Sequence record: PZ674595.1
DNA length: 64,000 nt
From: a phage
Direction: 5' to 3' (one strand)
Under the pieces are notes generated by a model that was not told where the DNA came from, made no database searches, and worked only from the letters and a program-made list of their open reading frames with translations. Both the position numbers and the translations under genes were made by a program. This document shows positions 1 through 64,000 of this stretch, piece by piece (position 1 is the first letter of the stretch; each line of letters starts with the position of its first letter).

Positions 1-18
1 ACCGAGGATTGTGTAAAG

Positions 19-1491
19 GTGGCTGCGACCATAGCTAAGATCCTCAAAGACACTGAAAGTGAAAGCAAAGGTAAGGAGTCAGCTCCGGGAAAAACTTCCG
101 ATCCTTCAGACGCTGACCAGACGGATGCCTCTGGAGAAAACAATGAAGACAACGAAGATCATGAGACACCCTCATCGTTAGATAATCACAAATCTATTAA
201 ATCAGAGTCACATAGTAAGCACAAACATGATAATAACGACAGTGATGATTCAGATAATCCTGAATCATCAGAAACAATATTCGATGATACAGAAAATGAT
301 AAAGCGGTATCAGATTCTGATGCTTCTGATAACGCGGCGTCAGAATCATTAACCGCTGACCACGAAAAAAGAAAAACGACAGAAGACGGCTCTTCAGACA
401 TTCCAACTCCGTCAAAAATGAGTCTGGAAGAGGCTTTAGAGGAGTTGGATAGCATGGAAGATGAAGTCGGAGGCATGACAGAAGATGCGCTATCCGAAAC
501 GATTAAAAGCGAGTTAACAGAAAGCTCGAAAAGCGAATACAGGCCATACAATCGCTCATACGACTTCATCGGCTCGATTGATCAGGCAGAAGCCCATATC
601 AAACGGCTTATTAAAACATTCTCCGATATTGATTTAGGTGGATATCCAATCAGCCGTTATCGCATCGTTCCTGAAGGCAACCAACTCTTCGACAAATATA
701 TTGAAAAGCACCTTTCGTCAGGTGTTTCGTCGACGCTGGCAAAAGACCTGGAACGTGCAATAGCAAGCAGAAACAGAGTTCAGTTTATACCTGGCCAGCG
801 TCGGGGGCGCATTCATGGTTCAAGTATCTACAGATTAACAATGAATGATGATCGCGTGTTTCGTAAAAAAGAAGAATCTAAAGCCGTTAACGCCTGTGTT
901 CAACAAGTGATTGATTTATCGGGTTCAATGAGTGGCGAAACGATAAAACTAGCTCTTGCAAGTGCATATACCATCGCCGATGCACTTGATCGAATAAATG
1001 TTCCCAACATTATCACCGGCTTCACTACATTTGGCAGTCATATGGCAGCAGGAGAACTTAAGGCTATCAAATATGAGTTCTCTCGCTTTGAATCTTTAAT
1101 GCTACCTATCATCAAAAATTGGGATGAAAAAGCAAATTCTCGCGAAGTTCGCTCACGTATGGGGTGCGTAGGCTACACATTCCCACTTCTTAATAACGTG
1201 GATGGTGAAAGCATAGCCAGCCTTGCATCGTTATTTTCCGGTCGCTTGGAGGACAGGAAGATCATGCTTGTTCTGAGCGATGGCGCGCCGTGGGCTGTTG
1301 GGAGAGGTTTTGACGCCCATTTGCGTTCGGTTACGAAGCAAATTGAAACGCAGACTGACATTGATTTGATGGCAATTGGCATCATGACTGATGCACCGGA
1401 GAGATTTTACGCAAATCATGCCCTGGTAACTAGTGTTGATAGTCTTGGTTCATCTGTAGTTACTGAACTATCTCGTATCATTTTGAAGTAA
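19..1491 (+). CDS. VWA-domain protein, CobT-like partner of a MoxR-type ATPase; 5' end uncertain and possibly outside the window
   Basis: 490-aa ORF; C-terminal von Willebrand A domain with MIDAS-type motif DLSGSMSG and LVLSDGAPW; N-terminal ~170 aa extremely acidic and Ser/Asp/Glu-rich; GTG at 19 with no in-frame stop upstream in the window. Confidence 0.7.
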   Translation: MAATIAKILKDTESESKGKESAPGKTSDPSDADQTDASGENNEDNEDHETPSSLDNHKSIKSESHSKHKHDNNDSDDSDNPESSETIFDDTENDKAVSDSDASDNAASESLTADHEKRKTTEDGSSDIPTPSKMSLEEALEELDSMEDEVGGMTEDALSETIKSELTESSKSEYRPYNRSYDFIGSIDQAEAHIKRLIKTFSDIDLGGYPISRYRIVPEGNQLFDKYIEKHLSSGVSSTLAKDLERAIASRNRVQFIPGQRRGRIHGSSIYRLTMNDDRVFRKKEESKAVNACVQQVIDLSGSMSGETIKLALASAYTIADALDRINVPNIITGFTTFGSHMAAGELKAIKYEFSRFESLMLPIIKNWDEKANSREVRSRMGCVGYTFPLLNNVDGESIASLASLFSGRLEDRKIMLVLSDGAPWAVGRGFDAHLRSVTKQIETQTDIDLMAIGIMTDAPERFYANHALVTSVDSLGSSVVTELSRIILK

Positions 1492-1586
1492 TTAAAACAG
1501 CCTTAATGATAAGTAACTACTTACCATAGTTAATGGTATATTTATATAAGAACTTGAACGCTCATTAGAGAACAAAGGAAAAGCGC

Positions 1587-2822
1587 ATGACTACTACTGC
1601 ACTGCAAAATGATAAAAATCCTTCTGATTACCTTGTTTGCAAGTGGTGCGGCAAATCATTTCACTATTTTAAGTCCCATGTAGCCAATGGTAATTGCGAG
1701 GGCATTCCTGAGTCAGTAAAAGATGCCGATCCTGACACCGTACTGAAAATGTACACAACGCAGTTTCCAGATGAACCAACGCTATCGAAAAAGGCACTTG
1801 ATGCAATTCAAGCTAAACGTGCCGAGCAAAAAAGCGAAATGGCGAAATCTTCTGGCTTGACCAGTAGCCCAGGCTACACAGGCACAGTTGAGTACAAGAC
1901 AGATCTGGTCGCAGCTCACGAACTGCTAAACGTAACGGTGGAAGAACTCGGAACAAAACGTGGGACGCCGCTCATGGTTAGCGTCAACGTCAATACGCCG
2001 TATCCAGAGTTCGTTCCAGAAGTGAAGAAGGGCTACGTATATGGCGACTTCGAACTGATCAAAGATATTTTCATGATGCTTGAACTTGGCATACCTGGCT
2101 ATTTGTGGGGTCATGCAGGAACAGGCAAATCGTCATTGCCTACACAGCTATGTGCTTTGCTCAATCGTCCGTTGATCCGTGCCCAACATACAGCATCAAT
2201 GGAAGAGGCACATGTTACGGGGCAAATTCTGGCGCGTGATGGCTCTACGTATTTCGAGCCTGGCTTGCTTGCGCTCGCAATGAAGCATGGCTGGGTTTAC
2301 CTCGCGGATGAATACGACTTTGCGTTTCCACAAATTCTTGGCGTGTATCAGCCAGTGCTGGAAGGTGAGGCGTTGGTCATCAAAGAGGCAACTCCAGAAT
2401 GGCGTCGCATTACTCCGCATGAACGGTTTGCTTTCATTGGCACTGGCAACACAAACGGTTCTGGTGATGAAACCGGCTTGTACCAGGGTACAAACATCCA
2501 GAACGCCGCGAACTTTTCACGTTTTGGCATCGTTTCGAATGTGAAATACATGAGCAAAGAGGCAGAGATCAACATGTTGATAAATGCCGGCATCGTGGAT
2601 GAATACGCTGAAAAGATGGTTAAGTTTGCCGGTATCGTTCGCGATGGATATGAAGAACACCTTATCAGCCAGCCAATTGGGCCTCGTGAGCTTTTGTTGT
2701 CGGCCAAGATTGGAATGATGCGAGGCGACTTTGTGACAGGTATTGAGCGTTCTTTCATTAACAAACTCCCTTCAGCTTCTGCGCAAGCGGCTCGTGAAGT
2801 TGTTCAAAAAATATTTGGTTAA
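1587..2822 (+). CDS. AAA+ ATPase of MoxR/CobS-like family
   Basis: Walker A GHAGTGKSS, Walker B-like VYLADEYD, N-terminal Cys/His cluster CKWCGKSFHYFKSH; RBS AAAGGAAAAG before ATG; immediately follows the VWA partner. Confidence 0.8.
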   Translation: MTTTALQNDKNPSDYLVCKWCGKSFHYFKSHVANGNCEGIPESVKDADPDTVLKMYTTQFPDEPTLSKKALDAIQAKRAEQKSEMAKSSGLTSSPGYTGTVEYKTDLVAAHELLNVTVEELGTKRGTPLMVSVNVNTPYPEFVPEVKKGYVYGDFELIKDIFMMLELGIPGYLWGHAGTGKSSLPTQLCALLNRPLIRAQHTASMEEAHVTGQILARDGSTYFEPGLLALAMKHGWVYLADEYDFAFPQILGVYQPVLEGEALVIKEATPEWRRITPHERFAFIGTGNTNGSGDETGLYQGTNIQNAANFSRFGIVSNVKYMSKEAEINMLINAGIVDEYAEKMVKFAGIVRDGYEEHLISQPIGPRELLLSAKIGMMRGDFVTGIERSFINKLPSASAQAAREVVQKIFG

Positions 2823-2824
2823 TC

Positions 2825-3028
2825 GTGCGTAAAGGATGTTTCGGCTCTCTTATCGCTGCTTCTGAAACTGGCAAGGCTTGTCTGGGGTGTCCAGACAAGC
2901 CCGATTGTCACCAATCAGCAAAAGAAGTTGCGATTTCGATGTATGGGAAGTTCGTAGGCTTCCCCAATGACAAAATCAAAAAAACCAGAAAGGTAAAAAC
3001 ACATGAAGGCACTGATGGTTCGAACTGA
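2825..3028 (+). CDS. small Cys-rich hypothetical protein (GTG start, overlaps dnaE-like start)
   Basis: 67-aa ORF with CLGCPDKPDC motif; no clear RBS; overlaps next gene out of frame. Confidence 0.25.
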   Translation: MRKGCFGSLIAASETGKACLGCPDKPDCHQSAKEVAISMYGKFVGFPNDKIKKTRKVKTHEGTDGSN

Positions 3029-6000
3029 CTTCTCACTTGGGGAGTCGGCTCTAAAAGCAGAAAACGCGGTGAAGATTGCCAGAGAAGCTGGCTACACCGC
3101 TGTAATTTCAGCAGATAGCATGAATATTGCAAGTGTTATTCCACTACAACGTGCCGCTGGTGACGACATGGCGGTTATTTGTGGTGTGAAACTAAACATT
3201 GTTGATGATCCCACATACGAGCACCGGGCTAAACTTGCTAAAGAATCTATGAGATGTATGGAATCATTAGAGCGGGGACGTAACTACTCGTTTACCGCTC
3301 TAATTAAAAATGAGCAAGGATATCGCGACATCTGCGAACTAATGACGGCGGCCAACACACGAGAACAGTTCTACTTTGTACCGCGTCTCTCGCTCGAACA
3401 GTTGGTTTCTACATATGCCAAAGGCAACATCATCCTGCTTACTTCCGACATCGGTAGCGTGTTCCAACGCAACGATTTTGCAAAAATCATAAGCACACTG
3501 ATTACAGCGGGTGGAAAAGACAACTTCTATAGTGTGGTTTATCCGCACCCTACCCCATTCTACGACCAGATTAACGTCCGGGCGATGAAAGTCGCCAGCG
3601 CATTGAAAATAGAGCCAGTGGCGTTCTATCCCGCTTATTACGAATCGATCGACGATGCAGACATTAAAGACATTGCGCACATGGTTACGAACAACATCAA
3701 AATCGACCAGCCGCATCGTCTGCGTATCCCCCACCAGCGAGATAACGCCGTCAATGGTCGCCGCCATCTCCTTGAGGCGCTTAAAGCCTTCTCCGTTCGC
3801 ATGGATGTGCCGGTAACAGCTGCAATGGCCTCAACAACGCAGGATACCATTATCGATGCCTGCACATGGCGCTGGCATGAATTGCCGCCAGCACTGCCAA
3901 AGATGGCAGACGACGAGCCTGCAACGCTTATGAAACTGGCTGTTGCAGGGCTGCGTAAACGTCTTACCACAAAAGAGTTTGGCTACACACCACCTGCTTC
4001 TGAGAACAGGGTTTATGTTGAGCGGCTAAAGTACGAAATGGACACGCTGACTCGCCTGGGATTCTGTGGTTACTTCCTGATGGTGCGCGATCTGATGAAT
4101 CATAGTCGTGAAACTGGCATTCCCGTTGGGCCTGGTCGTGGTTCCTCTGCCGGTTCTCTGGTGGCGTGGTGCATAGGCATAACCAACGTCGACCCAATCC
4201 GTCACGGTCTTCTGTTTGAGCGTTTCATCAACCCTGAGCGTCTCGACTTGCCAGATGCGGATTTGGACTTCAGCCAGGCACGTCGCCATGAGGTGATCGA
4301 GTATCTGAATGAACGCTACGGCGAAGATTACGTTGCAGGCATTCCGAACTTCACCTACCTGGGCGCAGCCTCTGCACTACGTGACACCGCTCGTATTTAT
4401 GGTGTGGAGTCCGCAGATATGGCGGTATCAAAAGAACTGAAGAACGCTGAGGATGATAGCCTTCCATTGGAAGAACTGCGCGAACAACTGGCAAGTCTCG
4501 ACAAATACGCAACAAAATATCCTGATGCATTCAATGCAGCCTGCAAGTTACAAAGCCTTATGCGTGGCTTTGGTAGACATGCGGCAGGGATGATCGTAGC
4601 AGGTGTTCCTCTGACAGAACGTACACCGGTTGAGCGCCGTGGTGACGCGCGTTGTATCGCATTTGACAAGCGTTACTGCGAGGCTATGGGCCTAATTAAG
4701 CTGGACGTGCTTGGCCTGGCAACTCTCGATTTGCTCGATAGTGCAAAACGCTACATAAAAGAGAACACAGGTGAAGATATCAATCTTGATGCCATTTCTC
4801 TTGAAGATCGCAAGGTGCTGGATGGTTTTGCTGCTGGGTACACTCAAGGTGTTTTCCAGCTTGAATCAGGCCCAATGCGCAAGCTGCTTAAAGATTTAGG
4901 TGGTGGAATTGAGCCAATGAGCTTTAAAACGGTCGTCGCTACAACTGCGCTCTTCCGGCCGGGGCCAATTCAATCAGGCATGTTGGATGACTATGTTTCT
5001 GTCGCCAAAGGCTTTATGACGCCGGAATCATTACACCCCGTTCTTGATGAACTTACCGCGGAAACAAATGGCGTGATTCTCTATCAGGAACAGACGATGA
5101 ACGCGACTCGATTGCTTGCCGGCTTCACAATGGCTGAAGCTGACGCTGTGCGTTCCGCAATCGGTAAGAAGAACATGGAAAAAATGAAGAGCATGGGCGA
5201 GAAGTTCATCGTTCAGGCTCAAGCTGGCTGGATAGACGTTGAGCTGGAAGATGGCACTACACAGCGCATTCACCGTGCGGAACATTTTAAATGCGAAGAC
5301 GGAACTCTGAAAACTGTCGAAGAGGCACTTGAGCACGGCGCAAAACTACCTATAAACGCAGTACGCGTTACAGCGTCACATCCAGGGCTATCAGAGATGA
5401 AAGCGAAGGAGATCTGGACCGCATTTGAGAAAAACGGAGCCTATCAGTTCAATAAATCACACTCCGTTGCTTATTCTTTAATCAGTTATCAGTCTATGTG
5501 GCTAAAGACGCACTACCCTGCTGAGTTCTTCGCAGCTGCGCTCACCATTCTGGGCGAGGATAAGCATCAGGGGCTGGTGAAGGATGCGCTGACCTATGGC
5601 ATTCGCGTATTGCCACCAGACGTTAATGTGTCATCTAACCGAATTGAGATCCGCACACTCGAAGACGGCAGTCAGGCACTGTATGCGCCATTCTCTGCTG
5701 TGAAAGGCTGTTCTGAAAATGGTTGTCAGGCAATTATGCGTGCGCGTGAGAAAGTTGGTGGCAAATTCGAGTCAGTGGCACAATTCGATGAAGCGGTCGA
5801 GAAGCGTGCATGTAACAGTCGTGTACGCGAGTCGCTTCATAAAGTAGGGGCTTTTGCGTCAATTGAGCCAGGCAGTCTGCCAGCAACTGATCCTGAACGA
5901 CTGCGCGACCAGGCTGAGCTGATGGGCAATCTCATCATTGACGCTGTTAAAGCATCACGTCCGTTCGAAATGAATCCTAAGCGTTCTGCCGAAATCAACG

Positions 6001-6521
6001 TACTCATGACACGTATGGCGGCTGAAATGGGCTTGGGTGAGGAGTTGATACGCCCGACTATTGGTATTAAACCCAAAATCATGATCATTCTGGACAATGC
6101 GAACGGCAATGACGCTCGTACCGGCTACTTCATGGAGAACGGATACGACGACTTTAAGGCAAAACTACTGACAGTTGGAGATCTGCGCATGGGCGATCTT
6201 TATGTCACGGGTGTTTGTAAGAAGGTTAAGGACAAAGAGAAAGACTATACCAAAGACGAGATAGGCCAGTTCACAGACTTTATGCGGGAAGAAATTAATC
6301 TTGTACGACCAACCTACATTTTGACGTGTGGTAGTCGTTCAACCGCACTATTTAACAATAAGAGTAAACCATCAGATCTGATTGGTCGTAAGGAGTACTT
6401 CCCAGAGCTTGATGCAACCGTCTTCTACGGATTTAACCCGAATATCCTGTACTTCCGACCGGAAGAAGGAGAGCGACTGGAGGCCATTCTGGCTGATATC
6501 GCGGAGACAATAAATAAGTAA
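3003..6521 (+). CDS. dnaE: DNA polymerase III alpha subunit homologue (DnaE-like)
   Basis: 1172-aa ORF; DnaE-type motifs GVFQLESGPMRKLL and FNKSHSVAYSLISYQSMWLKTHYPAEFFAAAL; N-terminal PHP-like region; RBS AAAGGTAAAAACAC before ATG. Confidence 0.9.
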   Translation: MKALMVRTDFSLGESALKAENAVKIAREAGYTAVISADSMNIASVIPLQRAAGDDMAVICGVKLNIVDDPTYEHRAKLAKESMRCMESLERGRNYSFTALIKNEQGYRDICELMTAANTREQFYFVPRLSLEQLVSTYAKGNIILLTSDIGSVFQRNDFAKIISTLITAGGKDNFYSVVYPHPTPFYDQINVRAMKVASALKIEPVAFYPAYYESIDDADIKDIAHMVTNNIKIDQPHRLRIPHQRDNAVNGRRHLLEALKAFSVRMDVPVTAAMASTTQDTIIDACTWRWHELPPALPKMADDEPATLMKLAVAGLRKRLTTKEFGYTPPASENRVYVERLKYEMDTLTRLGFCGYFLMVRDLMNHSRETGIPVGPGRGSSAGSLVAWCIGITNVDPIRHGLLFERFINPERLDLPDADLDFSQARRHEVIEYLNERYGEDYVAGIPNFTYLGAASALRDTARIYGVESADMAVSKELKNAEDDSLPLEELREQLASLDKYATKYPDAFNAACKLQSLMRGFGRHAAGMIVAGVPLTERTPVERRGDARCIAFDKRYCEAMGLIKLDVLGLATLDLLDSAKRYIKENTGEDINLDAISLEDRKVLDGFAAGYTQGVFQLESGPMRKLLKDLGGGIEPMSFKTVVATTALFRPGPIQSGMLDDYVSVAKGFMTPESLHPVLDELTAETNGVILYQEQTMNATRLLAGFTMAEADAVRSAIGKKNMEKMKSMGEKFIVQAQAGWIDVELEDGTTQRIHRAEHFKCEDGTLKTVEEALEHGAKLPINAVRVTASHPGLSEMKAKEIWTAFEKNGAYQFNKSHSVAYSLISYQSMWLKTHYPAEFFAAALTILGEDKHQGLVKDALTYGIRVLPPDVNVSSNRIEIRTLEDGSQALYAPFSAVKGCSENGCQAIMRAREKVGGKFESVAQFDEAVEKRACNSRVRESLHKVGAFASIEPGSLPATDPERLRDQAELMGNLIIDAVKASRPFEMNPKRSAEINVLMTRMAAEMGLGEELIRPTIGIKPKIMIILDNANGNDARTGYFMENGYDDFKAKLLTVGDLRMGDLYVTGVCKKVKDKEKDYTKDEIGQFTDFMREEINLVRPTYILTCGSRSTALFNNKSKPSDLIGRKEYFPELDATVFYGFNPNILYFRPEEGERLEAILADIAETINK

Positions 6522-6525
6522 TAAA

Positions 6526-6551
6526 GAAAACCCGCCTGTTGGCGGGTTTAT
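6526..6551. terminator. Rho-independent terminator hairpin, usable on both strands (after dnaE-like; downstream of csp on minus)
   Basis: AAAACCCGCC-TGTT-GGCGGGTTTAT; A-run before and T-run after the stem. Confidence 0.6.
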
Positions 6552-6824
6552 AAAGAATTATGGCGCTTGTTGAGGAAGTCACTCCTCTTACGCACTTTGT
6601 TTTGCCATGCCGGCAGTTAGCTTCTGCCTTTGACTATTCATGCGGCAACCCCGCATTTCGCCACAATGGGCAATTCACTTTTATGGAATAAACTGGCCGT
6701 TGTGTCGATTTAATTAGCATGGCCTTACCATGCTAATTTATTCAACTTGTACAATCCTACAAATCTATCCACTCAGGCTTACACCGTCTTCGTTATTGTA
6801 GAAATGAGGATCATCAGCGTTGAA

Positions 6825-7040
6825 TCAGCTTAGAGCAACGACATTTGCTGCTGCTGGGCCTTTAGCCCCATTCTCGATAGAGAATTCGACCTGCTGGCCT
6901 TCTTCCAAAGTGCGGAAATTATTACTCTGAATTGCCGAAAAATGTACAAAAACATCTTTACTGCCATCAGCAGGAGAAATAAAGCCAAAGCCTTTATCAG
7001 AGTTAAACCATTTTACTAAACCAGTCATTTTATTAGACAT
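6825..7040 (-). CDS. Cold-shock protein, CspA family (closest in my recollection to CspB/G/I)
   Basis: Translation [38 protein letters not shown]... with RNP motifs KGFGFI and VFVHF; ATG at 7040 is internal Met33 of the 103-aa track ORF, preceded by GAAGGT. Confidence 0.9.
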
Positions 7041-7369
7041 AGATATTACCTTCTTAATTTTGTGAGCCACATAGTGCGGCGAGAATTTGATCTGTATAGA
7101 TTGGGACTTACTTAGGCACTTAAGGAGGAGACTCACGAAGAAGGGAAATCAGAAGATAACACTGAACTGAGACTGCTTTACTAAAACTGCTTACATAAGG
7201 TCTGTCTTGCAAACCAACGATGCTATTAACGCATACCCCTTCTTTTCATGCAACCTTTATTTTTCAAAGATAACTAATTTTTGTCACCATTGGTTTAGTA
7301 AACGTTAACGAACCAGACGATGCCAGACACCTTTACAGAGAACAGATGCCCGCCAATTGGCGGGCATCA

Positions 7370-7933
7370 TTATGCGCATTTCGCAATATCTTTGCGGCGT
7401 TTAATCAGTTTCTCCGCAATTTGCTCTATTTCGTTGAAATCTTTCGAGACGCTGTTTCGAAGCGCCAGATTCCATTTACTCAAAGTTCGGGCATTTTGGA
7501 CAATTTGATCGCCCTCTTTAAGTCGTCCGTTATTCATGAGCCATTCAGCCACATCAGCCCAATCCCAGAGAGGAGACTGGCCTTTTATGCGTTGTACAGG
7601 GCAAGGGAAGTCGCCGCTTCCGCGCTTACCGTCTTTGAGCAACGCCACTGCCTGGCGAGACAGGTCTGTCAGTTCCGCGATATCGCTTAAGCCCACAAGA
7701 GCCGAGTCGACGGATTCAACAATTGCACCGATACCGGCTGATTCAATATTGTCGACCGCAGATGCGATAGCTGCATCAAGTGATTGTGCTTCGCGGTCAA
7801 ATTCTACATAGACGGAGTTTCCATATGCGCAAATTAGCGCATCGTCACAGCCGTTTTGGTACAGCGCGTCTTCCAGTCCTTCCGTCTCATACGATACGCC
7901 TGAGAGCGTCAGAGTGAAGTTATAAAGCGCCAT
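7370..7933 (-). CDS. DNA-binding protein with C-terminal AlpA/excisionase-like HTH; possible antitoxin partner of upstream small gene
   Basis: Track ORF begins with TTG at 7969; first ATG (Met13) at 7933 has RBS AAAGGAAAA; C-terminal LTDLSRQAVALLKDGKRGSGDFPCPVQRIKGQSPLWDWADVAEWL resembles AlpA-type HTH. Confidence 0.5.
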   Translation of the reverse strand: MALYNFTLTLSGVSYETEGLEDALYQNGCDDALICAYGNSVYVEFDREAQSLDAAIASAVDNIESAGIGAIVESVDSALVGLSDIAELTDLSRQAVALLKDGKRGSGDFPCPVQRIKGQSPLWDWADVAEWLMNNGRLKEGDQIVQNARTLSKWNLALRNSVSKDFNEIEQIAEKLIKRRKDIAKCA

Positions 7934-7993
7934 AGTTTTCCTTTGAAGATAGTTGGACAGTTTCTGCAAAAGGCGGCTAATGCCGCCTTGAAA

Positions 7994-8218
7994 TCATTTA
8001 CAACGATCAACCATTCGTTTGATCTGTTTGGCATGGTTTTCGGGATTACCCGGAGTCGACCATACGCTCATTTGGTGAGTTTTGTGTTCACCTTCTGGAT
8101 TACCGCATCGCAGTCTGCAAAAACAATGTGCAGCACCACCAGCTGCTACCCAGATCCAGCCTTTACTTAATGCATAGTCAATGGCTGCTTGAATATGCTT
8201 ATTCGGATGTTGCTTCAT
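7994..8218 (-). CDS. small Cys/His-rich protein, weakly HicA-like; first gene of a two-gene minus-strand module
   Basis: 74-aa ORF, strong RBS GGAGG 5 nt before ATG at 8218; followed by hairpin GGCGGC-ATTA-GCCGCC then the HTH gene. Confidence 0.5.
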   Translation of the reverse strand: MKQHPNKHIQAAIDYALSKGWIWVAAGGAAHCFCRLRCGNPEGEHKTHQMSVWSTPGNPENHAKQIKRMVDRCK

Positions 8219-8228
8219 TCGCCTCCGA

Positions 8229-8264
8229 TAATAGTATTCTATTCACAGTGTTGACATCTGTCAA
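8229..8264 (-). promoter_or_regulatory. sigma70-like promoter with -35 inside a perfect palindrome (TTGACAGATGTCAA), 17-bp spacer, -10 TAGAAT
   Basis: Minus-strand reading TTGACA-N17-TAGAAT about 10 nt upstream of the GGAGG RBS of gene 7994-8218. Confidence 0.55.
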
Positions 8265-8473
8265 CGGCGACTGAATTTCATCCGTTCATGCCACACCCCC
8301 ATCCATCTCATGTATGTGACCTAAAGATGGTCAGCACAGCTTACCAAAATAAGACAACTAATTATCTTCGGTGATCTCAATATTTTTCCCCTGAACAAAG
8401 TTGACATGACGCCATAAACCCGTTCTCTGTTTGATATAATTGATACAGATTTTATAAGTAGGAACCTATTAGA

Positions 8474-8905
8474 GTGAACACTGATATTTTTTCTAAAATC
8501 ATGGCCGATCTGGAGTTCGACCGCGACAACCTTGAGGAAGTATGGCGTAAACAGCCACGGCTTTTAATGGAGTATGGGTCAAAACTAGCGCAGGCAGATC
8601 GAGATGTCGCAGAGGCAAAACTTAACCTTGAAGCTGTTGAAGCAAAGCTATACGACACAGAGCGTAAGAACTTGAGTATGAACGGCATTAAGTTCAACGA
8701 GTCTGTACTGGACGCTAAGGTTAAAACAAACCCACAGTATCTGTCTAAACGGCAGAAGTTGGATGAAGCACGGCACATCGCAGACATATACAAACATGCT
8801 GTCGCCGCCTTTTCGCATCGCCGAGACATGATCGTTCAGGCGTCAAAGATGGCCATCGTAGAATTAGAGCGATTAGGCTCTGAACGCTTTATTACTCCCC
8901 GTTGA
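8474..8905 (+). CDS. hypothetical protein (predicted coiled coil)
   Basis: 143-aa ORF with GTG start; extended -10 TGATATAAT at 8432-8440 upstream. Confidence 0.4.
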   Translation: MNTDIFSKIMADLEFDRDNLEEVWRKQPRLLMEYGSKLAQADRDVAEAKLNLEAVEAKLYDTERKNLSMNGIKFNESVLDAKVKTNPQYLSKRQKLDEARHIADIYKHAVAAFSHRRDMIVQASKMAIVELERLGSERFITPR

Positions 8906-9022
8906 TTTTTGATAGATAATAAGTAAGTACTGATCTATCATTTAACAGCTCGAAAGAGCCACGAATGAACGAAAGCCCAACGCGCATAGCGCCATCGGCC
9001 AAATCACAACAAGGAGAAACAC

Positions 9023-10051
9023 ATGTCTAAGACATTACTTGATTTGCTTAACAAAACTCGTGAAGACATTGCCGCCAAACGTGGCAACAACGTTGATCTG
9101 ACTCGCTTAAAAGACGGCGTCAACTATATCCGCATCTTCCCGAATAAAGACGACCCAAACGGTAAGTTCTTCCAGACTTTCGGTATGCACTACGTTAAGT
9201 ATCAGAACGAGGAAGGTAAAGAAGCAACCAACGCTTATATTTGTGAGCAACATACTCACGGTCGCGCTTGTCAGCTATGCGAAATGGTTATGGAAGGTCG
9301 CGCTCGTCACAAGGGTAACAAAGCAATGGAAGAACGCATCGGTCAAATGCGTGCCACTCCTCGCTACCTGGTCAACGGCATTCTTTCTGCTCGTGAGGAT
9401 TTCGCAGATGCTGAGAAATGCCAGTTAATCGAGCTGCCGTCTACTGTATTCGATGATATCTGCAAAGCAATCACCGAAGACATCGCTGATGATATCGGCA
9501 ATCCACTGAGCAAAGAGGAAGGCTACGCATTCCTGATTAAACGTACTGGCTCTGGTCGCGATACCAAATATGACGTCTCGCCTAAGCGTAAAGTCTACAA
9601 AGGCGATATCGAAGATAAATTCTGGAACACCCAGCATGATCTGATCGCATACGCAAATCAGGCTGATGAAACTCGTCTTCTGTCGACAGTTCGCACTATG
9701 GGTCGTCTGATTGGCATCGCTGCACCAACTGCCGCAGCATCTGCACCAGCAATTTCCTCAACCGCGAAAACATCGGCTGCGGCACTACCTGGATTTGGCT
9801 CTGTCACTGGTCATACAGAAGGAGCGACGGCTGTAGCAACCGCGCACACACCGGCTTCTGAACCAACCAGTCTGGTTGATGAAGAAATCCTCCGTGCCGT
9901 TGAAACTGAATTTAAACCAGAAGCAAGTTCCGCTGCCGTTGCAGTATCAGTCAAAGAGTCTGAAGCAGTCGCAGCGACATCTGTAGCAGCCGCATCTGCG
10001 ACGGAAGATGAAGGTCTGGATGACCTACTGAGAGAGCTGGACTCTCTGTAA
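9023..10051 (+). CDS. single-stranded DNA-binding protein, T4 gp32-like
   Basis: Cys-x2-His-x5-Cys-x2-Cys cluster (CEQHTHGRACQLC) as in the gp32 zinc subdomain; Ala/Ser-rich acidic C-terminal tail ending DDLLRELDSL; RBS AAGGAGAAACAC. Confidence 0.6.
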   Translation: MSKTLLDLLNKTREDIAAKRGNNVDLTRLKDGVNYIRIFPNKDDPNGKFFQTFGMHYVKYQNEEGKEATNAYICEQHTHGRACQLCEMVMEGRARHKGNKAMEERIGQMRATPRYLVNGILSAREDFADAEKCQLIELPSTVFDDICKAITEDIADDIGNPLSKEEGYAFLIKRTGSGRDTKYDVSPKRKVYKGDIEDKFWNTQHDLIAYANQADETRLLSTVRTMGRLIGIAAPTAAASAPAISSTAKTSAAALPGFGSVTGHTEGATAVATAHTPASEPTSLVDEEILRAVETEFKPEASSAAVAVSVKESEAVAATSVAAASATEDEGLDDLLRELDSL

Positions 10052-10070
10052 TCCCATTACGTGACCAGTA

Positions 10071-10097
10071 AGGCGTCTACGGACGCCTTACTTTTTG
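10071..10097 (+). terminator. Rho-independent terminator
   Basis: AGGCGTC-TACG-GACGCCT followed by TTTTT; same stem sequence as terminators at 12404 and 13541. Confidence 0.7.
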
Positions 10098-10111
10098 GAA
10101 GGAATGTACCG

Positions 10112-11056
10112 GTGAATTATCTCTTCGTAGATGGCAATAGCCTGGGTTATTACCACCAACAATCTGACAAATTGCACAACGGCGAAATGGAAGTACAGGC
10201 TGCTTTCGGCTTTGTTAAGAACGTCCGTCGTTATGCCTCCATCCTCCATGCCCGACCTATGATTCTTTGGGATGGATTTAGTGACAAGCGTCGCGACTTT
10301 TACCCGGACTACAAAGCAAATCGCGACGACGATCCTGATATGAAAAAGATGAAGGAAGGCTTTGCTATCCAGAAGCCATACATCCTCAAAATGATGACCG
10401 CGCTTGGAGTTACCCAACTCATTGCAAAAGATGCAGAAGCGGATGATCTGGCCGGGCTGCTGGTATCCCGCATGGCACCGCAGCCAACCGTTGAACACAT
10501 CTATCTGTTAACAGGCGATAGCGACTGGCTTCAGTTAGTTCGTGAAAACGTAAGCTGGGTAAGCCTGCGTGAAGACGCCAAAAACAAGCAGGTTAATTTT
10601 GAGCAATTTGCGGAGCTGACAGGATTCGCCACGCCTCGCGCATTTTTGGAAGCAAAAGCATTACAAGGCGATAACTCGGACAACATTAGCGGTGTTGGAG
10701 GCATTGGTGCTGGCGGTGCGAAAGAGCTGCTGCATGAATGGGGAAGTGTCGCAACGATGGTACGCGGCATCAACGACGGCTCAATCGTGGTTAATAAAGG
10801 GCGTCATAAGACCGCCTTCAACAAACTAGCGAAGAATGCCTTCAACGAGAAAACAGGCTGTCGAATGCTCGAAGCGTTCAAGAGAAACATCACGCTAATG
10901 AACCTGATTGAGACGAAGTTTCCGCCTACCGAAATCGAAACAATCAAAGGCAATCGTGACGTGAAAGCATTCGAGCAACTGTGCTACGAGCTGAATTTCC
11001 GTTCGTTCCTTGAAGACCTTGAAGTGTTTGTTCTTCCATTCGAAAGGTATTGCTAA
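10112..11056 (+). CDS. 5'-3' exonuclease / flap endonuclease (T4 RNase H / Pol I 5'-nuclease family)
   Basis: VNYLFVDGNSLGYY N-terminus, acidic-cluster motifs ADDLAGLL and GDSDWLQL; GTG start at 10112 with RBS GGAAGGAA; the track ORF start at 10061 lies inside the upstream terminator. Confidence 0.8.
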   Translation: MNYLFVDGNSLGYYHQQSDKLHNGEMEVQAAFGFVKNVRRYASILHARPMILWDGFSDKRRDFYPDYKANRDDDPDMKKMKEGFAIQKPYILKMMTALGVTQLIAKDAEADDLAGLLVSRMAPQPTVEHIYLLTGDSDWLQLVRENVSWVSLREDAKNKQVNFEQFAELTGFATPRAFLEAKALQGDNSDNISGVGGIGAGGAKELLHEWGSVATMVRGINDGSIVVNKGRHKTAFNKLAKNAFNEKTGCRMLEAFKRNITLMNLIETKFPPTEIETIKGNRDVKAFEQLCYELNFRSFLEDLEVFVLPFERYC

Positions 11057-11322
11057 TGCTTAAATCGATTATCAATGGCGCTACAACCACCCCTGCCCAA
11101 CTAGCAAAAGAGATTGTCTTTTATCACGGTGAGTACGCTGTCATCGCACTGCCGTCAATTCTAGGCGCTGCCGGAATGAAAGCGACAGATCGCGAGTTTG
11201 GATTAGTCAGCGAGCAGGTCGTAAAAATCCTCGCTCGTGTATCCAGACTCCTTAACCACGATGCGATTGTATTCGATGAATCCGCCGCTTTAAAACGAAT
11301 CAACGAAACAAAAGGAGCCTGA
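11056..11322 (+). CDS. hypothetical protein
   Basis: ATG overlapping the stop of the upstream gene (TAATG); RBS GAAAGG. Confidence 0.35.
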   Translation: MLKSIINGATTTPAQLAKEIVFYHGEYAVIALPSILGAAGMKATDREFGLVSEQVVKILARVSRLLNHDAIVFDESAALKRINETKGA

Positions 11323-11324
11323 TC

Positions 11325-12398
11325 ATGGCAAAAGGAAAATCCGCACTGGCACTTGCTCTGAAAAAGAAAATCGGTAGCAACGACGAAATTCAGAAAGTAA
11401 CTCATTGGATTGATACAGGCTTTCCACCGTTAAACAAAGCTATTTCTGGTCGTTACGATGGCGGCTTCCCATGTGGTCGTATCGTCGAAGTATTCGGTCC
11501 TCCAAGTGCAGGGAAAACGTTCCTTGCAACAGCAGCGATGATCTCCGCTCAAAAACAAGATGGTCTGGCGGTATTCCTCGATCATGAAAACAGTTTTGAC
11601 GTTGGCCTGGCTGTCGCCAATGGCCTGAACGCAGATGAGGATGACGGTCAGTGGGTATACAAGCAGCCAGATACCTTCGAAGACTCTGTAGAGTTGATCG
11701 GCACAATACTTAAATTGGTTCGTGATGAAGAGCTTATCCCCGAATCAGCACCAATCTGTATCGTGGCTGACTCTCTTGCGTCTATGGTTCCGAACTCCAA
11801 AGCCGAGAAGTTCGAAAAGATGGCTGAAGGCACTGCCAAAGACAAAGATCAGCTAAACATGAACGACAATACGGCACTGGCTCGTGCGACGAGTGCGAAC
11901 TTCCCTACTCTGGCTTTGTGGGCACGCAAATACAACGCCTGCATCATCTTCTTGAATCAGGTTCGCACAAAAATCGGTGTAATGTTTGGCGACCCTACTA
12001 CGTCGCCAGGTGGAGATTCACCGAAGTTCTACGCTTCTGTACGTATCCGTCTTGGTGCATCGGTGATGAAGGATGGTAAAGAGAAGATCGGCCAGGACGT
12101 AGGCGCAGAATGCATCAAAAACAAAGTTGCACCACCGTATGGCAAATGCACCTGGAAATTCTACTTCGATCCTACTCGTGGCCTCGACGTTATCGAATCG
12201 CTCGTCGAGTACATGCTGGAAGAAGGATACCTGCCAAAGAACGCCAGCGGGCGAGTTGAAATTGGTGACAAGAAATACACCAAATCGCAGATCGTCGAGA
12301 TGTATCGGGAGAAGCCACTGGCTGAAATCATTGCGGCTTTGCAGGCAATCGACGACCGAAGAGCAAAAGACAACCCCACCGAGTCAGTAGAAGAGTAA
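11325..12398 (+). CDS. RecA-superfamily recombinase (UvsX/RecA-like)
   Basis: Walker A GPPSAGKTFLA, RecA-like core; RBS AAGGAG. Confidence 0.85.
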   Translation: MAKGKSALALALKKKIGSNDEIQKVTHWIDTGFPPLNKAISGRYDGGFPCGRIVEVFGPPSAGKTFLATAAMISAQKQDGLAVFLDHENSFDVGLAVANGLNADEDDGQWVYKQPDTFEDSVELIGTILKLVRDEELIPESAPICIVADSLASMVPNSKAEKFEKMAEGTAKDKDQLNMNDNTALARATSANFPTLALWARKYNACIIFLNQVRTKIGVMFGDPTTSPGGDSPKFYASVRIRLGASVMKDGKEKIGQDVGAECIKNKVAPPYGKCTWKFYFDPTRGLDVIESLVEYMLEEGYLPKNASGRVEIGDKKYTKSQIVEMYREKPLAEIIAALQAIDDRRAKDNPTESVEE

Positions 12399-12403
12399 AC
12401 ACA

Positions 12404-12428
12404 AGGCGTCCACAGGACGCCTTTTTTA
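12404..12428 (+). terminator. Rho-independent terminator
   Basis: AGGCGTCC-ACAG-GACGCCT followed by TTTTTT. Confidence 0.75.
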
Positions 12429-12490
12429 TCTCTTGAAAATATATAAGTACTTACTTATTATTTTCGCATAACAACCACATAGGAAAACAC

Positions 12491-12691
12491 ATGATCAAAA
12501 TCTATCTATTGGCAGTAGCCACAGGCCTTTCAGTGGCTCTCATCTACGGTTTACTGGTTCCGTCGCTGATTTCTACCAAGAGTGATTTAGCCGTCATGTT
12601 TGGAGTTATCGTTGGTTTTGGTGCTCCTGTAATCGGTCTTATTGCTGGTCGTAAGTTTATCAACTCATTAATCAAAGCAAAGGGGAAATAA
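12491..12691 (+). CDS. small membrane protein
   Basis: 66-aa hydrophobic ORF; RBS TAGGAAAACAC. Confidence 0.4.
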   Translation: MIKIYLLAVATGLSVALIYGLLVPSLISTKSDLAVMFGVIVGFGAPVIGLIAGRKFINSLIKAKGK

Positions 12692-12694
12692 GTA

Positions 12695-13525
12695 ATGAAG
12701 AAAGGTTTACTTGCAGTTGCTCTGGCGGCTATTTGCACAATGGGTCTTACTGGCTGTGATCGCGTGGAGCCTGGATACGTTGGCATCAAAGTAAACAAAT
12801 TAGGTGAAGACAAAGGGATTGGTGAAGTGGTTGGCGTTGGTCGCCAATGGACAGGTCTTAACACCGAACTTTACGTATTCCCGACCTTCAAACAAATGAA
12901 GACCTACGACGAGCCGTTCACATTCCAGATGAGTGACGGTACTGCTATTGGTCACAAAATTGGCGTTGCGTATCTGGTTAATCGTGACAAGGTAACGACG
13001 GTGTTCCAGACCTATCGCAAAGGCGTAGACGATATCACCGAATCAGATCTGCGTCAGAAAATTGCCGACTCTCTAAACCGTTTGGCCAGCCGTATGACCA
13101 CTGACTCATTTATCGACGGTGGTAAGGCACAATTGCTGGACAACGCACTGAAAGATATTCAGAAAGAGATGTCTCCGGTTGGTATTGAGGTACTGAGCCT
13201 GTCATGGGTTGGAAAGCCTGATTACCCAAAAACTGTCATTGAATCTATTAACGCCAAAGTAACGGCTAACCAGCGTACTCTGCAACGTCAGCAGGAAGTT
13301 GAACAACGTAAAGCTGAGGCGAATATGCTACGTGAACAGGCTAATGGTGAAGCTGATGCTATCCGTGCTCGTGCGCAAGCAGAAGCAGACGCCATTCGTC
13401 TGCGCGGTGAAGCTCTGCGTCAAAACCCGAACGTTATGGAACTGGAAGCCATCAATAAATGGAATGGCCAGTTACCGCAGTACATGACTCAAGGGGCTAA
13501 CACTCCTTTCATTACAGTGAAATAA
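12695..13525 (+). CDS. SPFH/band-7 (prohibitin-like) lipoprotein
   Basis: Signal peptide with lipobox LTGC; band-7 core; C-terminal coiled coil with repeated AEADAIR; RBS AAAGGGGAAA. Confidence 0.7.
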   Translation: MKKGLLAVALAAICTMGLTGCDRVEPGYVGIKVNKLGEDKGIGEVVGVGRQWTGLNTELYVFPTFKQMKTYDEPFTFQMSDGTAIGHKIGVAYLVNRDKVTTVFQTYRKGVDDITESDLRQKIADSLNRLASRMTTDSFIDGGKAQLLDNALKDIQKEMSPVGIEVLSLSWVGKPDYPKTVIESINAKVTANQRTLQRQQEVEQRKAEANMLREQANGEADAIRARAQAEADAIRLRGEALRQNPNVMELEAINKWNGQLPQYMTQGANTPFITVK

Positions 13526-13540
13526 CTCCCCTAAAAAGTT

Positions 13541-13567
13541 CAGGCGTCCAGTTGGACGCCTTTTTTA
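13541..13567 (+). terminator. Rho-independent terminator
   Basis: AGGCGTCC-AGTT-GGACGCCT followed by TTTTTT. Confidence 0.75.
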
Positions 13568-13616
13568 TCGCAATTATCTTATTAAGAAAACAATTTGTTT
13601 AAAAGGATAAGAAAAC

Positions 13617-14042
13617 ATGACAGCTATTAAGAAACTCTACGATGCCGCAAACGTGGCTCTGGATGTTATTGATGATGAAGTAGCAAAAGGCTTTCCTGAA
13701 CCTGATTGGGCGCATCAGCTACGAAACGCTATCGCAGAAATGACCCCACCAGATCCAACCCCCGACGAGACAGACTGGCAGCGATTCATCCGTATGTACG
13801 CTCAGGAAATAGGTCCAACGCCAACGGCAGAGCAGGCAATGCTGCTGAAATACTTCAAAGAGGCGGGAGAGGATTTACCAATTGATGACTCAGCATATTG
13901 GTTCCACTGCGCATGGCGTAAGTATGACGTGATATTCACACAAGGCATGGGAAGCAAAGATATGGTTGTGTGGCATCTACTCCATATAGACACAGCCGTT
14001 GACAGAGTTATTGAACAGTTTTTCCCTAAACAAGAAGATTGA
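13617..14042 (+). CDS. hypothetical protein
   Basis: 141-aa ORF preceded by AAACAATTTGTTT motif and RBS. Confidence 0.4.
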   Translation: MTAIKKLYDAANVALDVIDDEVAKGFPEPDWAHQLRNAIAEMTPPDPTPDETDWQRFIRMYAQEIGPTPTAEQAMLLKYFKEAGEDLPIDDSAYWFHCAWRKYDVIFTQGMGSKDMVVWHLLHIDTAVDRVIEQFFPKQED

Positions 14043-14097
14043 TCGCCTATTCATAACTAACAAAATAAGTAAACACTAACCACAAAAGGAAAAACAC

Positions 14098-14373
14098 ATG
14101 AGAGTTTTAGTTCGAATCGTTACCAGCACTGTCTATGACGTGTTTCCGCTTTTTATGGTCAAAGCCGATGGCCTTAACGACGAAGAAACTGACGCGCTGA
14201 TCCAGCGTATTCTCGTTGAATATACAGGTCATGACGCTGATTCAGTGATGGTTGATGATGATGGTGTTTGTTGGCATAACGGCAACTGTTGGTACGTAGA
14301 AGAGACTCAACAAATCAGTGATGAAGATGCCGAACATCTTGAGCGTATTTTAAGCATCAGCACTTTTGAGTGA
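14098..14373 (+). CDS. hypothetical protein
   Basis: 91-aa ORF; RBS AAAGGAAAAACAC identical in context to many genes of the element. Confidence 0.4.
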   Translation: MRVLVRIVTSTVYDVFPLFMVKADGLNDEETDALIQRILVEYTGHDADSVMVDDDGVCWHNGNCWYVEETQQISDEDAEHLERILSISTFE

Positions 14374-14412
14374 GTTTACAGTAAAATTTATATAAGTTAG
14401 TATCTACCTATC

Positions 14413-14592
14413 ATGAAGATTTTTATTGAATACTTGTTACTCATCGTTTCAATAGCTTTTGTCATCGACTGCATTTTCACTGGTGTCATTCGTAAAGTCT
14501 TTTCCCCGGTGCACGACGTAGTCATAAACGCTTTGGCTATCGTGCTCGTATTTAATTCAGCATTTGATGTAATCAAAGAGGTGGCAGCATGA
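14413..14592 (+). CDS. small hydrophobic peptide (59 aa), below the track cutoff
   Basis: ATG at 14413, stop overlaps start of next gene (ATGA); no obvious RBS. Confidence 0.3.
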   Translation: MKIFIEYLLLIVSIAFVIDCIFTGVIRKVFSPVHDVVINALAIVLVFNSAFDVIKEVAA

Positions 14593-14924
14593 AGGCCATC
14601 CCATTCGCGCTGTTGTTCCTTTCTTCGATCGTTGTGGCCGACACCACTGTTTATCAGTGTGAAATGTCTGTAGCCGACGTTAAGAATGGCGCTCTTACCG
14701 ACGTCATAAAAGCACCATATGGAGCGATGGTCGTAGACAGCGGCGACCAGTTCTATGTTGTGCGTGACGATCGAGTGTTGTCATCCCCATATCTCACAAA
14801 TCGTAATGGCAAATTAACCGGCGTCGGAGAAGACCACTTCGTATACAACAAATACAAGGGCTTCTATGGCGTTCACGCTTCTCAGCAAAGCTACCTTTTC
14901 GATGACTGCAAGGAGGTTGGATAA
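14589..14924 (+). CDS. secreted hypothetical protein
   Basis: N-terminal signal peptide MKAIPFALLFLSSIVVA; RBS AAAGAGGTGG. Confidence 0.4.
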   Translation: MKAIPFALLFLSSIVVADTTVYQCEMSVADVKNGALTDVIKAPYGAMVVDSGDQFYVVRDDRVLSSPYLTNRNGKLTGVGEDHFVYNKYKGFYGVHASQQSYLFDDCKEVG

Positions 14925-15136
14925 TGGCATTAACACTGGCAGGTCTGGAAATCGAGAAAACAAGCGGCTACTGGCGTGCTAAGGGTTTCAAGCAGCCTGG
15001 CATTCTTGAGCGTCTGGAACGTGAAGATGGGTATATCGTCCACCAGCGGCGTGAATGGCGTATGTACGATCCAGAAACAGGAAAACTGACTACAAAAGCC
15101 GGAACACTTTGGGGTCTGTTGAAGAAAATACACTAA
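14924..15136 (+). CDS. hypothetical protein
   Basis: 70-aa ORF overlapping the upstream stop (TAATG). Confidence 0.35.
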   Translation: MALTLAGLEIEKTSGYWRAKGFKQPGILERLEREDGYIVHQRREWRMYDPETGKLTTKAGTLWGLLKKIH

Positions 15137-15184
15137 TAGCACCAACCACTGCGGTGAGTAGTCTGCTCACCGCATTCGTATCCA

Positions 15185-15625
15185 GCTCATTATCCACTGT
15201 AGTCAGTAACAAAACCTTCCTACATATCTGCTAACCACTGTAGCGAGTAGACAGCCTTTCATTCGCATCAAACAACCACTATGGTGAGTATTGGAGTGAG
15301 ATGTCCAGCGGGTATCCACTATGGTGAGTAAGCCTTTGCTGTTTTCAGTGGATATCCACTCGCCACAGTGGATACGCTCAAAGATGAGGGCGACAACAAC
15401 CACTATAGACAGTAAATTTTCCAAGATACCCAGTGACCACTAACCTCGCAGCCCTTGTTTCATCAGTGTTAGTGATCACTAACATTTAATTCAGTATTTG
15501 CATTCTACTGCCTACAGTGGTTATCAACAGATAACGATACTCACTATAGTGGATAGCGAATTACAGATATAAGTAAGGCTCACTACAGTGGATAGTGAGC
15601 CTTACTACTAACTACAGTGGTTGGG
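15185..15625. repeat. iteron array downstream of repA (P1 incA-like copy-control repeats)
   Basis: About ten copies of CCACTATAGTGG-type motifs (e.g. ATCCACTATGGTGAGTA, TCACTATAGTGGATAG, CTACAGTGGTT) in both orientations. Confidence 0.7.
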
Positions 15626-16681
15626 CTATTTGCGAGTCTTTGCCTTGCGCAACTCTTCGAGAAGCGCCAGTTCTTCTTTACTCAACATGACCATTTTGCC
15701 TTCTTTTTCGTCAGGCACAACGTCGATAATGTCATCTTGATTCTCATCTGGGAGGCTATATTCCGTCTCATCATTATCGATTTTTGTTGATATTTGTGCC
15801 TGGCGTAACTTTGGCCGCCTATAGTGGATGACGAAGTAGACCGAGTTTCCGCGCTTAACTTCCGTGTAATCGAGATATCCTATCTCTCGCAGCTGTTCCA
15901 TAGCCTTTCTTACCGTCGCATTCTGAGTAATAGTGCGACTTGTCAGATTAAGTCTGGCGCGTAAACGGGCTAGTGATATTGGTGCCGGATCAGGCGGCAA
16001 ACTTTCAATAAAAGTATAAAGCGCCTGAGCGGATTCTTTTCTTGAGAGTTCGTTTATAGCCCGGAGTTGCAGAAGAACCTTTTTGTCGAACTGGTAGAGT
16101 TCGAAAATCTTGGGATCTGCTTTCAGTTCGACCGTATCGTGCTTGACACTATATTTTGCCGTTTGCACAAGATGCGTTACGTAAAACTCATCAGAGCCTT
16201 TGCTACGGAACGAGATGGTATTTGTGGCAATACGGCTTAGCGAACTGTCCAGGCGTTTGCGTAACTTCGCTGATGACCTGGCGGTCGGAATGCCACACAG
16301 CCTTACAAACTCAACGAACGGCAACGTGACAGTATCGCCAACGACCTTGTGTTTGGCAAACGCGTGGATTATTCCCACCCACGTTTTAAAGTCGTTATCC
16401 ATATCAAGCCGAAGGCCAGAGATCCTTATGTCTTCGTACCCTTCGGCTTTTGCCAGAGACAGCTGTTTGAGTTCAGCAGAGGCATCCATAGAGACCATTT
16501 GCCCCTTTCTTCCTCTGGATGTCGATTTCAGCGTCGGAACGAAGAGGCCCAGACGCATCAAAGCAACAGGCTGAACAGTGTTATTAGTGTTAGGAACCAA
16601 CGTAACAACTTCGCCTGTCTTTTTATCTGTTTCTGAAAATGCTTCAACGATCGCTATGTTTTTATTGCCGTTTTCGCTCAT
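15626..16681 (-). CDS. repA: plasmid replication initiator, P1 RepA-like
   Basis: 351-aa ORF; [45 protein letters not shown] and [16 protein letters not shown] match P1 RepA as I recall it; flanked on both sides by iterons. Confidence 0.75.
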
Positions 16682-16689
16682 TCCAAATG

Positions 16690-17345
16690 TCTCTTGTTAT
16701 TCGACGGCTTTGGTGGCCTTTGCTGATTACAGTGGATAGTAGCACTCATCACAGCGGTTATCCTACCGTCTATAGTGGTTTTTCTCCTCTCTATAGTGGT
16801 TGCTTTGCTCCCTATAGTGGATTATTCGCTCTCTATAGTGGATATCGATCATGTCTGAAGGCAGATGGCACAACGGTTTGAGGTGGGCGGGGATCTTATT
16901 GGGTCTTTATGGGTCTCTTTGGTTCTCTTTGTGATCTGAATTACTGGATCGGGCCTGTGGATAAAAATCAGAGGATTTCAAGAACAGGTAACTCTACTCT
17001 TCTGTGGATATTTAAGGACATAAGAATCATGACTAAGAGTAGAGTTTAAAATATATCTATGTATATCAGTATGTTAATGAAGAATTAAGTCATTAAGTTA
17101 TCCATAAAAGACAATGTGCTCTACTCTCTACAGTGGATATATACAGCTCTCCAGAGTGGTTGTTTTACTCTTCATAGCGGTTATTCAGCTCTCTACAGAG
17201 GTTTCTTTGCTCTCCATAGTGGATGGCAACACCCTTTCAGACCAGTAACCGCAACGGCTAGAGGCGATCGGGGATCTCTTTGGATCTTCTATTTGATCTT
17301 ACTTGGGATCTCTTATTTGGATCTATCCAGTGGATAACTGGGATA
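16690..17345. other. origin of plasmid replication (oriV): two iteron arrays, DnaA boxes, GATC cluster, AT-rich stretch
   Basis: 21-22-bp direct repeats CTCTATAGTGG at 16740-16860 and 17116-17235; DnaA box TGTGGATAA at 16956-16964 and near-match at 17003-17011; six GATC within 17266-17323 as TGGATCT repeats; AT-rich 17040-17110; overlapping track ORFs 16639-16881 and 17116-17337 judged non-coding. Confidence 0.7.
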
Positions 17346-17424
17346 AGTAAAACAGGCAAATGCAGATTAAGGTATGCCTAATGAGTTATCGTAGCATCGG
17401 CCAATAACTACTGAAAAAACGATT

Positions 17425-18069
17425 ATGGATCTAAAACGCACGCGCTGGGTTCGTCGTCTTGAGGACGGCTCCTACACTATCGAATCAAATTCCAACCTGA
17501 ATAAGCAGAAGTTACTTTGTGATATCTGCGGTATAGCGGCGAAGTGCCCGATCTACGAAACCAGAATTAAACTTGATAAGGCTGGTGTGAACTTTCATTT
17601 GAATAGTTGTATCAGGTACGTTCCATTGCTCGCATTTCGTAAACCGATCATCGGATTGGATGCGCCCTACTTCAACACACTCCGTTCAGGAGTAACGTGG
17701 CGAGATCGTTTATCACCAGACAAACTGATTTGCCTTGTATCCGCAGATACAGGAAAAATCATTCGTTTTGGGAAAGTAGACAAGGTTTACTCAGGCCCAG
17801 TTGACGAGATGTTGCGGAAACACAGCCGGTTTAATCACCTCTGCATGGGTGGTGAGAAAATCGAGAAGGTTGAAGAAGTGATCCGCAAATCCTACGGACA
17901 CTTCCTGACCAAAGATAGCCTGCTCACTGCAATCTACATCAGACATGTAAAACGTGAGTTCGACCTTGAATACCATAGCGAAGAAGAACTGAACCTTGTC
18001 GATCCACGTCCTAAAGCTGGCGTCATAAGCATAAATGCAGCGCGTAAAAAGCCCACTGACGCGCTGTAA
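17425..18069 (+). CDS. hypothetical protein adjacent to origin
   Basis: 214-aa ORF; several Cys; no family recognised. Confidence 0.4.
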   Translation: MDLKRTRWVRRLEDGSYTIESNSNLNKQKLLCDICGIAAKCPIYETRIKLDKAGVNFHLNSCIRYVPLLAFRKPIIGLDAPYFNTLRSGVTWRDRLSPDKLICLVSADTGKIIRFGKVDKVYSGPVDEMLRKHSRFNHLCMGGEKIEKVEEVIRKSYGHFLTKDSLLTAIYIRHVKREFDLEYHSEEELNLVDPRPKAGVISINAARKKPTDAL

Positions 18070-18323
18070 CCCTCCAGATCGTATATTGGCGTAGATAGAA
18101 TCTACGCCCCCTCAAAATAGCTCTCATAGCGTTCTACAGTGATCCTGTCTTATTTTTAGTCATACAGACAAGCAAAGTTGCGCCACGATAAATAGGTATA
18201 TACTTACTTATAAATTTTGTATATTAAGGCGCTCGTTTCATTCCTAACATACCGTTATGCATAGTTGTTTACCTCCTCATTGCTCTTAGAATTTGTATCA
18301 AAATAACCACAAAGGAAAAACAC

Positions 18324-19409
18324 ATGACTTTGCCATACGGCGTCATTTCTGACTGCCACTACCATAAATGGGATGCGTTCTCCACGACGAACGCTGAGGG
18401 GCTTAACTCCAGACTTGAAATACAGTTGGAAGCAACGAAAGAAGCAGCCATCGCCATGAAGAAGGCCGGTTGTAAGTACATGTTGGTTGCCGGTGATACA
18501 TTTCACGTCCGAGGAACTGTGTCCCCTTCTGTTTTGCATTACGTAACTGAAACGTACAAGTGGATTATCAACGAGCTTGATCTGACAGTAGTAATGCTGG
18601 CCGGTAATCACGATCTTGAAACCAACGATTCAGTATATAGCGCCAACGCAGCAGCATCGCTGAGTTCTATCGGCGTGGTAATCGTATGTGGCAAGCGCCC
18701 ACACTCAATAAAAATTGGTGATGTGACTGTCCACCTGATTAGCTGGCGTAACAATCATGCGGAGCTTATCAGCGATCTGAAAGCATTACGTAAGAGCGTA
18801 GAAGGTGATAATCATGACGTTGTTATCCATACATCCATTAACAAAGCCATTCCAACAATGCCTGACGTCGGTATCGATGCGCAGGAGTTAAAGGATATCG
18901 GCTTTCGTCTCGTGCTTAGTGGGCATTACCACAACCACAAAGAGGTCATTCCTGGAGTTATCAGTGTCGGTGCACTGACTCATCAAAATTGGGGAGATGT
19001 TGGATCTCTGGCTGGCTACATGATCGTAAACCCGGACGGCAGTTTCAGTCACTACGAAACCAGTGCGCCTAAATTCATTAACCTGGAAGATGATGTTGCT
19101 GATGACCAAATTCGCGGCAACTACGTGCGTTTCCGCGCCGTAATTGAGAACGATGAAGAAGGCATTAAGTACCAGAACATCCTCAAAACAATGGGTGCAA
19201 AAGGTGTCGTGTGCAACTTCATCCGTAAGTCATCAATGATGGAAGGTACAGCCAGCACAACTGAAACCAGCAAAATCGATAGCCTGGGAGAGTCGGTATC
19301 TGCTTATTGCAAGATTGTCCACGATACTGACGGCGGATTTGATCTGAGCAAATTGGATATTTTGTGTCAGGAAATCCTCACCGAAGCGGAGAGTTCGGAG
19401 GCTGTGTGA
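18324..19409 (+). CDS. sbcD: SbcD/Mre11-like nuclease (calcineurin-type phosphoesterase; T4 gp47-like)
   Basis: Phosphoesterase motifs ISDCHYH, VAGDTFH, AGNHD, SGHYH; RBS AAAGGAAAAACAC. Confidence 0.8.
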   Translation: MTLPYGVISDCHYHKWDAFSTTNAEGLNSRLEIQLEATKEAAIAMKKAGCKYMLVAGDTFHVRGTVSPSVLHYVTETYKWIINELDLTVVMLAGNHDLETNDSVYSANAAASLSSIGVVIVCGKRPHSIKIGDVTVHLISWRNNHAELISDLKALRKSVEGDNHDVVIHTSINKAIPTMPDVGIDAQELKDIGFRLVLSGHYHNHKEVIPGVISVGALTHQNWGDVGSLAGYMIVNPDGSFSHYETSAPKFINLEDDVADDQIRGNYVRFRAVIENDEEGIKYQNILKTMGAKGVVCNFIRKSSMMEGTASTTETSKIDSLGESVSAYCKIVHDTDGGFDLSKLDILCQEILTEAESSEAV

Positions 19410-19642
19410 AGCAAAGTCGTTATGGGAGCTTTCGAGACTTTGCCATCACGATGAAAAGACTTGAACGAGGCCAGACGGTGATGTTTCACAAGCCCTACCC
19501 GCCACAAGGAAATCCCGTAGCGTTTTATCTTGGAAGGTTAACAAGAAAAGGCGTATTGAGGCGCAGATCCTTCCCGGCGCATACGGAGTTCAGATTGAAA
19601 GAAGGCCAAAAGCTAACACACGGTATCAGAGGTGTTATATGA
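19406..19642 (+). CDS. small basic hypothetical protein between sbcD-like and sbcC-like
   Basis: GTG at 19406 preceded by GGAGG; overlaps sbcD-like stop and sbcC-like start (ATGA). Confidence 0.3.
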   Translation: MKQSRYGSFRDFAITMKRLERGQTVMFHKPYPPQGNPVAFYLGRLTRKGVLRRRSFPAHTEFRLKEGQKLTHGIRGVI

Positions 19643-21555
19643 AGTTTTTAAAGCTCCAGGTTGAGAATTTTATGGCTATCGCCAGCGCGGAGGTCGAGTT
19701 AGATCAGCGTGGTTTAGTGCTTATTCAGGGTGTTAATAGTGATGATAGTTCCGCATCAAGTAATGGCTCTGGAAAGTCAACTCTAATGAATAGCCTGATG
19801 TGGTGTCTTTATGGCGAAACAGCTCATGGTGTGAAGGGTGACGATGTGTTGTCTACCGACCATGAAAAGAACTGTCGTGTTGCAGTAACCATCGAGGATG
19901 AAGGCAAGAGATACGCAATCATTCGTCACCGTAAACACAAAGAGTTCAAAAATCGTCTTATCGTTCGTGGTGAAGATGGCGATATGACGAAAGGCAAAGA
20001 TGCGCTGACGCAGGAGTTCGTCGAGCGTCTGATCGGTGCATCTAAAGAGGTTTTCATGGCTTCCATCTATGCGAGCCAAGAAGCTATGCCAGATTTACCT
20101 GGAATGTCCGACAAAAACCTCAAAACCATCGTAGAAGAAGCCGCTGGCGTTGACAGACTGACACGCGCCTACGCTATTGCTCGTGAGCGAGCTAATGCAG
20201 CTGCCGCACGTATGGATGTGGTTAAAACCAAATTGGAGTCGACAATCTCGACCATTGAGGCAACACAGTCAGAAATTGAGTCAGCGAAAGCCTCCTCTGA
20301 ATCATGGGAGCAAGAGCGTTCTAAACGTTATGACGATGCCCTGGCTGGGCTGGCCAGTGCCGAAGTTGAGTTAACGGAAGTTGAACTTGAGATCCGCACT
20401 CTTCCCGAACAGATACGTGATACCGAGAAGGCAATCGAAAGTGAGCGCAAAAAGTTAGCCTCAAAAGAAGAACATGACGCCAAGTTGCTCAAAGTTCGTG
20501 GTGCGATAACTGATATTCGGGCAAGCATCAAAGCTACAGAAAATAGTCAGGCTGATGCAATGAGCCGCGCGCGTAATTTTAAGACCAAAGCAGAAGAGGT
20601 TGGTACTAAAGTGGGATCACCATGCCCTACTTGTGGCAAAGCCTACTGCGAAGAAGATCTATCAACGGTGAAGGAGAATTTCATTGAACAAGCACGTCAG
20701 GAAATTGGTCAGGCGAAGACACTTGCAGAGGCAATGGCTAAACACAAAACGAATCTTGAGAAAGCGTTAAGCATTGAGTCTGCCCTTGTTAAAACGACAC
20801 CTGATGTAACGGCTATCATTGCCCGGATTGAAGAGCTTACGAAACAACTCTCATCTTTGCGTCATCGTGAGAAGGAGGTTGTTGCTATTGAGTCTCTTGT
20901 GACTCGTGCTCGTACTGAGGTCGATCGTATATCAAAAGAGATTAATCCGTTTATTGCTCTTATCGCCAGACACGAAGATAACCTGGTATCCAGTAAGTCT
21001 ACCTTCAAGTCCTTAAAAGATGAGTTGAAGGCTATTCAGGAACAAACGTTGCTATTGGAAAAAGCTCGTCAGGTCTACTCTCCTGCCGGGGTGCGTTCTC
21101 ATATTTTGACGTCTGTTACGCCTTTCCTGAATACACGCACTGCCGAGTATCTCAATACGTTGTCTGACGGGAATATTACTGCTGAGTGGTCGACGATGGA
21201 TGTCACTAAAAAAGGTGAGTATCGCGACAAATTCAACATTAGTGTGCAGAAGAAAGGTTCAAGTAAGTCGTTCCAGACCCTCTCTGGTGGTGAGAAGCGG
21301 AAGGTTCGCATTGCGTGTTCTTTGGCATTGCAGGATCTGGTTAGTAACCGGGCGAGTAAAAACATCGATTTGTTTATCGGCGACGAAATTGACGATGCAC
21401 TCGATACAGCCGGTCTTGAACGCCTCATGGGTATTCTGGAGTCCAAAGCTCGCGAGCGAGGTACTGTGCTGATTATCTCCCATAAAGAGATGAAGTCATG
21501 GTTCCGGGAAACTATTACGCTGGAAGTTAAAGAGGGGCGCAGCTATGTCGTTTAA
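19639..21555 (+). CDS. sbcC: SbcC/Rad50-like ATPase (T4 gp46-like)
   Basis: Walker A NGSGKST, long coiled coil with CxxC hook (CPTCGKAYC), signature LSGGEKRKV, Walker B FIGDEIDDALD. Confidence 0.85.
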   Translation: MKFLKLQVENFMAIASAEVELDQRGLVLIQGVNSDDSSASSNGSGKSTLMNSLMWCLYGETAHGVKGDDVLSTDHEKNCRVAVTIEDEGKRYAIIRHRKHKEFKNRLIVRGEDGDMTKGKDALTQEFVERLIGASKEVFMASIYASQEAMPDLPGMSDKNLKTIVEEAAGVDRLTRAYAIARERANAAAARMDVVKTKLESTISTIEATQSEIESAKASSESWEQERSKRYDDALAGLASAEVELTEVELEIRTLPEQIRDTEKAIESERKKLASKEEHDAKLLKVRGAITDIRASIKATENSQADAMSRARNFKTKAEEVGTKVGSPCPTCGKAYCEEDLSTVKENFIEQARQEIGQAKTLAEAMAKHKTNLEKALSIESALVKTTPDVTAIIARIEELTKQLSSLRHREKEVVAIESLVTRARTEVDRISKEINPFIALIARHEDNLVSSKSTFKSLKDELKAIQEQTLLLEKARQVYSPAGVRSHILTSVTPFLNTRTAEYLNTLSDGNITAEWSTMDVTKKGEYRDKFNISVQKKGSSKSFQTLSGGEKRKVRIACSLALQDLVSNRASKNIDLFIGDEIDDALDTAGLERLMGILESKARERGTVLIISHKEMKSWFRETITLEVKEGRSYVV

Positions 21556-22288
21556 ATTAAGCCGCTCGCAGTTTTTGCAGGTATTTGCAGTGATGCAGTC
21601 GATAAAACTGATCAATGGGCATACTTCCAATGGTGCGGCTCCACGTATTCTGTGGGGCAGCAACAATATTGACGGAGTACAATTCGCCGCGTTGCTTGGT
21701 CTAATATCCGAGACGCCATTGATGCAAAGTTTGAAATCACTACCACCTGGATGTATTGCGCCGATCCTGATTAATCCTTTTGTTGAGGGGGGATATCTTC
21801 CCAACGTCGGGCCTGGGTTTATTGCATCCCATGAAACTGAAGATCTTAACATTAATAGCGAAGGGTTCTTTGGGGGAATGGGTGCGCATCACTGTATGGC
21901 TTTCACGAACCTTATTCGACTTGCCAATAAGCGGGTGGATAGTTTGGCATCGCCAGGTGATGCTTTTACTGGTTTCCTTATCCAAAGGAGGGATAAAAAG
22001 TACAGTGCGGACAAACTACAGTTTGTTGGTAAGTATGGAGAAATGGTAGAAATCGAACTTCAGCTCCCTCATGTTTTAGCAAACGATAGTGCAGACAGTC
22101 GGAGGCTATTGGGCATCATGCGTCATTTCATAGCAAGTGGTGTTAAACATGCCGCAGATAAACGTGTCACGCAGGAAAATGAGTATTCAGACTTTGCAAA
22201 CTATCCCCAACCAACGTTGCAAACGGCAATAGTAGCCAATTCGTTGGAGGCGAGATTATTGGAAAACCCTATATGGGGAACATGGTAA
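21545..22288 (+). CDS. hypothetical protein
   Basis: 247-aa ORF overlapping sbcC-like stop. Confidence 0.4.
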   Translation: MSFKLSRSQFLQVFAVMQSIKLINGHTSNGAAPRILWGSNNIDGVQFAALLGLISETPLMQSLKSLPPGCIAPILINPFVEGGYLPNVGPGFIASHETEDLNINSEGFFGGMGAHHCMAFTNLIRLANKRVDSLASPGDAFTGFLIQRRDKKYSADKLQFVGKYGEMVEIELQLPHVLANDSADSRRLLGIMRHFIASGVKHAADKRVTQENEYSDFANYPQPTLQTAIVANSLEARLLENPIWGTW

Positions 22289-22297
22289 GGAGACTAT

Positions 22298-22867
22298 ATG
22301 AGTAAAAAAATCAGCGTAGTTGGTGTTGATCCCTCAATGAGCAACTTTGGGCTTGCTGTGGGCACTTTAGACCTTGAGACGGACGAACTTGAGATTCACG
22401 GCCTTACTCTTGTTGAGACTAAAGCGGGGAGTAACAAAAAGACCGTTCGTGTGAACAGTGACGATCTGCGCCGCGCCAGTGAAATATGGCGTGTTGCGAA
22501 GCCAATCATTGATAAGGCAAATATGGTTTTTTGTGAGCTACCGGTTGGGAGCCAAAACTCTCGTTCGCAGACGTCTTACGGTATTTGTATCGGTGTACTT
22601 GCGTGTGTGGATAAGCCATTGATCCAGGTTACTCCAAACGAAATCAAGCATTTTGTCGGCAATAAACTTACTACATCGAAAGAAGAGATTATCCAGTGGG
22701 CTACGAAAAAACACCCTAAAGCACCGTGGCTGCGTCGTAAGCAATCTGGACAGGATGTTCTCGTGAACAAAAACGAACATTTGGCTGATGCGGTGGCTGC
22801 CATCCATACCGGTATGCAAACAGATCAGTTCCGCCAGGTGCGCGATGTTCTTAAGTCTCTCATTTGA
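22298..22867 (+). CDS. RuvC-like Holliday junction resolvase (putative)
   Basis: N-terminal VVGVDPSMSNFGLAV and C-terminal LADAVAAIHTG resemble RuvC catalytic motifs; RBS AAGGAG. Confidence 0.55.
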   Translation: MSKKISVVGVDPSMSNFGLAVGTLDLETDELEIHGLTLVETKAGSNKKTVRVNSDDLRRASEIWRVAKPIIDKANMVFCELPVGSQNSRSQTSYGICIGVLACVDKPLIQVTPNEIKHFVGNKLTTSKEEIIQWATKKHPKAPWLRRKQSGQDVLVNKNEHLADAVAAIHTGMQTDQFRQVRDVLKSLI

Positions 22868-22940
22868 TTTCATTGATAGGTAAGTGCTTATCTATTAACA
22901 TGGGCCACTATATTTAGTGGCCCTCTTTATTTGGTGATAC

Positions 22941-25256
22941 ATGATAAGCATCGTAAAACGTAACGGCCAAACAGAGCCGTTATCCGAAGAAAAATACAAC
23001 CGCGTCGTAATGTATGGCGTAGAAGGCATTCGTGGTGTAAGCGCATCCGCTGTAGCAATGGGAGCTGCGGCCAGCATTTTTGATGGGATTACCACCAGCC
23101 AGTTGCATGAGGCTTTGGTTAAATCTGCCGCTGATTTGATCTCACCAGAAGCACCAAATTACTCACAGGTGGCTGCCCGCCTGAACATTTTTAAAATCCG
23201 CAAAGATGCCTTCGGTCGTTACGACTATCCGAACTTCTACCAACACATTGTCAAGAACGTTAACAAGGGCGTTTATGACAAGGATTTGCTGACACATTAT
23301 TCGTTTGAAGAGATCGAAGAACTCGGCAATTACATTAAGCCGAAACGTGACGATCTTTTTGGCTATGCAGCTACGGTGCAGTTGCAAAGCAAATACCTCG
23401 TTCAAAACCGTGTTACTGGTGAGATTCATGAGGGGCCGCAACATATCTATATGCTGGTAGGCATGTGTCTGTTCCAGAATTGGGAAGACGACTGCGCTGG
23501 CAAAACACGTATGGAGATGGTCAAAGGTTTCTATGACGTTACAAGTACGTTCAAACTGTCTCTGCCCACACCAATCATGGCCGGCGTCCGTACTCCAACC
23601 CGTCAGTTCTCCAGTTGTGTGCTGATTGAGTCTGGCGATAGTCTGAAAGGGATTAGTGCAGCTTCAGCCGCAATTATCGACTACGTTTCACGTCGTGCTG
23701 GAATTGGTATTGGTTTTGGCCGTATCCGTGCGCTGGGCAGCGAGATCCGCAATGGTGAAGCCACCCATACTGGAGTTATTCCATTCCTGAAGCATTTCCA
23801 GACGGCTGTTAAATCTTGTTCGCAAGGTGGTGTTCGTGGTGGCGCAGCAACAGCGTTTTACCCGATCTGGCATCTTGAAGTTGAAAGTCTGCTGGTGGTG
23901 AAAAATAACCGTGGTATTGATGAAAACCGCGTTCGCCATCTTGATTACGGCGTCATGAGTAACCGTCTAATGTACCGTCGACTCGTCAGAAGCGAGAACA
24001 TCACTCTGTTCAGCCCGCATGATGTGCCTGATATGTACGAAGCCTTCTTCACAGACCAGGAGCTGTTTGAAAAGCTGTACCATAAATACGAAGCCGATGA
24101 TTCAATTCGCAAGAAGTCAGTACCTGCCATTGAGCTGTTCTCATCTCTGATGCAGGAACGAGCGTCCACGGGCCGAATTTATATTGCGAACGTCGATCAT
24201 ATTAACGAGCATGGCGCTTTCATTCCTGCTCTTGCACCTGTTCGCCAGTCAAACCTGTGCATGGAGATCACTCTACCCACTCGTCCACTGGCATTTACCG
24301 ACGACCCGAACGGTGAGATCGCGCTATGCACTTTATCCGCTTTTAACCTCGGAGCCATCCGTTCACTGGAGTCTCTTAAAGAGGTGGCGTTCTATGCCGT
24401 TGCTGCACTGGATTCGTTACTGGATTATCAAGACTATCCGATGGAGGCAGCCGAAGTGCCTGCCAAAGCTCGTCGTAGCTTGGGAATTGGTGTAACCAAC
24501 TTTGCTTATTACCTGGCAAAGAATGGCGTTCGTTATTCTGATACCGCTGGCAATAAACTGGTGCATGAAACGTTCGAAGCTATCCAGTATTACCTTCTTG
24601 ATGCCAGCTGCCGACTTGCTGAAGCAAAAGGTGAGTGTGACTGGTTTGAGCAGACCAAGTACGCAATTGGTCAGTTGCCGATCGACCATTACCGTTCTTC
24701 ATTAGACGAAAGTGGCGAAACCAACTTTGAGTTAAAGATGCCGTGGGAAGAACTGCGTGAACGTATTGCAAAATACGGCCTTCGCAACTCCACACTGACG
24801 GCACAAATGCCATGCGAGACTTCCAGCCAGATCACTAATTCCACCAACGGCATCGAACCGCCTCGTGGCCCGGTGTCGGTGAAATCTTCTAAGGACGGCA
24901 TCGTTAAGATGGTCGTGCCTGAGTTTGAAAAACTGAAGGAACAGTATGAATACCTGTGGGATATGCCGGACAACCGCGGCTATCTGACAAAGGTGGCGAT
25001 CATCCAGAAGTTCTTTGACCAGGCTATTTCAGCCAATACCAACTATGACCCTTCTCGCTTTGAAGGCGATAAAGTCCCAATGATGACGCTACTGTCAGAT
25101 TTGCTTCTCGCCTACAAGATGGGAGTTAAAACGCTTTACTACCACAACACCAGAGATGGGGCAGGAAAGCGTGATGACGACGAACCGCAGAATCCACTCA
25201 CGCAAGCTGTAGCCGTCGAGCCAGAAGATGAGTGCGACGGAGCCTGCAAAATCTGA
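22941..25256 (+). CDS. nrdA: ribonucleoside-diphosphate reductase class Ia alpha subunit
   Basis: 771 aa; long identical stretches to E. coli NrdA as recalled (YLVQNRVTGEI, PTPIMAGVRTPTRQFSSCVLIE, QGGVRGGAAT, PVRQSNLC). Confidence 0.95.
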   Translation: MISIVKRNGQTEPLSEEKYNRVVMYGVEGIRGVSASAVAMGAAASIFDGITTSQLHEALVKSAADLISPEAPNYSQVAARLNIFKIRKDAFGRYDYPNFYQHIVKNVNKGVYDKDLLTHYSFEEIEELGNYIKPKRDDLFGYAATVQLQSKYLVQNRVTGEIHEGPQHIYMLVGMCLFQNWEDDCAGKTRMEMVKGFYDVTSTFKLSLPTPIMAGVRTPTRQFSSCVLIESGDSLKGISAASAAIIDYVSRRAGIGIGFGRIRALGSEIRNGEATHTGVIPFLKHFQTAVKSCSQGGVRGGAATAFYPIWHLEVESLLVVKNNRGIDENRVRHLDYGVMSNRLMYRRLVRSENITLFSPHDVPDMYEAFFTDQELFEKLYHKYEADDSIRKKSVPAIELFSSLMQERASTGRIYIANVDHINEHGAFIPALAPVRQSNLCMEITLPTRPLAFTDDPNGEIALCTLSAFNLGAIRSLESLKEVAFYAVAALDSLLDYQDYPMEAAEVPAKARRSLGIGVTNFAYYLAKNGVRYSDTAGNKLVHETFEAIQYYLLDASCRLAEAKGECDWFEQTKYAIGQLPIDHYRSSLDESGETNFELKMPWEELRERIAKYGLRNSTLTAQMPCETSSQITNSTNGIEPPRGPVSVKSSKDGIVKMVVPEFEKLKEQYEYLWDMPDNRGYLTKVAIIQKFFDQAISANTNYDPSRFEGDKVPMMTLLSDLLLAYKMGVKTLYYHNTRDGAGKRDDDEPQNPLTQAVAVEPEDECDGACKI

Positions 25257-25362
25257 CATATGGTGGGGGATATCCCCACCTTCTCTTTGATTTGTAAACC
25301 TTGTTTAAACACATAAGATAACAACTTGTTTAAACGCACCAAAAAAGAAAAAGGAAAAACAC

Positions 25363-26505
25363 ATGTCATATTCAACGTTCCGTTTGGGTGCTAATGATGC
25401 AACCAAAGAGCCTATGTTCCTCGGACAATCTGTCAACGTGGCACGTTACGATCAGCAAAAATACCGTGATTTTGAAAAGTTGATTGAACGTCAATTGTCT
25501 TTCTTCTGGCGGCCGGAAGAAGTTGATATTTCGAGCGATCGTATCGACTTCAACACGAAGCTGCGGGACCACGAACGTCACATTTTTCTGAGCAATCTCC
25601 GTTATCAAACGTTACTCGATTCAGTTCAGGGACGTAGCCCAAATGCAACGCTGCTGCCGCTTATCTCTATTCCTGAACTGGAAACGTGGGTTGAAACATG
25701 GTCTTTCTCTGAGACTATCCATAGCCGCAGCTACACCCACATTATTCGTGGCATGGTGGACGATCCGAGCATTGTTTTTGACGGTATTGTTACGGATGAA
25801 GAAATCATCAACCGAGCGATCAGTATCTCTGCTGAATATGACAGGCTTTATGGGATGACCTGCGAGCGCCAGTCGTTAGGTGAGAAAGAGTTTGAACGTC
25901 TGTACGTAAATGAATATGGCTGGGAGCCATACCCTTTGCATCGTCAGCTTTTCCGCACGTTGGTGTCCATTAATGCGCTTGAGGCGATCCGTTTCTATGT
26001 AAGTTTTGCATGTACGTTTGCCTTTGGCGAACGGAAGTTGCTTGAGGGTAACACCAAAATTATGCGCTTTATTGCCCGTGATGAAGCTCTGCATTGCGAA
26101 GGAACTGAACGCATGATCCGCTTCATGCGTACCGGTCGCGAAGGTTTATTGTGGAAAGAGATTGCTGCTGATGAAGAAAACGTCATTTACGACACCATGA
26201 AATCAGTCGCCGAACAAGAAATGAACTGGGCAGACTATCTCTTCAAAGACGGTTCGATGATTGGTTTAAACGCGGATATTCTGAAGACCTATGTAAAATA
26301 CCGAACCAATCTGGCTATGAATCGTCTTGGCCTGAAGGCTTTATTTCCAGAAGTTACCACTGATCCGCTGGTCTGGATGAACAAGTGGTTGTTAACCGAC
26401 ACACTGCAAATTGCACCACAAGAGGCAGAGCAAAGCACATATCTGGTAGGTCAGATCGATTCTACCGTGGATAAGGCTTCTCTAAGCCAGTTTGCTGACC
26501 TGTAA
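25363..26505 (+). CDS. nrdB: ribonucleoside-diphosphate reductase class Ia beta subunit
   Basis: 380 aa; [32 protein letters not shown] and [13 protein letters not shown] as in E. coli NrdB; RBS AAAGGAAAAACAC. Confidence 0.95.
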
Positions 26506-26582
26506 ACCGATACAAAGCATTATGTGGCCTGGCAACGCTGGGCCACAATGGATCACAAGAATTAAGAAGGAACAAAACTAGC

Positions 26583-27452
26583 ATGAACTTTACCAAACTG
26601 ACTGACCACCTGAAACTTGCCACCGATCGACTCATTGGATTTAAGCCAGAACCATATGAGTTGCATGAAGGTCATGGTGTAGCTACTGAAAGTATTTACA
26701 AGATGGTGGATCAGTTTCATGAACTCTTCCAGCATCCGAGACGCGTTATGCCGACACCAGAGCTGCTTCGTCTCCGTGCAAGCCTGATTCATGAAGAAGC
26801 TGTAGTGGAAGGTATTCCAGCCGCAATGAATGGGGATATTGAGCAACTGCTGGATGCAATGGCCGACTTTTTATACGTTGGTGTTGGTACGATGGTCGCC
26901 ATCAAAGGTGGTATTTCTACCGGCATGACCTATTACACGCAGGAACAGAGCATTGATCGCTTTATGCAGACAATTTTTGTGCCCGGTAACACTGTTTTCG
27001 ATGATATGGCAATGCCATTTCAGGAAGCTCGTGAGGCGTCATGTATGCTCGAAGAGCTGGCAGATAAACTTGAGAACAAGACTGTTAAGGATTCTGAGCT
27101 GATTCAGGAACTGCGCCGTGTCATGAACAAAATCTATGTGGCGTGCATGATGACCTATCGACTGGCTGATTTCCTCGGTATCAATGTAGTCGAGCTGGTT
27201 GGCGAAATTCATCGGTCTAACATGACAAAATTATGGCCTGCTGATGTTGAGGAACGTCGCCAGGCTGTGGCCAACTGCAAATACGACTCTTCAGACCTGG
27301 GATTCCGCCATGCTGATGGCACCGATAAGATGATCGGTTTTCGAATTTCCGATGGAAAGATTCTGAAGTCTCCAACCTATAGTGATGTCGATTTATCCTC
27401 CTTTGTTGAGCAAGCTAAAGCCTCAGCAATGTACGGAATGATCAAAAAATAA
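26583..27452 (+). CDS. putative all-alpha NTP pyrophosphohydrolase (MazG/dimeric dUTPase-like)
   Basis: 289-aa ORF in the nucleotide-metabolism cluster; acidic helices HEEAVVEG and LLDAMADFLYV suggest MazG-like fold; assignment tentative. Confidence 0.35.
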   Translation: MNFTKLTDHLKLATDRLIGFKPEPYELHEGHGVATESIYKMVDQFHELFQHPRRVMPTPELLRLRASLIHEEAVVEGIPAAMNGDIEQLLDAMADFLYVGVGTMVAIKGGISTGMTYYTQEQSIDRFMQTIFVPGNTVFDDMAMPFQEAREASCMLEELADKLENKTVKDSELIQELRRVMNKIYVACMMTYRLADFLGINVVELVGEIHRSNMTKLWPADVEERRQAVANCKYDSSDLGFRHADGTDKMIGFRISDGKILKSPTYSDVDLSSFVEQAKASAMYGMIKK

Positions 27453-27519
27453 TTGTAGGTAGTTATCTATCTGTGTATATTGCGTTGGCGCGTTAAATTT
27501 CTGAAACAACTATTCGTTT

Positions 27520-27548
27520 TTGGTGGCCTATGGCCACCATTTTTTTAT
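27520..27548 (+). terminator. Rho-independent terminator
   Basis: TGGTGGCC-TA-TGGCCACCA followed by TTTTTTT. Confidence 0.7.
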
Positions 27549-27596
27549 CTGTCTGGTCTTGTTCTCTCAATAAATGTAAACTCACGCAATGAATAA

Positions 27597-28727
27597 GTGG
27601 TTACTTATCTTTGTGAGGTTTTTGTGTCACTCCTTTTGAATCGTGAGCATACGAACGGTCAGGTAACAAACGCATCGTATGCAAAAGTTATTGAGACGGT
27701 GCTTAAAAGCGGCGTGCAGGCTGATGATCGCACAGGCACTGGTACTTTAAGCACCTGCTACGTTCCCTCTTACTACATGCTTACTGGTGGGACTGTGCCG
27801 CTTATTTCTGGAAAGGCGGTAAATCTTAAGCCACTACTTGTCGAACTTGAGTGGTATCTGAAAGGCACGGGCAACATCCAATTTCTCAAGGATAACGGCG
27901 TTAAGATTTGGGATGCATGGGCCGATGAGAATGGCGATTTGGGGCCGGTTTACGGTAAGCAGTGGCGTCGATGGGAAGATACCCGCATCGTGAGCCATAG
28001 TGAATATCTGAGCAAGATCGATACTTTCCGTGAACGCGGGTACAAAGTCGAGGGATACCTGGGTATCAGTGAAGATCGCGTAGTGCTGTCCCGTGAAATC
28101 GATCAGCTACAGCGTATTGTCGATACACTGCGCACGAACCCTACCGATCGTCGCATCATGCTTAACGCATGGAACGTAGGCGAGCTTGAGGATATGAAAC
28201 TGCCACCTTGCCACTTTGTCTTCTCTTTGTGGAGTCGTGAGCTGGATTTTGAAACCCGTTTAACGATGGCAACTGACATTGGTCTTCAACACAGTCGCCT
28301 CGGTTACGAGTCTATCTACACCAAGATGCTATACGATCTGGAGATGGACGGCAGTGTTACTGAAGCTGAACTGGATGAACTTGGAATCCCCAAACGCATC
28401 CTCAACTCCTGCCTCGTACAGCGTAGCGTAGACACTTTTGTTGGTATGCCATTCAATATTGCTGGCTATGGCATTCTCACTCATTTTCTCGCGAAGATTA
28501 CGGGTCACATGGCCGGTGCATTTGTGCATTTTGGCTTTGACGTGCATTTGTACAACAACCACATGGAAGGTGTGTGTGAGCTAATGAAACGACAGGCTCC
28601 AGAGCATTCAGATCCGGTCGTTATTTTCCCTCATGAATGGTCAGAGTTGGATGATTTCAAATGGGACGAGGTTTTAATTCTTGGCTATGACCCTCTATCG
28701 TGGATCAAGGTTCCAGTGGCGGTGTGA
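27597..28727 (+). CDS. thyA: thymidylate synthase with internal insertion; start codon uncertain
   Basis: DRTGTGTLS, WADENGDLGPVYGKQWRRW, PPCH and SCLVQRSVDTFVGMPFNIAGYGILTHFLA motifs; alternative GTG start at 27624 behind GAGG. Confidence 0.85.
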   Translation: MVTYLCEVFVSLLLNREHTNGQVTNASYAKVIETVLKSGVQADDRTGTGTLSTCYVPSYYMLTGGTVPLISGKAVNLKPLLVELEWYLKGTGNIQFLKDNGVKIWDAWADENGDLGPVYGKQWRRWEDTRIVSHSEYLSKIDTFRERGYKVEGYLGISEDRVVLSREIDQLQRIVDTLRTNPTDRRIMLNAWNVGELEDMKLPPCHFVFSLWSRELDFETRLTMATDIGLQHSRLGYESIYTKMLYDLEMDGSVTEAELDELGIPKRILNSCLVQRSVDTFVGMPFNIAGYGILTHFLAKITGHMAGAFVHFGFDVHLYNNHMEGVCELMKRQAPEHSDPVVIFPHEWSELDDFKWDEVLILGYDPLSWIKVPVAV

Positions 28728-28728
28728 T

Positions 28729-29142
28729 ATGGCAAGAGGTATGTATGTCTTATGCGAAATTGAAGGTGTGCTGGCAAATGCCAGCCATCGTAAATCAGTA
28801 TCTGACGCGGATGCAGGCCAGCTCATTGCCGGTGATGAACTCATTTTCCCCACCAGCCGTATGTTGCGTGGTTTTGCTCGCTCAGGGGCTGAAGTGGTGC
28901 TTATCAGTAGCCGCTCTGAAACTCTTGAAGCGCCAACTAAACGATGGCTGAAAGATTTTGGCGTTGATTATGACTGGCTTCATCTCGTACCGAATGGCAC
29001 CAGTTATGAGAAGCATATTAAGCGCACATTAGCGGAGCATAAAGGCGATCTGCTTATCGCTGCGCTGGTGCACGATCCTCGACTCCGTGCCGCTTTAGCT
29101 GACTCTCATCATAGACCGGTCATCTATGAGGTGAGCAAATGA
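28729..29142 (+). CDS. hypothetical protein (possibly HAD-like hydrolase)
   Basis: ATG at 28729 overlaps thyA stop; stop overlaps DHFR start (ATGA); weak HAD-like N-terminus. Confidence 0.3.
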   Translation: MARGMYVLCEIEGVLANASHRKSVSDADAGQLIAGDELIFPTSRMLRGFARSGAEVVLISSRSETLEAPTKRWLKDFGVDYDWLHLVPNGTSYEKHIKRTLAEHKGDLLIAALVHDPRLRAALADSHHRPVIYEVSK

Positions 29143-29615
29143 AGATGATAGCTGCTGTTGGCCGTAACTATGAGATCGGCATAGCGAACGAACTGCCCTG
29201 GCGTTGTTCTACCGATCTGAAGCTATTTAAGAGACTCACCAAAAACGCCACTGTCGTTATGGGGCGTAAAACGATGGAAAGTCTCAAACGCCCTCTTCCA
29301 GAGCGTCATAACCTCGTTTTGACGCGCTCTCATGGCTTTGTACCAAATGGATTCTACCCTGCTGGTGTGGATGATGTGTTGCGATTACCAGAGCCTGTGT
29401 GGGTGATTGGCGGGGAACAAATTTACTCGCTATTCATGCCGCATGTTGAAGAGATTTGGCTCTCCCACATCGGCGTTGATGTGCCAAACGCCGATGCATT
29501 CTTCCCGGCAAGCATGATGCGTAATTTAGGCTTTGTGCCTGTTGAAACAGCTTATACCCAACGAGCCAGCGAGGAAGAGCCTGGCTTTTCGCAGATCGTA
29601 TACAGAAGGTCGTAA
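29139..29615 (+). CDS. folA: dihydrofolate reductase
   Basis: MKMIAAVGRNYEIGIANELPW, VVMGRKTMESLKRPLPERHNLVLT, VIGGEQIY match DHFR motifs; RBS GAGGTGAG. Confidence 0.85.
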   Translation: MKMIAAVGRNYEIGIANELPWRCSTDLKLFKRLTKNATVVMGRKTMESLKRPLPERHNLVLTRSHGFVPNGFYPAGVDDVLRLPEPVWVIGGEQIYSLFMPHVEEIWLSHIGVDVPNADAFFPASMMRNLGFVPVETAYTQRASEEEPGFSQIVYRRS

Positions 29616-30259
29616 TGGATTACCGGATTGGGATCACTGGTGCTCAGGGCAGTGGGAAAACAACCCTGGCTAAATATATCGACAAACATTACGGAATCCC
29701 TTACGTGGATGCTGGTGTCGGAAGTTTGATGAGCCGCCTCGGTGTTCGAGTAGGTGATTCTATGCCTCTATATGAGCGGCTTCAGATTCAAATGGAAATA
29801 GCAAAGCATATAGAGCTACTTACGCGTGGTGTTGAAGGCTTTGTTATCGATCGCACACCTGCTGATGTTATGGCCTACACGTTGGATTTGGTCGGCCATA
29901 CAAATGAAGATCGGTGTATTGAGTTAGCCCTCGATATCGAAAAGTTTTGCCACAAAACTGCTATTTCAAACTTTAACGCCATTGCTGGCTTACGCCCGGG
30001 AGTCGCTCTCTCAGAGCGAGATTACTTGCGATCACAACGAGCATCATTAGACCGTCTGTATGTCGCTCGTATTGATGCGTTGATGTGCGGGGAACTGACA
30101 AAAATTCACCTGCATCCGCAAAGGGGAGATCTGCAAACCTTCGTCGTTTCCAACCGATATCGCACGGTTGAAGCAAGAGCCAGATCAGTGATGAGAATGC
30201 TAGATAACGCTGTAGAAAAGATAGAAAACCGGTTCTGTGGCCGAGTGACCGTTCATTAG
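29615..30259 (+). CDS. P-loop nucleotide kinase (putative dNMP kinase)
   Basis: Walker A GITGAQGSGKTTLAKYI; follows thyA/DHFR; RBS GAAGG. Confidence 0.45.
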   Translation: MDYRIGITGAQGSGKTTLAKYIDKHYGIPYVDAGVGSLMSRLGVRVGDSMPLYERLQIQMEIAKHIELLTRGVEGFVIDRTPADVMAYTLDLVGHTNEDRCIELALDIEKFCHKTAISNFNAIAGLRPGVALSERDYLRSQRASLDRLYVARIDALMCGELTKIHLHPQRGDLQTFVVSNRYRTVEARARSVMRMLDNAVEKIENRFCGRVTVH

Positions 30260-30320
30260 AAATTGTTCGCCTCTTCGACATTGCGACAATAAAACTCTCA
30301 AAATGGGTTAAGGATAAAAA

Positions 30321-30740
30321 ATGTTTAGTGAAATGTTGCTTGAAGATGAACTGGATCGGAAAACAACAGAGGCTTTGATTCGTGTAGCGGACGAACATTC
30401 CCGGTCGCTTATGAGCGATCGAGAGGCTCGTCTGGCTATTCGTGCCATATTCGAAACTGCGCAGGGGCTTGTTGGTACACAAGTGGGTGAAGCCATTAAC
30501 ATCGCCATGTCTCAGTTCAGTGAAGGCAGTAAAAAGCCTCTGTTTCCTATGCATTTGATGCTGGCTGGTGGCACGGTGCTTTATATCTCTGTTTGTCTGG
30601 ATAGCAACCAAATCAATATTCTCAACACTGTGTCAGGTAAGTGGAAAGATCCGATTGTCTGTGAAACCAGTGAAGAAACTTTGAAAAAAGCGGCTCAATT
30701 TGTACGTAGCGCACTACTTAAGGGCGCTAAGAAGTTGTAA
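30321..30740 (+). CDS. hypothetical protein
   Basis: 139-aa ORF; RBS AAGGATAAAAA. Confidence 0.4.
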   Translation: MFSEMLLEDELDRKTTEALIRVADEHSRSLMSDREARLAIRAIFETAQGLVGTQVGEAINIAMSQFSEGSKKPLFPMHLMLAGGTVLYISVCLDSNQINILNTVSGKWKDPIVCETSEETLKKAAQFVRSALLKGAKKL

Positions 30741-30749
30741 GGAGTTCTG

Positions 30750-31307
30750 ATGACAACGATTGTTGCAGGCATCGATATCGAGTCTACGGGACTGGATTTC
30801 CTTGCTGGTCATAAAATTATTGAAATCGCAATTACCCGCTATGAACTGGAGACACAGAGACATATTGATAGTCTGGAGATGCGTTTTAACCCTCGCAGAA
30901 ACATAGATCCGAAAGCTCAAGCCGTTCATGGCATTTCATTGGAACAGCTCGCAGCTGAACCTTTGTTGTCAAATCATGCCAGCGAAATTGGCGCTTATAT
31001 GGGGGCATGTAGTGTGTGGGTTGCTCATAACGGCGAAGCATTTGATATACCATTTATTCGACACGAGTTTTCAGGGTATGGAGTAAGACTGCCAGAAGTT
31101 CCTGTTATAGATACTATGTTATCGGGATTGTGGGCCACAGAAGACGGTAAACGTCCCCGCCTTGAAGAGTTGGCCTTCTCTCTTGGCTTTATATACGATC
31201 ATGCCAAAGCACATAGTGCCTTATATGACACAAACTTAATGATGCAATGCTTCTTTAAGGCACGTAATAAGTACGGATTTTTTAAATTACCCTCTGAAAT
31301 TGTGTAA
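30750..31307 (+). CDS. dnaQ: DnaQ-like 3'-5' proofreading exonuclease (DEDDh)
   Basis: Exo I GIDIESTG, HKIIEIA, VHGI, Exo II HNGEAFDIPF, Exo III HSALYD; RBS AAGGAG. Confidence 0.8.
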   Translation: MTTIVAGIDIESTGLDFLAGHKIIEIAITRYELETQRHIDSLEMRFNPRRNIDPKAQAVHGISLEQLAAEPLLSNHASEIGAYMGACSVWVAHNGEAFDIPFIRHEFSGYGVRLPEVPVIDTMLSGLWATEDGKRPRLEELAFSLGFIYDHAKAHSALYDTNLMMQCFFKARNKYGFFKLPSEIV

Positions 31308-31310
31308 AAC

Positions 31311-31349
31311 AAAAGCCTACTTTAAAAAGTTTAAAGTAGGCTTTCTTTT
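31311..31349 (+). terminator. Rho-independent terminator (long stem)
   Basis: AAGCCTACTTTA-AAAAG-TTTAAAGTAGGCTT followed by TCTTTT. Confidence 0.65.
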
Positions 31350-31465
31350 AAAGAACAGTCGCCTTTCAATCATTTCCTGCCTGTATTTAATACTTTTCCG
31401 CCTGATAGGTTTAGTCAAAATGTAGCCATCGAAACGCAAATGTAACCAAACAGAAGGAGACTTAC

Positions 31466-32275
31466 ATGAGTTCGGTTGAAAATGTAATGACAAATGATGA
31501 TCTGGACGAGCTGACAGCCATGTTGCAATCACTTGATGAACCAGTAAAAAAAGCTGCACAGGTTGAAAATACTGATGATATTGACGATCTGCTGCTCGGC
31601 CTAGATGCTGGCGTAGCCATGAGTTCTGATGATGTTGCCGAAGAACTGTTCAATGAAGAAAAAGCAGGTGATTTCAGCTCTGCTTTAAATGAGTTGGAGT
31701 TAGCGCATGAGCCTATAAACGTAATTAACGCTGAAAGTGTTGAAGCTGCCGAAAACGAGCCAGAACAATTGGGATTTATTGAGGTTGAAGAGTGTGTTGA
31801 GGTTAATGATGAATTAAAAGTTCAACAGTCAAATGATAGCAATACAAATAAAAAAGCTCGTACTGCAAGAGGTCCTCGTTTTACTTTAAGTGATAAAGAT
31901 GATTCGTTTTTCAATAAAGCGGGCTTAGAAAAAGATATTTTCTTAGACGCTTACGATAACGCGCCTGTCAAAGCAAAGGATAAGATATTAAACCTTCTTA
32001 ATTGGTTTAGCGGAGGTCCAGATATTAGTGTTTACACGGTAATTTCCATGAGACACCTTCTCACAGAAAAGAAGGCTACAAGTAATAGTATTAAGATTGC
32101 TTTAATGAGCAATCCAGAAAAACCGTATCCGCTTAACACTGCGTCAACTCAGGCTGGGCAAATGATGGCTGTATTTCCAGCGACAGGAATTGCCGTTAGA
32201 GACGGTGGAAATCTAACATTGAACGAAGAATCACCGATCGTTAAGAAGTTTGTCGCGGAGTACACTATTGGATGA
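31466..32275 (+). CDS. acidic hypothetical protein
   Basis: 269-aa ORF; Asp/Glu-rich N-terminal half; RBS AAGGAGA. Confidence 0.4.
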   Translation: MSSVENVMTNDDLDELTAMLQSLDEPVKKAAQVENTDDIDDLLLGLDAGVAMSSDDVAEELFNEEKAGDFSSALNELELAHEPINVINAESVEAAENEPEQLGFIEVEECVEVNDELKVQQSNDSNTNKKARTARGPRFTLSDKDDSFFNKAGLEKDIFLDAYDNAPVKAKDKILNLLNWFSGGPDISVYTVISMRHLLTEKKATSNSIKIALMSNPEKPYPLNTASTQAGQMMAVFPATGIAVRDGGNLTLNEESPIVKKFVAEYTIG

Positions 32276-32458
32276 CGTTCCCCTACTGAAAATAAAGCCC
32301 ATAGAGAGCTTTATAGTGCTGGGCAAGCCAATCACATACCCAGCACCACAAAAACGCGCCAGAGAGCTTCTCGTTTGCATTTCTGGCGCGTTTTATTTGA
32401 TTGCCAGACATAAAATCAAATGCAAAAATAGGTATATACTTACCTATCGAGAAAGAAG

Positions 32459-33052
32459 ATGATTGCAGCCGAAAAAATCAAACAGCGAAAGCGCGACAAC
32501 TCTCTTCGTGACCTCTGGAGAACACCTGACTGGCTGTTTTCTGCCATTCAACGTTATCTTGGGGTGACATTTGATGTTGACGTTGCCTGCAACAAGGACA
32601 ATGCAAAGCTGCCTAATTTCATAGGCGTTGAGCGTGATGCTTTGAAATCTGAATGGGGACAGCCAGGTACAATTGCCTTCCTCAATCCCCCCTACTCCAA
32701 AATCTCCCCCTGGATTGATGCGGCTATACGTGAGCAGGCTCGCGGAGTTACAACAGTGATGCTAATTCCTCAATCCCTAGATACAAAGTGGTATGAGCGT
32801 GCAACAGAGTGTGCGAATGAGACGATTATTCTGTCTGGTGGCCGCGTAGCGTTTGTCGAGCCTGACGTCAATCTGGGTCAGGTAGAAGTAAACATCAACC
32901 CAGGTGGCAGTATGCTCGTTGTTTTTCGAGGATTCTGTCAGGACGCTGGGCACTCTATAAGCAAGATCCCTTTGGACGTCATGAAAAGTCTGGGAGGGTA
33001 TGATCCTGCGAATGTGATCAGGAAAAAAAGACCATCAAAGAAGGCTGCTTAG
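32459..33052 (+). CDS. phage-type DNA N6-adenine methyltransferase
   Basis: 197-aa ORF with FLNPPYS catalytic motif. Confidence 0.75.
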   Translation: MIAAEKIKQRKRDNSLRDLWRTPDWLFSAIQRYLGVTFDVDVACNKDNAKLPNFIGVERDALKSEWGQPGTIAFLNPPYSKISPWIDAAIREQARGVTTVMLIPQSLDTKWYERATECANETIILSGGRVAFVEPDVNLGQVEVNINPGGSMLVVFRGFCQDAGHSISKIPLDVMKSLGGYDPANVIRKKRPSKKAA

Positions 33053-33073
33053 TTTGTTCTGGCGTCTGTAATT

Positions 33074-33132
33074 AGCCTGCTTCTGTATATATAAATAACT
33101 ACATATTAATTATTAATATACGGAAGCAGGCT
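33074..33132. repeat. 59-bp inverted-repeat element (19-bp arms), copy 1 of 2
   Basis: AGCCTGCTTCTGTATATAT...ATATATACGGAAGCAGGCT; second copy at 63193-63253 shares an identical right arm. Confidence 0.6.
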
Positions 33133-33237
33133 GTTTTGTATCAGAGACTCCAGACCTGAACATCACTACAGAATCCACTAGAACCCCTTCCCAGACGCTT
33201 TAAAATCGATTTTATGAATCACTTTAAGGAAACTAAC

Positions 33238-33468
33238 ATGTCATACCCGACTAATGTCGTTGCGCTCGTAGAGAGCGATTTTCTGGCCCAGGCCCGTGAA
33301 ATGATGAAAGATCGCGAGCAGGCTTTCAACTTGTACGAATGGGCAATTAAGTGCTTGCATCTTGGGGAGCATCGCGAACTTGTTGAACAGCTTTTAGGTG
33401 AGTTGATCAACGAGGTGTTTGCCTTGAATGTTCAACTACATGGTCGAGAAAATAATCAATCGAAATGA
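33238..33468 (+). CDS. hypothetical protein
   Basis: Track ORF 33214-33468; likely start at second Met (MSYPTN) behind AAGGAAA. Confidence 0.35.
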   Translation: MSYPTNVVALVESDFLAQAREMMKDREQAFNLYEWAIKCLHLGEHRELVEQLLGELINEVFALNVQLHGRENNQSK

Positions 33469-33479
33469 TAGATAAGTAC

Positions 33480-34000
33480 AAACTATTCATAAAGTGAATT
33501 GTAAGTGCTAAGATCTGATAGTTTCCAGTCGTAGACTGGAGACTCGACCTGATGGGTGGGGGTAAGCGTCACTGGCGTCAGGTTTAAAAAAGCTCACTAC
33601 CAGCGTAGAACCGGTGCCGTTTAGGTGTCGGGGAAGGGGGAACCAAAGTGAGCGGAGACAAGGGTCACTTTATGATTGTCGAGTCTGGGGTGTTTCGAGA
33701 GGTTGAATCCAGTACTCCCCTTCATAAAGTGTGGGAAGATCTCGGTTCTGGGGTGCTGTCATCCATAACTTCCCAAGTCTAAGCTGGCAGTAGACTTAGG
33801 CCATAACTTTTCAGGTTATGAAACGACCAGGTTGGTGAGGGATTTTTATACTCACCTCCCTGGGAGAGTATTACCTGAAAAGACAACCTCTCACTTCGTT
33901 CGAGGTGAACTTCACTCACTTCGTTCGTTCAGTTCAGGTTTATAAAAACCTGTTCTGGGAAGTAATTTGTTTATTTTAATAATTATTAACACGCACGCGT
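33480..34000. other. ORF-free structured region (candidate ncRNA or cis-acting site)
   Basis: About 520 bp without any ORF on either strand in a densely packed genome; several hairpins (CCAGTC-GTAGA-CTGG, GGTGAGGGATTTTTATACTCACC, AGGTTTATAAAAACCT); ends with alternating Pu/Py palindrome CACGCACGCGTGTGCGCACGCGCG. Confidence 0.4.
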
Positions 34001-34054
34001 GTGCGCACGCGCGAGGAAAAAAAAATCGGCGCGGCGCTTGATTCAGGAGTTTAT

Positions 34055-34648
34055 ATGACGACGAAGACACCAGCCCGATCGCAAGAAAAAACTCGCAAAA
34101 AAGCCAAAAACAAAAATTCTCCCCGCACCAATTCCACAACGCCTGTCGTAGAGTTCAATCCCCAGCTTAAAACCGTGAAAATCTTCAGTGATGGCTCTTG
34201 CCTTAAAAATCCGGGTGGCCCGGGCGGTTACGGTATAGTTCTCCAGTATCGTGGTGAGGAACGCGAGTTCTCAGATGGTTTTCATAGCACCACCAATAAC
34301 CGCATGGAGATGATGGGGGCACTTATTGGGCTGGAGCGTTTGAAATATCCATGCAACGTTATTTTGCACTCTGATAGCCAGTATCTGAAAAACGGCATGA
34401 CACAGTGGATGAAATGGTGGAAACGCAATGGATGGGTGACTTCTGACAAAAAACCGGTAAAGAATGTTGATCTGTGGAAGCGTCTGGATGAGGCTGCAAG
34501 TCGACATAATGTTCGCTGGAAGTGGGTTAAAGGTCACGCCGGGCATCGTGAAAATGAAATATGTGATCGACTCGCGAAGATCGCAGCTTTTTCCGCAGCA
34601 GATATGCCTCACAAGAAAGATATTGGTTTTGTTTACAACAAGAAGTAA
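34055..34648 (+). CDS. rnhA: ribonuclease HI with basic N-terminal extension
   Basis: [74 protein letters not shown] as in E. coli RNase HI; ATG at 34055 behind CAGGAG. Confidence 0.85.
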
Positions 34649-34793
34649 GTAAGTGTTTACCTATCATTTTAAATCATGTATCTTATCAGCGTCAGGATGA
34701 CAATGTGTCGGTAAGACACAGTTCCAGGATGGAACGAGAAAGGCGGCTGGCAATCGCCAGCCGCAACTCTTTCTGACACTGGATGGAGTCCAC

Positions 34794-35288
34794 ATGGCAC
34801 GTCAAACCTATTTCACTTCTGCAACTAAACGTCCTCGTTCACTACGTCAAATTTTGGCCGAATTATTTAGCGGTCGTGTTCTGTCACGTCTTGATGAACT
34901 AGAGACTGCCGTTCGGTTGCTGAATGAACGTTTAGATAAGCAAGCGTCAGTTGTTGCGAACGTGGGGGCGATTGTTACCTCTGGTTCTTCACGCGAAGCG
35001 AAAAGTACACGGCCTTTAGTGAAGGAGAAAAACAACAAGGACAGTTCGAATGGAAAATTTTCAAAGAAAGAGGCTGAAACCAATGGCCTACGTTCTCATT
35101 ATAGTTTCACTGGCGACGGTAGCCGTTCCAGCCGGCCAGAGCCTTTTGATGCCGGGTTCATCCATCACCACACCTCCGTCGACGACAATTACCACCACTC
35201 CAGTAGAGCGTCCTGTCACTCTGGATGGGATGACGGTGGATGCGATACCTCAAGTTCATCCAGTTACTCAGGATCATGCTGTGACTAA
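34794..35288 (+). CDS. hypothetical protein; 3' end uncertain (low-complexity C-terminus overlaps an alternative frame)
   Basis: 164-aa ORF; N-terminal ~100 aa look protein-like, C-terminal ~60 aa are Ser/His/Asp low-complexity; overlaps ORF 35050-35301, which has a TM segment. Confidence 0.3.
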   Translation: MARQTYFTSATKRPRSLRQILAELFSGRVLSRLDELETAVRLLNERLDKQASVVANVGAIVTSGSSREAKSTRPLVKEKNNKDSSNGKFSKKEAETNGLRSHYSFTGDGSRSSRPEPFDAGFIHHHTSVDDNYHHSSRASCHSGWDDGGCDTSSSSSYSGSCCD

Positions 35289-35297
35289 GGCGGTTGT

Positions 35298-35495
35298 ATG
35301 AACTGGTTTTCAAATCACTTTGGAAAAACTTGGCTGGCGATTCTGGCTTTCATAGCTCTCATGGCCGCCGGTTGGGTATCGAACATTGTAAAACTCGTTT
35401 GCTCTGGTGATCTCCAGTTTCAGGCTGGTATGACCTTGGCTCGTGTTGTTGGGATTTTTGTTTTTCCAGTCGGTTCGGTACTTGGTTATTTCTGA
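35298..35495 (+). CDS. small membrane protein
   Basis: 65-aa ORF with two hydrophobic segments; ATGA overlap with upstream frame. Confidence 0.35.
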   Translation: MNWFSNHFGKTWLAILAFIALMAAGWVSNIVKLVCSGDLQFQAGMTLARVVGIFVFPVGSVLGYF

Positions 35496-35588
35496 CGGTT
35501 GTTAGTGCATATGCATTGACCGTCTTTTCGTAAGCAATTCATGTAACTAGAAAACAACTTGTTTTAACAAATAACAAAAGGAAAGCAC

Positions 35589-36014
35589 ATGTTAGGTTTA
35601 TTCAAAAAGAAAACTCGTAAAGCTGTTATCGAGGTCAAAAAAATGGAGAACCGAGATGCGGTTGAAGCCACCGTGTGGGGCGCGTACATGATCTCCTATG
35701 CCGATGGCACATGCGACGCAAAGGAAATTTCCATTCTTGAGAAAACAATTGCAGCTCTGCCTGCGTTTTCTCCGTTTGCTGGTGAGATTGCCCAAATGAG
35801 CGCCAATATCCGTGCTCAATACGAAGCCTCACCGCGCCGCGCTAATGCCCAGGCTTTACGTGAGCTGGCTGATGTGGCCGGGACTAATGATGCAGTAGAT
35901 GTACTGTGTCTGTGCCTTGATATTGCCGACCAAGACGGTATTGGCGAACAAGAAGAGCTGGCACTGAAAAAGATCGCACAGGCGCTTCAGTTGTCACTGG
36001 ATGCTTATCTCTAA
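35589..36014 (+). CDS. TerB-like domain protein
   Basis: YADGTCDAKEISILEK and DIADQDGIGEQEELALKKIAQAL repeats typical of TerB; preceded by AAACAACTTGTTT motif. Confidence 0.45.
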   Translation: MLGLFKKKTRKAVIEVKKMENRDAVEATVWGAYMISYADGTCDAKEISILEKTIAALPAFSPFAGEIAQMSANIRAQYEASPRRANAQALRELADVAGTNDAVDVLCLCLDIADQDGIGEQEELALKKIAQALQLSLDAYL

Positions 36015-36172
36015 TGCTTGAGAGATTCCGGCTTGTGACCGTCATTGCTCTTCTGGTGATGGCGGTGTTGGTGGATTTTACGGGAAAGATGATGTCTGTC
36101 ATTTCTGATGGCGTCCTCATTGGTCTGGCGATCTACTTCGCTTATCCGCTAGTCCGTAAAGCAACGTGTTAA
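36014..36172 (+). CDS. small hydrophobic peptide (52 aa), below track cutoff
   Basis: ATG overlaps upstream stop (TAATG); followed by terminator. Confidence 0.3.
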   Translation: MLERFRLVTVIALLVMAVLVDFTGKMMSVISDGVLIGLAIYFAYPLVRKATC

Positions 36173-36173
36173 T

Positions 36174-36202
36174 GACAAGGGCCAAATGGCCCTTGTGTTT
36201 CG
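36174..36202 (+). terminator. Rho-independent terminator
   Basis: ACAAGGGCC-AAAT-GGCCCTTGT followed by GTTTCG. Confidence 0.6.
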
Positions 36203-36311
36203 TTGACCGAAATAGAGAGTTTGCACCTTTACGTTTAGCTTGCTCCCCTTTTATGCCACATCACAATAAAGCCAATAAGAAAACAACTTGTTTAAGCATT
36301 AGGAAAAACAC

Positions 36312-36881
36312 ATGTGCAAGAAATGCAAAGCGATAGCTGATGAACAAAACGCCTTATTCGAAGAAATGGATGCTAATGAACTGGTCAAAATGTTAGCCAT
36401 TCTTCGAGGAATAGAAGACGTTTCCATATTTGAGAGAGTGGTTACAGCACTTAATTTTGAGTCCACCTTTGAAGAGCCAACTCAGGTTGTAGCTTTAGCA
36501 CATCATTTCGGTGTTCATTATCTTGCTGAAAAAGAGCGCGCTGATAAGTTGCAGGCGACTTTGGATATGGTGAGCGAGACTCAACGAACTGATGACACTA
36601 ACAAGAGTGAGGCGATTATTGCCAGCAAAGATCGTGAAATTGCTGGGTTTAAATCCTCTCTAACGATGTTGATGTCTGCGTTCAATCTTATGTCTTCTCA
36701 GGCGGGTTATAAAATGCCATCACTAAACAGCGATGATCCGATGGCCGTTCGTCAGCTTTTGGGAGCAATGGCCGACCAACTCGACGACACAAAGAGTCGG
36801 TTTGAAGACATGATGCGTGAGTTAAGCCATCGACATAACCTCGCAACACAGCCACACAAAGCCTTTCAAAGCTCTAATTGA
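36312..36881 (+). CDS. hypothetical protein
   Basis: 189-aa ORF preceded by AAACAACTTGTTT motif and RBS TAGGAAAAACAC. Confidence 0.4.
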   Translation: MCKKCKAIADEQNALFEEMDANELVKMLAILRGIEDVSIFERVVTALNFESTFEEPTQVVALAHHFGVHYLAEKERADKLQATLDMVSETQRTDDTNKSEAIIASKDREIAGFKSSLTMLMSAFNLMSSQAGYKMPSLNSDDPMAVRQLLGAMADQLDDTKSRFEDMMRELSHRHNLATQPHKAFQSSN

Positions 36882-36936
36882 TCTGATATGGCCGCATGAT
36901 CGGCCATATTGTGTTGATAAAAAACAAGGATGAAAA

Positions 36937-37218
36937 ATGGCATACGGTACAGGGATTTACAACAATAAAGGAATTAACGTTACTGGCTTCCTTACTCCTA
37001 TTTTTTTTCTTGATCGATTTACTGCGTCATCAGGCTCTAAGACGTACTCCAATCCGCCACCGGGTAAATCGCTACATGCCGTGTGGTCATTGATGCCTCT
37101 TAACAACGACAACTACATTAATTTACCTGTTCCAACAGTTACTATTAATGGAAATACGGTTAGTTGGTCAAATTTATATACGGGGCTTGGTTCTTACATA
37201 TACACATACTGGGGATAA
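36937..37218 (+). CDS. hypothetical protein (low G+C)
   Basis: 93-aa ORF; RBS AAGGATGAAAA; AT-rich codon usage unlike neighbours. Confidence 0.3.
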   Translation: MAYGTGIYNNKGINVTGFLTPIFFLDRFTASSGSKTYSNPPPGKSLHAVWSLMPLNNDNYINLPVPTVTINGNTVSWSNLYTGLGSYIYTYWG

Positions 37219-37220
37219 TT

Positions 37221-37835
37221 ATGTTCGGGATGTCAATTACACAATCAGATGGAAGTTTGTGGATGAGTCCAGAATTTACTCCGCAAAATCTGATTAATAA
37301 AGGGACAATGTCTACATCTAAAGGTTCTGTTTTTCAAACATCAATCCCATCAAACAAATCATGCTTTTTCTTCATAAAAAGCAGTAATAAGGCGAACATG
37401 ATGTTTATTCATGAGCATAGTAACGGATACAATGCTCTCAGATTGCATCAGGTAAATGGTAACCCCGGAACAATAACAGTTTATGCTTTTTCTGATATGG
37501 TGTTACCACATTCTGGCTATGGCATTGCCATGTATAACAGCGCAGGCGCAATGGTGTATCACGGTGAGATGATGCCCCTTGATGCGAAACTTATCACTAT
37601 TTCTGACCCTCAATTTACAATAGATATGGGGTATCCATGTGCGGTAATGCCTGCTATGGTTGGGGTATATAACTATAGACGAACCGATTACGACAGACCT
37701 GTCTATGTAACAATGACAGGTGCAACTGGAAACCAAGTATATAACGGTCAATGGTATTCCGGTAATGTCACATGGGATATTAAGAAGATTTATACAAACA
37801 AAATTCTGGTGATAAATACCTCCAAGTATGATTAG
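37221..37835 (+). CDS. hypothetical protein (low G+C)
   Basis: ATG at 37221, 2 nt after upstream stop; Gly/Tyr/Asn-rich; track ORF starts earlier at 37164. Confidence 0.35.
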   Translation: MFGMSITQSDGSLWMSPEFTPQNLINKGTMSTSKGSVFQTSIPSNKSCFFFIKSSNKANMMFIHEHSNGYNALRLHQVNGNPGTITVYAFSDMVLPHSGYGIAMYNSAGAMVYHGEMMPLDAKLITISDPQFTIDMGYPCAVMPAMVGVYNYRRTDYDRPVYVTMTGATGNQVYNGQWYSGNVTWDIKKIYTNKILVINTSKYD

Positions 37836-37938
37836 CCAATGCCTTTATTTGAAGGATTGCCTGTTTATTTCTATTTAGTACCTTTTCATTTTTGAAATAA
37901 TTGCACCATTAAACAAATCACTTCTTAATGGTGCAATT

Positions 37939-39624
37939 ATGAATACAGCCCTTTCCATCATCGACGATGCCAACTCAAACACTGCTATCGACTATCGGCA
38001 GGAAATGAACGTCATCCACGAAATTGTGGCCGAGTGCGAGAAAGAGATCGCCTTCATGTATCAGGTACACGACTTCGTTTATGGCGACGAACGCCACAAC
38101 ATGATTAATCGCCTGCTGAGACTAAACCATCGACCAGATGAAGATCGCTCGCGTTTAAATCGAGGTTGGTTGGATAAAGTCGATCTGGAATGGGTGAAAC
38201 AGAATATTTGGGCCGAGTACTGGAGGAAGGTCACGGACATGACTAACGTTTTGCTGATCATGCCAGCTTCCCGTCGAGATGAGTGGCGCGAGCAGTTTAT
38301 AGAGGGCAAACAGGAAGTCATCAAAACTGACAGAACCGGCTACCAGATGAAGGTTAAAGAGTTCGTTGGTGTACCGGAGTTCAAAGCAGAAACGGTCATA
38401 CCCACGATGCTTAATTTGCTGAATGACAGGCACAAATATCTCTCTGAGCGCGTGTATGGCTTGTTTAAGGCGCTGAGTCCTGCGCACAAGACAAATAAGA
38501 CAAACGGTTTCAGCGAACGTCTGATAATCGCTGACTGCATTTCTGATTTCTGGCGGGACAGCGTTAGTGTGAACTATCGCAAAGAGGACTATATCGACGA
38601 TCTGCGTGTCTTGCTTCATTTCTTCGCGCACAAAGAATTTATTACCATCAACCGCACTGCTGAGGTGCTATCAGCTGCGTATCGGGCAAACGACTGCCAG
38701 ACCGGTGACTGGATGAATGTCGATGGAAATCTAATGCGCGTGAAGATGTTCAAGAACGGCAACGTTCACTTTGAAATACATCCTGACGTGGCCTGGAAGT
38801 TGAATGAGGTGCTGGCTTACAGTATGCCTGCTGCAATCCCCGCGCCATGTCGCACCGCGCCAAAAACACGGGCACCAAAGCAGTTCGGGTTAATCCAGAA
38901 GACGATCTCCGTGCCGGTTCGCACTGCGCTTCGTGACGGGCGATTAAGCAAAGACAAAGGCGTATGGTACTTCTCTGATTCAGCTCTCCAGAAGTCGCAG
39001 GTGGAAGAGCTTGAGCGCACACTGAGCTTCATTGGCGGCGTGCAGGAGAAAAAGCACTGGCAGTTCCCGTATGACATCGGCCATACGCTAAATACGATTG
39101 TGGCTACCGGTTTAATACCGGATACAAAATCACACCAGTTCTACCCTACCCCACGCTTGATTGCTGAGTACGTTGCCAGAGCCACTGAATTGAAGCCTGG
39201 TGAGAAGCTGTTGGAGCCTCAAGCCGGACGTGGGGATCTTCTGGCCTATATTAACGCCGATCTGGAAGATGTTACTTGCATAGAAATCGCACCTCTCTTC
39301 GCTGATATCCTGCGTGGAAAAGGGTATACGAACACGATTTGCTGCGACTTCATAAAGTGGTCTGAGGACAACGCAGGTTATCAGTTCGACAAAATCGTTA
39401 TGAACCCGCCGTACTCGCTTGGTCGTCATAGAGAACACACGCTTGCTGCGCTGGGGCATCTGAAAGTCGGCGGGCGTCTTGTAGCAGTATTGCCGGGCAC
39501 TGCGCCAATACTGGACTGGATGACGATGGATAATTACGTTTATGCCAGAGGGAAGTCGTTTACCAACGAGTTTGAAGACACAGGGATCACAGTCAGCGTA
39601 TACGTTTTCAAACGCGTTAAATGA
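37939..39624 (+). CDS. N6-adenine DNA methyltransferase with large N-terminal domain of unknown function
   Basis: C-terminal motifs FYPTP, LEPQAGRGDL (AdoMet binding) and VMNPPYS (catalytic); 561 aa. Confidence 0.7.
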   Translation: MNTALSIIDDANSNTAIDYRQEMNVIHEIVAECEKEIAFMYQVHDFVYGDERHNMINRLLRLNHRPDEDRSRLNRGWLDKVDLEWVKQNIWAEYWRKVTDMTNVLLIMPASRRDEWREQFIEGKQEVIKTDRTGYQMKVKEFVGVPEFKAETVIPTMLNLLNDRHKYLSERVYGLFKALSPAHKTNKTNGFSERLIIADCISDFWRDSVSVNYRKEDYIDDLRVLLHFFAHKEFITINRTAEVLSAAYRANDCQTGDWMNVDGNLMRVKMFKNGNVHFEIHPDVAWKLNEVLAYSMPAAIPAPCRTAPKTRAPKQFGLIQKTISVPVRTALRDGRLSKDKGVWYFSDSALQKSQVEELERTLSFIGGVQEKKHWQFPYDIGHTLNTIVATGLIPDTKSHQFYPTPRLIAEYVARATELKPGEKLLEPQAGRGDLLAYINADLEDVTCIEIAPLFADILRGKGYTNTICCDFIKWSEDNAGYQFDKIVMNPPYSLGRHREHTLAALGHLKVGGRLVAVLPGTAPILDWMTMDNYVYARGKSFTNEFEDTGITVSVYVFKRVK

Positions 39625-39684
39625 TAGGTAAATACTTACTTAATTTTTGTAAGAATGTAGTTACTAAACGATAAGAGAAAACAC

Positions 39685-40389
39685 ATGAACAACCTCCAGT
39701 TAGAGCATTTTAACGTCACAGGCCATTCTGATTTTCCTTTCAAGTTTACATTGAAAGGTTATGCAGAGGATGCGGTAGGCCAGATCATTATTGATAAAGG
39801 CATCGTTAAGTTTGAGGGGAATTTTGATGAATCCGCGAAAACATTCATAGACTTCGTTGCCAAACGTTGGAGCGAGCAATGGAAAGACCTGGAAAAGCGC
39901 GCTAGTGAGTTTGATCGGTTCATGGATGCAATGGATACAGCAAAAGAGGCTCTTGCTGCCGGTACTCCGTTAGATCTGGAGTCACTTTTCAACGGCGAAG
40001 TGGCCTCTGCGATGTTCGCCACCATGTTCGCGGGTGAGTTCGTCCGCAGCGGTGCCAAAAATTACCTTGAGCTGGATTACAACGTCCCGGAAATTGGCGA
40101 TTTCGTCGTTACCATCCAACGCAAAGAAGGTAAGACGCCAGGTGAACGCGTCGCAGAACTTGAGGCTGTTGTGGATCAGCGTAACGGAGAGTGTGACCGT
40201 TTGATCAACGAGCTTCATGCACTTCGAGAAGAAAGAATATGCGCGGGTAGCAATACACGTAATGCAGCGGATATCTACTTCCAGTTAGTTGAGGAATGCC
40301 AGATTCCACCAGGCGGCTCTCTTGTCGATTACGTCAGACATTTAATGACGGAAGTTAACTCCAGCCATAAAGATGGTGAGGTGCGCTGA
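39685..40389 (+). CDS. hypothetical protein
   Basis: 234-aa ORF; RBS AAGAGAAAACAC; preceded by palindrome 39624-39645. Confidence 0.4.
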   Translation: MNNLQLEHFNVTGHSDFPFKFTLKGYAEDAVGQIIIDKGIVKFEGNFDESAKTFIDFVAKRWSEQWKDLEKRASEFDRFMDAMDTAKEALAAGTPLDLESLFNGEVASAMFATMFAGEFVRSGAKNYLELDYNVPEIGDFVVTIQRKEGKTPGERVAELEAVVDQRNGECDRLINELHALREERICAGSNTRNAADIYFQLVEECQIPPGGSLVDYVRHLMTEVNSSHKDGEVR

Positions 40390-40769
40390 TGTTTGGCATT
40401 GATGCACAGCGTATAGCAGCTTTTGCAAAAAGCCCTCTTGATAATCCCTTGTCTCGTAGTGAGCAAATGGAGCTGGCAAGGCTTTTTCTTCACATTCAAA
40501 AACAGGCAGACGTTTTCAATAACATGCCTGATCAACCTATTCTGGATGGTCACATCCAGATGGTCATTAACAGTCATGAGAAAGGCTGGGCTGCAATCGT
40601 CCCCTGCACAATTACATACAAGTTGGCGAAAGAGGTTCAAGAGTTTCGAAAAGTCAGCGTCGAATCAGAGTCTACCAAAGCCGCAATAAACACTCTTATT
40701 CGCATGGGGTTCACATGGGACGGTGGAGCTTACTGGCAAGCACCTCAACCCATTTTATACGGCAATTAG
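40389..40769 (+). CDS. hypothetical protein
   Basis: 126-aa ORF overlapping upstream stop. Confidence 0.4.
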   Translation: MFGIDAQRIAAFAKSPLDNPLSRSEQMELARLFLHIQKQADVFNNMPDQPILDGHIQMVINSHEKGWAAIVPCTITYKLAKEVQEFRKVSVESESTKAAINTLIRMGFTWDGGAYWQAPQPILYGN

Positions 40770-40907
40770 GCGCTACAAATCCTTCTGCATGAATAAATAA
40801 AGGCCATAACTTATGGCCTTAAATAAATTGTTTTCTACCTTTTCTTATTTGTGAAAATAAACCAGCACTTGGTAGTGCTTATGTAACAGCAAAGAAGAGA
40901 AAAACAC

Positions 40908-41636
40908 ATGAGTAACAAAATCGAAAATCCCGTAGTTCTCATTCACAAGCGCGAGAACCACGACTCCTATGCGGTGGCGATCACCAATGGGAGTCACGAT
41001 TTTTACGATGGCCTGCTAATGGCCTCAGTGTCGCCTGATGAGGCAGACAACTCTTTTGCCGTCTTCGCTATGGTTGGTTACTACATGGCTGCTGAAATTG
41101 AGAAGTTGCGGGCGCAGAGAGACGCATTAGCGGCGGAGAATGCAGCCCTGAAAGAATCTGAGCGAGCATTCGATGCGATGTGTGCCGAGGAACACGGAGA
41201 TAAGAGTGATGACGGATATTTTAAGATAGGGCGTACTTTTGCAGATGAACATTATGAAAAATCACGCGTAACAGTAGTTGATGATAGTGATCCCGATGTG
41301 ATTGCACTGCTGGACGAACTGGATAAAAGACAGCAACACATCCGACGTCTTGAGCAGGAGAACGTAGAGATGGCCCTAACGCTTGAGAAACTGCGTGTTG
41401 AGCTGGAGACCGTTAAACAGCGGGAAAAGGATCTGTTTATGGAAAATGTTCGACTTAAGTCAGGTATAGCAGGTCTGATACACCTCGGTATTCGATATGC
41501 GAATGTCGAAGTCATGAAAATAGCTGGAGATGTCCAGCTTTCTACTCCCTGTACTGACAGCATCATAAACAGTATTGCATCAGGCGTTTTCACCAAAGAG
41601 GGTCAGCATTATGAGAACAGTAGAAGTTCGCGCTGA
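40908..41636 (+). CDS. hypothetical coiled-coil protein
   Basis: 242-aa ORF; RBS AGAGAAAAACAC. Confidence 0.4.
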   Translation: MSNKIENPVVLIHKRENHDSYAVAITNGSHDFYDGLLMASVSPDEADNSFAVFAMVGYYMAAEIEKLRAQRDALAAENAALKESERAFDAMCAEEHGDKSDDGYFKIGRTFADEHYEKSRVTVVDDSDPDVIALLDELDKRQQHIRRLEQENVEMALTLEKLRVELETVKQREKDLFMENVRLKSGIAGLIHLGIRYANVEVMKIAGDVQLSTPCTDSIINSIASGVFTKEGQHYENSRSSR

Positions 41637-41796
41637 AGATGTAACCCCAGGTGATGTGGTCATAACATCTAAAGGCAAACGATGTGCGGTTAAATCTTTC
41701 TGGATGGAAGGTGACAAAGTGACTCTGTTCGGTACGGATGGTTCCGAAACGGATTATGACTACGACGAATTGCTTGTTGTTGAGAGAGCTGCCTAA
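41611..41796 (+). CDS. small hypothetical protein
   Basis: ATG at 41611 (MRTVEV...), overlapping upstream gene end. Confidence 0.3.
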   Translation: MRTVEVRAEDVTPGDVVITSKGKRCAVKSFWMEGDKVTLFGTDGSETDYDYDELLVVERAA

Positions 41797-42554
41797 TGAC
41801 CACCTTAACCAAAGAACAGTTAATCTCCCATGAACGCGAAAGCGTTAGTTATCTGGAAGACTTGAAAGGACGTGTTAGTAAAGAAGGTGCGGACTGCAAA
41901 GTTGTTATTGAGATGGTTGCACGAGATCTAAAACTGGCACGAATTGCACTGGCCTCGCTTGAGGCAAAACCAATAGGTGCATTCCACATTGCAGAACAGC
42001 AAGTTGACGGCACAAGTGACTACCTCAAGGATGGAGAATGGCCTATTGATAATGGGACAATTGAAGTATACGCCGCCCCTCCAGTGCCAGTAGTACCGGA
42101 AGAAAAACCAATGCCTAACGCTCTAAGCATGCTTGAAAGAGAGATCACACAACTGATTGGTGATGCGCAGGAAGCCACTGTTACTGGCTATGAGTTAATC
42201 GCTGAAGCTTGGCGTTTGATGGATGGACAAGACCCTAAAACCAGCGATTGGCATAGCAAGGCTTCGAAGTATTTAAATTCCAATATTGTAGAAAAAGTTG
42301 ATGATGACCGTATTGAGGCTGTTAAGGCCGTTTTGCGTAGACTGGCTGGCAACCATCCGGATTTTCCGGATAGTTCCCAACAATCGCCCAAGAAAAGCGT
42401 AAAAACCACTCTGGAAAGAGGCTATCTTGAGGCCGCATTAAAGATTAAGCCGGGCCATACGCTAGGCGTCATTGATGCCATGTTGGTTCATGAAATGGCG
42501 AAGGCTTTATTGCCGCTGGTGGCTGATAAAATTCCGAATAAGGCCGATATCTGA
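41796..42554 (+). CDS. hypothetical protein
   Basis: 252-aa ORF overlapping upstream stop (TAATG). Confidence 0.4.
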   Translation: MTTLTKEQLISHERESVSYLEDLKGRVSKEGADCKVVIEMVARDLKLARIALASLEAKPIGAFHIAEQQVDGTSDYLKDGEWPIDNGTIEVYAAPPVPVVPEEKPMPNALSMLEREITQLIGDAQEATVTGYELIAEAWRLMDGQDPKTSDWHSKASKYLNSNIVEKVDDDRIEAVKAVLRRLAGNHPDFPDSSQQSPKKSVKTTLERGYLEAALKIKPGHTLGVIDAMLVHEMAKALLPLVADKIPNKADI

Positions 42555-42565
42555 TCACCATGCTA

Positions 42566-42596
42566 AAATCCCCTCAATTCACAGAGGGGATTTTTG
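42566..42596 (+). terminator. Rho-independent terminator
   Basis: AATCCCCTC-AATTCACA-GAGGGGATT followed by TTTTG. Confidence 0.7.
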
Positions 42597-42866
42597 TATA
42601 TGTTGCATAGAGTTTTATGGAAAAGCGTTATTGTCGGCGCGATACTGGCTATATCTGGGTGTGCAATGGTGCAATACAACGACGGTGAAAAGGTAAGCAT
42701 ACAGTCAGATGGTTGGTATGGTCTGGATAGCCTGCAAAAAACCGCAGATAAAGCCTGTCAGCAATATGGGAAGTCTAAAGCAGTATATCAGCATAGCGCG
42801 AACGCTAACCCTAATCTTGCGCCCGGTTCGGGTGTTCAGAATACCATCTGGAAATGTGAGCCTTAA
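42594..42866 (+). CDS. small lipoprotein
   Basis: Signal peptide with lipobox ISGC; start could be ATG 42594 or 42600. Confidence 0.45.
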
Positions 42867-42868
42867 AT

Positions 42869-43120
42869 ATGAGCGACTGGAATATTGCAGCTAAAAGTCA
42901 GGAAGAACGGGATAAGGTTAACGTTGATCTGGCTGCCAGCGGTGTGGCGTACAAAGAGCGATTGAACATACCTGTCATAGCTGAACAGGTAGCCCGCGAG
43001 CAACCAGAGAACCTGCGCACCTATTTCATGGAACGGTTACGGCACTACCGGCAGTTAAGCCTCCAGTTGCCAAAAGGGAGCCATCCGGTGTATCAGAACG
43101 AGGATGCACCAAGAAAATAA
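42869..43120 (+). CDS. hot: DNA polymerase III theta-subunit homologue (HolE-like; P1 Hot-like)
   Basis: [43 protein letters not shown] closely parallels E. coli HolE as recalled. Confidence 0.75.
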
Positions 43121-43145
43121 CGGCAAGATGGGGAAGACATTAAAC

Positions 43146-43496
43146 ATGCTTAACTATCACGACAACACGCGTTCTATGCAGACAATCCGCACCAATACAG
43201 CGGTGGTCGATAGCTTTCCTGTACATACTCAAGGCCGTGAAGATACCGTGGAAGTGCGACGCATGTTGTGTCGCCGGTCACCAGGCCACCAGCACTTCAT
43301 CGTAACGTTTAAAAGCGATGTAGAGCGCGCCGAGAAAATCTCTAACTCCACATCTCTGGTTAGTCCGTTGGCGGAGGTTATTGTGCGCAACAATAAGGCG
43401 CGCTTTGTCCTTGAGGAGCATCATTCTGATTTTAATGAAAAAATTAAGTCAAGCATTTTGCAATATATGAATGGCAAGTTCACGCCACCAATGTGA
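43146..43496 (+). CDS. hypothetical protein between hot-like and humD-like (position of P1 lxr)
   Basis: Track ORF 43104-43496; internal ATG 43146 has the best RBS (GGGGAAG). Confidence 0.35.
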   Translation: MLNYHDNTRSMQTIRTNTAVVDSFPVHTQGREDTVEVRRMLCRRSPGHQHFIVTFKSDVERAEKISNSTSLVSPLAEVIVRNNKARFVLEEHHSDFNEKIKSSILQYMNGKFTPPM

Positions 43497-43557
43497 TTAG
43501 CCCCCAGCGTGGCGCGCCTGCAAACCCCGCTTTCACAAACTATGCCTTTTCAATGTA

Positions 43558-43577
43558 TACTGTATGAATAAACAGTA
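43558..43577 (+). promoter_or_regulatory. LexA (SOS) box upstream of umuD'-like gene
   Basis: TACTGTATGAATAAACAGTA fits CTGT-N8-ACAG consensus, 19 bp before the ATG. Confidence 0.8.
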
Positions 43578-43595
43578 TCATTGAGGTAAAACGCT

Positions 43596-43985
43596 ATGGG
43601 CTTCCCTTCTCCTGCGGCGGATTATGCAGAGAGCCGTATTTCTCTTGATCAGCAACTAATCAGACATCCTTCAGCGACCTACTTCATGCGGGCGGCAGAC
43701 AGCCATCACCGTGAGGGAATATTGCAAGGTGCTTTGCTGGTGGTTGATTCCTCACTTACCCCGGTTGATGGTTCTCTGCTTGTATGCGCTCTGGATGGGG
43801 AATATCGCGTAAAAAGATACCGGAAGTATCCACGTCAGCATCTGGAGGATTTAAGAACCGGTAAGAAGGAAGAATTGCCAAAGGATGACGATGGATGCAC
43901 GGGCAGCAATGCCGTGTTTGGTGTGATCACTCACATTATCAACGACGCAAGAAGTGGCGAGTTTGATGATTGTCCCGTGATGTAG
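43596..43985 (+). CDS. humD: UmuD'-like protein lacking the N-terminal cleavable tail (P1 HumD-like)
   Basis: MGFPSPAADYAESRISLDQQLIRHPSATYFMRA aligns with UmuD residues after the Cys-Gly cleavage site; S24 peptidase-like C-terminus; RBS GAGG. Confidence 0.8.
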   Translation: MGFPSPAADYAESRISLDQQLIRHPSATYFMRAADSHHREGILQGALLVVDSSLTPVDGSLLVCALDGEYRVKRYRKYPRQHLEDLRTGKKEELPKDDDGCTGSNAVFGVITHIINDARSGEFDDCPVM

Positions 43986-43995
43986 GAGAACTGAT

Positions 43996-44020
43996 TAGGC
44001 GGTGCAATGCACCGCCTTTT
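43996..44020. terminator. bidirectional terminator between humD-like (+) and mrp (-)
   Basis: AGGCGGTGC-AA-TGCACCGCCT followed by TTTTTAT; A/T-rich flank on the other side. Confidence 0.7.
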
Positions 44021-44022
44021 TA

Positions 44023-45123
44023 TCACACTGCGCGGAATGCGATTTCGCCAGGTATTACTTCACCTTGCCAATACATTTGGGCAGCAACGCGATCTGCGAG
44101 GTCACGATAAATAGCCGTAAATTCGCTATCTGGACGACTAATAACGGTTGGTGTTCCGTTATCCAGATCTTCACGAAGAGAGATATGAAGTGGCATTTGG
44201 CCTAACAACTGCGTGTTGTATTTCTCGGCCAGTTTCTGTGCGCCACCGGTGCCAAAAATTGGCTCGTGATGACCGCAGTTACTGCAAATATGCACACTCA
44301 TGTTTTCGACGATACCCAGTACCGGCACTTCGACTTTTTCGAACATCACAATGCCTTTCTTCGCATCGATCAGCGCGATGTCTTGCGGCGTAGTTACCAC
44401 AACCGCACCAGTTACAGGAATGTTCTGCGCCAGCGTCAACTGAATATCACCAGTGCCCGGCGGCATATCGAGAACGAGATAGTCCAGATCAGGCCATAGA
44501 GTTTCCTGCAACATCTGCATCAGCGCCTTGCTGGCCATCGGTCCACGCCACACCATTGCATTGTCGTCGGTGACCAGATAACCAATAGAGTTGGTTGCCA
44601 GGCCATGAGACATGATAGGTGCCATGTGAGTACCGTCAGGTGAGGTTGGACGTTGGTTTTCCGCGCCCAGCATGGTTGGAATTGATGGACCATAGATATC
44701 GGCATCCAAAATACCAACTTTCGCACCTTCAGCAGCCAACGCCAGTGCCAGGTTTACCGCCGTGGAGGATTTACCCACGCCGCCCTTGCCTGAGCTGACG
44801 GCGATAATGTTCTTAACGCCATTAATGCCTGGTTGGTTTTTGACGCGCTTAAGCGTGGCAATGTTGTACGACAGCTTCCAGTCAATAGCCTTTGCGCCAG
44901 TGATACGGAGCAGATCACCACTACATTGCTCTTTCAGGTCTTCAAAAGGCTTATTCCACACGAAAGGCATGATTAGTTCGACATGCAGTGTGTCATCCAT
45001 CAACGCAACATGGTGTAACGCTTTAAGCGTAGTCAGGTTGTGTTTCAGGGTTGGGTGCTGAAAATTAGCCAGCGTACCGGCTACCATTGCTCTCAGGGCA
45101 TCCGGCGATTTGGACTCGCTCAT
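44023..45123 (-). CDS. mrp: iron-sulfur cluster carrier ATPase Mrp/ApbC
   Basis: 366 aa; IIAVSSGKGGVGKSSTAVNLALALAAEGAKVGILDADIYGPSIP and C-terminal ICSNCGHHEPIFG...GEIAFRAV essentially as in E. coli Mrp as recalled. Confidence 0.95.
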   Translation of the reverse strand: MSESKSPDALRAMVAGTLANFQHPTLKHNLTTLKALHHVALMDDTLHVELIMPFVWNKPFEDLKEQCSGDLLRITGAKAIDWKLSYNIATLKRVKNQPGINGVKNIIAVSSGKGGVGKSSTAVNLALALAAEGAKVGILDADIYGPSIPTMLGAENQRPTSPDGTHMAPIMSHGLATNSIGYLVTDDNAMVWRGPMASKALMQMLQETLWPDLDYLVLDMPPGTGDIQLTLAQNIPVTGAVVVTTPQDIALIDAKKGIVMFEKVEVPVLGIVENMSVHICSNCGHHEPIFGTGGAQKLAEKYNTQLLGQMPLHISLREDLDNGTPTVISRPDSEFTAIYRDLADRVAAQMYWQGEVIPGEIAFRAV

Positions 45124-45280
45124 CCCGTCTCCTTTATTTTAATTTGCGCAATTGTCGCCTTGTAGTGTACTCCAGCTACGACATTTAATCATTTATGAGA
45201 AATGCTGTTATCACATGGCAGACATAAGGCCATTTTGTTACTATCAAGCCCCTTTTCACTACAAAGAAGTAATGCCTACT

Positions 45281-47314
45281 ATGACCCAAGTCGCGAAGAA
45301 AATTCTGGTGACGTGCGCGCTGCCGTACGCTAACGGCTCAATCCACCTCGGCCATATGCTGGAGCACATCCAGGCTGATGTCTGGGTTCGTTACCAGCGA
45401 ATGCGCGGCCACGAGGTTAATTTCATCTGTGCCGACGATGCCCACGGTACGCCGATCATGCTGAAAGCACAGCAGCTTGGTATCACACCGGAGCAGATGA
45501 TTGGCGAAATGAGTCAGGAACACCAGACTGATTTCGCAGGCTTTAACATCAGCTATGACAACTATCACTCGACGCACAGCGAAGAGAACCGTCAGTTGTC
45601 TGAGCTTATCTATACTCGCCTGAAAGAGAACGGTTTTATTAAAAACCGCACTATCTCTCAGTTGTACGACCCGGAAAAAGGCATGTTCCTGCCGGATCGT
45701 TTTGTAAAAGGCACCTGCCCGAAATGTAAAGCGCCAGATCAATACGGCGATAACTGTGAAGTCTGCGGCGCAACATATAGCCCGACTGAATTGATCGAGC
45801 CGAAATCGGTGGTTTCTGGCGCTACCCCGGTAATGCGTGATTCCGAACACTTCTTCTTTGATCTGCCTTCTTTCAGCGAAATGTTGCAGGCATGGACCCG
45901 CAGCGGCGCGTTGCAGGAGCAGGTGGCGAACAAAATGCAGGAATGGTTTGAATCCGGCCTGCAACAGTGGGATATCTCCCGAGATGCGCCTTACTTCGGT
46001 TTTGAAATTCCGAACGCGCCGGGCAAATATTTCTACGTCTGGCTGGACGCGCCGATTGGCTACATGGGTTCCTTCAAGAATCTGTGCGACAAGCGCGGCG
46101 ATACCACCAGCTTCGATGAATACTGGAAGAAAGACTCCACCGCCGAGCTGTACCACTTCATCGGTAAAGATATTGTTTACTTCCACAGCCTGTTCTGGCC
46201 TGCCATGCTGGAAGGCAGCAACTTCCGCAAGCCGACCAACCTGTTTGTTCACGGCTATGTGACGGTGAACGGCGCGAAGATGTCCAAGTCTCGCGGCACC
46301 TTTGTTAAAGCCAGCACCTGGCTGAATCATTTTGACGCCGACAGCCTGCGTTACTACTACACTGCGAAACTCTCTTCGCGCATTGATGATATCGATCTCA
46401 ACCTGGAGGATTTCGTTCAGCGCGTGAATGCCGATATCGTGAACAAAGTGGTTAACCTGGCCTCCCGTAATGCAGGCTTTATCAACAAGCGTTTTGACGG
46501 CGTGCTGGCAAGCGAACTGGCTGACCCGCAACTGTACAAAACCTTTACTGATGCCGCTGAAGTGATTGGCGAAGCATGGGAAAGCCGCGAATTTGGTAAA
46601 GCTATCCGTGAAATCATGGCATTGGCTGACCTGGCTAACCGCTATGTCGATGAACAGGCTCCGTGGGTGGTGGCGAAGCAGGAAGGACGCGATGCCGATC
46701 TGCAGGCGATTTGCTCTATGGGCATTAACCTGTTCCGCGTGCTGATGACGTACCTGAAGCCGGTACTGCCGAAACTGACTGAACGTGCAGAAGCATTCCT
46801 GAATACAGAACTGACCTGGGATGGTATCCAGCAACCGCTGCTGGGCCATAAAGTAAATCCGTTCAAGGCACTGTATAACCGCATCGATATGAAGCAGGTT
46901 GAAGCACTGGTGGAAGCATCCAAAGAAGAAGTGAAAGCCACAGCCGCACCGGTAACTGGCCCACTGGCTGACGACCCGATTCAGGAAACTATCACCTTTG
47001 ACGACTTCGCCAAAGTTGACCTGCGCGTGGCGCTGATTGAAAACGCAGAGTTTGTAGAAGGTTCTGACAAACTGCTTCACCTGACGCTGGATCTCGGTGG
47101 TGAAAAGCGTAATGTCTTCTCAGGCATCCGTTCCGCTTATCCAGATCCACAGGCACTGATTGGTCGTCACACCATTATGGTGGCTAACCTGGCACCACGT
47201 AAAATGCGCTTCGGTATCTCTGAAGGCATGGTGATGGCTGCTGGCCCCGGCGGGAAAGATATCTTCCTGTTAAGCCCGGATGCTGGTGCTAAACCTGGCC
47301 ACCAGGTTAAGTAA
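45281..47314 (+). CDS. metG: methionyl-tRNA synthetase
   Basis: 677-aa product from ATG 45281 ([29 protein letters not shown]...KMSKS...); near-identical to E. coli MetG as recalled; track ORF begins upstream at 45152. Confidence 0.97.
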
Positions 47315-47335
47315 TTAAACAACCTCTCTTCGCAA

Positions 47336-47361
47336 TGCCCGGCAACACGCCGGGCATTTTC
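47336..47361 (+). terminator. Rho-independent terminator after metG
   Basis: GCCCGGC-AACAC-GCCGGGC followed by ATTTT. Confidence 0.75.
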
Positions 47362-47475
47362 ATATAGACACAATCCCTTCTGATTTACACAGTACCTAAA
47401 ACAATTTGTTTTCTGCCTTTTGTTGATGGAGATAATAAACCACATAAGAAAACAACTTGTTTTGGAGTGGTTGAA

Positions 47476-47775
47476 ATGTTGAACATTACCCAAGCCTACC
47501 AGGTGGCATTGATCAGCTCATCTCATACATCAGAGGAAGATGCTCGCCGATTCATGATCGCAAGCAATGAGCTGGATTGGGTTTCACAAATTGAGTACGG
47601 TTGCATTGTCCACGCAGGGTTACAGGACGATGACTGGAAAGATGAGTTGCGTCGATATGGTATATCCGAGGGCGCGATTGCGAACATTCAGAAAGTACTT
47701 GATGTAGGCTTTGACTCTGTACATTTTGATTGTGGTGCACCGGTCGTTGAAGGGCTAGAGTGCTGGCAATGGTAA
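47476..47775 (+). CDS. hypothetical protein
   Basis: ATG 47476 behind GGAG; two AAACAAnnTGTTT motifs upstream (47398-47411, 47448-47463). Confidence 0.4.
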   Translation: MLNITQAYQVALISSSHTSEEDARRFMIASNELDWVSQIEYGCIVHAGLQDDDWKDELRRYGISEGAIANIQKVLDVGFDSVHFDCGAPVVEGLECWQW

Positions 47776-47811
47776 TCCGGCAATCGCTTCATACTAGACA
47801 ACGGAGAATTT

Positions 47812-47997
47812 ATGCTTAAAGAAGACTCATATCTACTAAAGGCGCTTGAAATGCGTGGCGTTGAACCTACAGTGAAAAACGCTCACGATATCTACCTTCA
47901 GTTTTCACCGGAGCTGAAACGGTTCATAAATCAATACGGGGTTAATGACTCAAGTGTTAAAGCAATGATAGATGATGAATTAGACCATCTCATCTAA
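47812..47997 (+). CDS. small hypothetical protein
   Basis: 61-aa ORF; RBS AACGGAGAA. Confidence 0.3.
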   Translation: MLKEDSYLLKALEMRGVEPTVKNAHDIYLQFSPELKRFINQYGVNDSSVKAMIDDELDHLI

Positions 47998-48149
47998 TCG
48001 TTTCCTATGATAATGGTTTTCACTTTGAGATTGTTATTTTTCATAGCTAAAGCTGATGTTTGTGGAAGGTGGATTGATAAACGGATGCGTATTTAGGTTA
48101 TACAAGTGAGAAAATTGATAATATATAAACGCGATTTTTATGTGATGGA

Positions 48150-48719
48150 ATGGATGTGATGGAAACCCAGAACCAACAAACAAAACCTCTGAATAACATT
48201 TATGCGTGGATTCTAGCGTTCATGCCTTTCTTCTTTGGAGTATCGCCGGAAGAGTATACCAATTACGCTATTATAATTGGGGGTGTAACTACCATCGGTT
48301 TGTTAGTAGCTGACAGAATGGCTCTATCGGAGTCTGGCTGTGAACCACCTTCAATTCTATGGGGGGTATTCCTCCTGCCTGTCTATCTCTGGAAGCGCGC
48401 GACTATTACAAAAGGCAGCAGAGTGCCATTTATCATAATCGTTGCGTCGCTGGCTTGGATTATCTTCATCGGCATCCCACACAAGGACGAGGTTGCTCTT
48501 GAAGAAGCAGCCTGCCCTCTCGTGACAACTATTCTGAAAGAGAATAACGGTTCGACTGCACCAAAATGTATGAAGGTGACAATAGAGGACAAGGTGACGG
48601 ATAAGTTCTATAGAGCAACGGCTACACTAGACAATGGTAATGACATTAACATTACTCTGGAACTTACCGGCGACAGGAACTTCTACGTCCGTGTTCCAAA
48701 TGTTTATCTGAACAACTAA
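48150..48719 (+). CDS. membrane protein (AT-rich gene)
   Basis: Three predicted N-terminal TM segments; low G+C. Confidence 0.4.
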   Translation: MDVMETQNQQTKPLNNIYAWILAFMPFFFGVSPEEYTNYAIIIGGVTTIGLLVADRMALSESGCEPPSILWGVFLLPVYLWKRATITKGSRVPFIIIVASLAWIIFIGIPHKDEVALEEAACPLVTTILKENNGSTAPKCMKVTIEDKVTDKFYRATATLDNGNDINITLELTGDRNFYVRVPNVYLNN

Positions 48720-48839
48720 CGGTTGCAACTTATTGATAATGGCGGTCACAATTTGATTCTTTTCTATAAGAACCCGTTGATCGCCACTACTCCCCTCCCA
48801 TACCAGCAATCACATCATTAAATATCAATAGGTTATGGT

Positions 48840-49700
48840 TGTTTATACAAATAAGAAAACAACTAAATAACAGATCAACGAAACGTCAACGCTTTCACCC
48901 GATTTGGTCTAAAAAATTGACGTTTTCACACATCACTTCTTATACCCGTAACTCTACGCAGCAGACAGCGCCACAGCGTCCAATTTTCACCACAGACGAC
49001 CCAACACACTACCAACAAAAACACACGCTCAAAATCGCTCCCGTTGCGTTACACAACCATATAAACAACTTATTTTCAGGCATAACAAAACAACTAAATA
49101 ACACACATGCCATTTCCAAAAACAACCAACCTCTTTATGGCAGGCTACCGAAAAGACCCACCTCTTCTCCCCAGTCTACCGAAAAGACCCACCTCTTCTC
49201 CCCAGGCTACCGGACAACCAACCTAACTTTCACAGGCAATCCGAAAACATTCATACGCGCGATACCCACGACACGCCATTCCCCAAACAGCGAAGAAACA
49301 CCAGAATCACTGAAACCCCAACGAAGCCTGTAACCGCAAGGATTCTCTCAATCCCAAAAGACACGAAACAGAACAATCACGGGAAACGCCATTACCCAAT
49401 ACACGAATAACTACAAAAGCCTTTCACACACTCCAGACAAACAACTCAAACACAACAACGAAAGGAATCGCCCACCTGCCATTACTCCATACACGGAGAA
49501 GAACAATCACCAAAACGACGAGAACACCCCATAGAAGAACCACCGCAAAACGAACGAAACCACATACACCGACAGAGAAAACAACACACCCAATTCACCA
49601 ACAGAAATAGTCGCCGTATAGAACATTCTGGAAGGAGTGAGCATTAACGCCTATAGAGAGGTTGAGACAGATAAAACACAACATGTATAGCGAAGAAGCC
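48840..49700. repeat. strand-asymmetric C/A-rich, G-poor tract with tandem 29-bp repeats
   Basis: Plus strand almost devoid of G over ~860 bp; perfect tandem copies of CTACCGAAAAGACCCACCTCTTCTCCCCA at 49155-49183 and 49186-49214 plus a degenerate third; track ORF 48839-49333 judged a composition artefact. Confidence 0.6.
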
Positions 49701-49810
49701 AGGTATGTATAAGTGGGGAGAGAAGGAGGGGTGTCGCCTCCTTTTTCGTATTTATTCAACTCCTGATTTTACCCCCCCGTAACACCCCTACGGTCAGCCT
49801 TCGGTCCATA

Positions 49811-49945
49811 CAGGGAAAAGGCTGCATCCCGCTACAGAAACGGCTGGGTTGCCTTCGGGGAACGGCTGGAGGTTTTCAGGGAAACGGTCGAGTTGCCTGT
49901 GTGGATTTCGGGAAAAGGCTCGATGCCGGTTCAGGAACGGTGGCG
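49811..49945. repeat. array of six ~14-bp direct repeats, consensus CRGGGAAAMGGCYG, spaced 21-24 bp
   Basis: Copies starting near 49811, 49835, 49856, 49877, 49909, 49932. Confidence 0.6.
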
Positions 49946-50324
49946 TACCGGTATAGCGTGAGGGAGAGTTGCGGCTGTCCACCTGTAATGTGCGGGAAGA
50001 AGAGAGGCGCTCACGTGCAGGCGAACTTACTTACCGCTGGATTCCCTCTGAATGCCCAGCTACAGCGTAATTGTGCCAGACAGTCAGCGGGTCACAATCG
50101 ATTTCAGTAGGTTTTCGGGGAGAGGATTATTCTGCCCACCAGCCCCGCGGCGCGCGTAGAGCAGAATATCGTAAATACTGGCTCTCGTGTCGTTCCCGGA
50201 TATTCACTGCCAAGCCTGGCTTTCCCGACATAAAATCCTTTTTCGCCTTTGTCTTATTTCGATAATAACACCAACAAGTAAACAACATATTTAGACGTTA
50301 TAGAAACGAAGTGAGGATGAAGAG

Positions 50325-50543
50325 ATGATTAAGATGCCTGTGACGGTTGAGGTGTGGGGCGTGGATTCCCTGGCTGAGTGTCTGGATGCAGTGGGGCCGG
50401 AGTTGTACCGCAAGTTGTGGTCGTTCGTCCCGGCAGAAGGGGAATCGCCCAAAGGGAAGGATATCTGGCACCTGCTGAGTGAAGATGAAAAGCGGGAGCT
50501 GGTGGGCGCGGTACACAGCGAGTTCCCGGGCGACGAAGATTAA
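50325..50543 (+). CDS. hypothetical small protein
   Basis: 72-aa acidic ORF; RBS GAGGATGAAGAG; terminator follows. Confidence 0.4.
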   Translation: MIKMPVTVEVWGVDSLAECLDAVGPELYRKLWSFVPAEGESPKGKDIWHLLSEDEKRELVGAVHSEFPGDED

Positions 50544-50548
50544 GAGTG

Positions 50549-50573
50549 AGGCCACCAGCACGGTGGCTTTTGT
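50549..50573 (+). terminator. terminator hairpin
   Basis: GCCACC-AGCAC-GGTGGC followed by TTTTGT. Confidence 0.6.
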
Positions 50574-50681
50574 CGCTATTAACCTCCGGGCAGCGCAGCA
50601 CCGTAACGATATACTTTGTGGCCGTTTTCTTACTGGTATTGTTTACGCAATTCAGAAAACAACATGTTTAAGGATTGCGTT

Positions 50682-51011
50682 ATGTTTGCAAATATCGACA
50701 TCAACCAAATCAAGAAAATGACTCAAAAAGAGTTTGACCAGTTTTATGAGTTAGAAGGTTGGTCTTCCACTCTGATCAATTCGCGGTGGGTGCTTGAGCT
50801 GATGACTCGTGATGACGCACCTGCTTTGATGATTTGCGACATGGGTGAAGATGCTGACTTTATGGATATGAGCGAATTTTGTGTGGACACATACAACCGC
50901 AGCCAGAAGTACTACTTCACATGCGATAGCGAAAATGACGTGATTTCTAAGATCTATCTTCACCTCGTCCAGCATTGGGACGTTCAGGAGTTTCTTGAGG
51001 TATTCGCGTAA
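50682..51011 (+). CDS. hypothetical small protein
   Basis: ATG 50682 behind AAGGA, 11 nt after motif GAAAACAACATGTTTA; track ORF starts at 50616. Confidence 0.4.
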   Translation: MFANIDINQIKKMTQKEFDQFYELEGWSSTLINSRWVLELMTRDDAPALMICDMGEDADFMDMSEFCVDTYNRSQKYYFTCDSENDVISKIYLHLVQHWDVQEFLEVFA

Positions 51012-51165
51012 TCACAATCAAAGCCAGCATTGCTGGCTTAACTTAATCTGTAGCCGCAGGGAAGAACCTGCATATCGCTCATGCGCCTGATCAATATGCT
51101 TTGTAGCCGTTTTCTTACTGGTATTATTTACGCCATTGAGAAAACAAGTTGTTTACGGAGTTGTG

Positions 51166-51477
51166 ATGAAAAAATCATTGGTTCTTGGTCTGGACAAAGA
51201 CCAGAAGAGAAAAGAGAAGCCTGCGCTGGTTGCTCAATTAACTTTGCTGGACATCGTTGCCAATGGAACCTCTATTCGTCTGTTCCGTGAAACAGCGGTG
51301 TCTTTCGATAAAAACACCTTTACTCGTTATGTAATGAATGTTCGTCGCCAGCGTGGAAAAGGCTGGGTGGCATTTCAAAGAATGTGGCCGGAACATCAGC
51401 TCGAACTGGCTTTGATGGAAGTTAACCGCGTGGCCCAGCAAGAGATTCAGAGAGCATCAGTGATGGCAATAGCCTGA
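51166..51477 (+). CDS. hypothetical small basic protein
   Basis: ATG 51166 behind ACGGAG, 10 nt after motif GAAAACAAGTTGTTTA; upstream 50 bp nearly identical to the region before gene 50682. Confidence 0.4.
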   Translation: MKKSLVLGLDKDQKRKEKPALVAQLTLLDIVANGTSIRLFRETAVSFDKNTFTRYVMNVRRQRGKGWVAFQRMWPEHQLELALMEVNRVAQQEIQRASVMAIA

Positions 51478-51603
51478 TAATGTGCAAGTGGTAATTAGTC
51501 GACCGTACGACAGCCCCGCCATCCTTACGGGGCTTTTTTGTATTGTAAGTACATACTTACGATCATAGAATAGAAAAATAACCAATACACTACGGAGAGT
51601 GAA

Positions 51604-51999
51604 ATGACCGTTAAACGCGAAAAACTGACAGTTGATGTTTACTATGCCTCTGAAACCGCCGAAGGTAAGAATGTGGCAAAAATCACCGTTGTTACGTACA
51701 ACACCGAAACTGGTGCCGAAGTCCAGGCCAGTACGATCGTGCGTAAAGGTGATGCCTCCGGCGGCGAGTACGCGACTCAATACCAGTCTATTTTCGATGC
51801 AACTGACCCGCTGCTGCTGAAAATCGAGAACTACTTCCGCCAGGTTGATGAAGAGGTGTTTGAAACCATGATGAATATGGTTAACACCGTATTCGCCTCC
51901 AGCCTGAATACCAACACTACCTGGATTGGTCAGTACGGCCTGCGCATTACCTCTGGCATTCCTGCCGACACCTTAATCCCTGAAAGCGTATTCGCTTAA
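51604..51999 (+). CDS. hypothetical protein
   Basis: 131-aa ORF; RBS ACGGAGAG; palindrome GTAAGTACATACTTAC with TTGTAA-N17-TAGAAT upstream. Confidence 0.45.
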   Translation: MTVKREKLTVDVYYASETAEGKNVAKITVVTYNTETGAEVQASTIVRKGDASGGEYATQYQSIFDATDPLLLKIENYFRQVDEEVFETMMNMVNTVFASSLNTNTTWIGQYGLRITSGIPADTLIPESVFA

Positions 52000-52009
52000 T
52001 CCTCTTTAA

Positions 52010-52036
52010 GTGGCGCGTAAACCGCGCCATTTTATT
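52010..52036 (+). terminator. Rho-independent terminator
   Basis: TGGCGCG-TAAAC-CGCGCCA followed by TTTTATT. Confidence 0.7.
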
Positions 52037-52116
52037 AAGCCCGATAACAATTTGTTTTCTGCCTTATCTGATTTGTGAAAATGATTTCACTGAAGCAACT
52101 TAATAAGGAAACCATC

Positions 52117-52491
52117 ATGGGACTTGATATCTATATCGAGACACAGCCTAAAAACGATCTGAATAACGAGGCATCCAGAAAGCGGGTTGCTTACTTCCGT
52201 AAGTTCAATGCGCTCGTTGGGTGGATGGAGCGCAACGTAGGTGAAGTCGAAAATTGTGAGCTTTTAGAATTAACGATGAATGACATTTGTTTTCTGAAGG
52301 CTCATTTGATGCACATAAACGAAAGTAATTGCGAAGAGTACTTGCCTACCCGGGAAGGTTTTTTCTTCGGCAGTCAGGAGTACGATGAAGGTTACTGGCA
52401 TGATGTGGGGCAGTTGAAAGAGCTTGTGGAAGATCTGATTAAGAACCACGACTTTCACAATAACAGACTGACCTTCTGCGCCTGGTGGTAA
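52117..52491 (+). CDS. hypothetical protein
   Basis: ATG 52117 behind AGGAAA; track ORF starts at 52075. Confidence 0.4.
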   Translation: MGLDIYIETQPKNDLNNEASRKRVAYFRKFNALVGWMERNVGEVENCELLELTMNDICFLKAHLMHINESNCEEYLPTREGFFFGSQEYDEGYWHDVGQLKELVEDLIKNHDFHNNRLTFCAWW

Positions 52492-52493
52492 AT

Positions 52494-52637
52494 ATGGGCG
52501 ATTTCAAGAAACGCCTGAAGGAAAGAGCCGAGATGGTCAGAAAGCAAAACGCCTCTTCTGTCATCAGATACGCAAGGCAGTTTAGTCGCAACAACAAATC
52601 AGTTGAGGAAAAGATCCTTAGCGTAATCGGGCGATAA
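52494..52637 (+). CDS. small basic peptide (47 aa), below track cutoff
   Basis: ATG 2 nt after upstream stop; followed by GGCCACCAGCGTTGGTGG hairpin. Confidence 0.25.
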   Translation: MGDFKKRLKERAEMVRKQNASSVIRYARQFSRNNKSVEEKILSVIGR

Positions 52638-52826
52638 TTATTAAGGCCACCAGCGTTGGTGGTCTTAAATAACTTTTAATAACCGAAGGTTAGTTTGAAA
52701 CCTGGCTATCAACTTCCAGAACCTTTCTTGTGTATTCAGCCTGTATTAACTTCTTTTATGCCTTATCTACACTGCGATAATTACACCAACAAGAAAACAA
52801 CATGTTTACGCAGTGAGGATATGCTC

Positions 52827-53108
52827 ATGACTGATTTCACCATTACCCCTAAAGCACAAAATGTATTCCTTGAATCATGGCTGGACTTGCCGGAAACAGA
52901 ACAGCAAGAAATGGATCATGTGGATTATGACGAGCAGGTAAGCACGCGATTCTTCCACTTTGAGGGCTGCGTTTACGACATTGCCGACTTCATGCGAGAT
53001 GACCGCTTCCCTGAATGGCACGCAAGCTATCCACTAAACGCCTTTGCCATGCTGATGATCCGTGTGGATGATTCAGGGGATACCATCGACATCGGTCTGC
53101 TCCACTAA
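52827..53108 (+). CDS. hypothetical small acidic protein
   Basis: ATG 52827 seven nt after GAGGA; 20 nt after motif GAAAACAACATGTTTA; track ORF starts at 52695. Confidence 0.4.
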   Translation: MTDFTITPKAQNVFLESWLDLPETEQQEMDHVDYDEQVSTRFFHFEGCVYDIADFMRDDRFPEWHASYPLNAFAMLMIRVDDSGDTIDIGLLH

Positions 53109-53159
53109 AGATTAAGGCCACCAATGCTGGTGGCCTTAAATGACCATCCTGTTTCCCGC

Positions 53160-53240
53160 AGGCTAAAAACACCAACCTCTTACCTCCAGGCAACCGACAA
53201 ACCCACCTGTTCCCGTCCGGCTACCGCAACTTTCCACTTT
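53160..53240. repeat. three ~30-bp C-rich direct repeats related to the 49155-49245 repeats
   Basis: GCAGGCTAAAAACACCAACCTCTTACCTC / CAGGCAACCGACAAACCCACCTGTTCCCG / CGGCTACCGCAACTTTCCAC. Confidence 0.5.
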
Positions 53241-53312
53241 GACGCCTTATTCGTACAACGATAATTAACACCAACAAGAAAACAATTTGTTATTTACGAT
53301 AAGGAATTAATC

Positions 53313-53795
53313 ATGAATTTTATCGCTACTGTAAACGCACCCGCACATGGCAATATCGCTGTAACGTTCTCTGACATTGAAAAACGAGTACTTGGTGCAT
53401 GGCGCGACAATGAGACGGTAGAACTGTCAGCACAAGAAAAATGCATTATTGCACGCGACATCATTGGCAATCGTCGTTACTCGCGGGTATTTGAGAAAGC
53501 GTATGTGGTAAATTCTGGGTTCGGAACGTTCGTCTTTCCGGTGCGCTCAGGGCGATTCTGCCAGTCCAAGCTGATTGAGTTCGCTACGCAGATTTCTGTC
53601 TGGATTAAAACTCAATCGTCGTTCAAATTTTCCGACGATGAAGCAGTATCGCAGGGGATGCGGATCGCCAACAATGCGATTAAATGCAAAAACATTACGT
53701 ATACCGCTGGCGTTGACACATGGAAACTGTTTTGCGCTAACTTTATGCTGAATGTATACGCAAGCAACCGCATCCACATCCTTGATGGCGTGTAA
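53313..53795 (+). CDS. hypothetical protein
   Basis: 160-aa ORF; RBS AAGGAA; promoter motif GAAAACAATTTGTTA 21 nt upstream. Confidence 0.4.
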   Translation: MNFIATVNAPAHGNIAVTFSDIEKRVLGAWRDNETVELSAQEKCIIARDIIGNRRYSRVFEKAYVVNSGFGTFVFPVRSGRFCQSKLIEFATQISVWIKTQSSFKFSDDEAVSQGMRIANNAIKCKNITYTAGVDTWKLFCANFMLNVYASNRIHILDGV

Positions 53796-53835
53796 CTGAG
53801 AAGAGGGCCAGAAACGGCCCTTTCTCTATAGCCAC

Positions 53836-53930
53836 CAGCTGCCGCAGGGAAATTTTCAGAAACGGCGAGGAACGTATTCATGAGCCGACGGGAAACGGCC
53901 AGGATTTTTTCGGGAAACGGCTGCATTCGC
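53836..53930. repeat. second array of CRGGGAAAMGGCYG-type direct repeats
   Basis: CAGGGAAATTTTCAG, CAGAAACGGCGAGG, CGGGAAACGGCCAGG, CGGGAAACGGCTGC. Confidence 0.5.
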
Positions 53931-54382
53931 CTTTATGTAGAAAAAACATCGGGAAGCTGGTGGAATCCAACCAGCGGTTGTCGGACAGGCGAGCGGGGAA
54001 AATTATGATGACTTTCGTCGCCTGAGACATCCAGATTTCTTTCGTAGCGTAATCACATACGTGATTAAGTGGTGTGATTATGTGAAAAATCACGCGCACA
54101 TAATACGCGAGCGGATACAGAACAACACAAAATGCCGATCCGCGCCGACAAATAAACGCGGATCACATAGCAAGAATAAAAGCCAATGATTAGCCATACG
54201 TTATAGCGCAATATAACGCATTTTAAGCGCGTTAATGTGCTAAGTAATGGGTATGTACTGGTAAGGATATAAAAGCGCGTCTATGGCGTTATTTTGGCGC
54301 TTATTTTTATGTTGTTGGAGTGAGTTAAAGACAATAAAAAACGCGCCAATGATGGCGCGCTATGGTGGGAGTATTGGAAACG

Positions 54383-54418
54383 AAAAAAGCGCCCATAGTG
54401 GGCGCTCGATTTTATTTG
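54383..54418. terminator. bidirectional terminator hairpin (also one of a pair of 24-bp direct repeats)
   Basis: AAAAAAGCGCCCATAGTGGGCGCTCGATTTTATTTG; near-identical hairpin at 54658-54685. Confidence 0.65.
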
Positions 54419-54642
54419 TGTAAACTGATTTTAAATCCCATTTCTACAAACGCTTTTAACATTAAAAATATATCAGCGTCGTTGATTCCAATATCCGAAC
54501 GCTCAATATCATTTAATAAATCAATTTTACGCGTTGTTTCATCGATAAACTCGACTGAGCGCCCAGCGTAACCAGCGATCCCAGCGATGCGATTAACAAA
54601 ATATTCATTGCGCACGTTAACGCCAGCGATAAGAACAAACAT
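54412..54642 (-). CDS. hypothetical small protein bracketed by 24-bp direct-repeat hairpins
   Basis: 76-aa ORF; RBS AAGGAG 7 nt before ATG; terminator immediately after stop. Confidence 0.45.
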   Translation of the reverse strand: MFVLIAGVNVRNEYFVNRIAGIAGYAGRSVEFIDETTRKIDLLNDIERSDIGINDADIFLMLKAFVEMGFKISLHK

Positions 54643-54689
54643 GATAAAGCTCCTTTAAAGCGCCCATAGTGGGCGCTTGATTCCATTAA

Positions 54690-55340
54690 TTACGCTTTAA
54701 AAGCATCAGCCAGATAGTTATAAAAATCATTTTTAACGAAGCGATATTGCTGAGTACCAGCTTTCGCGCTCCCAGCTCCTTTGACTTTTTCAACAAGTCC
54801 GAGACGTTCGCAAAGATTGATCAACTGGTTGGCTTGAGTATAGCCAGCGTCCAATTTAATTTCGTTGGCTTTTTTCGCTTCATTCATTAAATCGAAAACA
54901 GCGCCATTAGTGAACGTGTCGATCTCGTCGTTAATCATATCGATTAAAGCAAATACACGAGATCCTGACATATCAGCGACGGAATAAACGCATTTACCAG
55001 ATTTAATTGATTTGACCAGATAAACCAGTTTTTCCAGAGAGTAACTATTAGCCATTGCATCACGGAAAAATACTTCTGGCGCTTGTTTGCTTGCTTTGAT
55101 CGCATAGTAGAAAACAGAGCATAATTTTTCGTCTTCCACAGCGTTTACGACGTTGTTGATGAAGTAAGCAAGTTTAGTGGTCGCAGCTTGCATATTTGCT
55201 TTGTCTGCTTTAGTGTGCGTACCATTTTTATAATGTTCGTTATATGTTTGAGTTGCCAGATCTGCTTTTTCGCGCAGTTCATCGGATACAATGGAAGCAG
55301 CTTCAACGATGGATTTTTTAGAAATGATAACGTTAGCCAT
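54690..55340 (-). CDS. hypothetical protein (AT-rich block)
   Basis: ATG at 55340 (MANVIISKK...) behind AAGGA; track ORF starts at 55415. Confidence 0.45.
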   Translation of the reverse strand: MANVIISKKSIVEAASIVSDELREKADLATQTYNEHYKNGTHTKADKANMQAATTKLAYFINNVVNAVEDEKLCSVFYYAIKASKQAPEVFFRDAMANSYSLEKLVYLVKSIKSGKCVYSVADMSGSRVFALIDMINDEIDTFTNGAVFDLMNEAKKANEIKLDAGYTQANQLINLCERLGLVEKVKGAGSAKAGTQQYRFVKNDFYNYLADAFKA

Positions 55341-55634
55341 GATAATATCCTTACGAAAAATTAAAATGAATTTATTTTTTACTGTCGTTAGCCAGCTCGC
55401 TTTCGACGAGTTCAATTATCGATACGTGAAAAAAGATTGCAAGTGTTTTTTTTAAATTTTTTGCAGGGGTGAAAGTCCTAGAAATAAAAGAGAGAGCGTC
55501 GAAGGTGTTCCCTAAATAAATAATCAATTCAGGCTTTTAACCTTATATATTTATACAGAGTGGCATTGAAAGAGTTTTAAATGAATGGCATGTAAAATAA
55601 TAACCGGACTTAGCCGGTTATTACCCTTATAGAT

Positions 55635-56156
55635 TTAAAATGGAAGGATTCGTTCAACCCAATCGAAGAAAACAAGTATTTTTCTGCCGTCTTCTAACTT
55701 AAGAGTGACCTGACAAGCATCAACGCCTCTTGACACCCCTTCTATTTCACGACCGTCTGCCATGTAGACCCTTATAGATTGGTCGTTTTGATAAGCCTTG
55801 CGACATATCGCAAAAAAGTCACGGCGTGATGGCTGATTGTCAACATAGTCTGGATGTATTGTTAGCCTACCTTTGAACTCGCGAGCAATGCCATCGATTA
55901 CACCTGATTCAATTGTGCTAATGCGCTCAAGTGGGAGTCTTATACGATTTTCTTTATCATATGGAAGCGGGCATAAATCTAGCTTATTGCGGGAAGGCAT
56001 TGTCCCCTGAACGTACATGCAAAACACCTGACCGTCTTCAAGCGTGACTCTTACAGGAATGTTGTTCTTCCGCCAGAACATAAGTATGTTTTCAGCATGT
56101 TCGTAGTCTCGCGGCCAGACTTCAGCCGGTATGCCGTAGGTGATGTCTTTAACCAT
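55635..56156 (-). CDS. hypothetical protein with internal sequence duplication (AT-rich block)
   Basis: 173 aa; two similar segments (VRVTLEDGQVFCMYVQG and IRVYMADGREIEG...VTLKLEDGRKILVFF). Confidence 0.45.
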   Translation of the reverse strand: MVKDITYGIPAEVWPRDYEHAENILMFWRKNNIPVRVTLEDGQVFCMYVQGTMPSRNKLDLCPLPYDKENRIRLPLERISTIESGVIDGIAREFKGRLTIHPDYVDNQPSRRDFFAICRKAYQNDQSIRVYMADGREIEGVSRGVDACQVTLKLEDGRKILVFFDWVERILPF

Positions 56157-56258
56157 AGTCTACCTTTTTAAGTCTTTTTTGGTCATTATATACATCTCTA
56201 TGATGCGTAGACAGACTAACCGTACATTCCACCAAAAATTGATTATGGAATAAGTTTC

Positions 56259-57059
56259 ATGAAGAATGGGGTGAATAAAAAATACTCATTAGCATTGTTA
56301 ATAGCGGCTTTACTATTAACAGGTTGTGATTCTGATGAAGAGCGAGCCATAAATCTAGTTGAAAAGGATATTCGCTCTACACTGCTAGATCCTGATGCTG
56401 GTCGGTTCACGAATATGCGAGCTATTCAGTTAGGTGAAAATAGCTATTCATATATGGTATGTGGAGAGGTGAATGGCAAAAACGTCTTGAACGCCTATAC
56501 AGGTGCGACCGCATTCAATGCACACATCTTTGATGTTCGTGAACGTAACCCGATTGTATTCGTTACAATGGATAAAAGTACCAACTCGGCAAGAGAACGA
56601 TTACGTTTTGAACGCCAAAATCTAGCATGTAAAGAAAATGGTGTGAAACTTTATCTGGAAAACGAATCTAAAATCAGGAAGGAAAAAGAGAAAATAGATG
56701 ATTTAAAAAAAACTCCATTAGGTCAGGCTGTGTTTGATGCTGCAAGTGATTCGACATATGTGAGTAGAGAGTTGGGCGAATCGAGAGGTGTTAGTGAAGT
56801 GTATGCAAGAGAAAATGATAAATATGCTCTTGTTAGCGTCACCAATTATGACACTCCTGACTTTTACAAATTTAGGAAAAAAGACAACGGTGAATTAGAA
56901 CCTGTTAGAGGGCTGTCTTACACCGGCTATCCATTCGCAGTTGCGCTGTGCCATTCTGAACAAACAGATTATGACAAATGCATAACAGAAGAAGAAATCA
57001 GGTTGCTTCGAGACGAAAAGAATAAGCTCGACGATTTTGTCGTACCACCAGAAGAATAA
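56259..57059 (+). CDS. lipoprotein of unknown function (AT-rich block)
   Basis: Signal peptide with lipobox LLTGC; 266 aa; Lys/Glu-rich middle. Confidence 0.5.
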   Translation: MKNGVNKKYSLALLIAALLLTGCDSDEERAINLVEKDIRSTLLDPDAGRFTNMRAIQLGENSYSYMVCGEVNGKNVLNAYTGATAFNAHIFDVRERNPIVFVTMDKSTNSARERLRFERQNLACKENGVKLYLENESKIRKEKEKIDDLKKTPLGQAVFDAASDSTYVSRELGESRGVSEVYARENDKYALVSVTNYDTPDFYKFRKKDNGELEPVRGLSYTGYPFAVALCHSEQTDYDKCITEEEIRLLRDEKNKLDDFVVPPEE

Positions 57060-57444
57060 CATATACAAAATATTTAATTGCTGTAAAATTTAATCGTTCA
57101 GACATAGGGAAAGCCCGACGCCCTCGACAAATCTTTTTGGTATCGTCGAGGGCGTGTTTCAGATATGCATCCTATTGAACTCTTCAGATTTATAGGTAGA
57201 TAGCGTTAATTGGCGTTTTTGTTCTTCTCTTTTTTGCTAATTTCATCACATGCAATATCATCTACTATATTTCTTAGGTCACACGTTTTTATAAATTGTC
57301 GCATATATCCTCCGAATTTCTTCGGAGGCGAAGCCTACAAATATCATTCAGCCTATCAAGATCTTTTTTCAGCCGAAGGTATATACATTCAAAAATGTGA
57401 TGAGTGTCACATGCAGGTGCTCTCATACACCTGCATGTAGACTA

Positions 57445-58010
57445 TTAATCATTCAATAATCTATATTTTCTTTTGATTAAATCTTCACCTTTTTTGGTGA
57501 ACACAAAACCAAATTGCGATTTTTTGTTCAGCCTAAGGACTCTGTTATCCAACGCATCGGTTGATGGAATCAATGTTTGATCATCTATCCAATTAAGTAG
57601 CGTAAGAAAGTTCAGCAGCCTCAACGTTGTTGTGCGAAGCTCTTTCGATATATTTTCAATGCTGGCAATTCGTCTTTCTTTTTTCTCAGGTGGTACAGAT
57701 AATTGTTCTTGAGGTTTCGTGGGTAGATAATCAATTTCGTTTGCTGAATCGAATGATATGTGTGGCGTAATTTTGCTAAAAAAGCCTTTCGCTGACTCAC
57801 TTGATAATAAACCAGACCTATTCATATCGTTTGTTATTCTGTACAGGAGTGGACTGTGTTTCATTTCAGGATAACGTTGATAAAAGTTAAGCAATTCAAA
57901 AGCAGCATTAGCACCAACAAGAAAATCGGAAGGATCGCTGACTTTCCAGAAAGAATGATTTTTCTTAGCGCCAGTGGTGTCAACAAATGATAATTCTTTT
58001 AACCAACTCA
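57445..58010 (-). CDS. hypothetical protein (AT-rich block)
   Basis: ATG at 58010 (MSWLKEL...) behind GGAG; track ORF starts at 58044. Confidence 0.4.
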
Positions 58011-58076
58011 TGATGTGCTCCTTTCTAACAAGTGAGCACATCATAGAATTAGTAGATAGGGGGTAAATATGAAATG

Positions 58077-58355
58077 TTACGGCAACCTGCTCAGTATTTC
58101 CTCTAGATCTTTTTTTGTCATATTGGAGTTCTCATAGATGCGCATGATTTTCTCACGCGTCTTAGCGGAAACCCCAACGGCAGATGTGACTTTGTCAAAT
58201 TCAGCCATAGTCATCGTCTCCAGAATGGCATTGATAACTTCAGCCTTAGACATCTTGATTTTTTTCTCTTTGAGTTTTATTTGAAATTTTCCAAGTTTTT
58301 CATTGGCCTTATCAGACAATGCCACTTGGCAATAAGTTGTTTTCTTTTCGCTCAT
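58077..58355 (-). CDS. small protein downstream of helicase (possible UvsW.1-like)
   Basis: 92-aa Lys-rich ORF; start 2 nt after helicase stop. Confidence 0.35.
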   Translation of the reverse strand: MSEKKTTYCQVALSDKANEKLGKFQIKLKEKKIKMSKAEVINAILETMTMAEFDKVTSAVGVSAKTREKIMRIYENSNMTKKDLEEILSRLP

Positions 58356-58357
58356 AA

Positions 58358-59917
58358 CTAATCTCGTTTCAGAACTCCAAAATCGAATGCGCCATCAATA
58401 GGCAATACACCTTCTGCAAAGCCAGGTGTGGTGTCGATGATGTGTTTTCGCTCATAAGAGTGAGACAACAGGTATTTGTTGCTAATGTCAATGAAATCAG
58501 TGATAAAACACACGTTTGCCTGATTTTTTTTTGCTCGTAAGCCACGACCGACACGCTGTCTCATTTCAACTTCTGCTTTCCCACCACCAGCAAGAATGAC
58601 CGCGCCCACGCTTGGCACATCAACACCGACATCCAGAATAGTCGAGCCTATTAAAACATCTATTTCGCCAGACGCTAAACTGTTCAGCTTTGCTTGCCTT
58701 GTCGCCTGGTTCGATTCCCCATAAATGAAGTCAACTCTAAGGCCGGACTCCTTCATCATCTCCATCAGGATTTGCCCGTGGCGTTTAAGACGAACCAGAG
58801 TCATACAATTGAGAGAATGTTGCTTATAGAGCAATGCTTCGCGCACAATGGCCTCGTTACGTCCCAAATTATACACGATCCCCAACTGATAAGCCTTTTG
58901 GTAGGCAGTGCTCATACCTACTCTAAAATTAAGGTGTTTGTTGGCAAGTTCCGCCTTGATTCTGACCTCGTCTGGCTTGTAAGCAACTTTATGATAAAGG
59001 AAGTACGGTTTTGCCAGAATACCTCGATCAATCAGGTACTTTTCTGTGACTTTAATTTCAATTCGCCCGGCCACAGCCATCAGACGCATGTTGGCTTCTG
59101 TAGAATCCTTCATGAACGGCGTGGCTGTAAGCGCCAGACGATAGTCTGCGTTCACACATAATCTGGCGATGTCATAGAAATTAGAGCCTGAAGACTCATG
59201 CGCCTCTTCCAGAATAAGCAGAGACACACTTGAAAGGAAGCGTTTCACCAAGTCCCGACGTTTGAGGTGGTAGCTCTTCTTATCTGGTGTTGCATCGCGT
59301 GGTGGTTCTTCAAGGAAACTTGCCAGAGTTTGAACTGTAGCGACGTTGATATGTCGTGATACCTGGAACTCACCCGAGCCAATGACTCCAACCTTTTGGT
59401 CTTTTAACCACGGTTCGCCATTTTTGGCGCGGTAGTCGATGGATCTCTGGAAGTTTTCGGCCATTTGAAACATCAGAACAGAGCGGGTTGTTAAAAATAA
59501 TGTCATTCGACCGATACGTGCAGCTGCTTTGCAGGCAACATTAGATTTCCCGCCACCAGTAGCGATCTGCGCAATCATCATTCCCTCGCGAACTAGTGTT
59601 TCCACAGTCTGATCCTGATACGCATAATCAGGATTGTATGGGAATGGGTTAACCGCCGGATTTGGCTTTCCAAGCGCCGGGGCTTTGTCTTTGCGGATAT
59701 GAACACATTTGATGCCCGCCTTGTTCAAGTTCGCCGCTACAGGCTTGGCAAAGCCAGCAGGGAACGAGTTTTTACTCCAGTTGAACATCGTGCTTGTGCC
59801 CTTCCAGTCGCCAGTCTCGACTTCGTAGCTCAACATTTGCTGCACCAGTTGCTTTACCTTGTCATCTGCGCCAGAAATAAGCGCATTTACTGCGTTAGAT
59901 ACAATCCGAACAGTCAT
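58358..59917 (-). CDS. superfamily-2 DNA helicase (UvsW-like)
   Basis: Walker A ATGGGKS, DExH-type box LILEEAHE, LTATPF, helicase C-terminal motifs GSTILDVGVDVP and QRVGRGLR; RBS AAGGAAAGAGG. Confidence 0.8.
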   Translation of the reverse strand: MTVRIVSNAVNALISGADDKVKQLVQQMLSYEVETGDWKGTSTMFNWSKNSFPAGFAKPVAANLNKAGIKCVHIRKDKAPALGKPNPAVNPFPYNPDYAYQDQTVETLVREGMMIAQIATGGGKSNVACKAAARIGRMTLFLTTRSVLMFQMAENFQRSIDYRAKNGEPWLKDQKVGVIGSGEFQVSRHINVATVQTLASFLEEPPRDATPDKKSYHLKRRDLVKRFLSSVSLLILEEAHESSGSNFYDIARLCVNADYRLALTATPFMKDSTEANMRLMAVAGRIEIKVTEKYLIDRGILAKPYFLYHKVAYKPDEVRIKAELANKHLNFRVGMSTAYQKAYQLGIVYNLGRNEAIVREALLYKQHSLNCMTLVRLKRHGQILMEMMKESGLRVDFIYGESNQATRQAKLNSLASGEIDVLIGSTILDVGVDVPSVGAVILAGGGKAEVEMRQRVGRGLRAKKNQANVCFITDFIDISNKYLLSHSYERKHIIDTTPGFAEGVLPIDGAFDFGVLKRD

Positions 59918-59999
59918 AAACCTCTTTCCTTAGTGCCTTTTGTATGTTATTTGGCTATTATAATAAGTAAGTGATTACTTAGTGGATTGTAGCAATAAA

Positions 60000-60680
60000 A
60001 TGGATGTAAAAATCACGATTTTGCAGGTTGATGTTGCCAACCTTCGCCCGAATACCTGGAACACCAATTCGGTTGGTGCGCAGAATTTTGAAAAACTGAA
60101 AGGTTCTATCGAAAAATTGGGCTTTTTTAAGCCAATTTTGGCTCGTGAACTTGAAGATGGATTTTTTGAAATCCTCGGCGGCGAACATCGCTGGCGTGCC
60201 GCTATTGAGCAAGGAATTTCAACGGTTCCGGTGCTTTCTGTGGGCAAAATTAGCGATGTCGTAGCTAAACAGATGTCACTGGTGGACAACGAGCGATACG
60301 GTGAAGACGACCAAATCGCATTGCAACGCTTCATTGAAGAAATTCAGTCAGAACTTGACTATCAGCTGTCTGAAATCGCCCCGTATGACGACGAAATCTC
60401 GATGGTTTTAGCAAAAGAGGCGGCAATCGACCTTGAAGCACTGGAGGCGTTGTCTCGTGGTAGTGATGAGCCTGTCGATACCGACAAACGAGAGAAAACC
60501 GAACGTGTGGGTGCGGAACATCAGACCATGCGCTTCAAAGTAACTTTCGATGCGTCAGATCGTGTTGCAGAAACCATAAAAAACATCATCAAAGAGCAGG
60601 CTATTAACACCGGTAATGAAATGGAGAACGCTGGTGAGGCTCTGGTGTGGCTGGTCGACTACTACAAGGAGCGTATGTAA
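60000..60680 (+). CDS. ParB N-terminal-domain (ParB/Srx fold) protein 1
   Basis: ILGGEHRWRAA arginine-finger motif of ParB-type NTP-binding domains; track ORF starts with GTG at 59982; start choice uncertain (no clear RBS). Confidence 0.6.
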   Translation: MDVKITILQVDVANLRPNTWNTNSVGAQNFEKLKGSIEKLGFFKPILARELEDGFFEILGGEHRWRAAIEQGISTVPVLSVGKISDVVAKQMSLVDNERYGEDDQIALQRFIEEIQSELDYQLSEIAPYDDEISMVLAKEAAIDLEALEALSRGSDEPVDTDKREKTERVGAEHQTMRFKVTFDASDRVAETIKNIIKEQAINTGNEMENAGEALVWLVDYYKERM

Positions 60681-61348
60681 TGACCAAAAAGTTTGAAATC
60701 GTATATCGCGACCCGGCAGATCTTATTCCCTATGAGATGAATGCCAAAAAGCATGATGAACAGCAGATCCGAGATCTAGCCGCAGCCATTAAAAAGCGCG
60801 GATTTGACCAGCCAATTACGGTCGATAAGAACGACGTAATTATTACTGGCCACGGCCGCCGTGAGGCTGCAATTTTTGCTGGACTTGAGCGCGTACCGGT
60901 TATTGTTCGCGATGATCTCAGTGATGACGAGGTTCGTGCGAAGCGCCTTGAAGATAACCGACTTGCCAGCATTGATTACGATGCAATTAAGCTACAGAAA
61001 GAGCTTGAGTCGCTTGTTCTGGACGATATCGAGGTTTTCGGCTTTGAAGAGCGTGAGTTGAATGTTCTCGTTGGCAGCATGACAGAAGAAATGGACACCG
61101 ACTCGCTAGTTATCGATCTTGGCGAAGAAACTAAACGACAGAAGGATGAACACACCGAGATCAGTCGTGAAGTTGCAGCGGAAGAAGTACGTGTTGTCGA
61201 CGTATTGGGCTTTAAAACGCTTCCTGCTGGCTCTGCCATTGTTGTTGGTGATTTGCTTGCCCACATGGAAGAAATGACGGGAGAAAGCGGGGTAGACGCA
61301 TTTGTGGCATATGCGGAGAAGATCTCTTCCGGGGAGATGGCTGCATGA
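60680..61348 (+). CDS. ParB N-terminal-domain protein 2 (paralogue)
   Basis: IITGHGRREAA motif; ATG overlaps upstream stop (TAATG); acidic C-terminus. Confidence 0.6.
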   Translation: MTKKFEIVYRDPADLIPYEMNAKKHDEQQIRDLAAAIKKRGFDQPITVDKNDVIITGHGRREAAIFAGLERVPVIVRDDLSDDEVRAKRLEDNRLASIDYDAIKLQKELESLVLDDIEVFGFEERELNVLVGSMTEEMDTDSLVIDLGEETKRQKDEHTEISREVAAEEVRVVDVLGFKTLPAGSAIVVGDLLAHMEEMTGESGVDAFVAYAEKISSGEMAA

Positions 61349-62010
61349 ACAAATACATCATCAACGTATCGTTTCAGACACGCGTAAATAAAACCACGCG
61401 CACGTTGGAAATCGCTGAGTCGTTCGGGCTTGGCCTGGACGAAAAAGAGTGGACGCTTTACGACAATCTGGAGCTGGAAGTGAAGCAGGGCGATGTGGTG
61501 TACATCACCGGCCAATCCGGTTCCGGCAAATCCGTTGTGCTGCGCGAGTTGCAACGACAGATGAAGGATGAAGGGCTGTCTGTAGCCTCCATCGATGATT
61601 TTACCTTCGATAATGAGGTTAACGTCATCGATCAGTTGGGCAAAACGACCAGCGATGCGCTTGGGTTGTTATCTATGGCTGGTCTGAACGATGCATATCT
61701 GTTTGTTCGCAAGCCTTCTGAAATGTCAGACGGTCAGAAATATCGTCTCAAGATTGCCAAACTGATTGAGTCAGGCGCTAAAGTGTGGGCTGCTGACGAG
61801 TTCGGTGCTGTTCTAGACCGTGTAACCGCTCAGGTTGTGGCATCTAACCTCCAGCGTGCCGCTCGAAAGGTTGGTGCGACGGTAATGGTGGCGACGACTC
61901 ACGAAGACCTGAAGAACGCGCTGCGCCCGGATATGCAGATCACCAAGCACTACAAAGAACGCGTGAAGGTGGAATATCACAATGGTAGTCATGATGAGGT
62001 TCATTTATGA
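61345..62010 (+). CDS. stand-alone ABC-type ATPase (nucleotide-binding domain only)
   Basis: Walker A GQSGSGKS, signature-like SDGQKYRL, Walker B VWAADEFGAVLD, H-loop ATTHED; ATGA overlap with upstream gene. Confidence 0.6.
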   Translation: MNKYIINVSFQTRVNKTTRTLEIAESFGLGLDEKEWTLYDNLELEVKQGDVVYITGQSGSGKSVVLRELQRQMKDEGLSVASIDDFTFDNEVNVIDQLGKTTSDALGLLSMAGLNDAYLFVRKPSEMSDGQKYRLKIAKLIESGAKVWAADEFGAVLDRVTAQVVASNLQRAARKVGATVMVATTHEDLKNALRPDMQITKHYKERVKVEYHNGSHDEVHL

Positions 62011-62897
62011 CGGACATCATCATTAAACGCTACCGCCCTGAAGAGTTTCCGCGTCATCTGGACTTTCTGGAGCGAATGACTGTCACAAAGGGAACTGTAG
62101 AGGACTGGCACGCTCTTAAGTCGCTTCACTACAAAACAGACGGCAAACCTTTCGCGCCAACTTACTATCGCTGCGAACTTGATGACCGTCTGGTGGGCGT
62201 CGTGGTTATGGCTTACCCGAAACTACTGCTGGCACCTCGCCACCGCATGTTTCCTAAGTTGAAACCAACCACTAATACCACCGTGGCTAACCAGTACTGG
62301 GGTCGGTACGTGAATAACAACTTTGCGGTGATCAGTCGCTCAGTTGTGGATACTCAGTATCGTGGCGTAGGCGTCTCTTATCGAATGATTAACCTGGTTA
62401 GCAGGATGCATGACCGGCCAATCATTGAGATCCAGTCCTCGATGAGCAAATACAATCCCTTCGCCATGAAAGCAGGGTTTAAGTTCATCCGCCCTGAGCG
62501 ACCGAAGAGCTATGAAAGTGCACTGCGTGTATTCCAGCGCCATTTCCGTTCCGACCCGGGTGATAACGAGGCGATCGTCAAAGAGTTGTTCGCAATGAGC
62601 GAGTCTCGTCGTCGCCGTGCACTGCGTGATCTGGTGGCGGACTACCACAAGAACAGTTCCCTGGCAAAAGCTGGGCGGAATCGTGGCACGACGATTCAGG
62701 ACATTGCCGACAGTCTGGTGGACGAGGCCAGCATTGTGAAGCTGCTCAAGGACATTCACAACCTGAGCTTTACGTCTCCGTTGTATGGTGTGTACCGAAA
62801 CCCTGACTTTGGCCGTCGACTGCCTGACACGCTGCCACTGCTGGCATTCGACAAACAACCTTTGGATAAACCGTTAGAAATTGCTTTACCGGCATAA
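62007..62897 (+). CDS. GNAT-like acyltransferase-fold protein with C-terminal extension
   Basis: Motif-A-like VDTQYRGVGVSYRMI preceded by hydrophobic strand LVGVVVMAY; ATGA overlap with ATPase gene. Confidence 0.5.
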   Translation: MTDIIIKRYRPEEFPRHLDFLERMTVTKGTVEDWHALKSLHYKTDGKPFAPTYYRCELDDRLVGVVVMAYPKLLLAPRHRMFPKLKPTTNTTVANQYWGRYVNNNFAVISRSVVDTQYRGVGVSYRMINLVSRMHDRPIIEIQSSMSKYNPFAMKAGFKFIRPERPKSYESALRVFQRHFRSDPGDNEAIVKELFAMSESRRRRALRDLVADYHKNSSLAKAGRNRGTTIQDIADSLVDEASIVKLLKDIHNLSFTSPLYGVYRNPDFGRRLPDTLPLLAFDKQPLDKPLEIALPA

Positions 62898-62906
62898 GGA
62901 TTTGCC

Positions 62907-63173
62907 ATGACGTTAACCGATAAACAAAAGGACATCATCAAAACGCTCAATCTCGGTTATGAGCGAGGTCATCTACTTGACCTGGACGAATTGCTTGAAG
63001 TTTTGCCGTACAAGACAACCAAGCAAAGTATCCAGTTCTCAATTCGCGCTCTGATAAAAAAGGGGCTGGTGGAGAAAGGGCATACGCGCCAACGCAGTGA
63101 CAATCGCTATCACCGCCGAACTCTTGGGTTAACCACTTTAGGTCGAGCCAAAGCGAAGTTACTGGTGATGTAA
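62907..63173 (+). CDS. small putative winged-helix DNA-binding protein
   Basis: 88-aa basic ORF 10 nt after the GNAT-like gene; RBS AAGGA. Confidence 0.4.
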   Translation: MTLTDKQKDIIKTLNLGYERGHLLDLDELLEVLPYKTTKQSIQFSIRALIKKGLVEKGHTRQRSDNRYHRRTLGLTTLGRAKAKLLVM

Positions 63174-63192
63174 TCGGTCTGGGAGCTTATTT

Positions 63193-63253
63193 AAAGACCT
63201 GCATCTGTATATATAAATAATAAGTAACTTATTAAATATATACGGAAGCAGGC
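63193..63253. repeat. copy 2 of the conserved inverted-repeat element
   Basis: Right arm ATATACGGAAGCAGGCT identical to copy at 33074-33132; left arm diverged; loop carries AATAAGTAACTTATT palindrome. Confidence 0.55.
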
Positions 63254-63368
63254 TTCGTAAGACATGCCAGACCTAATTAAACACCTCAGAAAACAAGTTG
63301 GTTAGCAGATGCAGTAAACAAGTTGTTTTAGAGCGCATGGACGCGCTCTGTGTGTTTTAGAGGGATCT

Positions 63369-64000
63369 ATGACGGTCGAAAAAGACGAGGTAAAAACTCG
63401 CCTGACACCAGCGGAGTGGGCCGAAGCTGAAGCCAAATGGACGTCAGGCGAATATACACTCTCAAAGCTGGAGGAAGAGTACGGCATTCGTCGTGAAACA
63501 CTCTCCAGACATTTCAAAAAGCGAGGATTAGAGAAAGGCGCGGACTCTGTTGGGAAGATGGTTCGTGAGTCTCTTAAATCTGACGCAGAGCTTCGCGCTA
63601 AAGCCCGTGCGGAAAAGATAGAAGAACGTCGTACACGTTATGACGGCTGGGCGTATGCGTTGGGGCAGATGGTGATGGTCGAAGTCACTACGGCCAAACG
63701 TGAGGGTAAGCCTTTAGGGGCGATTGAGGATTCTCTCAAGAGCTTACAGAGAGCCAGTAATACCCTTGCAAAATGCTTTGAAGTTTCGTCCAAAGCATTG
63801 GGCATGGATCATGCGGAAAATGACGAGGAAGAAATTCCGAACCTGGTATTTGGTGAGCTTACGCCTTCCCAGGTGGCGAAATTACGTCAGGAAGACGACG
63901 AGCCTGAAATCATCGATGACGAATTGCTTGAGACGTTGGAAGAAGAAGCTCTAAGCGAATTTGATGCGACAGATGATGGAAGTGAAGGGGAGGACGAATA
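63369..64000 (+). CDS. putative terminase small subunit, 3'-truncated by window end
   Basis: ORF open to window edge, so absent from the track; N-terminal HTH-like LTPAEWAEAEAKWTSGEYTLSKLEEEYGIRRETLSRHF, very acidic C-terminal region; RBS GAGGG; two AAACAAGTTGKTT motifs upstream. Confidence 0.55.
   Translation, partial: MTVEKDEVKTRLTPAEWAEAEAKWTSGEYTLSKLEEEYGIRRETLSRHFKKRGLEKGADSVGKMVRESLKSDAELRAKARAEKIEERRTRYDGWAYALGQMVMVEVTTAKREGKPLGAIEDSLKSLQRASNTLAKCFEVSSKALGMDHAENDEEEIPNLVFGELTPSQVAKLRQEDDEPEIIDDELLETLEEEALSEFDATDDGSEGEDE

What the first reader, a model, noticed from the sequence alone, without database searches (positions are those of the whole stretch)
50265..53795. Array of eight small genes, each with its own AAACAA-type motif and terminator, including a duplicated about 55-bp promoter module
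Seen in sequence: genes of 47-160 aa at 50325, 50682, 51166, 51604, 52117, 52494, 52827 and 53313, individually preceded by the palindromic motif and mostly followed by hairpins (several of the GGCCACCA...TGGTGGCC type). The upstream regions of genes 50682 and 51166 (50618-50680 vs 51098-51165) are nearly identical, including GCCGTTTTCTTACTGGTATT and the motif. Inference: independently transcribed small genes of unknown function in a phage are classic candidates for host-takeover, anti-defence or regulatory proteins; the duplicated promoter suggests cassette shuffling.
Basis: partly seen in the sequence, partly recalled or inferred. Interest (0 to 1): 0.45.

Follow-up and report, generated by a model that had tools for sequence, protein, structure and literature searches.

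The report
Shuffled small-gene cassettes in a phage-plasmid
This stretch is the variable accessory-gene region of an SSU5/pHCM2-type phage-plasmid of E. coli: eight small genes of unknown function, arranged as units that each have a promoter and a terminator, gained, lost and swapped between relatives by breaks that fall in those repeated control sequences.

Summary
All eight ORFs exist and evolve as coding sequence. They form seven transcription units, each ending in a stable hairpin. The 77-nt promoter duplication (83% identity) is there.

Three corrections:
- Only six of the eight genes carry the AAACA-N3-TGTTT palindrome.
- Gene 51604 has a different promoter and palindrome.
- Gene 52494 starts 3 nt after the stop of 52117 and has no promoter of its own.

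The palindrome is not special to the array. It belongs to a set of about 19 sites in the window, against 0.7 expected. These sites head replication genes, parA and the terminase operon of an SSU5/pHCM2/Cyrano-type phage-plasmid. Its position relative to the -10 element varies (+14/+15, about -24, -38), which suits an operator for an unidentified regulator.

Across about 80 related elements the array shows 16 presence/absence patterns and cassette-level allele swaps. All 15 homology breakpoints lie in intergenic control DNA or at start codons, and nine lie inside promoter or terminator modules. This works like the PeSL cassettes of T4-type phages.

Every protein tested is restricted to this lineage and has no family or fold match. 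An anti-defence role is neither supported nor excluded.

The parts
50245..50292 (+). P1, the promoter-operator module of g1. GCC-box at 50245-50253, -10 GATAAT at 50261-50266, and a weak palindrome AAACAACATATTT at 50280-50292.
   Evidence: Geometry. The site scores 14.3 bits with a matrix built only from sites outside the array. In 13 related loci the right end of a homology block falls at 50284-50293.
50325..50543 (+). g1: 72 aa, acidic (pI 4.5), function unknown (phrog_6757).
   Evidence: It is absent from Cyrano and many E. coli relatives.
50545..50577 (+). t1: a GGCCACC/GGTGGC hairpin followed by UUUUGU.
   Evidence: dG -16.6 kcal/mol, z -3.2.
50598..50674 (+). P2, the first copy of the duplicated module, upstream of g2. 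GCC-box at 50621, extended -10 TGgTATTGT (hexamer 50637-50642), palindrome at 50657-50669.
   Evidence: family D7 (77 nt, 83% identical to 51083-51159). In 19 loci the left end of a homology block falls at 50650-50654.
50682..51011 (+). g2: 109 aa, acidic (pI 4.2), found only in Escherichia-type elements (phrog_7645).
51021..51039 (+). t2: a hairpin with no U-tract.
   Evidence: dG -12.4 kcal/mol, z -3.9.
51083..51159 (+). P3, the second copy of the duplicated module, upstream of g3. Extended -10 TGgTATTAT (hexamer 51122-51127) and the best palindrome in the array, AAACAAGTTGTTT at 51142-51154.
   Evidence: The site scores 25.9 bits. An operator lies upstream of g3 in 79 of 79 loci.
51166..51477 (+). 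g3: 103 aa, basic (pI 10.5), part of the conserved backbone.
   Evidence: Only 16 cluster representatives were found among 1.84 billion proteins. A profile search of PDB sequences found nothing.
51505..51543 (+). t3: an intrinsic terminator, AGCCCCG...CGGGGCU followed by UUUUUUGU.
   Evidence: dG -17.8 kcal/mol. It is conserved in SSU5 and Klebsiella relatives.
51543..51571 (+). P4, a different promoter upstream of g4: TTGTAA, a 17-nt spacer, TAGAAT, overlapping the palindrome GTAAGTACATACTTAC (51545-51560).
   Evidence: Found by the promoter scan and conserved in relatives. A near-identical palindrome lies upstream of the Cyrano major tail gene, and a related one lies in the intergenic region next to its repressor gene.
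51604..51999 (+). g4: 131 aa, acidic. It is the fastest-diverging backbone gene (36-100% identity) and no matching fold was found.
52008..52032 (+). t4: an intrinsic terminator, GUGGCGCG...CGCGCCAU followed by UUUAUU.
   Evidence: dG -15.2 kcal/mol, z -3.7.
52045..52082 (+). P5, upstream of g5. Here the palindrome TAACAATTTGTTT (52045-52057) lies upstream of the -10, centred near -38. GCC-box GCCTTATCT at 52061, extended -10 TGtGAAAAT.
   Evidence: In 4 loci the right end of a homology block falls at 52069-52071.
52117..52637 (+). The g5-g6 bicistron. g5 is 124 aa and acidic (52117-52491). g6 is 47 aa and basic (52494-52637). They join at TGGTAAatATG.
   Evidence: In Klebsiella-type loci g5 joins g7 through the same junction. 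g6 is CYRAN_109, expressed about 6 times background in the lysogen.
52641..52668 (+). t6: the TTAAGGCCACCA...TGGTGGTCTTAA hairpin, with no U-tract.
   Evidence: dG -17.4 kcal/mol, z -4.9. (D9, I1). In 16 loci a homology block ends at 52670-52673.
52760..52807 (+). P7, upstream of g7. GCCTTATCT at 52760, extended -10 TGcGATAAT (hexamer 52776-52781), palindrome at 52795-52807.
52827..53108 (+). g7: 93 aa, very acidic (pI 4.1), part of the backbone. Public records mislabel it 'ABC transporter'.
53112..53139 (+). t7: the TTAAGGCCACCA...TGGTGGCCTTAA hairpin, a copy of t6.
   Evidence: dG -20.1 kcal/mol. In 20 loci the left end of a homology block falls at 53109-53123.
53244..53292 (+). P8, upstream of g8. 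GCC-box at 53244, -10 GATAAT at 53260-53265, palindrome AAACAATTTGTTA at 53280-53292.
   Evidence: An operator lies upstream of g8 in 85 of 85 loci.
53313..53795 (+). g8: 160 aa, a backbone gene with no matching solved fold.
53798..53826 (+). t8: a terminator hairpin followed by UUUCUCU.
   Evidence: dG -17.7 kcal/mol, z -4.1.

Best explanation
**What it is.** The region is the hyperplastic accessory-gene array of an SSU5/pHCM2/Cyrano-type phage-plasmid. It holds seven transcription units, six monocistronic plus the g5-g6 pair.

**How a unit is built.** Six units share one homologous module of about 55 nt:
- a GCC-box exactly 16 nt upstream of a -10 hexamer, with an extended-10 TGn upstream of the hexamer in four of the six (P2, P3, P5, P7);
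- a palindrome, AGAAAACAA-N-TTGTTTTCT in its full form, centred at +14/+15 in five units and at -38 in one.

Each unit then has a Shine-Dalgarno sequence, a small ORF and a stem-loop directly after the stop codon.

**Inferred regulation.** The palindrome is the operator of a phage-plasmid-encoded dimeric DNA-binding regulator that has not been identified. The same site heads replication and nucleotide-metabolism operons, parA and the terminase operon. The array would therefore be held low in the plasmid state and switched on with the lytic programme. g4 is wired differently, through a second palindrome.

**Shown evolution.** The modules and hairpins are repeated sequence, and the boundaries of deletions, insertions and allele swaps between Escherichia, Salmonella and Klebsiella elements fall in or next to them.

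**Inferred mechanism of that evolution.** Recombination between module copies causes these changes. For example, the duplicated module flanks g2, which is inserted relative to SSU5.

**Protein function.** The products are lineage-restricted proteins with no recognisable function.
For: **Identity of the element**
- The array is 100% identical to E. coli plasmids NZ_CP104844 and NZ_MT773673 and 98.9% to phage Cyrano.

**The module**
- There are five direct copies of 55 nt at 60-100% identity to the reference copy (D1).
- The GCC-box to -10 spacing of 16 nt is fixed in 6 of 6 modules.

**The set of sites**
- The window has 19 sites at 12 bits or more, against 0.74 in shuffles.
- A matrix built only from 11 sites outside the array recovers all six array sites.
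- In Cyrano the sites precede terS, parA, the helicase, cobT, RNR-beta, TciA and others. None lies inside the structural module at 135-28000.
- The perfect 19-mer occurs in only 14 stretches of 2.9 million viral contigs. Eleven of these are close SSU5-type relatives, two are distant ones and one has no match.
- The site sits at +14/+15, about -24 (parA) or -38 relative to the -10.

**Conservation and expression**
- The operator is conserved upstream of g2 (36/36 loci), g3 (79/79), g5 (41/41) and g8 (85/85).
- In lysogen RNA-seq, 12 of 15 genes that follow an operator are at no more than 1.3 times background.

**Shuffling**
- There are 16 presence/absence patterns.
- Loss of g1 joins the palindrome of P1 (50284) to that of P2 (50654).
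- Loss of g7 joins t6 (52670-73) to t7 (53111).
- Absence of g5-g6 joins the GCC-box of P5 (52069-71) to P7 (52748).
- Nine of 15 breakpoint clusters lie in modules, against 21% expected (P = 0.001). None lies inside a coding sequence.
- A per-feature identity table shows the mosaic pattern.
Against: - No transcription start sites are mapped. The consensus sigma-70 scan flags none of the six modules, because they lack a good -35. Promoter activity is therefore inferred.
- The binding protein is unknown.
- The parA operon carries a strong site yet is expressed about 5 times background in the lysogen, and g8 about 2.6 times.
- Most phage genes are at background in the lysogen anyway, so the RNA-seq does not separate repression from lack of an activator.
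- The fixed module geometry may reflect common descent of the copies rather than functional constraint.
- Six of 15 breakpoints lie in spacers or at start codons rather than in the modules themselves.
- In Klebsiella-type loci g5 sits between P7 and g7 without a promoter of its own, so not every gain is explained by exchange between modules.
Confidence: 0.7

Rival explanations
1. The palindrome is a positive promoter element. It would be the binding site of a phage activator or sigma-appropriating factor, as the MotA box is for T4 middle promoters. The module would then be a phage-specific promoter class rather than a repressed sigma-70 promoter.
For: - The modules lack a consensus -35.
- They carry a rigidly spaced GCC-box at -28 to -20.
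- The genes are near background in the lysogen, as expected if an activator is missing.
- Three sites are centred near -38, a position typical of class II activators.
Against: - In five of six array promoters, and in most other sites, the palindrome is centred at about +14/+15, downstream of the predicted start. At parA it lies between -35 and -10. These are repressor-like positions.
- Four of the six array promoters (P2, P3, P5, P7) have an extended-10 TGn and would not need an activator; P1 and P8 lack it.
- The parA operon is active in the lysogen although it carries the site.
Confidence: 0.17
2. The motif acts in the RNA. It would be a 5'-UTR element controlling translation, processing or stability of each small mRNA.
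For: - The centre lies 18-27 nt upstream of the start codon for g2, g3, g7 and g8, inside the predicted leader.
- The flanks are A-rich.
Against: - The stem would be five or six A-U pairs, which is too weak to be stable.
- At g5, 40821 and 47399 the palindrome lies upstream of the -10 and would not be transcribed from that promoter.
- The two half-sites are conserved symmetrically, as expected for a dimer bound to DNA.
- Rfam finds nothing here.
Confidence: 0.06
3. One reading: the array is an anti-defence or host-takeover island, and its variability reflects an arms race with host immunity. This is compatible with the main explanation. It concerns what the proteins do.
For: - The proteins are small and five of eight are strongly acidic, pI 4.1-4.8.
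- Each unit is autonomous and gene content varies between relatives.
- g4 diverges fast, down to 36% identity.
- All four tested families (g3, g4, g7, g8) are confined to this mobile-element lineage.
- Transcript levels rise in macrophage conditions.
Against: - No match to any known anti-defence or defence family.
- The published DefenseFinder screen of SSU5-group contigs reports only Rad among complete anti-defence systems.
- Two confident models match no known inhibitor fold.
- Five genes are a backbone conserved across genera under purifying selection. That also fits housekeeping roles in the phage-plasmid life cycle.
Confidence: 0.3
4. Cassettes move by site-specific recombination, as in integrons, at the GGCCACC hairpins or at the palindromes, and not by homologous or illegitimate recombination between repeated modules.
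For: - Recurrent, precise junctions fall at hairpins t6 and t7 and at the palindromes.
- The t6 and t7 hairpins are 28-nt imperfect palindromes flanked by TTAA.
Against: - The junctions use at least four different sequence types: palindrome, GCC-box, hairpin and spacer.
- Each cassette carries its own promoter, unlike integron cassettes.
- No integrase lies next to the array.
- Identity between modules (60-89%) is enough for recombination by the RecA, UvsY and exonuclease genes annotated in Cyrano.
Confidence: 0.07

Closest known systems
PeSL (promoter-early stem-loop) regulatory cassettes in the hyperplastic regions of T4-type phages (Arbiol et al. 2010, PMC2839356; Comeau et al. 2014, PMC4122927)
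   Same: - Short repeated motifs that combine a promoter with a stem-loop terminator.
- They flank small genes of unknown function in a variable region.
- Insertions, deletions and replacements between close relatives have their boundaries in the motifs.
- The stem-loops separate the units from one another.
   Different: - The host element here is a temperate siphovirus phage-plasmid, not a lytic T4-type myovirus.
- The promoter has a -10 (extended-10 TGn in four of six) with no consensus -35.
- The stem-loop is a separate element placed after the stop codon, 2 to about 105 nt upstream of the next promoter, and is not embedded in that promoter.
- The module also carries a palindromic operator that it shares with the core operons of the genome.
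- Mini-circles have not been tested.
Dispersed operator sets of plasmid prophages and plasmids: the P1 C1 repressor operators, and the KorA/KorB operators of RK2 (from established knowledge)
   Same: - One conserved operator is repeated about 20 times around an extrachromosomal element.
- It sits at the promoters of many separate operons, covering replication, partition and lytic or transfer functions.
- Its position relative to the promoter varies.
   Different: - The sequence is unrelated to the C1 operator (asymmetric ATTGCTCTAATAAATTT), to the KorB site (TTTAGCSGCTAAA) and to the KorA site (GTTTAGCTAAAC).
- The binding protein is not identified.
- Repression has not been shown.
Morons of lambdoid prophages
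   Same: Autonomous promoter-gene-terminator units of unknown or accessory function inserted between backbone genes.
   Different: Morons are defined by expression from the repressed prophage. Here six of the seven units are at or near background in the lysogen, and only g6 (CYRAN_109) passed the published moron threshold.

Membership tests
PeSL cassettes (T4-type phages) | A strong sigma-70-like promoter with consensus -35 and -10 elements and an AT-rich upstream region. | tested here: inconclusive
   All six modules have a -10 hexamer, with an extended-10 TGn in four of them: TGcGATAAT, TGgTATTAT, TGgTATTGT and TGtGAAAAT. The consensus scan reports no -35/-10 pair for any of the six modules. 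Promoter activity was not measured.
PeSL cassettes (T4-type phages) | A stable stem-loop that is part of the same compact motif, lying within or overlapping the promoter. | tested here: not met
   Stable hairpins exist, but they follow the stop codon as separate elements. They lie 2 nt (t3 to P4), 13 nt (t4 to P5), about 45-65 nt (t1 to P2, t2 to P3) and about 90-105 nt (t6 to P7, t7 to P8) from the next promoter.
PeSL cassettes (T4-type phages) | Concentrated in a hyperplastic region, immediately upstream of genes of unknown function. | tested here: met
   Six of about 19 sites in 64 kb lie in this 3.5-kb array. All the downstream genes lack any family assignment.
PeSL cassettes (T4-type phages) | Insertion, deletion and replacement boundaries between relatives fall in the motifs. 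| tested here: met
   Nine of 15 breakpoint clusters lie in modules (P = 0.001) and none lies inside a coding sequence.
PeSL cassettes (T4-type phages) | Formation of small circular DNAs by exchange between neighbouring motifs. | not testable with these tools
   This needs outward-facing PCR or long reads from induced cultures.
Moron | An autonomous unit with its own promoter and terminator. | tested here: met
   Met by sequence architecture only.
Moron | Expressed from the repressed prophage. | tested here: not met
   Cyrano lysogen in LB, against a median background of 9.8: g2 12.8, g3 12.2, g4 17.0, g5 5.7, g7 6.7, g8 25.5. Only g6, at 57.9, exceeds the authors' cut-off of 49.
Global operator sets (P1 C1; RK2 KorA/KorB) | Many copies of one operator at dispersed promoters of the element. 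| tested here: met
   19 sites in the window against 0.74 expected, and 21 in Cyrano.
Global operator sets (P1 C1; RK2 KorA/KorB) | A cognate repressor encoded by the element binds these sites. | not testable with these tools
   Candidates only: an 88-aa protein at 62907-63173 that I judge by eye to look like a winged helix and that has no Pfam match; two ParB_N proteins at 59982-61348; an FljA-like protein at 55635-56156; and outside the window Cyrano CYRAN_37, 45 and 46.
Global operator sets (P1 C1; RK2 KorA/KorB) | The operator sequence matches the known consensus. | tested here: not met
   AGAAAACAA-N-TTGTTTTCT, read directly, differs from the C1, KorA and KorB consensus sequences. Those consensus sequences come from my own knowledge.
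Known anti-defence protein families | Sequence or fold similarity to a characterised inhibitor. | tested here: not met
   - Pfam, NCBIfam and PADLOC gave no significant match, and the PHROG matches are all to families of unknown function.
- PDB profile searches of g3, g4 and g8 found nothing.
- Dedicated anti-defence model sets were not available here. The published DefenseFinder screen reports only Rad among complete anti-defence systems in the SSU5 group.
Integron cassette array | Promoterless cassettes bounded by attC sites next to an integron integrase. | tested here: not met
   Each unit has its own promoter module. No integrase is annotated within 8 kb on either side. Junctions use several different sequence types.

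The most novel reading that the evidence does not exclude
The 19-bp palindrome defines a global set of about 20 operators in SSU5/pHCM2/pMT1-type phage-plasmids that no paper found in the searches here describes. The logic would resemble that of P1 C1 or RK2 KorB. The promoter-operator modules would also serve as portable recombination sites that move small genes of unknown function between Escherichia, Salmonella and Klebsiella elements. At least some of these proteins, including g4 and g8 with no known fold, would be new host-takeover or anti-defence factors.
Probability: 0.3. Interest if true: 0.6.

Novelty: new variant of a known kind. Interest (0 to 1): 0.42.

Why it matters
SSU5-type phage-plasmids are common in clinical Enterobacterales. 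Examples are pHCM2 of S. Typhi, pMT1 of Y. pestis, pLF82/Cyrano and carriers of resistance genes. I found no paper describing their gene regulation.

- **A handle on regulation.** A defined operator motif, with a list of the promoters it heads, allows a direct search for the regulator and a test of how the plasmid-to-lytic switch is wired.
- **Reach of a known mechanism.** Gene content in this region turns over at repeated regulatory modules. That extends shuffling by regulatory cassettes, described for lytic T4-type phages, to a temperate phage-plasmid.
- **Where new cargo is likely to appear.** The result points to the sites where new genes would most plausibly be inserted.
- **A short list for screening.** The eight proteins, and about a dozen alternative cassettes in relatives, are compact and lineage-restricted. 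They are a manageable set for toxicity and anti-defence screens.

Tried and rejected
**Family and structure searches that found nothing usable**
- Pfam, NCBIfam and PADLOC scans of all eight proteins gave nothing significant. The PHROG matches are all to families of unknown function.
- The N-terminus of g4 gave three weak hits to the same CARF family: Cas_APE2256 at E 0.047, TIGR02619 at 0.026 and Csm6 at 0.026. I rejected these. All are far below threshold, and that region of the confident model is an antiparallel beta-sheet, not a Rossmann-like CARF fold.
- Profile searches of g3, g4 and g8 against PDB sequences found nothing.
- The exhaustive search with g3 found only 16 cluster representatives, all at least 47% identical, so there are no remote relatives to borrow a function from.
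- Pfam scans of ten alternative cassette proteins from relatives gave only a sub-threshold HTH hit, for the minus-strand protein resembling SSU5_116.

**Sequence-level checks**
- Rfam finds no RNA family in the array.
- The sigma-70 consensus scan detects only the g4 promoter, so the six shared modules are not classical -35/-10 promoters.
- SSU5's g7 promoter contains TTATCCACA, a perfect DnaA box. The window has TTATCTACA and other copies differ, so I treated it as chance.
- I compared the palindrome from memory with the sites of LacI/PurR, GntR, LexA, IHF, RcsB, parS and KorA/KorB. None matches.
- The perfect 19-mer occurs in two distant relatives and one unrelated viral contig, but only once in each stretch held (3-13 kb), so this says nothing about the regulator.

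**Literature**
- Searches for an SSU5 operator, repressor or transcriptome returned nothing relevant.

Full report
**Context**

The window is a phage-plasmid of the SSU5/pHCM2 group.
- The 3.5-kb finding is 100% identical to E. coli plasmids NZ_CP104844 and NZ_MT773673 and 98.9% identical to phage Cyrano (pLF82). It matches 722 plasmid records from Klebsiella, Escherichia, Enterobacter, Yersinia, Salmonella and others.
- Annotated relatives call every gene here 'hypothetical'.
- Cyrano produces virions and replicates as a plasmid of about 5.5 copies per cell (PMC9928086).

**Check of the observation**

Genes:
- The eight + strand ORFs are at the stated coordinates and each has a Shine-Dalgarno-like sequence.
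- I collected 12-61 distinct nucleotide alleles per gene from about 80 related loci. All eight show variation biased to the third codon position and pN/pS of 0.05-0.52.
- This includes the 47-aa ORF at 52494, which PGAP omits but the Cyrano annotation includes as CYRAN_109. All eight are therefore genes.

Hairpins:
- A stable hairpin follows each of the seven units, with dG from -12.4 to -20.1 kcal/mol and z from -2.5 to -4.9.
- Those after g1, g3, g4 and g8 have U-tracts. Those after g2, g6 and g7 do not.
- t6 and t7 are 82%-identical copies of a TTAAGGCCACCA...TGGTGGCCTTAA element.

Duplication and motif:
- The duplicated promoter is 50598-50674 versus 51083-51159, 77 nt at 83% identity.
- The motif AAACANNNTGTTT, allowing one mismatch, occurs 21 times in the window against 4.6 expected.

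Corrections:
- Only six of the eight genes have the motif.
- g4 (51604) has a different promoter, TTGTAA-17-TAGAAT, overlapping a palindrome GTAAGTACATACTTAC. This is conserved in Salmonella and Klebsiella relatives.
- g6 starts 3 nt after the stop of g5.

**Anatomy of the module**

- I aligned the upstream regions within the window and across Escherichia, Salmonella (SSU5) and Klebsiella elements.
- The shared module is a GCC-box (GCCkTTwyY) that starts exactly 16 nt before the -10 hexamer in all six array promoters. The -10 hexamers are GATAAT (P1, P7, P8), TATTAT (P3), TATTGT (P2) and GAAAAT (P5), and four carry an extended-10 TGn: TGcGATAAT (P7), TGgTATTAT (P3), TGgTATTGT (P2), TGtGAAAAT (P5).
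- The palindrome is centred at +14/+15 relative to a start predicted 7 nt after the -10. In P5 it is centred at -38.
- No consensus -35 is present, which is why the simple scan misses these promoters.
- Promoter function is an inference from sequence.

**The palindrome is genome-wide**

- In its full form it reads AGAAAACAA-N-TTGTTTTCT.
- A position-weight matrix finds 19 sites at 12 bits or more in the window, against 0.74 in Markov shuffles.
- A matrix built only from 11 sites outside the array still recovers all six array sites, at 14.3-25.9 bits.
- In the complete Cyrano genome, high-scoring sites lie immediately upstream of terS (two sites), parA, the replicative helicase, cobT, RNR-beta, TciA, several hypothetical genes and the array. 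None lies inside the 28-kb structural module.
- Besides +14/+15 and -38, the site at parA lies between the predicted -35 and -10.
- Variable placement over the core promoter is typical of a repressor operator and awkward for a core promoter element or an activator.
- The perfect 19-mer occurs in only 14 stretches of the 2.9-million-contig viral collection. Eleven are close SSU5-type relatives, two are distant relatives and one has no match to Cyrano.
- I could not identify the binding protein. Candidates are listed in the membership table.

**Expression**

The data come from published RNA-seq of the LF82 lysogen (PMC9928086, S1 Table).
- In LB, normalised expression was 12.8, 12.2, 17.0, 5.7, 57.9, 6.7 and 25.5 for g2 to g8, against a median background of 9.8.
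- Only g6 passed the authors' 'moron' cut-off.
- Twelve of 15 genes that directly follow an operator are at no more than 1.3 times background. parA is about 5 times, the helicase about 2 times and g8 about 2.6 times.
- Levels of most array genes rise by 2-4 log2 units inside macrophages (columns identified).
- Neighbouring genes differ up to about 30-fold in one condition (g5 3.0 against g6 8.0 log2 units at B6). That fits separate units, or at least separate RNA fates.
- These data are compatible with repression in the plasmid state but do not prove it.

**Comparative genomics**

I anchored on g8 and retrieved 79 loci from IMG/VR, plus five annotated phages.

Presence and absence of the eight genes falls into 16 patterns. 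The commonest are 1-34--78 (25 loci), -23456-8 (12), 12345678 (10), 1-345-78 (8) and 123456-8 (6).
- g1, g3, g4, g7 and g8 form a backbone shared by all three genera.
- g2 and g6 occur only in Escherichia-type arrays.
- g5 also occurs in some Klebsiella-type arrays.

Relatives carry at least a dozen other small cassettes here, several behind the same module, plus IS insertions.

Boundaries are informative:
- Loss of g1 joins W50284, inside the P1 palindrome, to W50654, at the P2 palindrome.
- Loss of g7 joins hairpin t6 (52670-73) to hairpin t7 (53111).
- Absence of g5-g6 joins the GCC-box of P5 (52069-71) to P7 (52748).
- Loss of g1 and g2 together joins P1 to P3.
- In SSU5, g1 is followed directly by one module and then g3.

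Taken systematically, there are 15 breakpoint clusters. Nine lie in modules within 8 nt, against 21% expected (binomial P = 0.001). The other six lie in intergenic spacers or at start codons, and none lies inside a coding sequence.

Mosaic alleles confirm exchange at the level of cassettes:
- L029 and L035 have g1, g2 and g5-g8 at 96-99% identity, g3 at 73% and no g4 match at the nucleotide level. L030 is similar but has g4 at 66% and lacks g7.
- L022 and L023 combine E. coli-type g2, g3 and g8 with Klebsiella-type g4 and g7.

Not every gain uses a module. In Klebsiella-type loci g5 sits without a promoter of its own between P7 and g7, joined by the same TAAatATG junction that joins g5 to g6 here.

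**Proteins**

- Five are strongly acidic (pI 4.1-4.8). g3 and g6 are basic.
- No Pfam, NCBIfam or PADLOC family matches. All PHROGs hit are of unknown function.
- Homologues of g8, g7, g4 and g3 are confined to SSU5-type elements of Enterobacterales. g3 has only 16 cluster representatives among 1.84 billion proteins.
- Function is therefore unknown. The anti-defence idea is neither supported nor excluded.

**Comparison with known systems**

- In how it works, this is closest to the PeSL cassettes of T4-type phages: repeated promoter-plus-stem-loop motifs flanking genes of unknown function, with recombination between them driving modular shuffling (PMC2839356, PMC4122927).
- It is not a PeSL by strict definition. 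The element is a temperate phage-plasmid, the promoters lack a consensus -35 (four of six have an extended-10 TGn), the stem-loop is a separate terminator, and the module carries an operator shared with core operons.
- The dispersed operator resembles the logic of P1 C1 or RK2 KorA/KorB, but the sequence differs and the protein is unknown.
- The units are not morons in the strict sense, because most are silent in the lysogen.
- No paper I found describes the motif, its set of target promoters or the shuffling in SSU5-type elements.

**Verdict**

- It is best seen as a new variant of a known kind.
- The evolutionary part (breakpoints confined to control DNA) is well supported.
- The regulatory part (repressor operator) is an inference.
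- The proposed protein function remains open.

Noticed in passing
window 48840-49620: About 800 nt without credible ORFs, strongly A+C-rich on the + strand (GC skew -0.42 to -0.52, AT skew +0.26 to +0.57). It starts with half-operator-like AAGAAAACAACTAAATAAC (repeated at 49083) and holds a weaker operator-like site at 49063. C-rich, G-poor RNA is typical of a Rho loading site, so it might shield the array from upstream transcription. It appears conserved in relatives.
   Followed up: partly
window 49119-49246 and 53137-53230: Units of 30-31 nt (CAGGCTACCGAAAAGACCCACCTCTTCTCCC; 2.3 tandem copies at 95% identity at 49141-49212) recur in degenerate form between hairpin t7 and promoter P8. Relatives keep a similar ACCGAA...CCCACC...CAGGC stretch upstream of g8. 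Function unknown; they could be protein-binding repeats.
   Followed up: partly
window 49810-49945 and 53840-53925: Clusters of GGGAAACGGC-type repeats lie on both sides of the array. All four perfect CRGGRAAMGGY matches in the 64-kb window are here (49856, 49909, 53889, 53911). They look like iterons. Their role and any link to the array's boundaries are unknown.
   Followed up: partly
window 51545-51560; Cyrano 9022 and 42607 (L007): The g4 promoter palindrome GTAAGTACATACTTAC is nearly identical to one upstream of the Cyrano major tail gene (GTAAGTATATACTTAC). It is related to GTAAGTGCTTAC in the intergenic region between the putative repressor CYRAN_45 and CYRAN_46. There are three occurrences against about 1.1 expected. 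This may be a second operator class, which would put g4 under different control from its neighbours.
   Followed up: partly
window 52494-52637 (g6, CYRAN_109): In the LF82 lysogen, g6 reads about 10 times higher than g5 (57.9 against 5.7), which lies directly upstream in the same unit. This suggests an internal promoter, a stable 3' fragment protected by hairpin t6, or an antisense RNA.
   Followed up: no
window 44023-47314: A copy of the host-like divergent gene pair apbC(mrp)/metG (methionyl-tRNA synthetase) sits inside the phage-plasmid, just after a strongly expressed S24 LexA-like peptidase gene (43596-43985).
   Followed up: no
window 6800-7218 (- strand): A full-length match to the cspA thermoregulator RNA (Rfam RF01766, 185.7 bits). 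The element therefore carries a cspA-type cold-shock gene leader.
   Followed up: no
window 47399-47462 and 63291-63328: Two places have paired operators. One pair flanks the -10 of the DUF5983 gene at 47467-47775. The other pair lies 25 nt apart just upstream of the terminase small-subunit gene, immediately after an 88-aa protein (62907-63173) that I judge by eye to look like a winged helix and that is a candidate regulator.
   Followed up: partly
L001 5186-6414; L047, L058, L078 (array region); L075 upstream of the array: IS2, IS26-like, IS3-family and IS200-family insertions occur in or next to the array in several relatives. One relative (L075) carries a secreted protein with the CKPHDC motif that I recall from Ivy-type lysozyme inhibitors. 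Others carry 232-aa and 310-aa genes of unknown function in place of small cassettes.
   Followed up: partly

What the first reader, a model, noticed from the sequence alone, without database searches (positions are those of the whole stretch)
54383..54685. 76-aa gene bracketed by near-identical 24-bp hairpin direct repeats
Seen in sequence: AGCGCCCATAGTGGGCGCTCGATT at 54388-54411 and AGCGCCCATAGTGGGCGCTTGATT at 54659-54682 flank the minus-strand gene 54412-54642 (RBS AAGGAG). Each repeat is itself a GC-rich hairpin in an AT-rich background. Inference: the repeats serve as terminators insulating a single-gene cassette and could also mediate its gain or loss by recombination, a moron-like arrangement.
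Basis: partly seen in the sequence, partly recalled or inferred. Interest (0 to 1): 0.4.

Follow-up and report, generated by a model that had tools for sequence, protein, structure and literature searches.

The report
Repeated terminator hairpins flank swappable gene
Two copies of one terminator hairpin bracket a small gene in an SSU5/pHCM2/pMT1-type phage-plasmid, and relatives show this hairpin marks a slot where small genes are absent, single, swapped or stacked, which is a clean but not unprecedented case of repeat-bounded gene shuffling in phages.

Summary
A 19-nt perfect palindrome, AGCGCCCA-TAG-TGGGCGCT, occurs exactly twice in the window, at 54388-54406 and 54659-54677. The repeat extends to 26 nt with one mismatch. 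It brackets a real 76-aa gene (A) with an AAGGAG ribosome-binding site.

The window is an E. coli SSU5-type phage-plasmid. In 88 non-identical relatives the hairpin always sits 7-12 nt after the stop of a conserved 216-aa gene. The content behind it varies:
- no gene: 15 loci (10 with a single hairpin plus T-tract, 5 with tandem gene-less hairpins)
- gene A: 20
- an unrelated 67-aa gene B: 30
- B+A: 20
- two diverged A alleles, each followed by a hairpin: 2
- one unclassified.

Empty and occupied sites differ exactly hairpin-to-hairpin on about 96%-identical backbones.

Only the last hairpin carries a T-tract. The internal copy runs straight into the ribosome-binding site and no promoter precedes A. 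So A is an operon-tail add-on, not a self-contained moron.

Best reading: a duplicated operon terminator whose copies act as joints for homology-driven gain, loss and exchange. This resembles PeSL shuffling in T4-type phages but lacks the promoter.

A second, unrelated hairpin pair 1.5 kb away behaves the same way. The functions of A and B are unknown. Interest is moderate.

The parts
54690..55340 (-). Conserved 216-aa gene (PHROG 1513, function unknown). Its stop codon lies 7-12 nt before the first hairpin in every relative, so it anchors the slot.
   Evidence: all-helical model with no fold match
54657..54682 (-). Upstream (internal) copy of the repeat. The 19-nt palindrome is at 54659-54677. 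On the gene strand it is followed by TTTAAAGGAG, so there is no T-tract. Inferred to be a read-through or attenuating intercistronic hairpin.
   Evidence: (not called terminator-like on either strand)
54650..54655 (-). Ribosome-binding site AAGGAG of gene A, 5 nt after the hairpin stem and 7 nt before the ATG. It is part of the TTTAAAGGAGCTTTA motif that is repeated before gene B and gene A in B+A relatives.
54412..54642 (-). Gene A, 76 aa (PHROG 1585, function unknown). Predicted small beta-alpha-beta-beta-alpha-beta protein. This is the variable cargo of the slot.
54383..54411 (-). Downstream (terminal) copy of the repeat. The palindrome is at 54388-54406, with the T-tract (TTTTTT on the gene strand) ending at 54383. 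Intrinsic-terminator-like on the minus strand and also on the plus strand (tail CGATTTTATT), so possibly bidirectional.
54334..54361 (-). Third hairpin (AGCGCGCCATCATTGGCGCGTT plus TTTTTT), a back-up terminator conserved in relatives. Its loop is found in both orientations among relatives. It is the right-hand breakpoint of the mosaic patch in L005.
55415..55442 (-). Only sigma-70-like consensus match upstream of the 216-aa gene (TTGCAA-16-GATAAT). Candidate promoter of the 216-aa gene / gene A transcript. This is a consensus match only.

Best explanation
The 19-nt hairpin is the intrinsic terminator of the short minus-strand operon that ends with the conserved 216-aa gene.

In the simplest relatives the arrangement is: gene, one hairpin, T-tract, then a second back-up terminator. 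In the window, a promoterless unit [ribosome-binding site + gene A + hairpin] sits directly behind the hairpin stem, so the hairpin is present twice. The upstream copy has lost its T-tract to the ribosome-binding site. It now acts at most as a pause/attenuator and a 3'-protecting stem between the two cistrons. The downstream copy, plus hairpin 3, ends the transcript.

At the DNA level, the identical copies are 26 nt here and about 40 nt where the ribosome-binding region is also shared. They serve as joints for homology-dependent events, either unequal crossing-over between sister or co-resident phage-plasmid copies or hairpin-assisted replication slippage. These events delete the unit back to one hairpin, stack units, exchange one cargo for another, or import a patch from another lineage.

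Shown: the sequence anatomy and the natural end-states. Inferred: transcription behaviour, the recombination process and the enzymes involved.
For: - Exact duplicate with 0 expected by chance.
- The hairpin lies 7-12 nt after the stop of the 216-aa gene in 88 non-identical loci spanning 49-100% aa identity of that gene.
- Terminal copies always have a T-tract (5.97 T of 8, n=88). Copies followed by a gene do not (3.2, n=74). Copies followed by a short spacer do (6.33, n=9). The scan calls only the downstream copy and hairpin 3 terminator-like on the gene strand.
- The states found are: no gene 15 (10 single hairpin, 5 tandem gene-less), A 20, B 30, B+A 20, A2-hairpin-A1 2, other 1.
- L090 (empty) is 90-100% identical per 40-nt window to L004 (B) and L007 (A2) on both sides, with the gap running hairpin to hairpin.
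- 28 locus pairs have both 300-nt flanks at least 95% identical but different content.
- L005 is a Klebsiella backbone carrying an E. coli-type A patch whose ends fall at hairpin 1 and hairpin 3.
- A2-h-A1 arrays hold two alleles only 47% identical, each with its own 3' flank and hairpin.
- Tandem 44-bp hairpin+T-tract units occur in 2 or 3 copies in near-identical relatives.
- An unrelated hairpin pair in the same window (52641-52668 and 53112-53139) shows the same clean presence/absence. This argues for a generic homology mechanism.
- No promoter-like site lies between the 216-aa gene and A.
- The element encodes Mre11/Rad50-like, exonuclease and ligase functions.
Against: - The window's nearest structural variant (B+A) differs by a 226-bp indel bounded by an 11-15-nt repeat of the ribosome-binding region, not by the hairpins. 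The hairpins are therefore not the only joints.
- No empty site was found among the 30 best PLSDB matches to an artificial empty junction built from the window's own flanks, nor among the 30 best matches to the natural L090 junction. Loss on these backbones is rare or counter-selected.
- From general knowledge, 19-26 nt is at or below the length at which RecA-dependent recombination is efficient.
- The stem is much more conserved than its flanks: major-allele frequency 0.89 against 0.62-0.67. Recombination alone does not obviously explain this.
- Termination, read-through and excision were not measured.
Confidence: 0.7

Rival explanations
1. The hairpin is a dedicated site for a structure- or sequence-specific recombinase (integron-like or HUH/Y1-like). 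Promoterless gene+hairpin cassettes would be moved by site-specific recombination rather than by general homology.
For: The architecture looks like a cassette array: co-oriented promoterless ORFs, each followed by the same palindrome, in arrays of 0, 1 or 2 units. The stem is conserved far above its flanks across clades whose adjacent gene is only 49% identical.
Against: No recombinase lies within 12 kb. The element's only annotated integrase is about 58 kb away. The hairpin is a perfect 8-bp stem without the bulges or core sites of attC. The B indel uses a ribosome-binding-site repeat. An unrelated hairpin sequence 1.5 kb away behaves identically. One of the mosaic breakpoints lies at the different hairpin 3.
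Confidence: 0.07
2. The exact hairpin sequence is kept because a protein recognises it, as a DNA palindrome or an RNA stem-loop. Candidates include the 216-aa protein or the neighbouring FljA-like RNA-binding repressor, acting to control termination, mRNA stability or translation of the downstream gene. The variable cargo would then be a side effect.
For: Stem conservation is 0.89 against 0.62-0.67 for flanks, with no compensatory changes. The hairpin is specific to this locus. A Flag1_repress (FljA) family gene lies just upstream. The hairpin sits 5 nt from the ribosome-binding site.
Against: The loop is variable and occurs in both orientations, which is unusual for a sequence-specific RNA ligand. 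Variant stems (AGCGCCA-GAAA-TGGCGCT) occupy the same position in one clade. No fold or family evidence shows that the 216-aa protein binds nucleic acid. This idea can coexist with the main explanation.
Confidence: 0.12
3. All states descend from an ancestral multi-gene tail (such as B+A or A2+A1) by independent deletions. The hairpins are merely ordinary terminators that survived and play no part in the rearrangements.
For: B is lost from B+A through a ribosome-binding-site repeat. B+A is common in E. coli (20 loci). A is never found upstream of B.
Against: This does not explain the hairpin-to-hairpin gaps, the E. coli-type patch in a Klebsiella backbone, the tandem gene-less hairpin units with copy-number variation, the A2-h-A1 arrays on B+A-like backbones, or the internal hairpin copy being sequence-identical to the terminal one.
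Confidence: 0.08
4. The hairpin is a small dispersed mobile or repetitive element (REP- or MITE-like) that has landed on both sides of the gene.
For: Gene-less tandem copies exist.
Against: There are only two copies in 64 kb. In IMG/VR, all of the 94 hits that I inspected were at this one locus except L070. In metagenomes, 70 of the 80 loci held lie at this locus. The other 10 are single copies in unrelated sequence.
Confidence: 0.02

Closest known systems
PeSL (promoter-early stem-loop) cassettes of T4-type phages (Arbiol et al. 2010, PMC2839356; Comeau et al. 2014, PMC4122927)
   Same: Repeated intergenic regulatory motifs containing a terminator stem-loop flank small genes of unknown function. 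Close relatives differ by exactly the gene plus one repeat, leaving a single repeat. The repeats are proposed joints for homologous exchange that keeps the inserted gene expressed (compared).
   Different: PeSLs are about 100-bp composites with a strong sigma-70 promoter, and dozens of copies are spread through hyperplastic regions. Here the repeat is 19-26 nt, has no promoter, is confined to one locus, and the cargo depends on read-through from the upstream gene. The host element is a temperate siphovirus-like phage-plasmid. Mini-circles have not been looked for.
Morons of lambdoid and other temperate phages (own knowledge: Juhala/Hendrix definition: promoter + gene + terminator inserted between two genes that are adjacent in relatives)
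   Same: An extra small gene sits between sequences that are adjacent in relatives and ends with a terminator.
   Different: No promoter of its own and no distinct base composition. The upstream hairpin lacks a T-tract, so the gene is not transcriptionally autonomous. The neighbouring 52669-53111 unit, which carries promoter/operator-like repeats, fits the moron definition better.
Integron gene cassettes (promoterless ORF + attC hairpin; own knowledge)
   Same: Promoterless, co-oriented ORFs are each followed by a palindromic element. They form arrays of variable length expressed from upstream.
   Different: No IntI integrase nearby. The hairpin is a short perfect palindrome without attC features. 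The evidence points to general homology.
Intercistronic REP or stem-loop elements that set differential expression within operons (own knowledge, e.g. malE-malF)
   Same: A stable hairpin without a T-tract lies between two cistrons of one transcript, directly after the upstream stop codon.
   Different: Here the hairpin is a copy of the operon's own terminator. It is not a member of a dispersed family.

Membership tests
PeSL | Repeat contains a sigma-70 consensus promoter | tested here: not met
   No promoter-like site on the minus strand in 54643-54689. The space is 47 nt and is filled by the hairpin and ribosome-binding site.
PeSL | Repeat contains a stable stem-loop acting as terminator or attenuator | tested here: inconclusive
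   A stable hairpin is present and the terminal copy has terminator features. Activity was not measured.
PeSL | Close relatives differ by gene + one repeat, leaving a single repeat | tested here: met
   L090 against L004/L007, the Cronobacter clade, and the second hairpin pair against L181.
PeSL | Many copies clustered in hyperplastic regions of a T4-type genome; about 100 bp of conservation | tested here: not met
   Two copies in 64 kb. The repeat is 26 nt. The element is an SSU5-type phage-plasmid.
PeSL | Excised mini-circles | not testable with these tools
   Needs PCR or deep sequencing of phage or lysogen DNA.
Moron | Own promoter | tested here: not met
Moron | Own terminator | tested here: met
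   The downstream copy has stem + TTTTTT. This rests on sequence features only.
Moron | Lies between genes or sequences that are adjacent in relatives | tested here: met
Moron | Base composition distinct from neighbours | tested here: not met
   G+C is 0.38-0.41 across 54400-55000, the same as the flanks.
Integron cassette | attC site (imperfect 57-141-nt hairpin with conserved core sites and extrahelical bases) | tested here: not met
   19-nt perfect palindrome AGCGCCCA-N3-TGGGCGCT.
Integron cassette | Adjacent IntI tyrosine recombinase and attI | tested here: not met
   No recombinase within 12 kb. The only annotated integrase is about 58 kb away in the identical plasmid record.
Intrinsic (Rho-independent) terminator | G+C-rich stem-loop immediately followed by a T-tract | tested here: met
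   Met for the downstream copy 54383-54406 and for hairpin 3. Not met for the upstream copy 54659-54677.
REP/MITE-like dispersed repeat | Many copies at unrelated positions | tested here: not met
Any Rfam RNA family | Score at or above the family gathering threshold | tested here: not met
   The best match scored 27.1 bits against a gathering score of 56.4.

The most novel reading that the evidence does not exclude
The exact 19-nt palindrome is a recognition site rather than just a terminator. A protein of the element or the host would bind or cut it, as a DNA cruciform/hairpin or an RNA stem-loop. The locus would then be an integrase-less cassette platform in which promoterless small genes are captured, stacked and exchanged at a defined hairpin across the SSU5/pHCM2/pMT1/pKpn phage-plasmids. 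This would explain why the stem is identical in clades whose neighbouring gene is only 49% identical.
Probability: 0.1. Interest if true: 0.75.

Novelty: new variant of a known kind. Interest (0 to 1): 0.4.

Why it matters
SSU5-type phage-plasmids are common in clinical E. coli, Klebsiella, Enterobacter, Salmonella Typhi (pHCM2) and Yersinia pestis (pMT1). About 800 PLSDB plasmids carry this locus.

The locus gives an unusually complete natural series: empty, A, B, B+A, A2-A1, and tandem empty units. The series shows at base-pair resolution how small accessory genes enter and leave such elements while staying expressed from a resident operon. It extends the idea of repeat-mediated modular shuffling, described for T4-type phages, to temperate phage-plasmids and to a minimal terminator-only repeat.

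It also defines a natural permissive insertion site, and a simple PCR-testable assay for recombination at short palindromic repeats. What genes A and B do is unknown. Their mutual exchangeability at one slot suggests accessory roles, perhaps host- or competitor-directed, that are worth testing.

Tried and rejected
- **Rfam scan of 53500-55600.** Only sub-threshold noise.
- **Protein families.** Pfam, NCBIfam and PADLOC gave nothing for A, B (not run against Pfam) or the 216-aa protein. PHROG families exist but have no function. The PHROG label for B ('MIT family metal ion transporter') and the 'ABC transporter' product label seen in this gene neighbourhood are implausible for such small soluble proteins.
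- **Artificial empty junction with the window's own flanks.** No one-piece match among the top 30 PLSDB hits. The same held for the L090-type junction. Only the Cronobacter-type junction is found intact.
- **First classification script.** It mis-placed the stop codon and was redone (one search replaced). A crash on a truncated locus was also fixed (one search replaced).
- **L101 as a recombinant at the hairpin.** The downstream side is clear (about 100% against 62%). The upstream side is only 95% against 88-92%, so I treat this as weak support.
- **Source of the cassette.** I checked the IncX4 homologues of A (50% identity). They sit among small genes separated by hairpins, but by different, non-identical ones. 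They are not the source of the hairpin.
- **Possible remnant of gene B.** The idea that the 60-nt spacer in pHCM2/pMT1 is a remnant of B was noted but not tested.

Full report
**What the window is.** The 4 kb around the finding is 100% identical to several roughly 110-kb E. coli and E. albertii plasmids. It is 96.7% identical to pLF82 / phage Cyrano, and more distantly related to Klebsiella phage-plasmids and Salmonella phage SSU5. This is the SSU5 supergroup of phage-plasmids, which includes pHCM2 of S. Typhi and pMT1 of Y. pestis (Pfeifer et al. 2021, PMC7969092).

**The observation.** AGCGCCCATAGTGGGCGCT occurs exactly at 54388-54406 and 54659-54677 and nowhere else in the window within three mismatches. 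None was expected in shuffles. Including flanks, the repeat is 26 nt (54386-54411 and 54657-54682) with one mismatch. Each copy is an 8-bp G+C-rich stem with a 3-nt loop, set in DNA of 38-41% G+C. The ORF 54412-54642 (minus strand, 76 aa, here 'A') and its AAGGAG site are as described. A is a real gene family: PHROG 1585, E 3.7e-36, tblastn matches in 416 PLSDB records, and 50%-identical full-length homologues in IncX4 conjugative plasmids.

**Anatomy on the gene strand.** The order is:
- a FljA-like gene (55635-56156; Pfam Flag1_repress, E 5e-81);
- a 294-nt gap holding the only promoter-like match (55442-55415);
- a conserved 216-aa gene (54690-55340);
- 12 nt;
- hairpin copy 1, followed by TTTAAAGGAGCTTTATC-ATG;
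- gene A;
- 5 nt;
- hairpin copy 2, followed by TTTTTTCG;
- 26 nt;
- a third, different hairpin (54361-54340) followed by TTTTTT.

On the gene strand, the terminator scan calls copy 2 and hairpin 3 but not copy 1. No promoter-like site lies between the 216-aa gene and A. By sequence, then, A is the last cistron of the 216-aa gene's transcript, and only the downstream copy is a terminator. The plus-strand reading of the downstream copy also has a T-rich tail, so it may serve the converging plus-strand genes as well.

**Relatives.** I collected loci in several ways:
- from PLSDB by flanking DNA;
- from IMG/VR by the 216-aa protein;
- from IMG/VR by the hairpin itself;
- from IMG/VR by two distant homologues of the 216-aa protein.

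Of the loci held at that point, 145 encode a 216-aa homologue and 88 are non-identical. In all 88, a hairpin with the stem AGCGCCCA/TGGGCGCT follows the 216-aa gene. It normally starts 7-12 nt after the stop codon (49-100% aa identity). In a few loci a variant hairpin or a gene comes first.

What follows falls into discrete states:

| State | Number of loci |
|---|---|
| No gene (10 single hairpin + T-tract; 3 variant hairpin + canonical hairpin 44-45 nt downstream; 2 with two or three canonical copies 44 bp apart) | 15 |
| h-A-h, including the pHCM2/pMT1 allele A2 with a 60-nt spacer | 20 |
| h-B-h, where B is an unrelated 67-aa gene (PHROG 6145); includes 5 loci of a distant B-like gene carrying an extra terminal hairpin | 30 |
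| h-B-A-h, with no hairpin between B and A | 20 |
| h-A2-h-A1-h | 2 |
| Unclassified | 1 |

In the 67 loci classified, the cargo ORFs were all found on the strand of the 216-aa gene. In PLSDB, A occurs in 416 records, B in 517, and the locus in about 796. The single-hairpin form is the rule in Cronobacter phage-plasmids, with 9 one-piece matches.

**T-tracts.** The T-tract rule is general. Terminal hairpins have 5.97 T in the next 8 nt (n=88). Hairpins followed by a gene have 3.2 (n=74) and run into a ribosome-binding site. Hairpins followed by a short spacer have 6.33 (n=9).

**Are the hairpins the joints?**
- L090 (empty) is 90-100% identical per 40-nt window to L004 (B) and L007 (A2) on both sides. 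The alignment gap runs from one hairpin to the other.
- L005 is a Klebsiella-type backbone (90-100% identical to L049). Its segment from hairpin 1 to hairpin 3 is E. coli-type: 82-100% identical to L002, against 30-43% to L049.
- The A2-h-A1 arrays (L026, L028, and PLSDB CP057560.1) sit on backbones closest to B+A elements. They hold two alleles only 47% identical, each with its own 3' flank and its own hairpin.
- Twenty-eight locus pairs have both 300-nt flanks at least 95% identical but different content.
- Near-identical relatives differ in the copy number of a gene-less 44-bp hairpin+T-tract unit, or in having one or two terminal hairpins.

The window's nearest structural variant tells a slightly different story. 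L001 (B+A) differs from the window by a clean 226-bp indel bounded by the direct repeat AAGGAGCTTTA (15 nt with one mismatch), which is the ribosome-binding region shared by B and A. It is not bounded by the hairpins. Short repeats in general are therefore used, and the hairpin is the longest and most conserved of them.

**A second case in the same window.** TTAAGGCCACCA-N4-TGGTGGyCTTAA occurs at 52641-52668 and 53112-53139, each copy right after a TAA stop codon. Between the copies lie promoter/operator-like repeat motifs and a 93-aa gene. In NZ_CP107145.1 the flanks are 97-98% identical, and exactly one hairpin remains with nothing between. Two unrelated hairpin sequences behaving alike argues for a generic homology mechanism rather than a site-specific one.

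**Conservation.** I used only loci retrieved independently of the hairpin (n=82). At the first position, 52 loci have the canonical hairpin and 8 have the whole palindrome in the opposite orientation (loop TAG instead of CTA). Nine have other loops, 6 have lost the outer pair, 6 have a variant (AAGCGCCA-GAAA-TGGCGCTT), and 1 has none. Major-allele frequency is 0.89 in the stems, against 0.67 in the 60 nt upstream, 0.62 in the spacer and 0.58 in the loop. The stem is thus an island of conservation without compensatory changes, and the loop is free and flips. Hairpin 3 shows the same loop flips. I read the flips as traces of DNA-level events at palindromes (template switching or cruciform processing), but that is inference.

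**Locus specificity.** The hairpin is specific to this locus. In IMG/VR, all the hits I inspected were at this locus except L070. In metagenomes, 70 of the 80 loci held are at this locus. The other ten are single copies in unrelated sequence.

**Enzymes.** No recombinase lies within 12 kb, and the only annotated integrase is about 58 kb away. The element encodes a metallophosphoesterase + AAA ATPase pair annotated for double-strand-break repair (Mre11/Rad50- or SbcCD-like), a 5'-3' and a 3'-5' exonuclease, a ligase and its own replicase. Whether any of these acts at the hairpins is unknown.

**Proteins.** A, B and the 216-aa protein match no Pfam, NCBIfam or PADLOC family (B was not run against Pfam). 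The model of A has modest confidence and a small beta-alpha-beta-beta-alpha-beta fold with no convincing structural neighbour. The 216-aa protein is predicted all-helical with no match. Their functions remain unknown.

**Comparison with known systems.** The closest described system is the PeSL of T4-type phages. These are repeated promoter + stem-loop motifs that flank ORFans, where close relatives differ by gene + one repeat, with proposed excision to mini-circles (PMC2839356, PMC4122927). The present locus works like that, but it is not a PeSL. It has no promoter, the repeat is 19-26 nt, it occupies one locus, and it sits in a different kind of phage. It is not a moron in the strict sense, because it has no promoter and no compositional difference. 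It is not an integron cassette either, because it lacks attC features and an IntI integrase. The two papers on SSU5-type elements that I checked do not mention hairpins, terminators or palindromes.

**Verdict.** The feature is a duplicated operon terminator bounding a variable single-gene slot, with strong comparative evidence for gain, loss, exchange and stacking at the repeat. It is a new variant of a known kind and is moderately interesting.

Noticed in passing
window 52641-52668 and 53112-53139 (unit 52669-53111, gene 52827-53108 +): A second, unrelated 28-nt hairpin (TTAAGGCCACCA-N4-TGGTGGyCTTAA, loops flipped) is duplicated around a 93-aa gene with promoter/operator-like repeats. The relative NZ_CP107145.1 has one hairpin and lacks exactly the 471-bp unit.
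   Followed up: yes
window 54340-54361; loci L001, L004, L006, L021, L027 and others: Hairpin loops occur in both orientations among close relatives (CTA/TAG in the main hairpin; ATCATT/AATGAT in hairpin 3). Whole small palindromes are inverted in place while the stems stay identical.
   Followed up: partly
window 13584, 25315, 35548, 36267, 47436, 50643, 51128, 52781, 53276, 63277 (about 35 nt each): A dispersed family of intergenic motifs centred on the palindrome AGAAAACAAnnTGTTT(A/T)A, often about 50 nt upstream of a start codon. A companion 48-nt motif (TTTTCTGCCTT...GAAAAT) lies just before it. These look like repeated operator/promoter cassettes.
   Followed up: no
window 49120-49212 and 53138-53226: Two sets of three tandem 28-31-nt repeats (AAAAGACCCACCTCTT...CAGGCTACCG), 4 kb apart. 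The second set lies immediately after the second hairpin pair. Possibly protein-binding arrays.
   Followed up: no
window 15141-15598 and 16722-17229: Clusters of 19-21-nt direct repeats (CTATAGTGG / CACTATAGTGGATAG core) with 21-nt spacing, iteron-like. By coordinate transfer they lie 0.8-2.9 kb beyond the 5' end of repA in the identical plasmid record.
   Followed up: no
window 53800-54385: A roughly 590-bp stretch with several further G+C-rich hairpins (54093-54109, 54136-54165, 54277-54301), between the converging 160-aa gene and gene A. It overlaps one small annotated CDS (53878-54030). Relatives carry TTTTAGCGCG tandem repeats here (L090).
   Followed up: no
L163 1100-1140 and 1785-1822 (IncX4 plasmid p35K_like): The 50%-identical homologue of gene A sits in a run of small genes. 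Two of these are preceded by the same roughly 35-nt motif CACCAAAGCCGCyCAGCGGCAGGAGTT (hairpin + ribosome-binding site). This is another repeated expression module around small plasmid genes.
   Followed up: partly
window 55635-56156: A FljA-family (repressor of phase-1 flagellin) protein is encoded just upstream of the operon. It also has a weak Hfq-like match. Its role in a phage-plasmid is unexplored here.
   Followed up: no
L008 (JAEWTL010000044.1) and protein P0175: This enterobacterial phage-plasmid locus appears in assemblies labelled 'Bacillota bacterium' MAG and 'Finegoldia magna' MAG. Binning contamination is the likely cause.
   Followed up: no
L180 1688-7679 and L183 31040-33431 (NZ_CP104844.1, identical to the window over 53000-57000): The matching plasmid record carries chromosomal-type apbC and metG next to an IS2, and an ISEcp1-blaCTX-M segment. 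I did not check whether these are also in the window.
   Followed up: no
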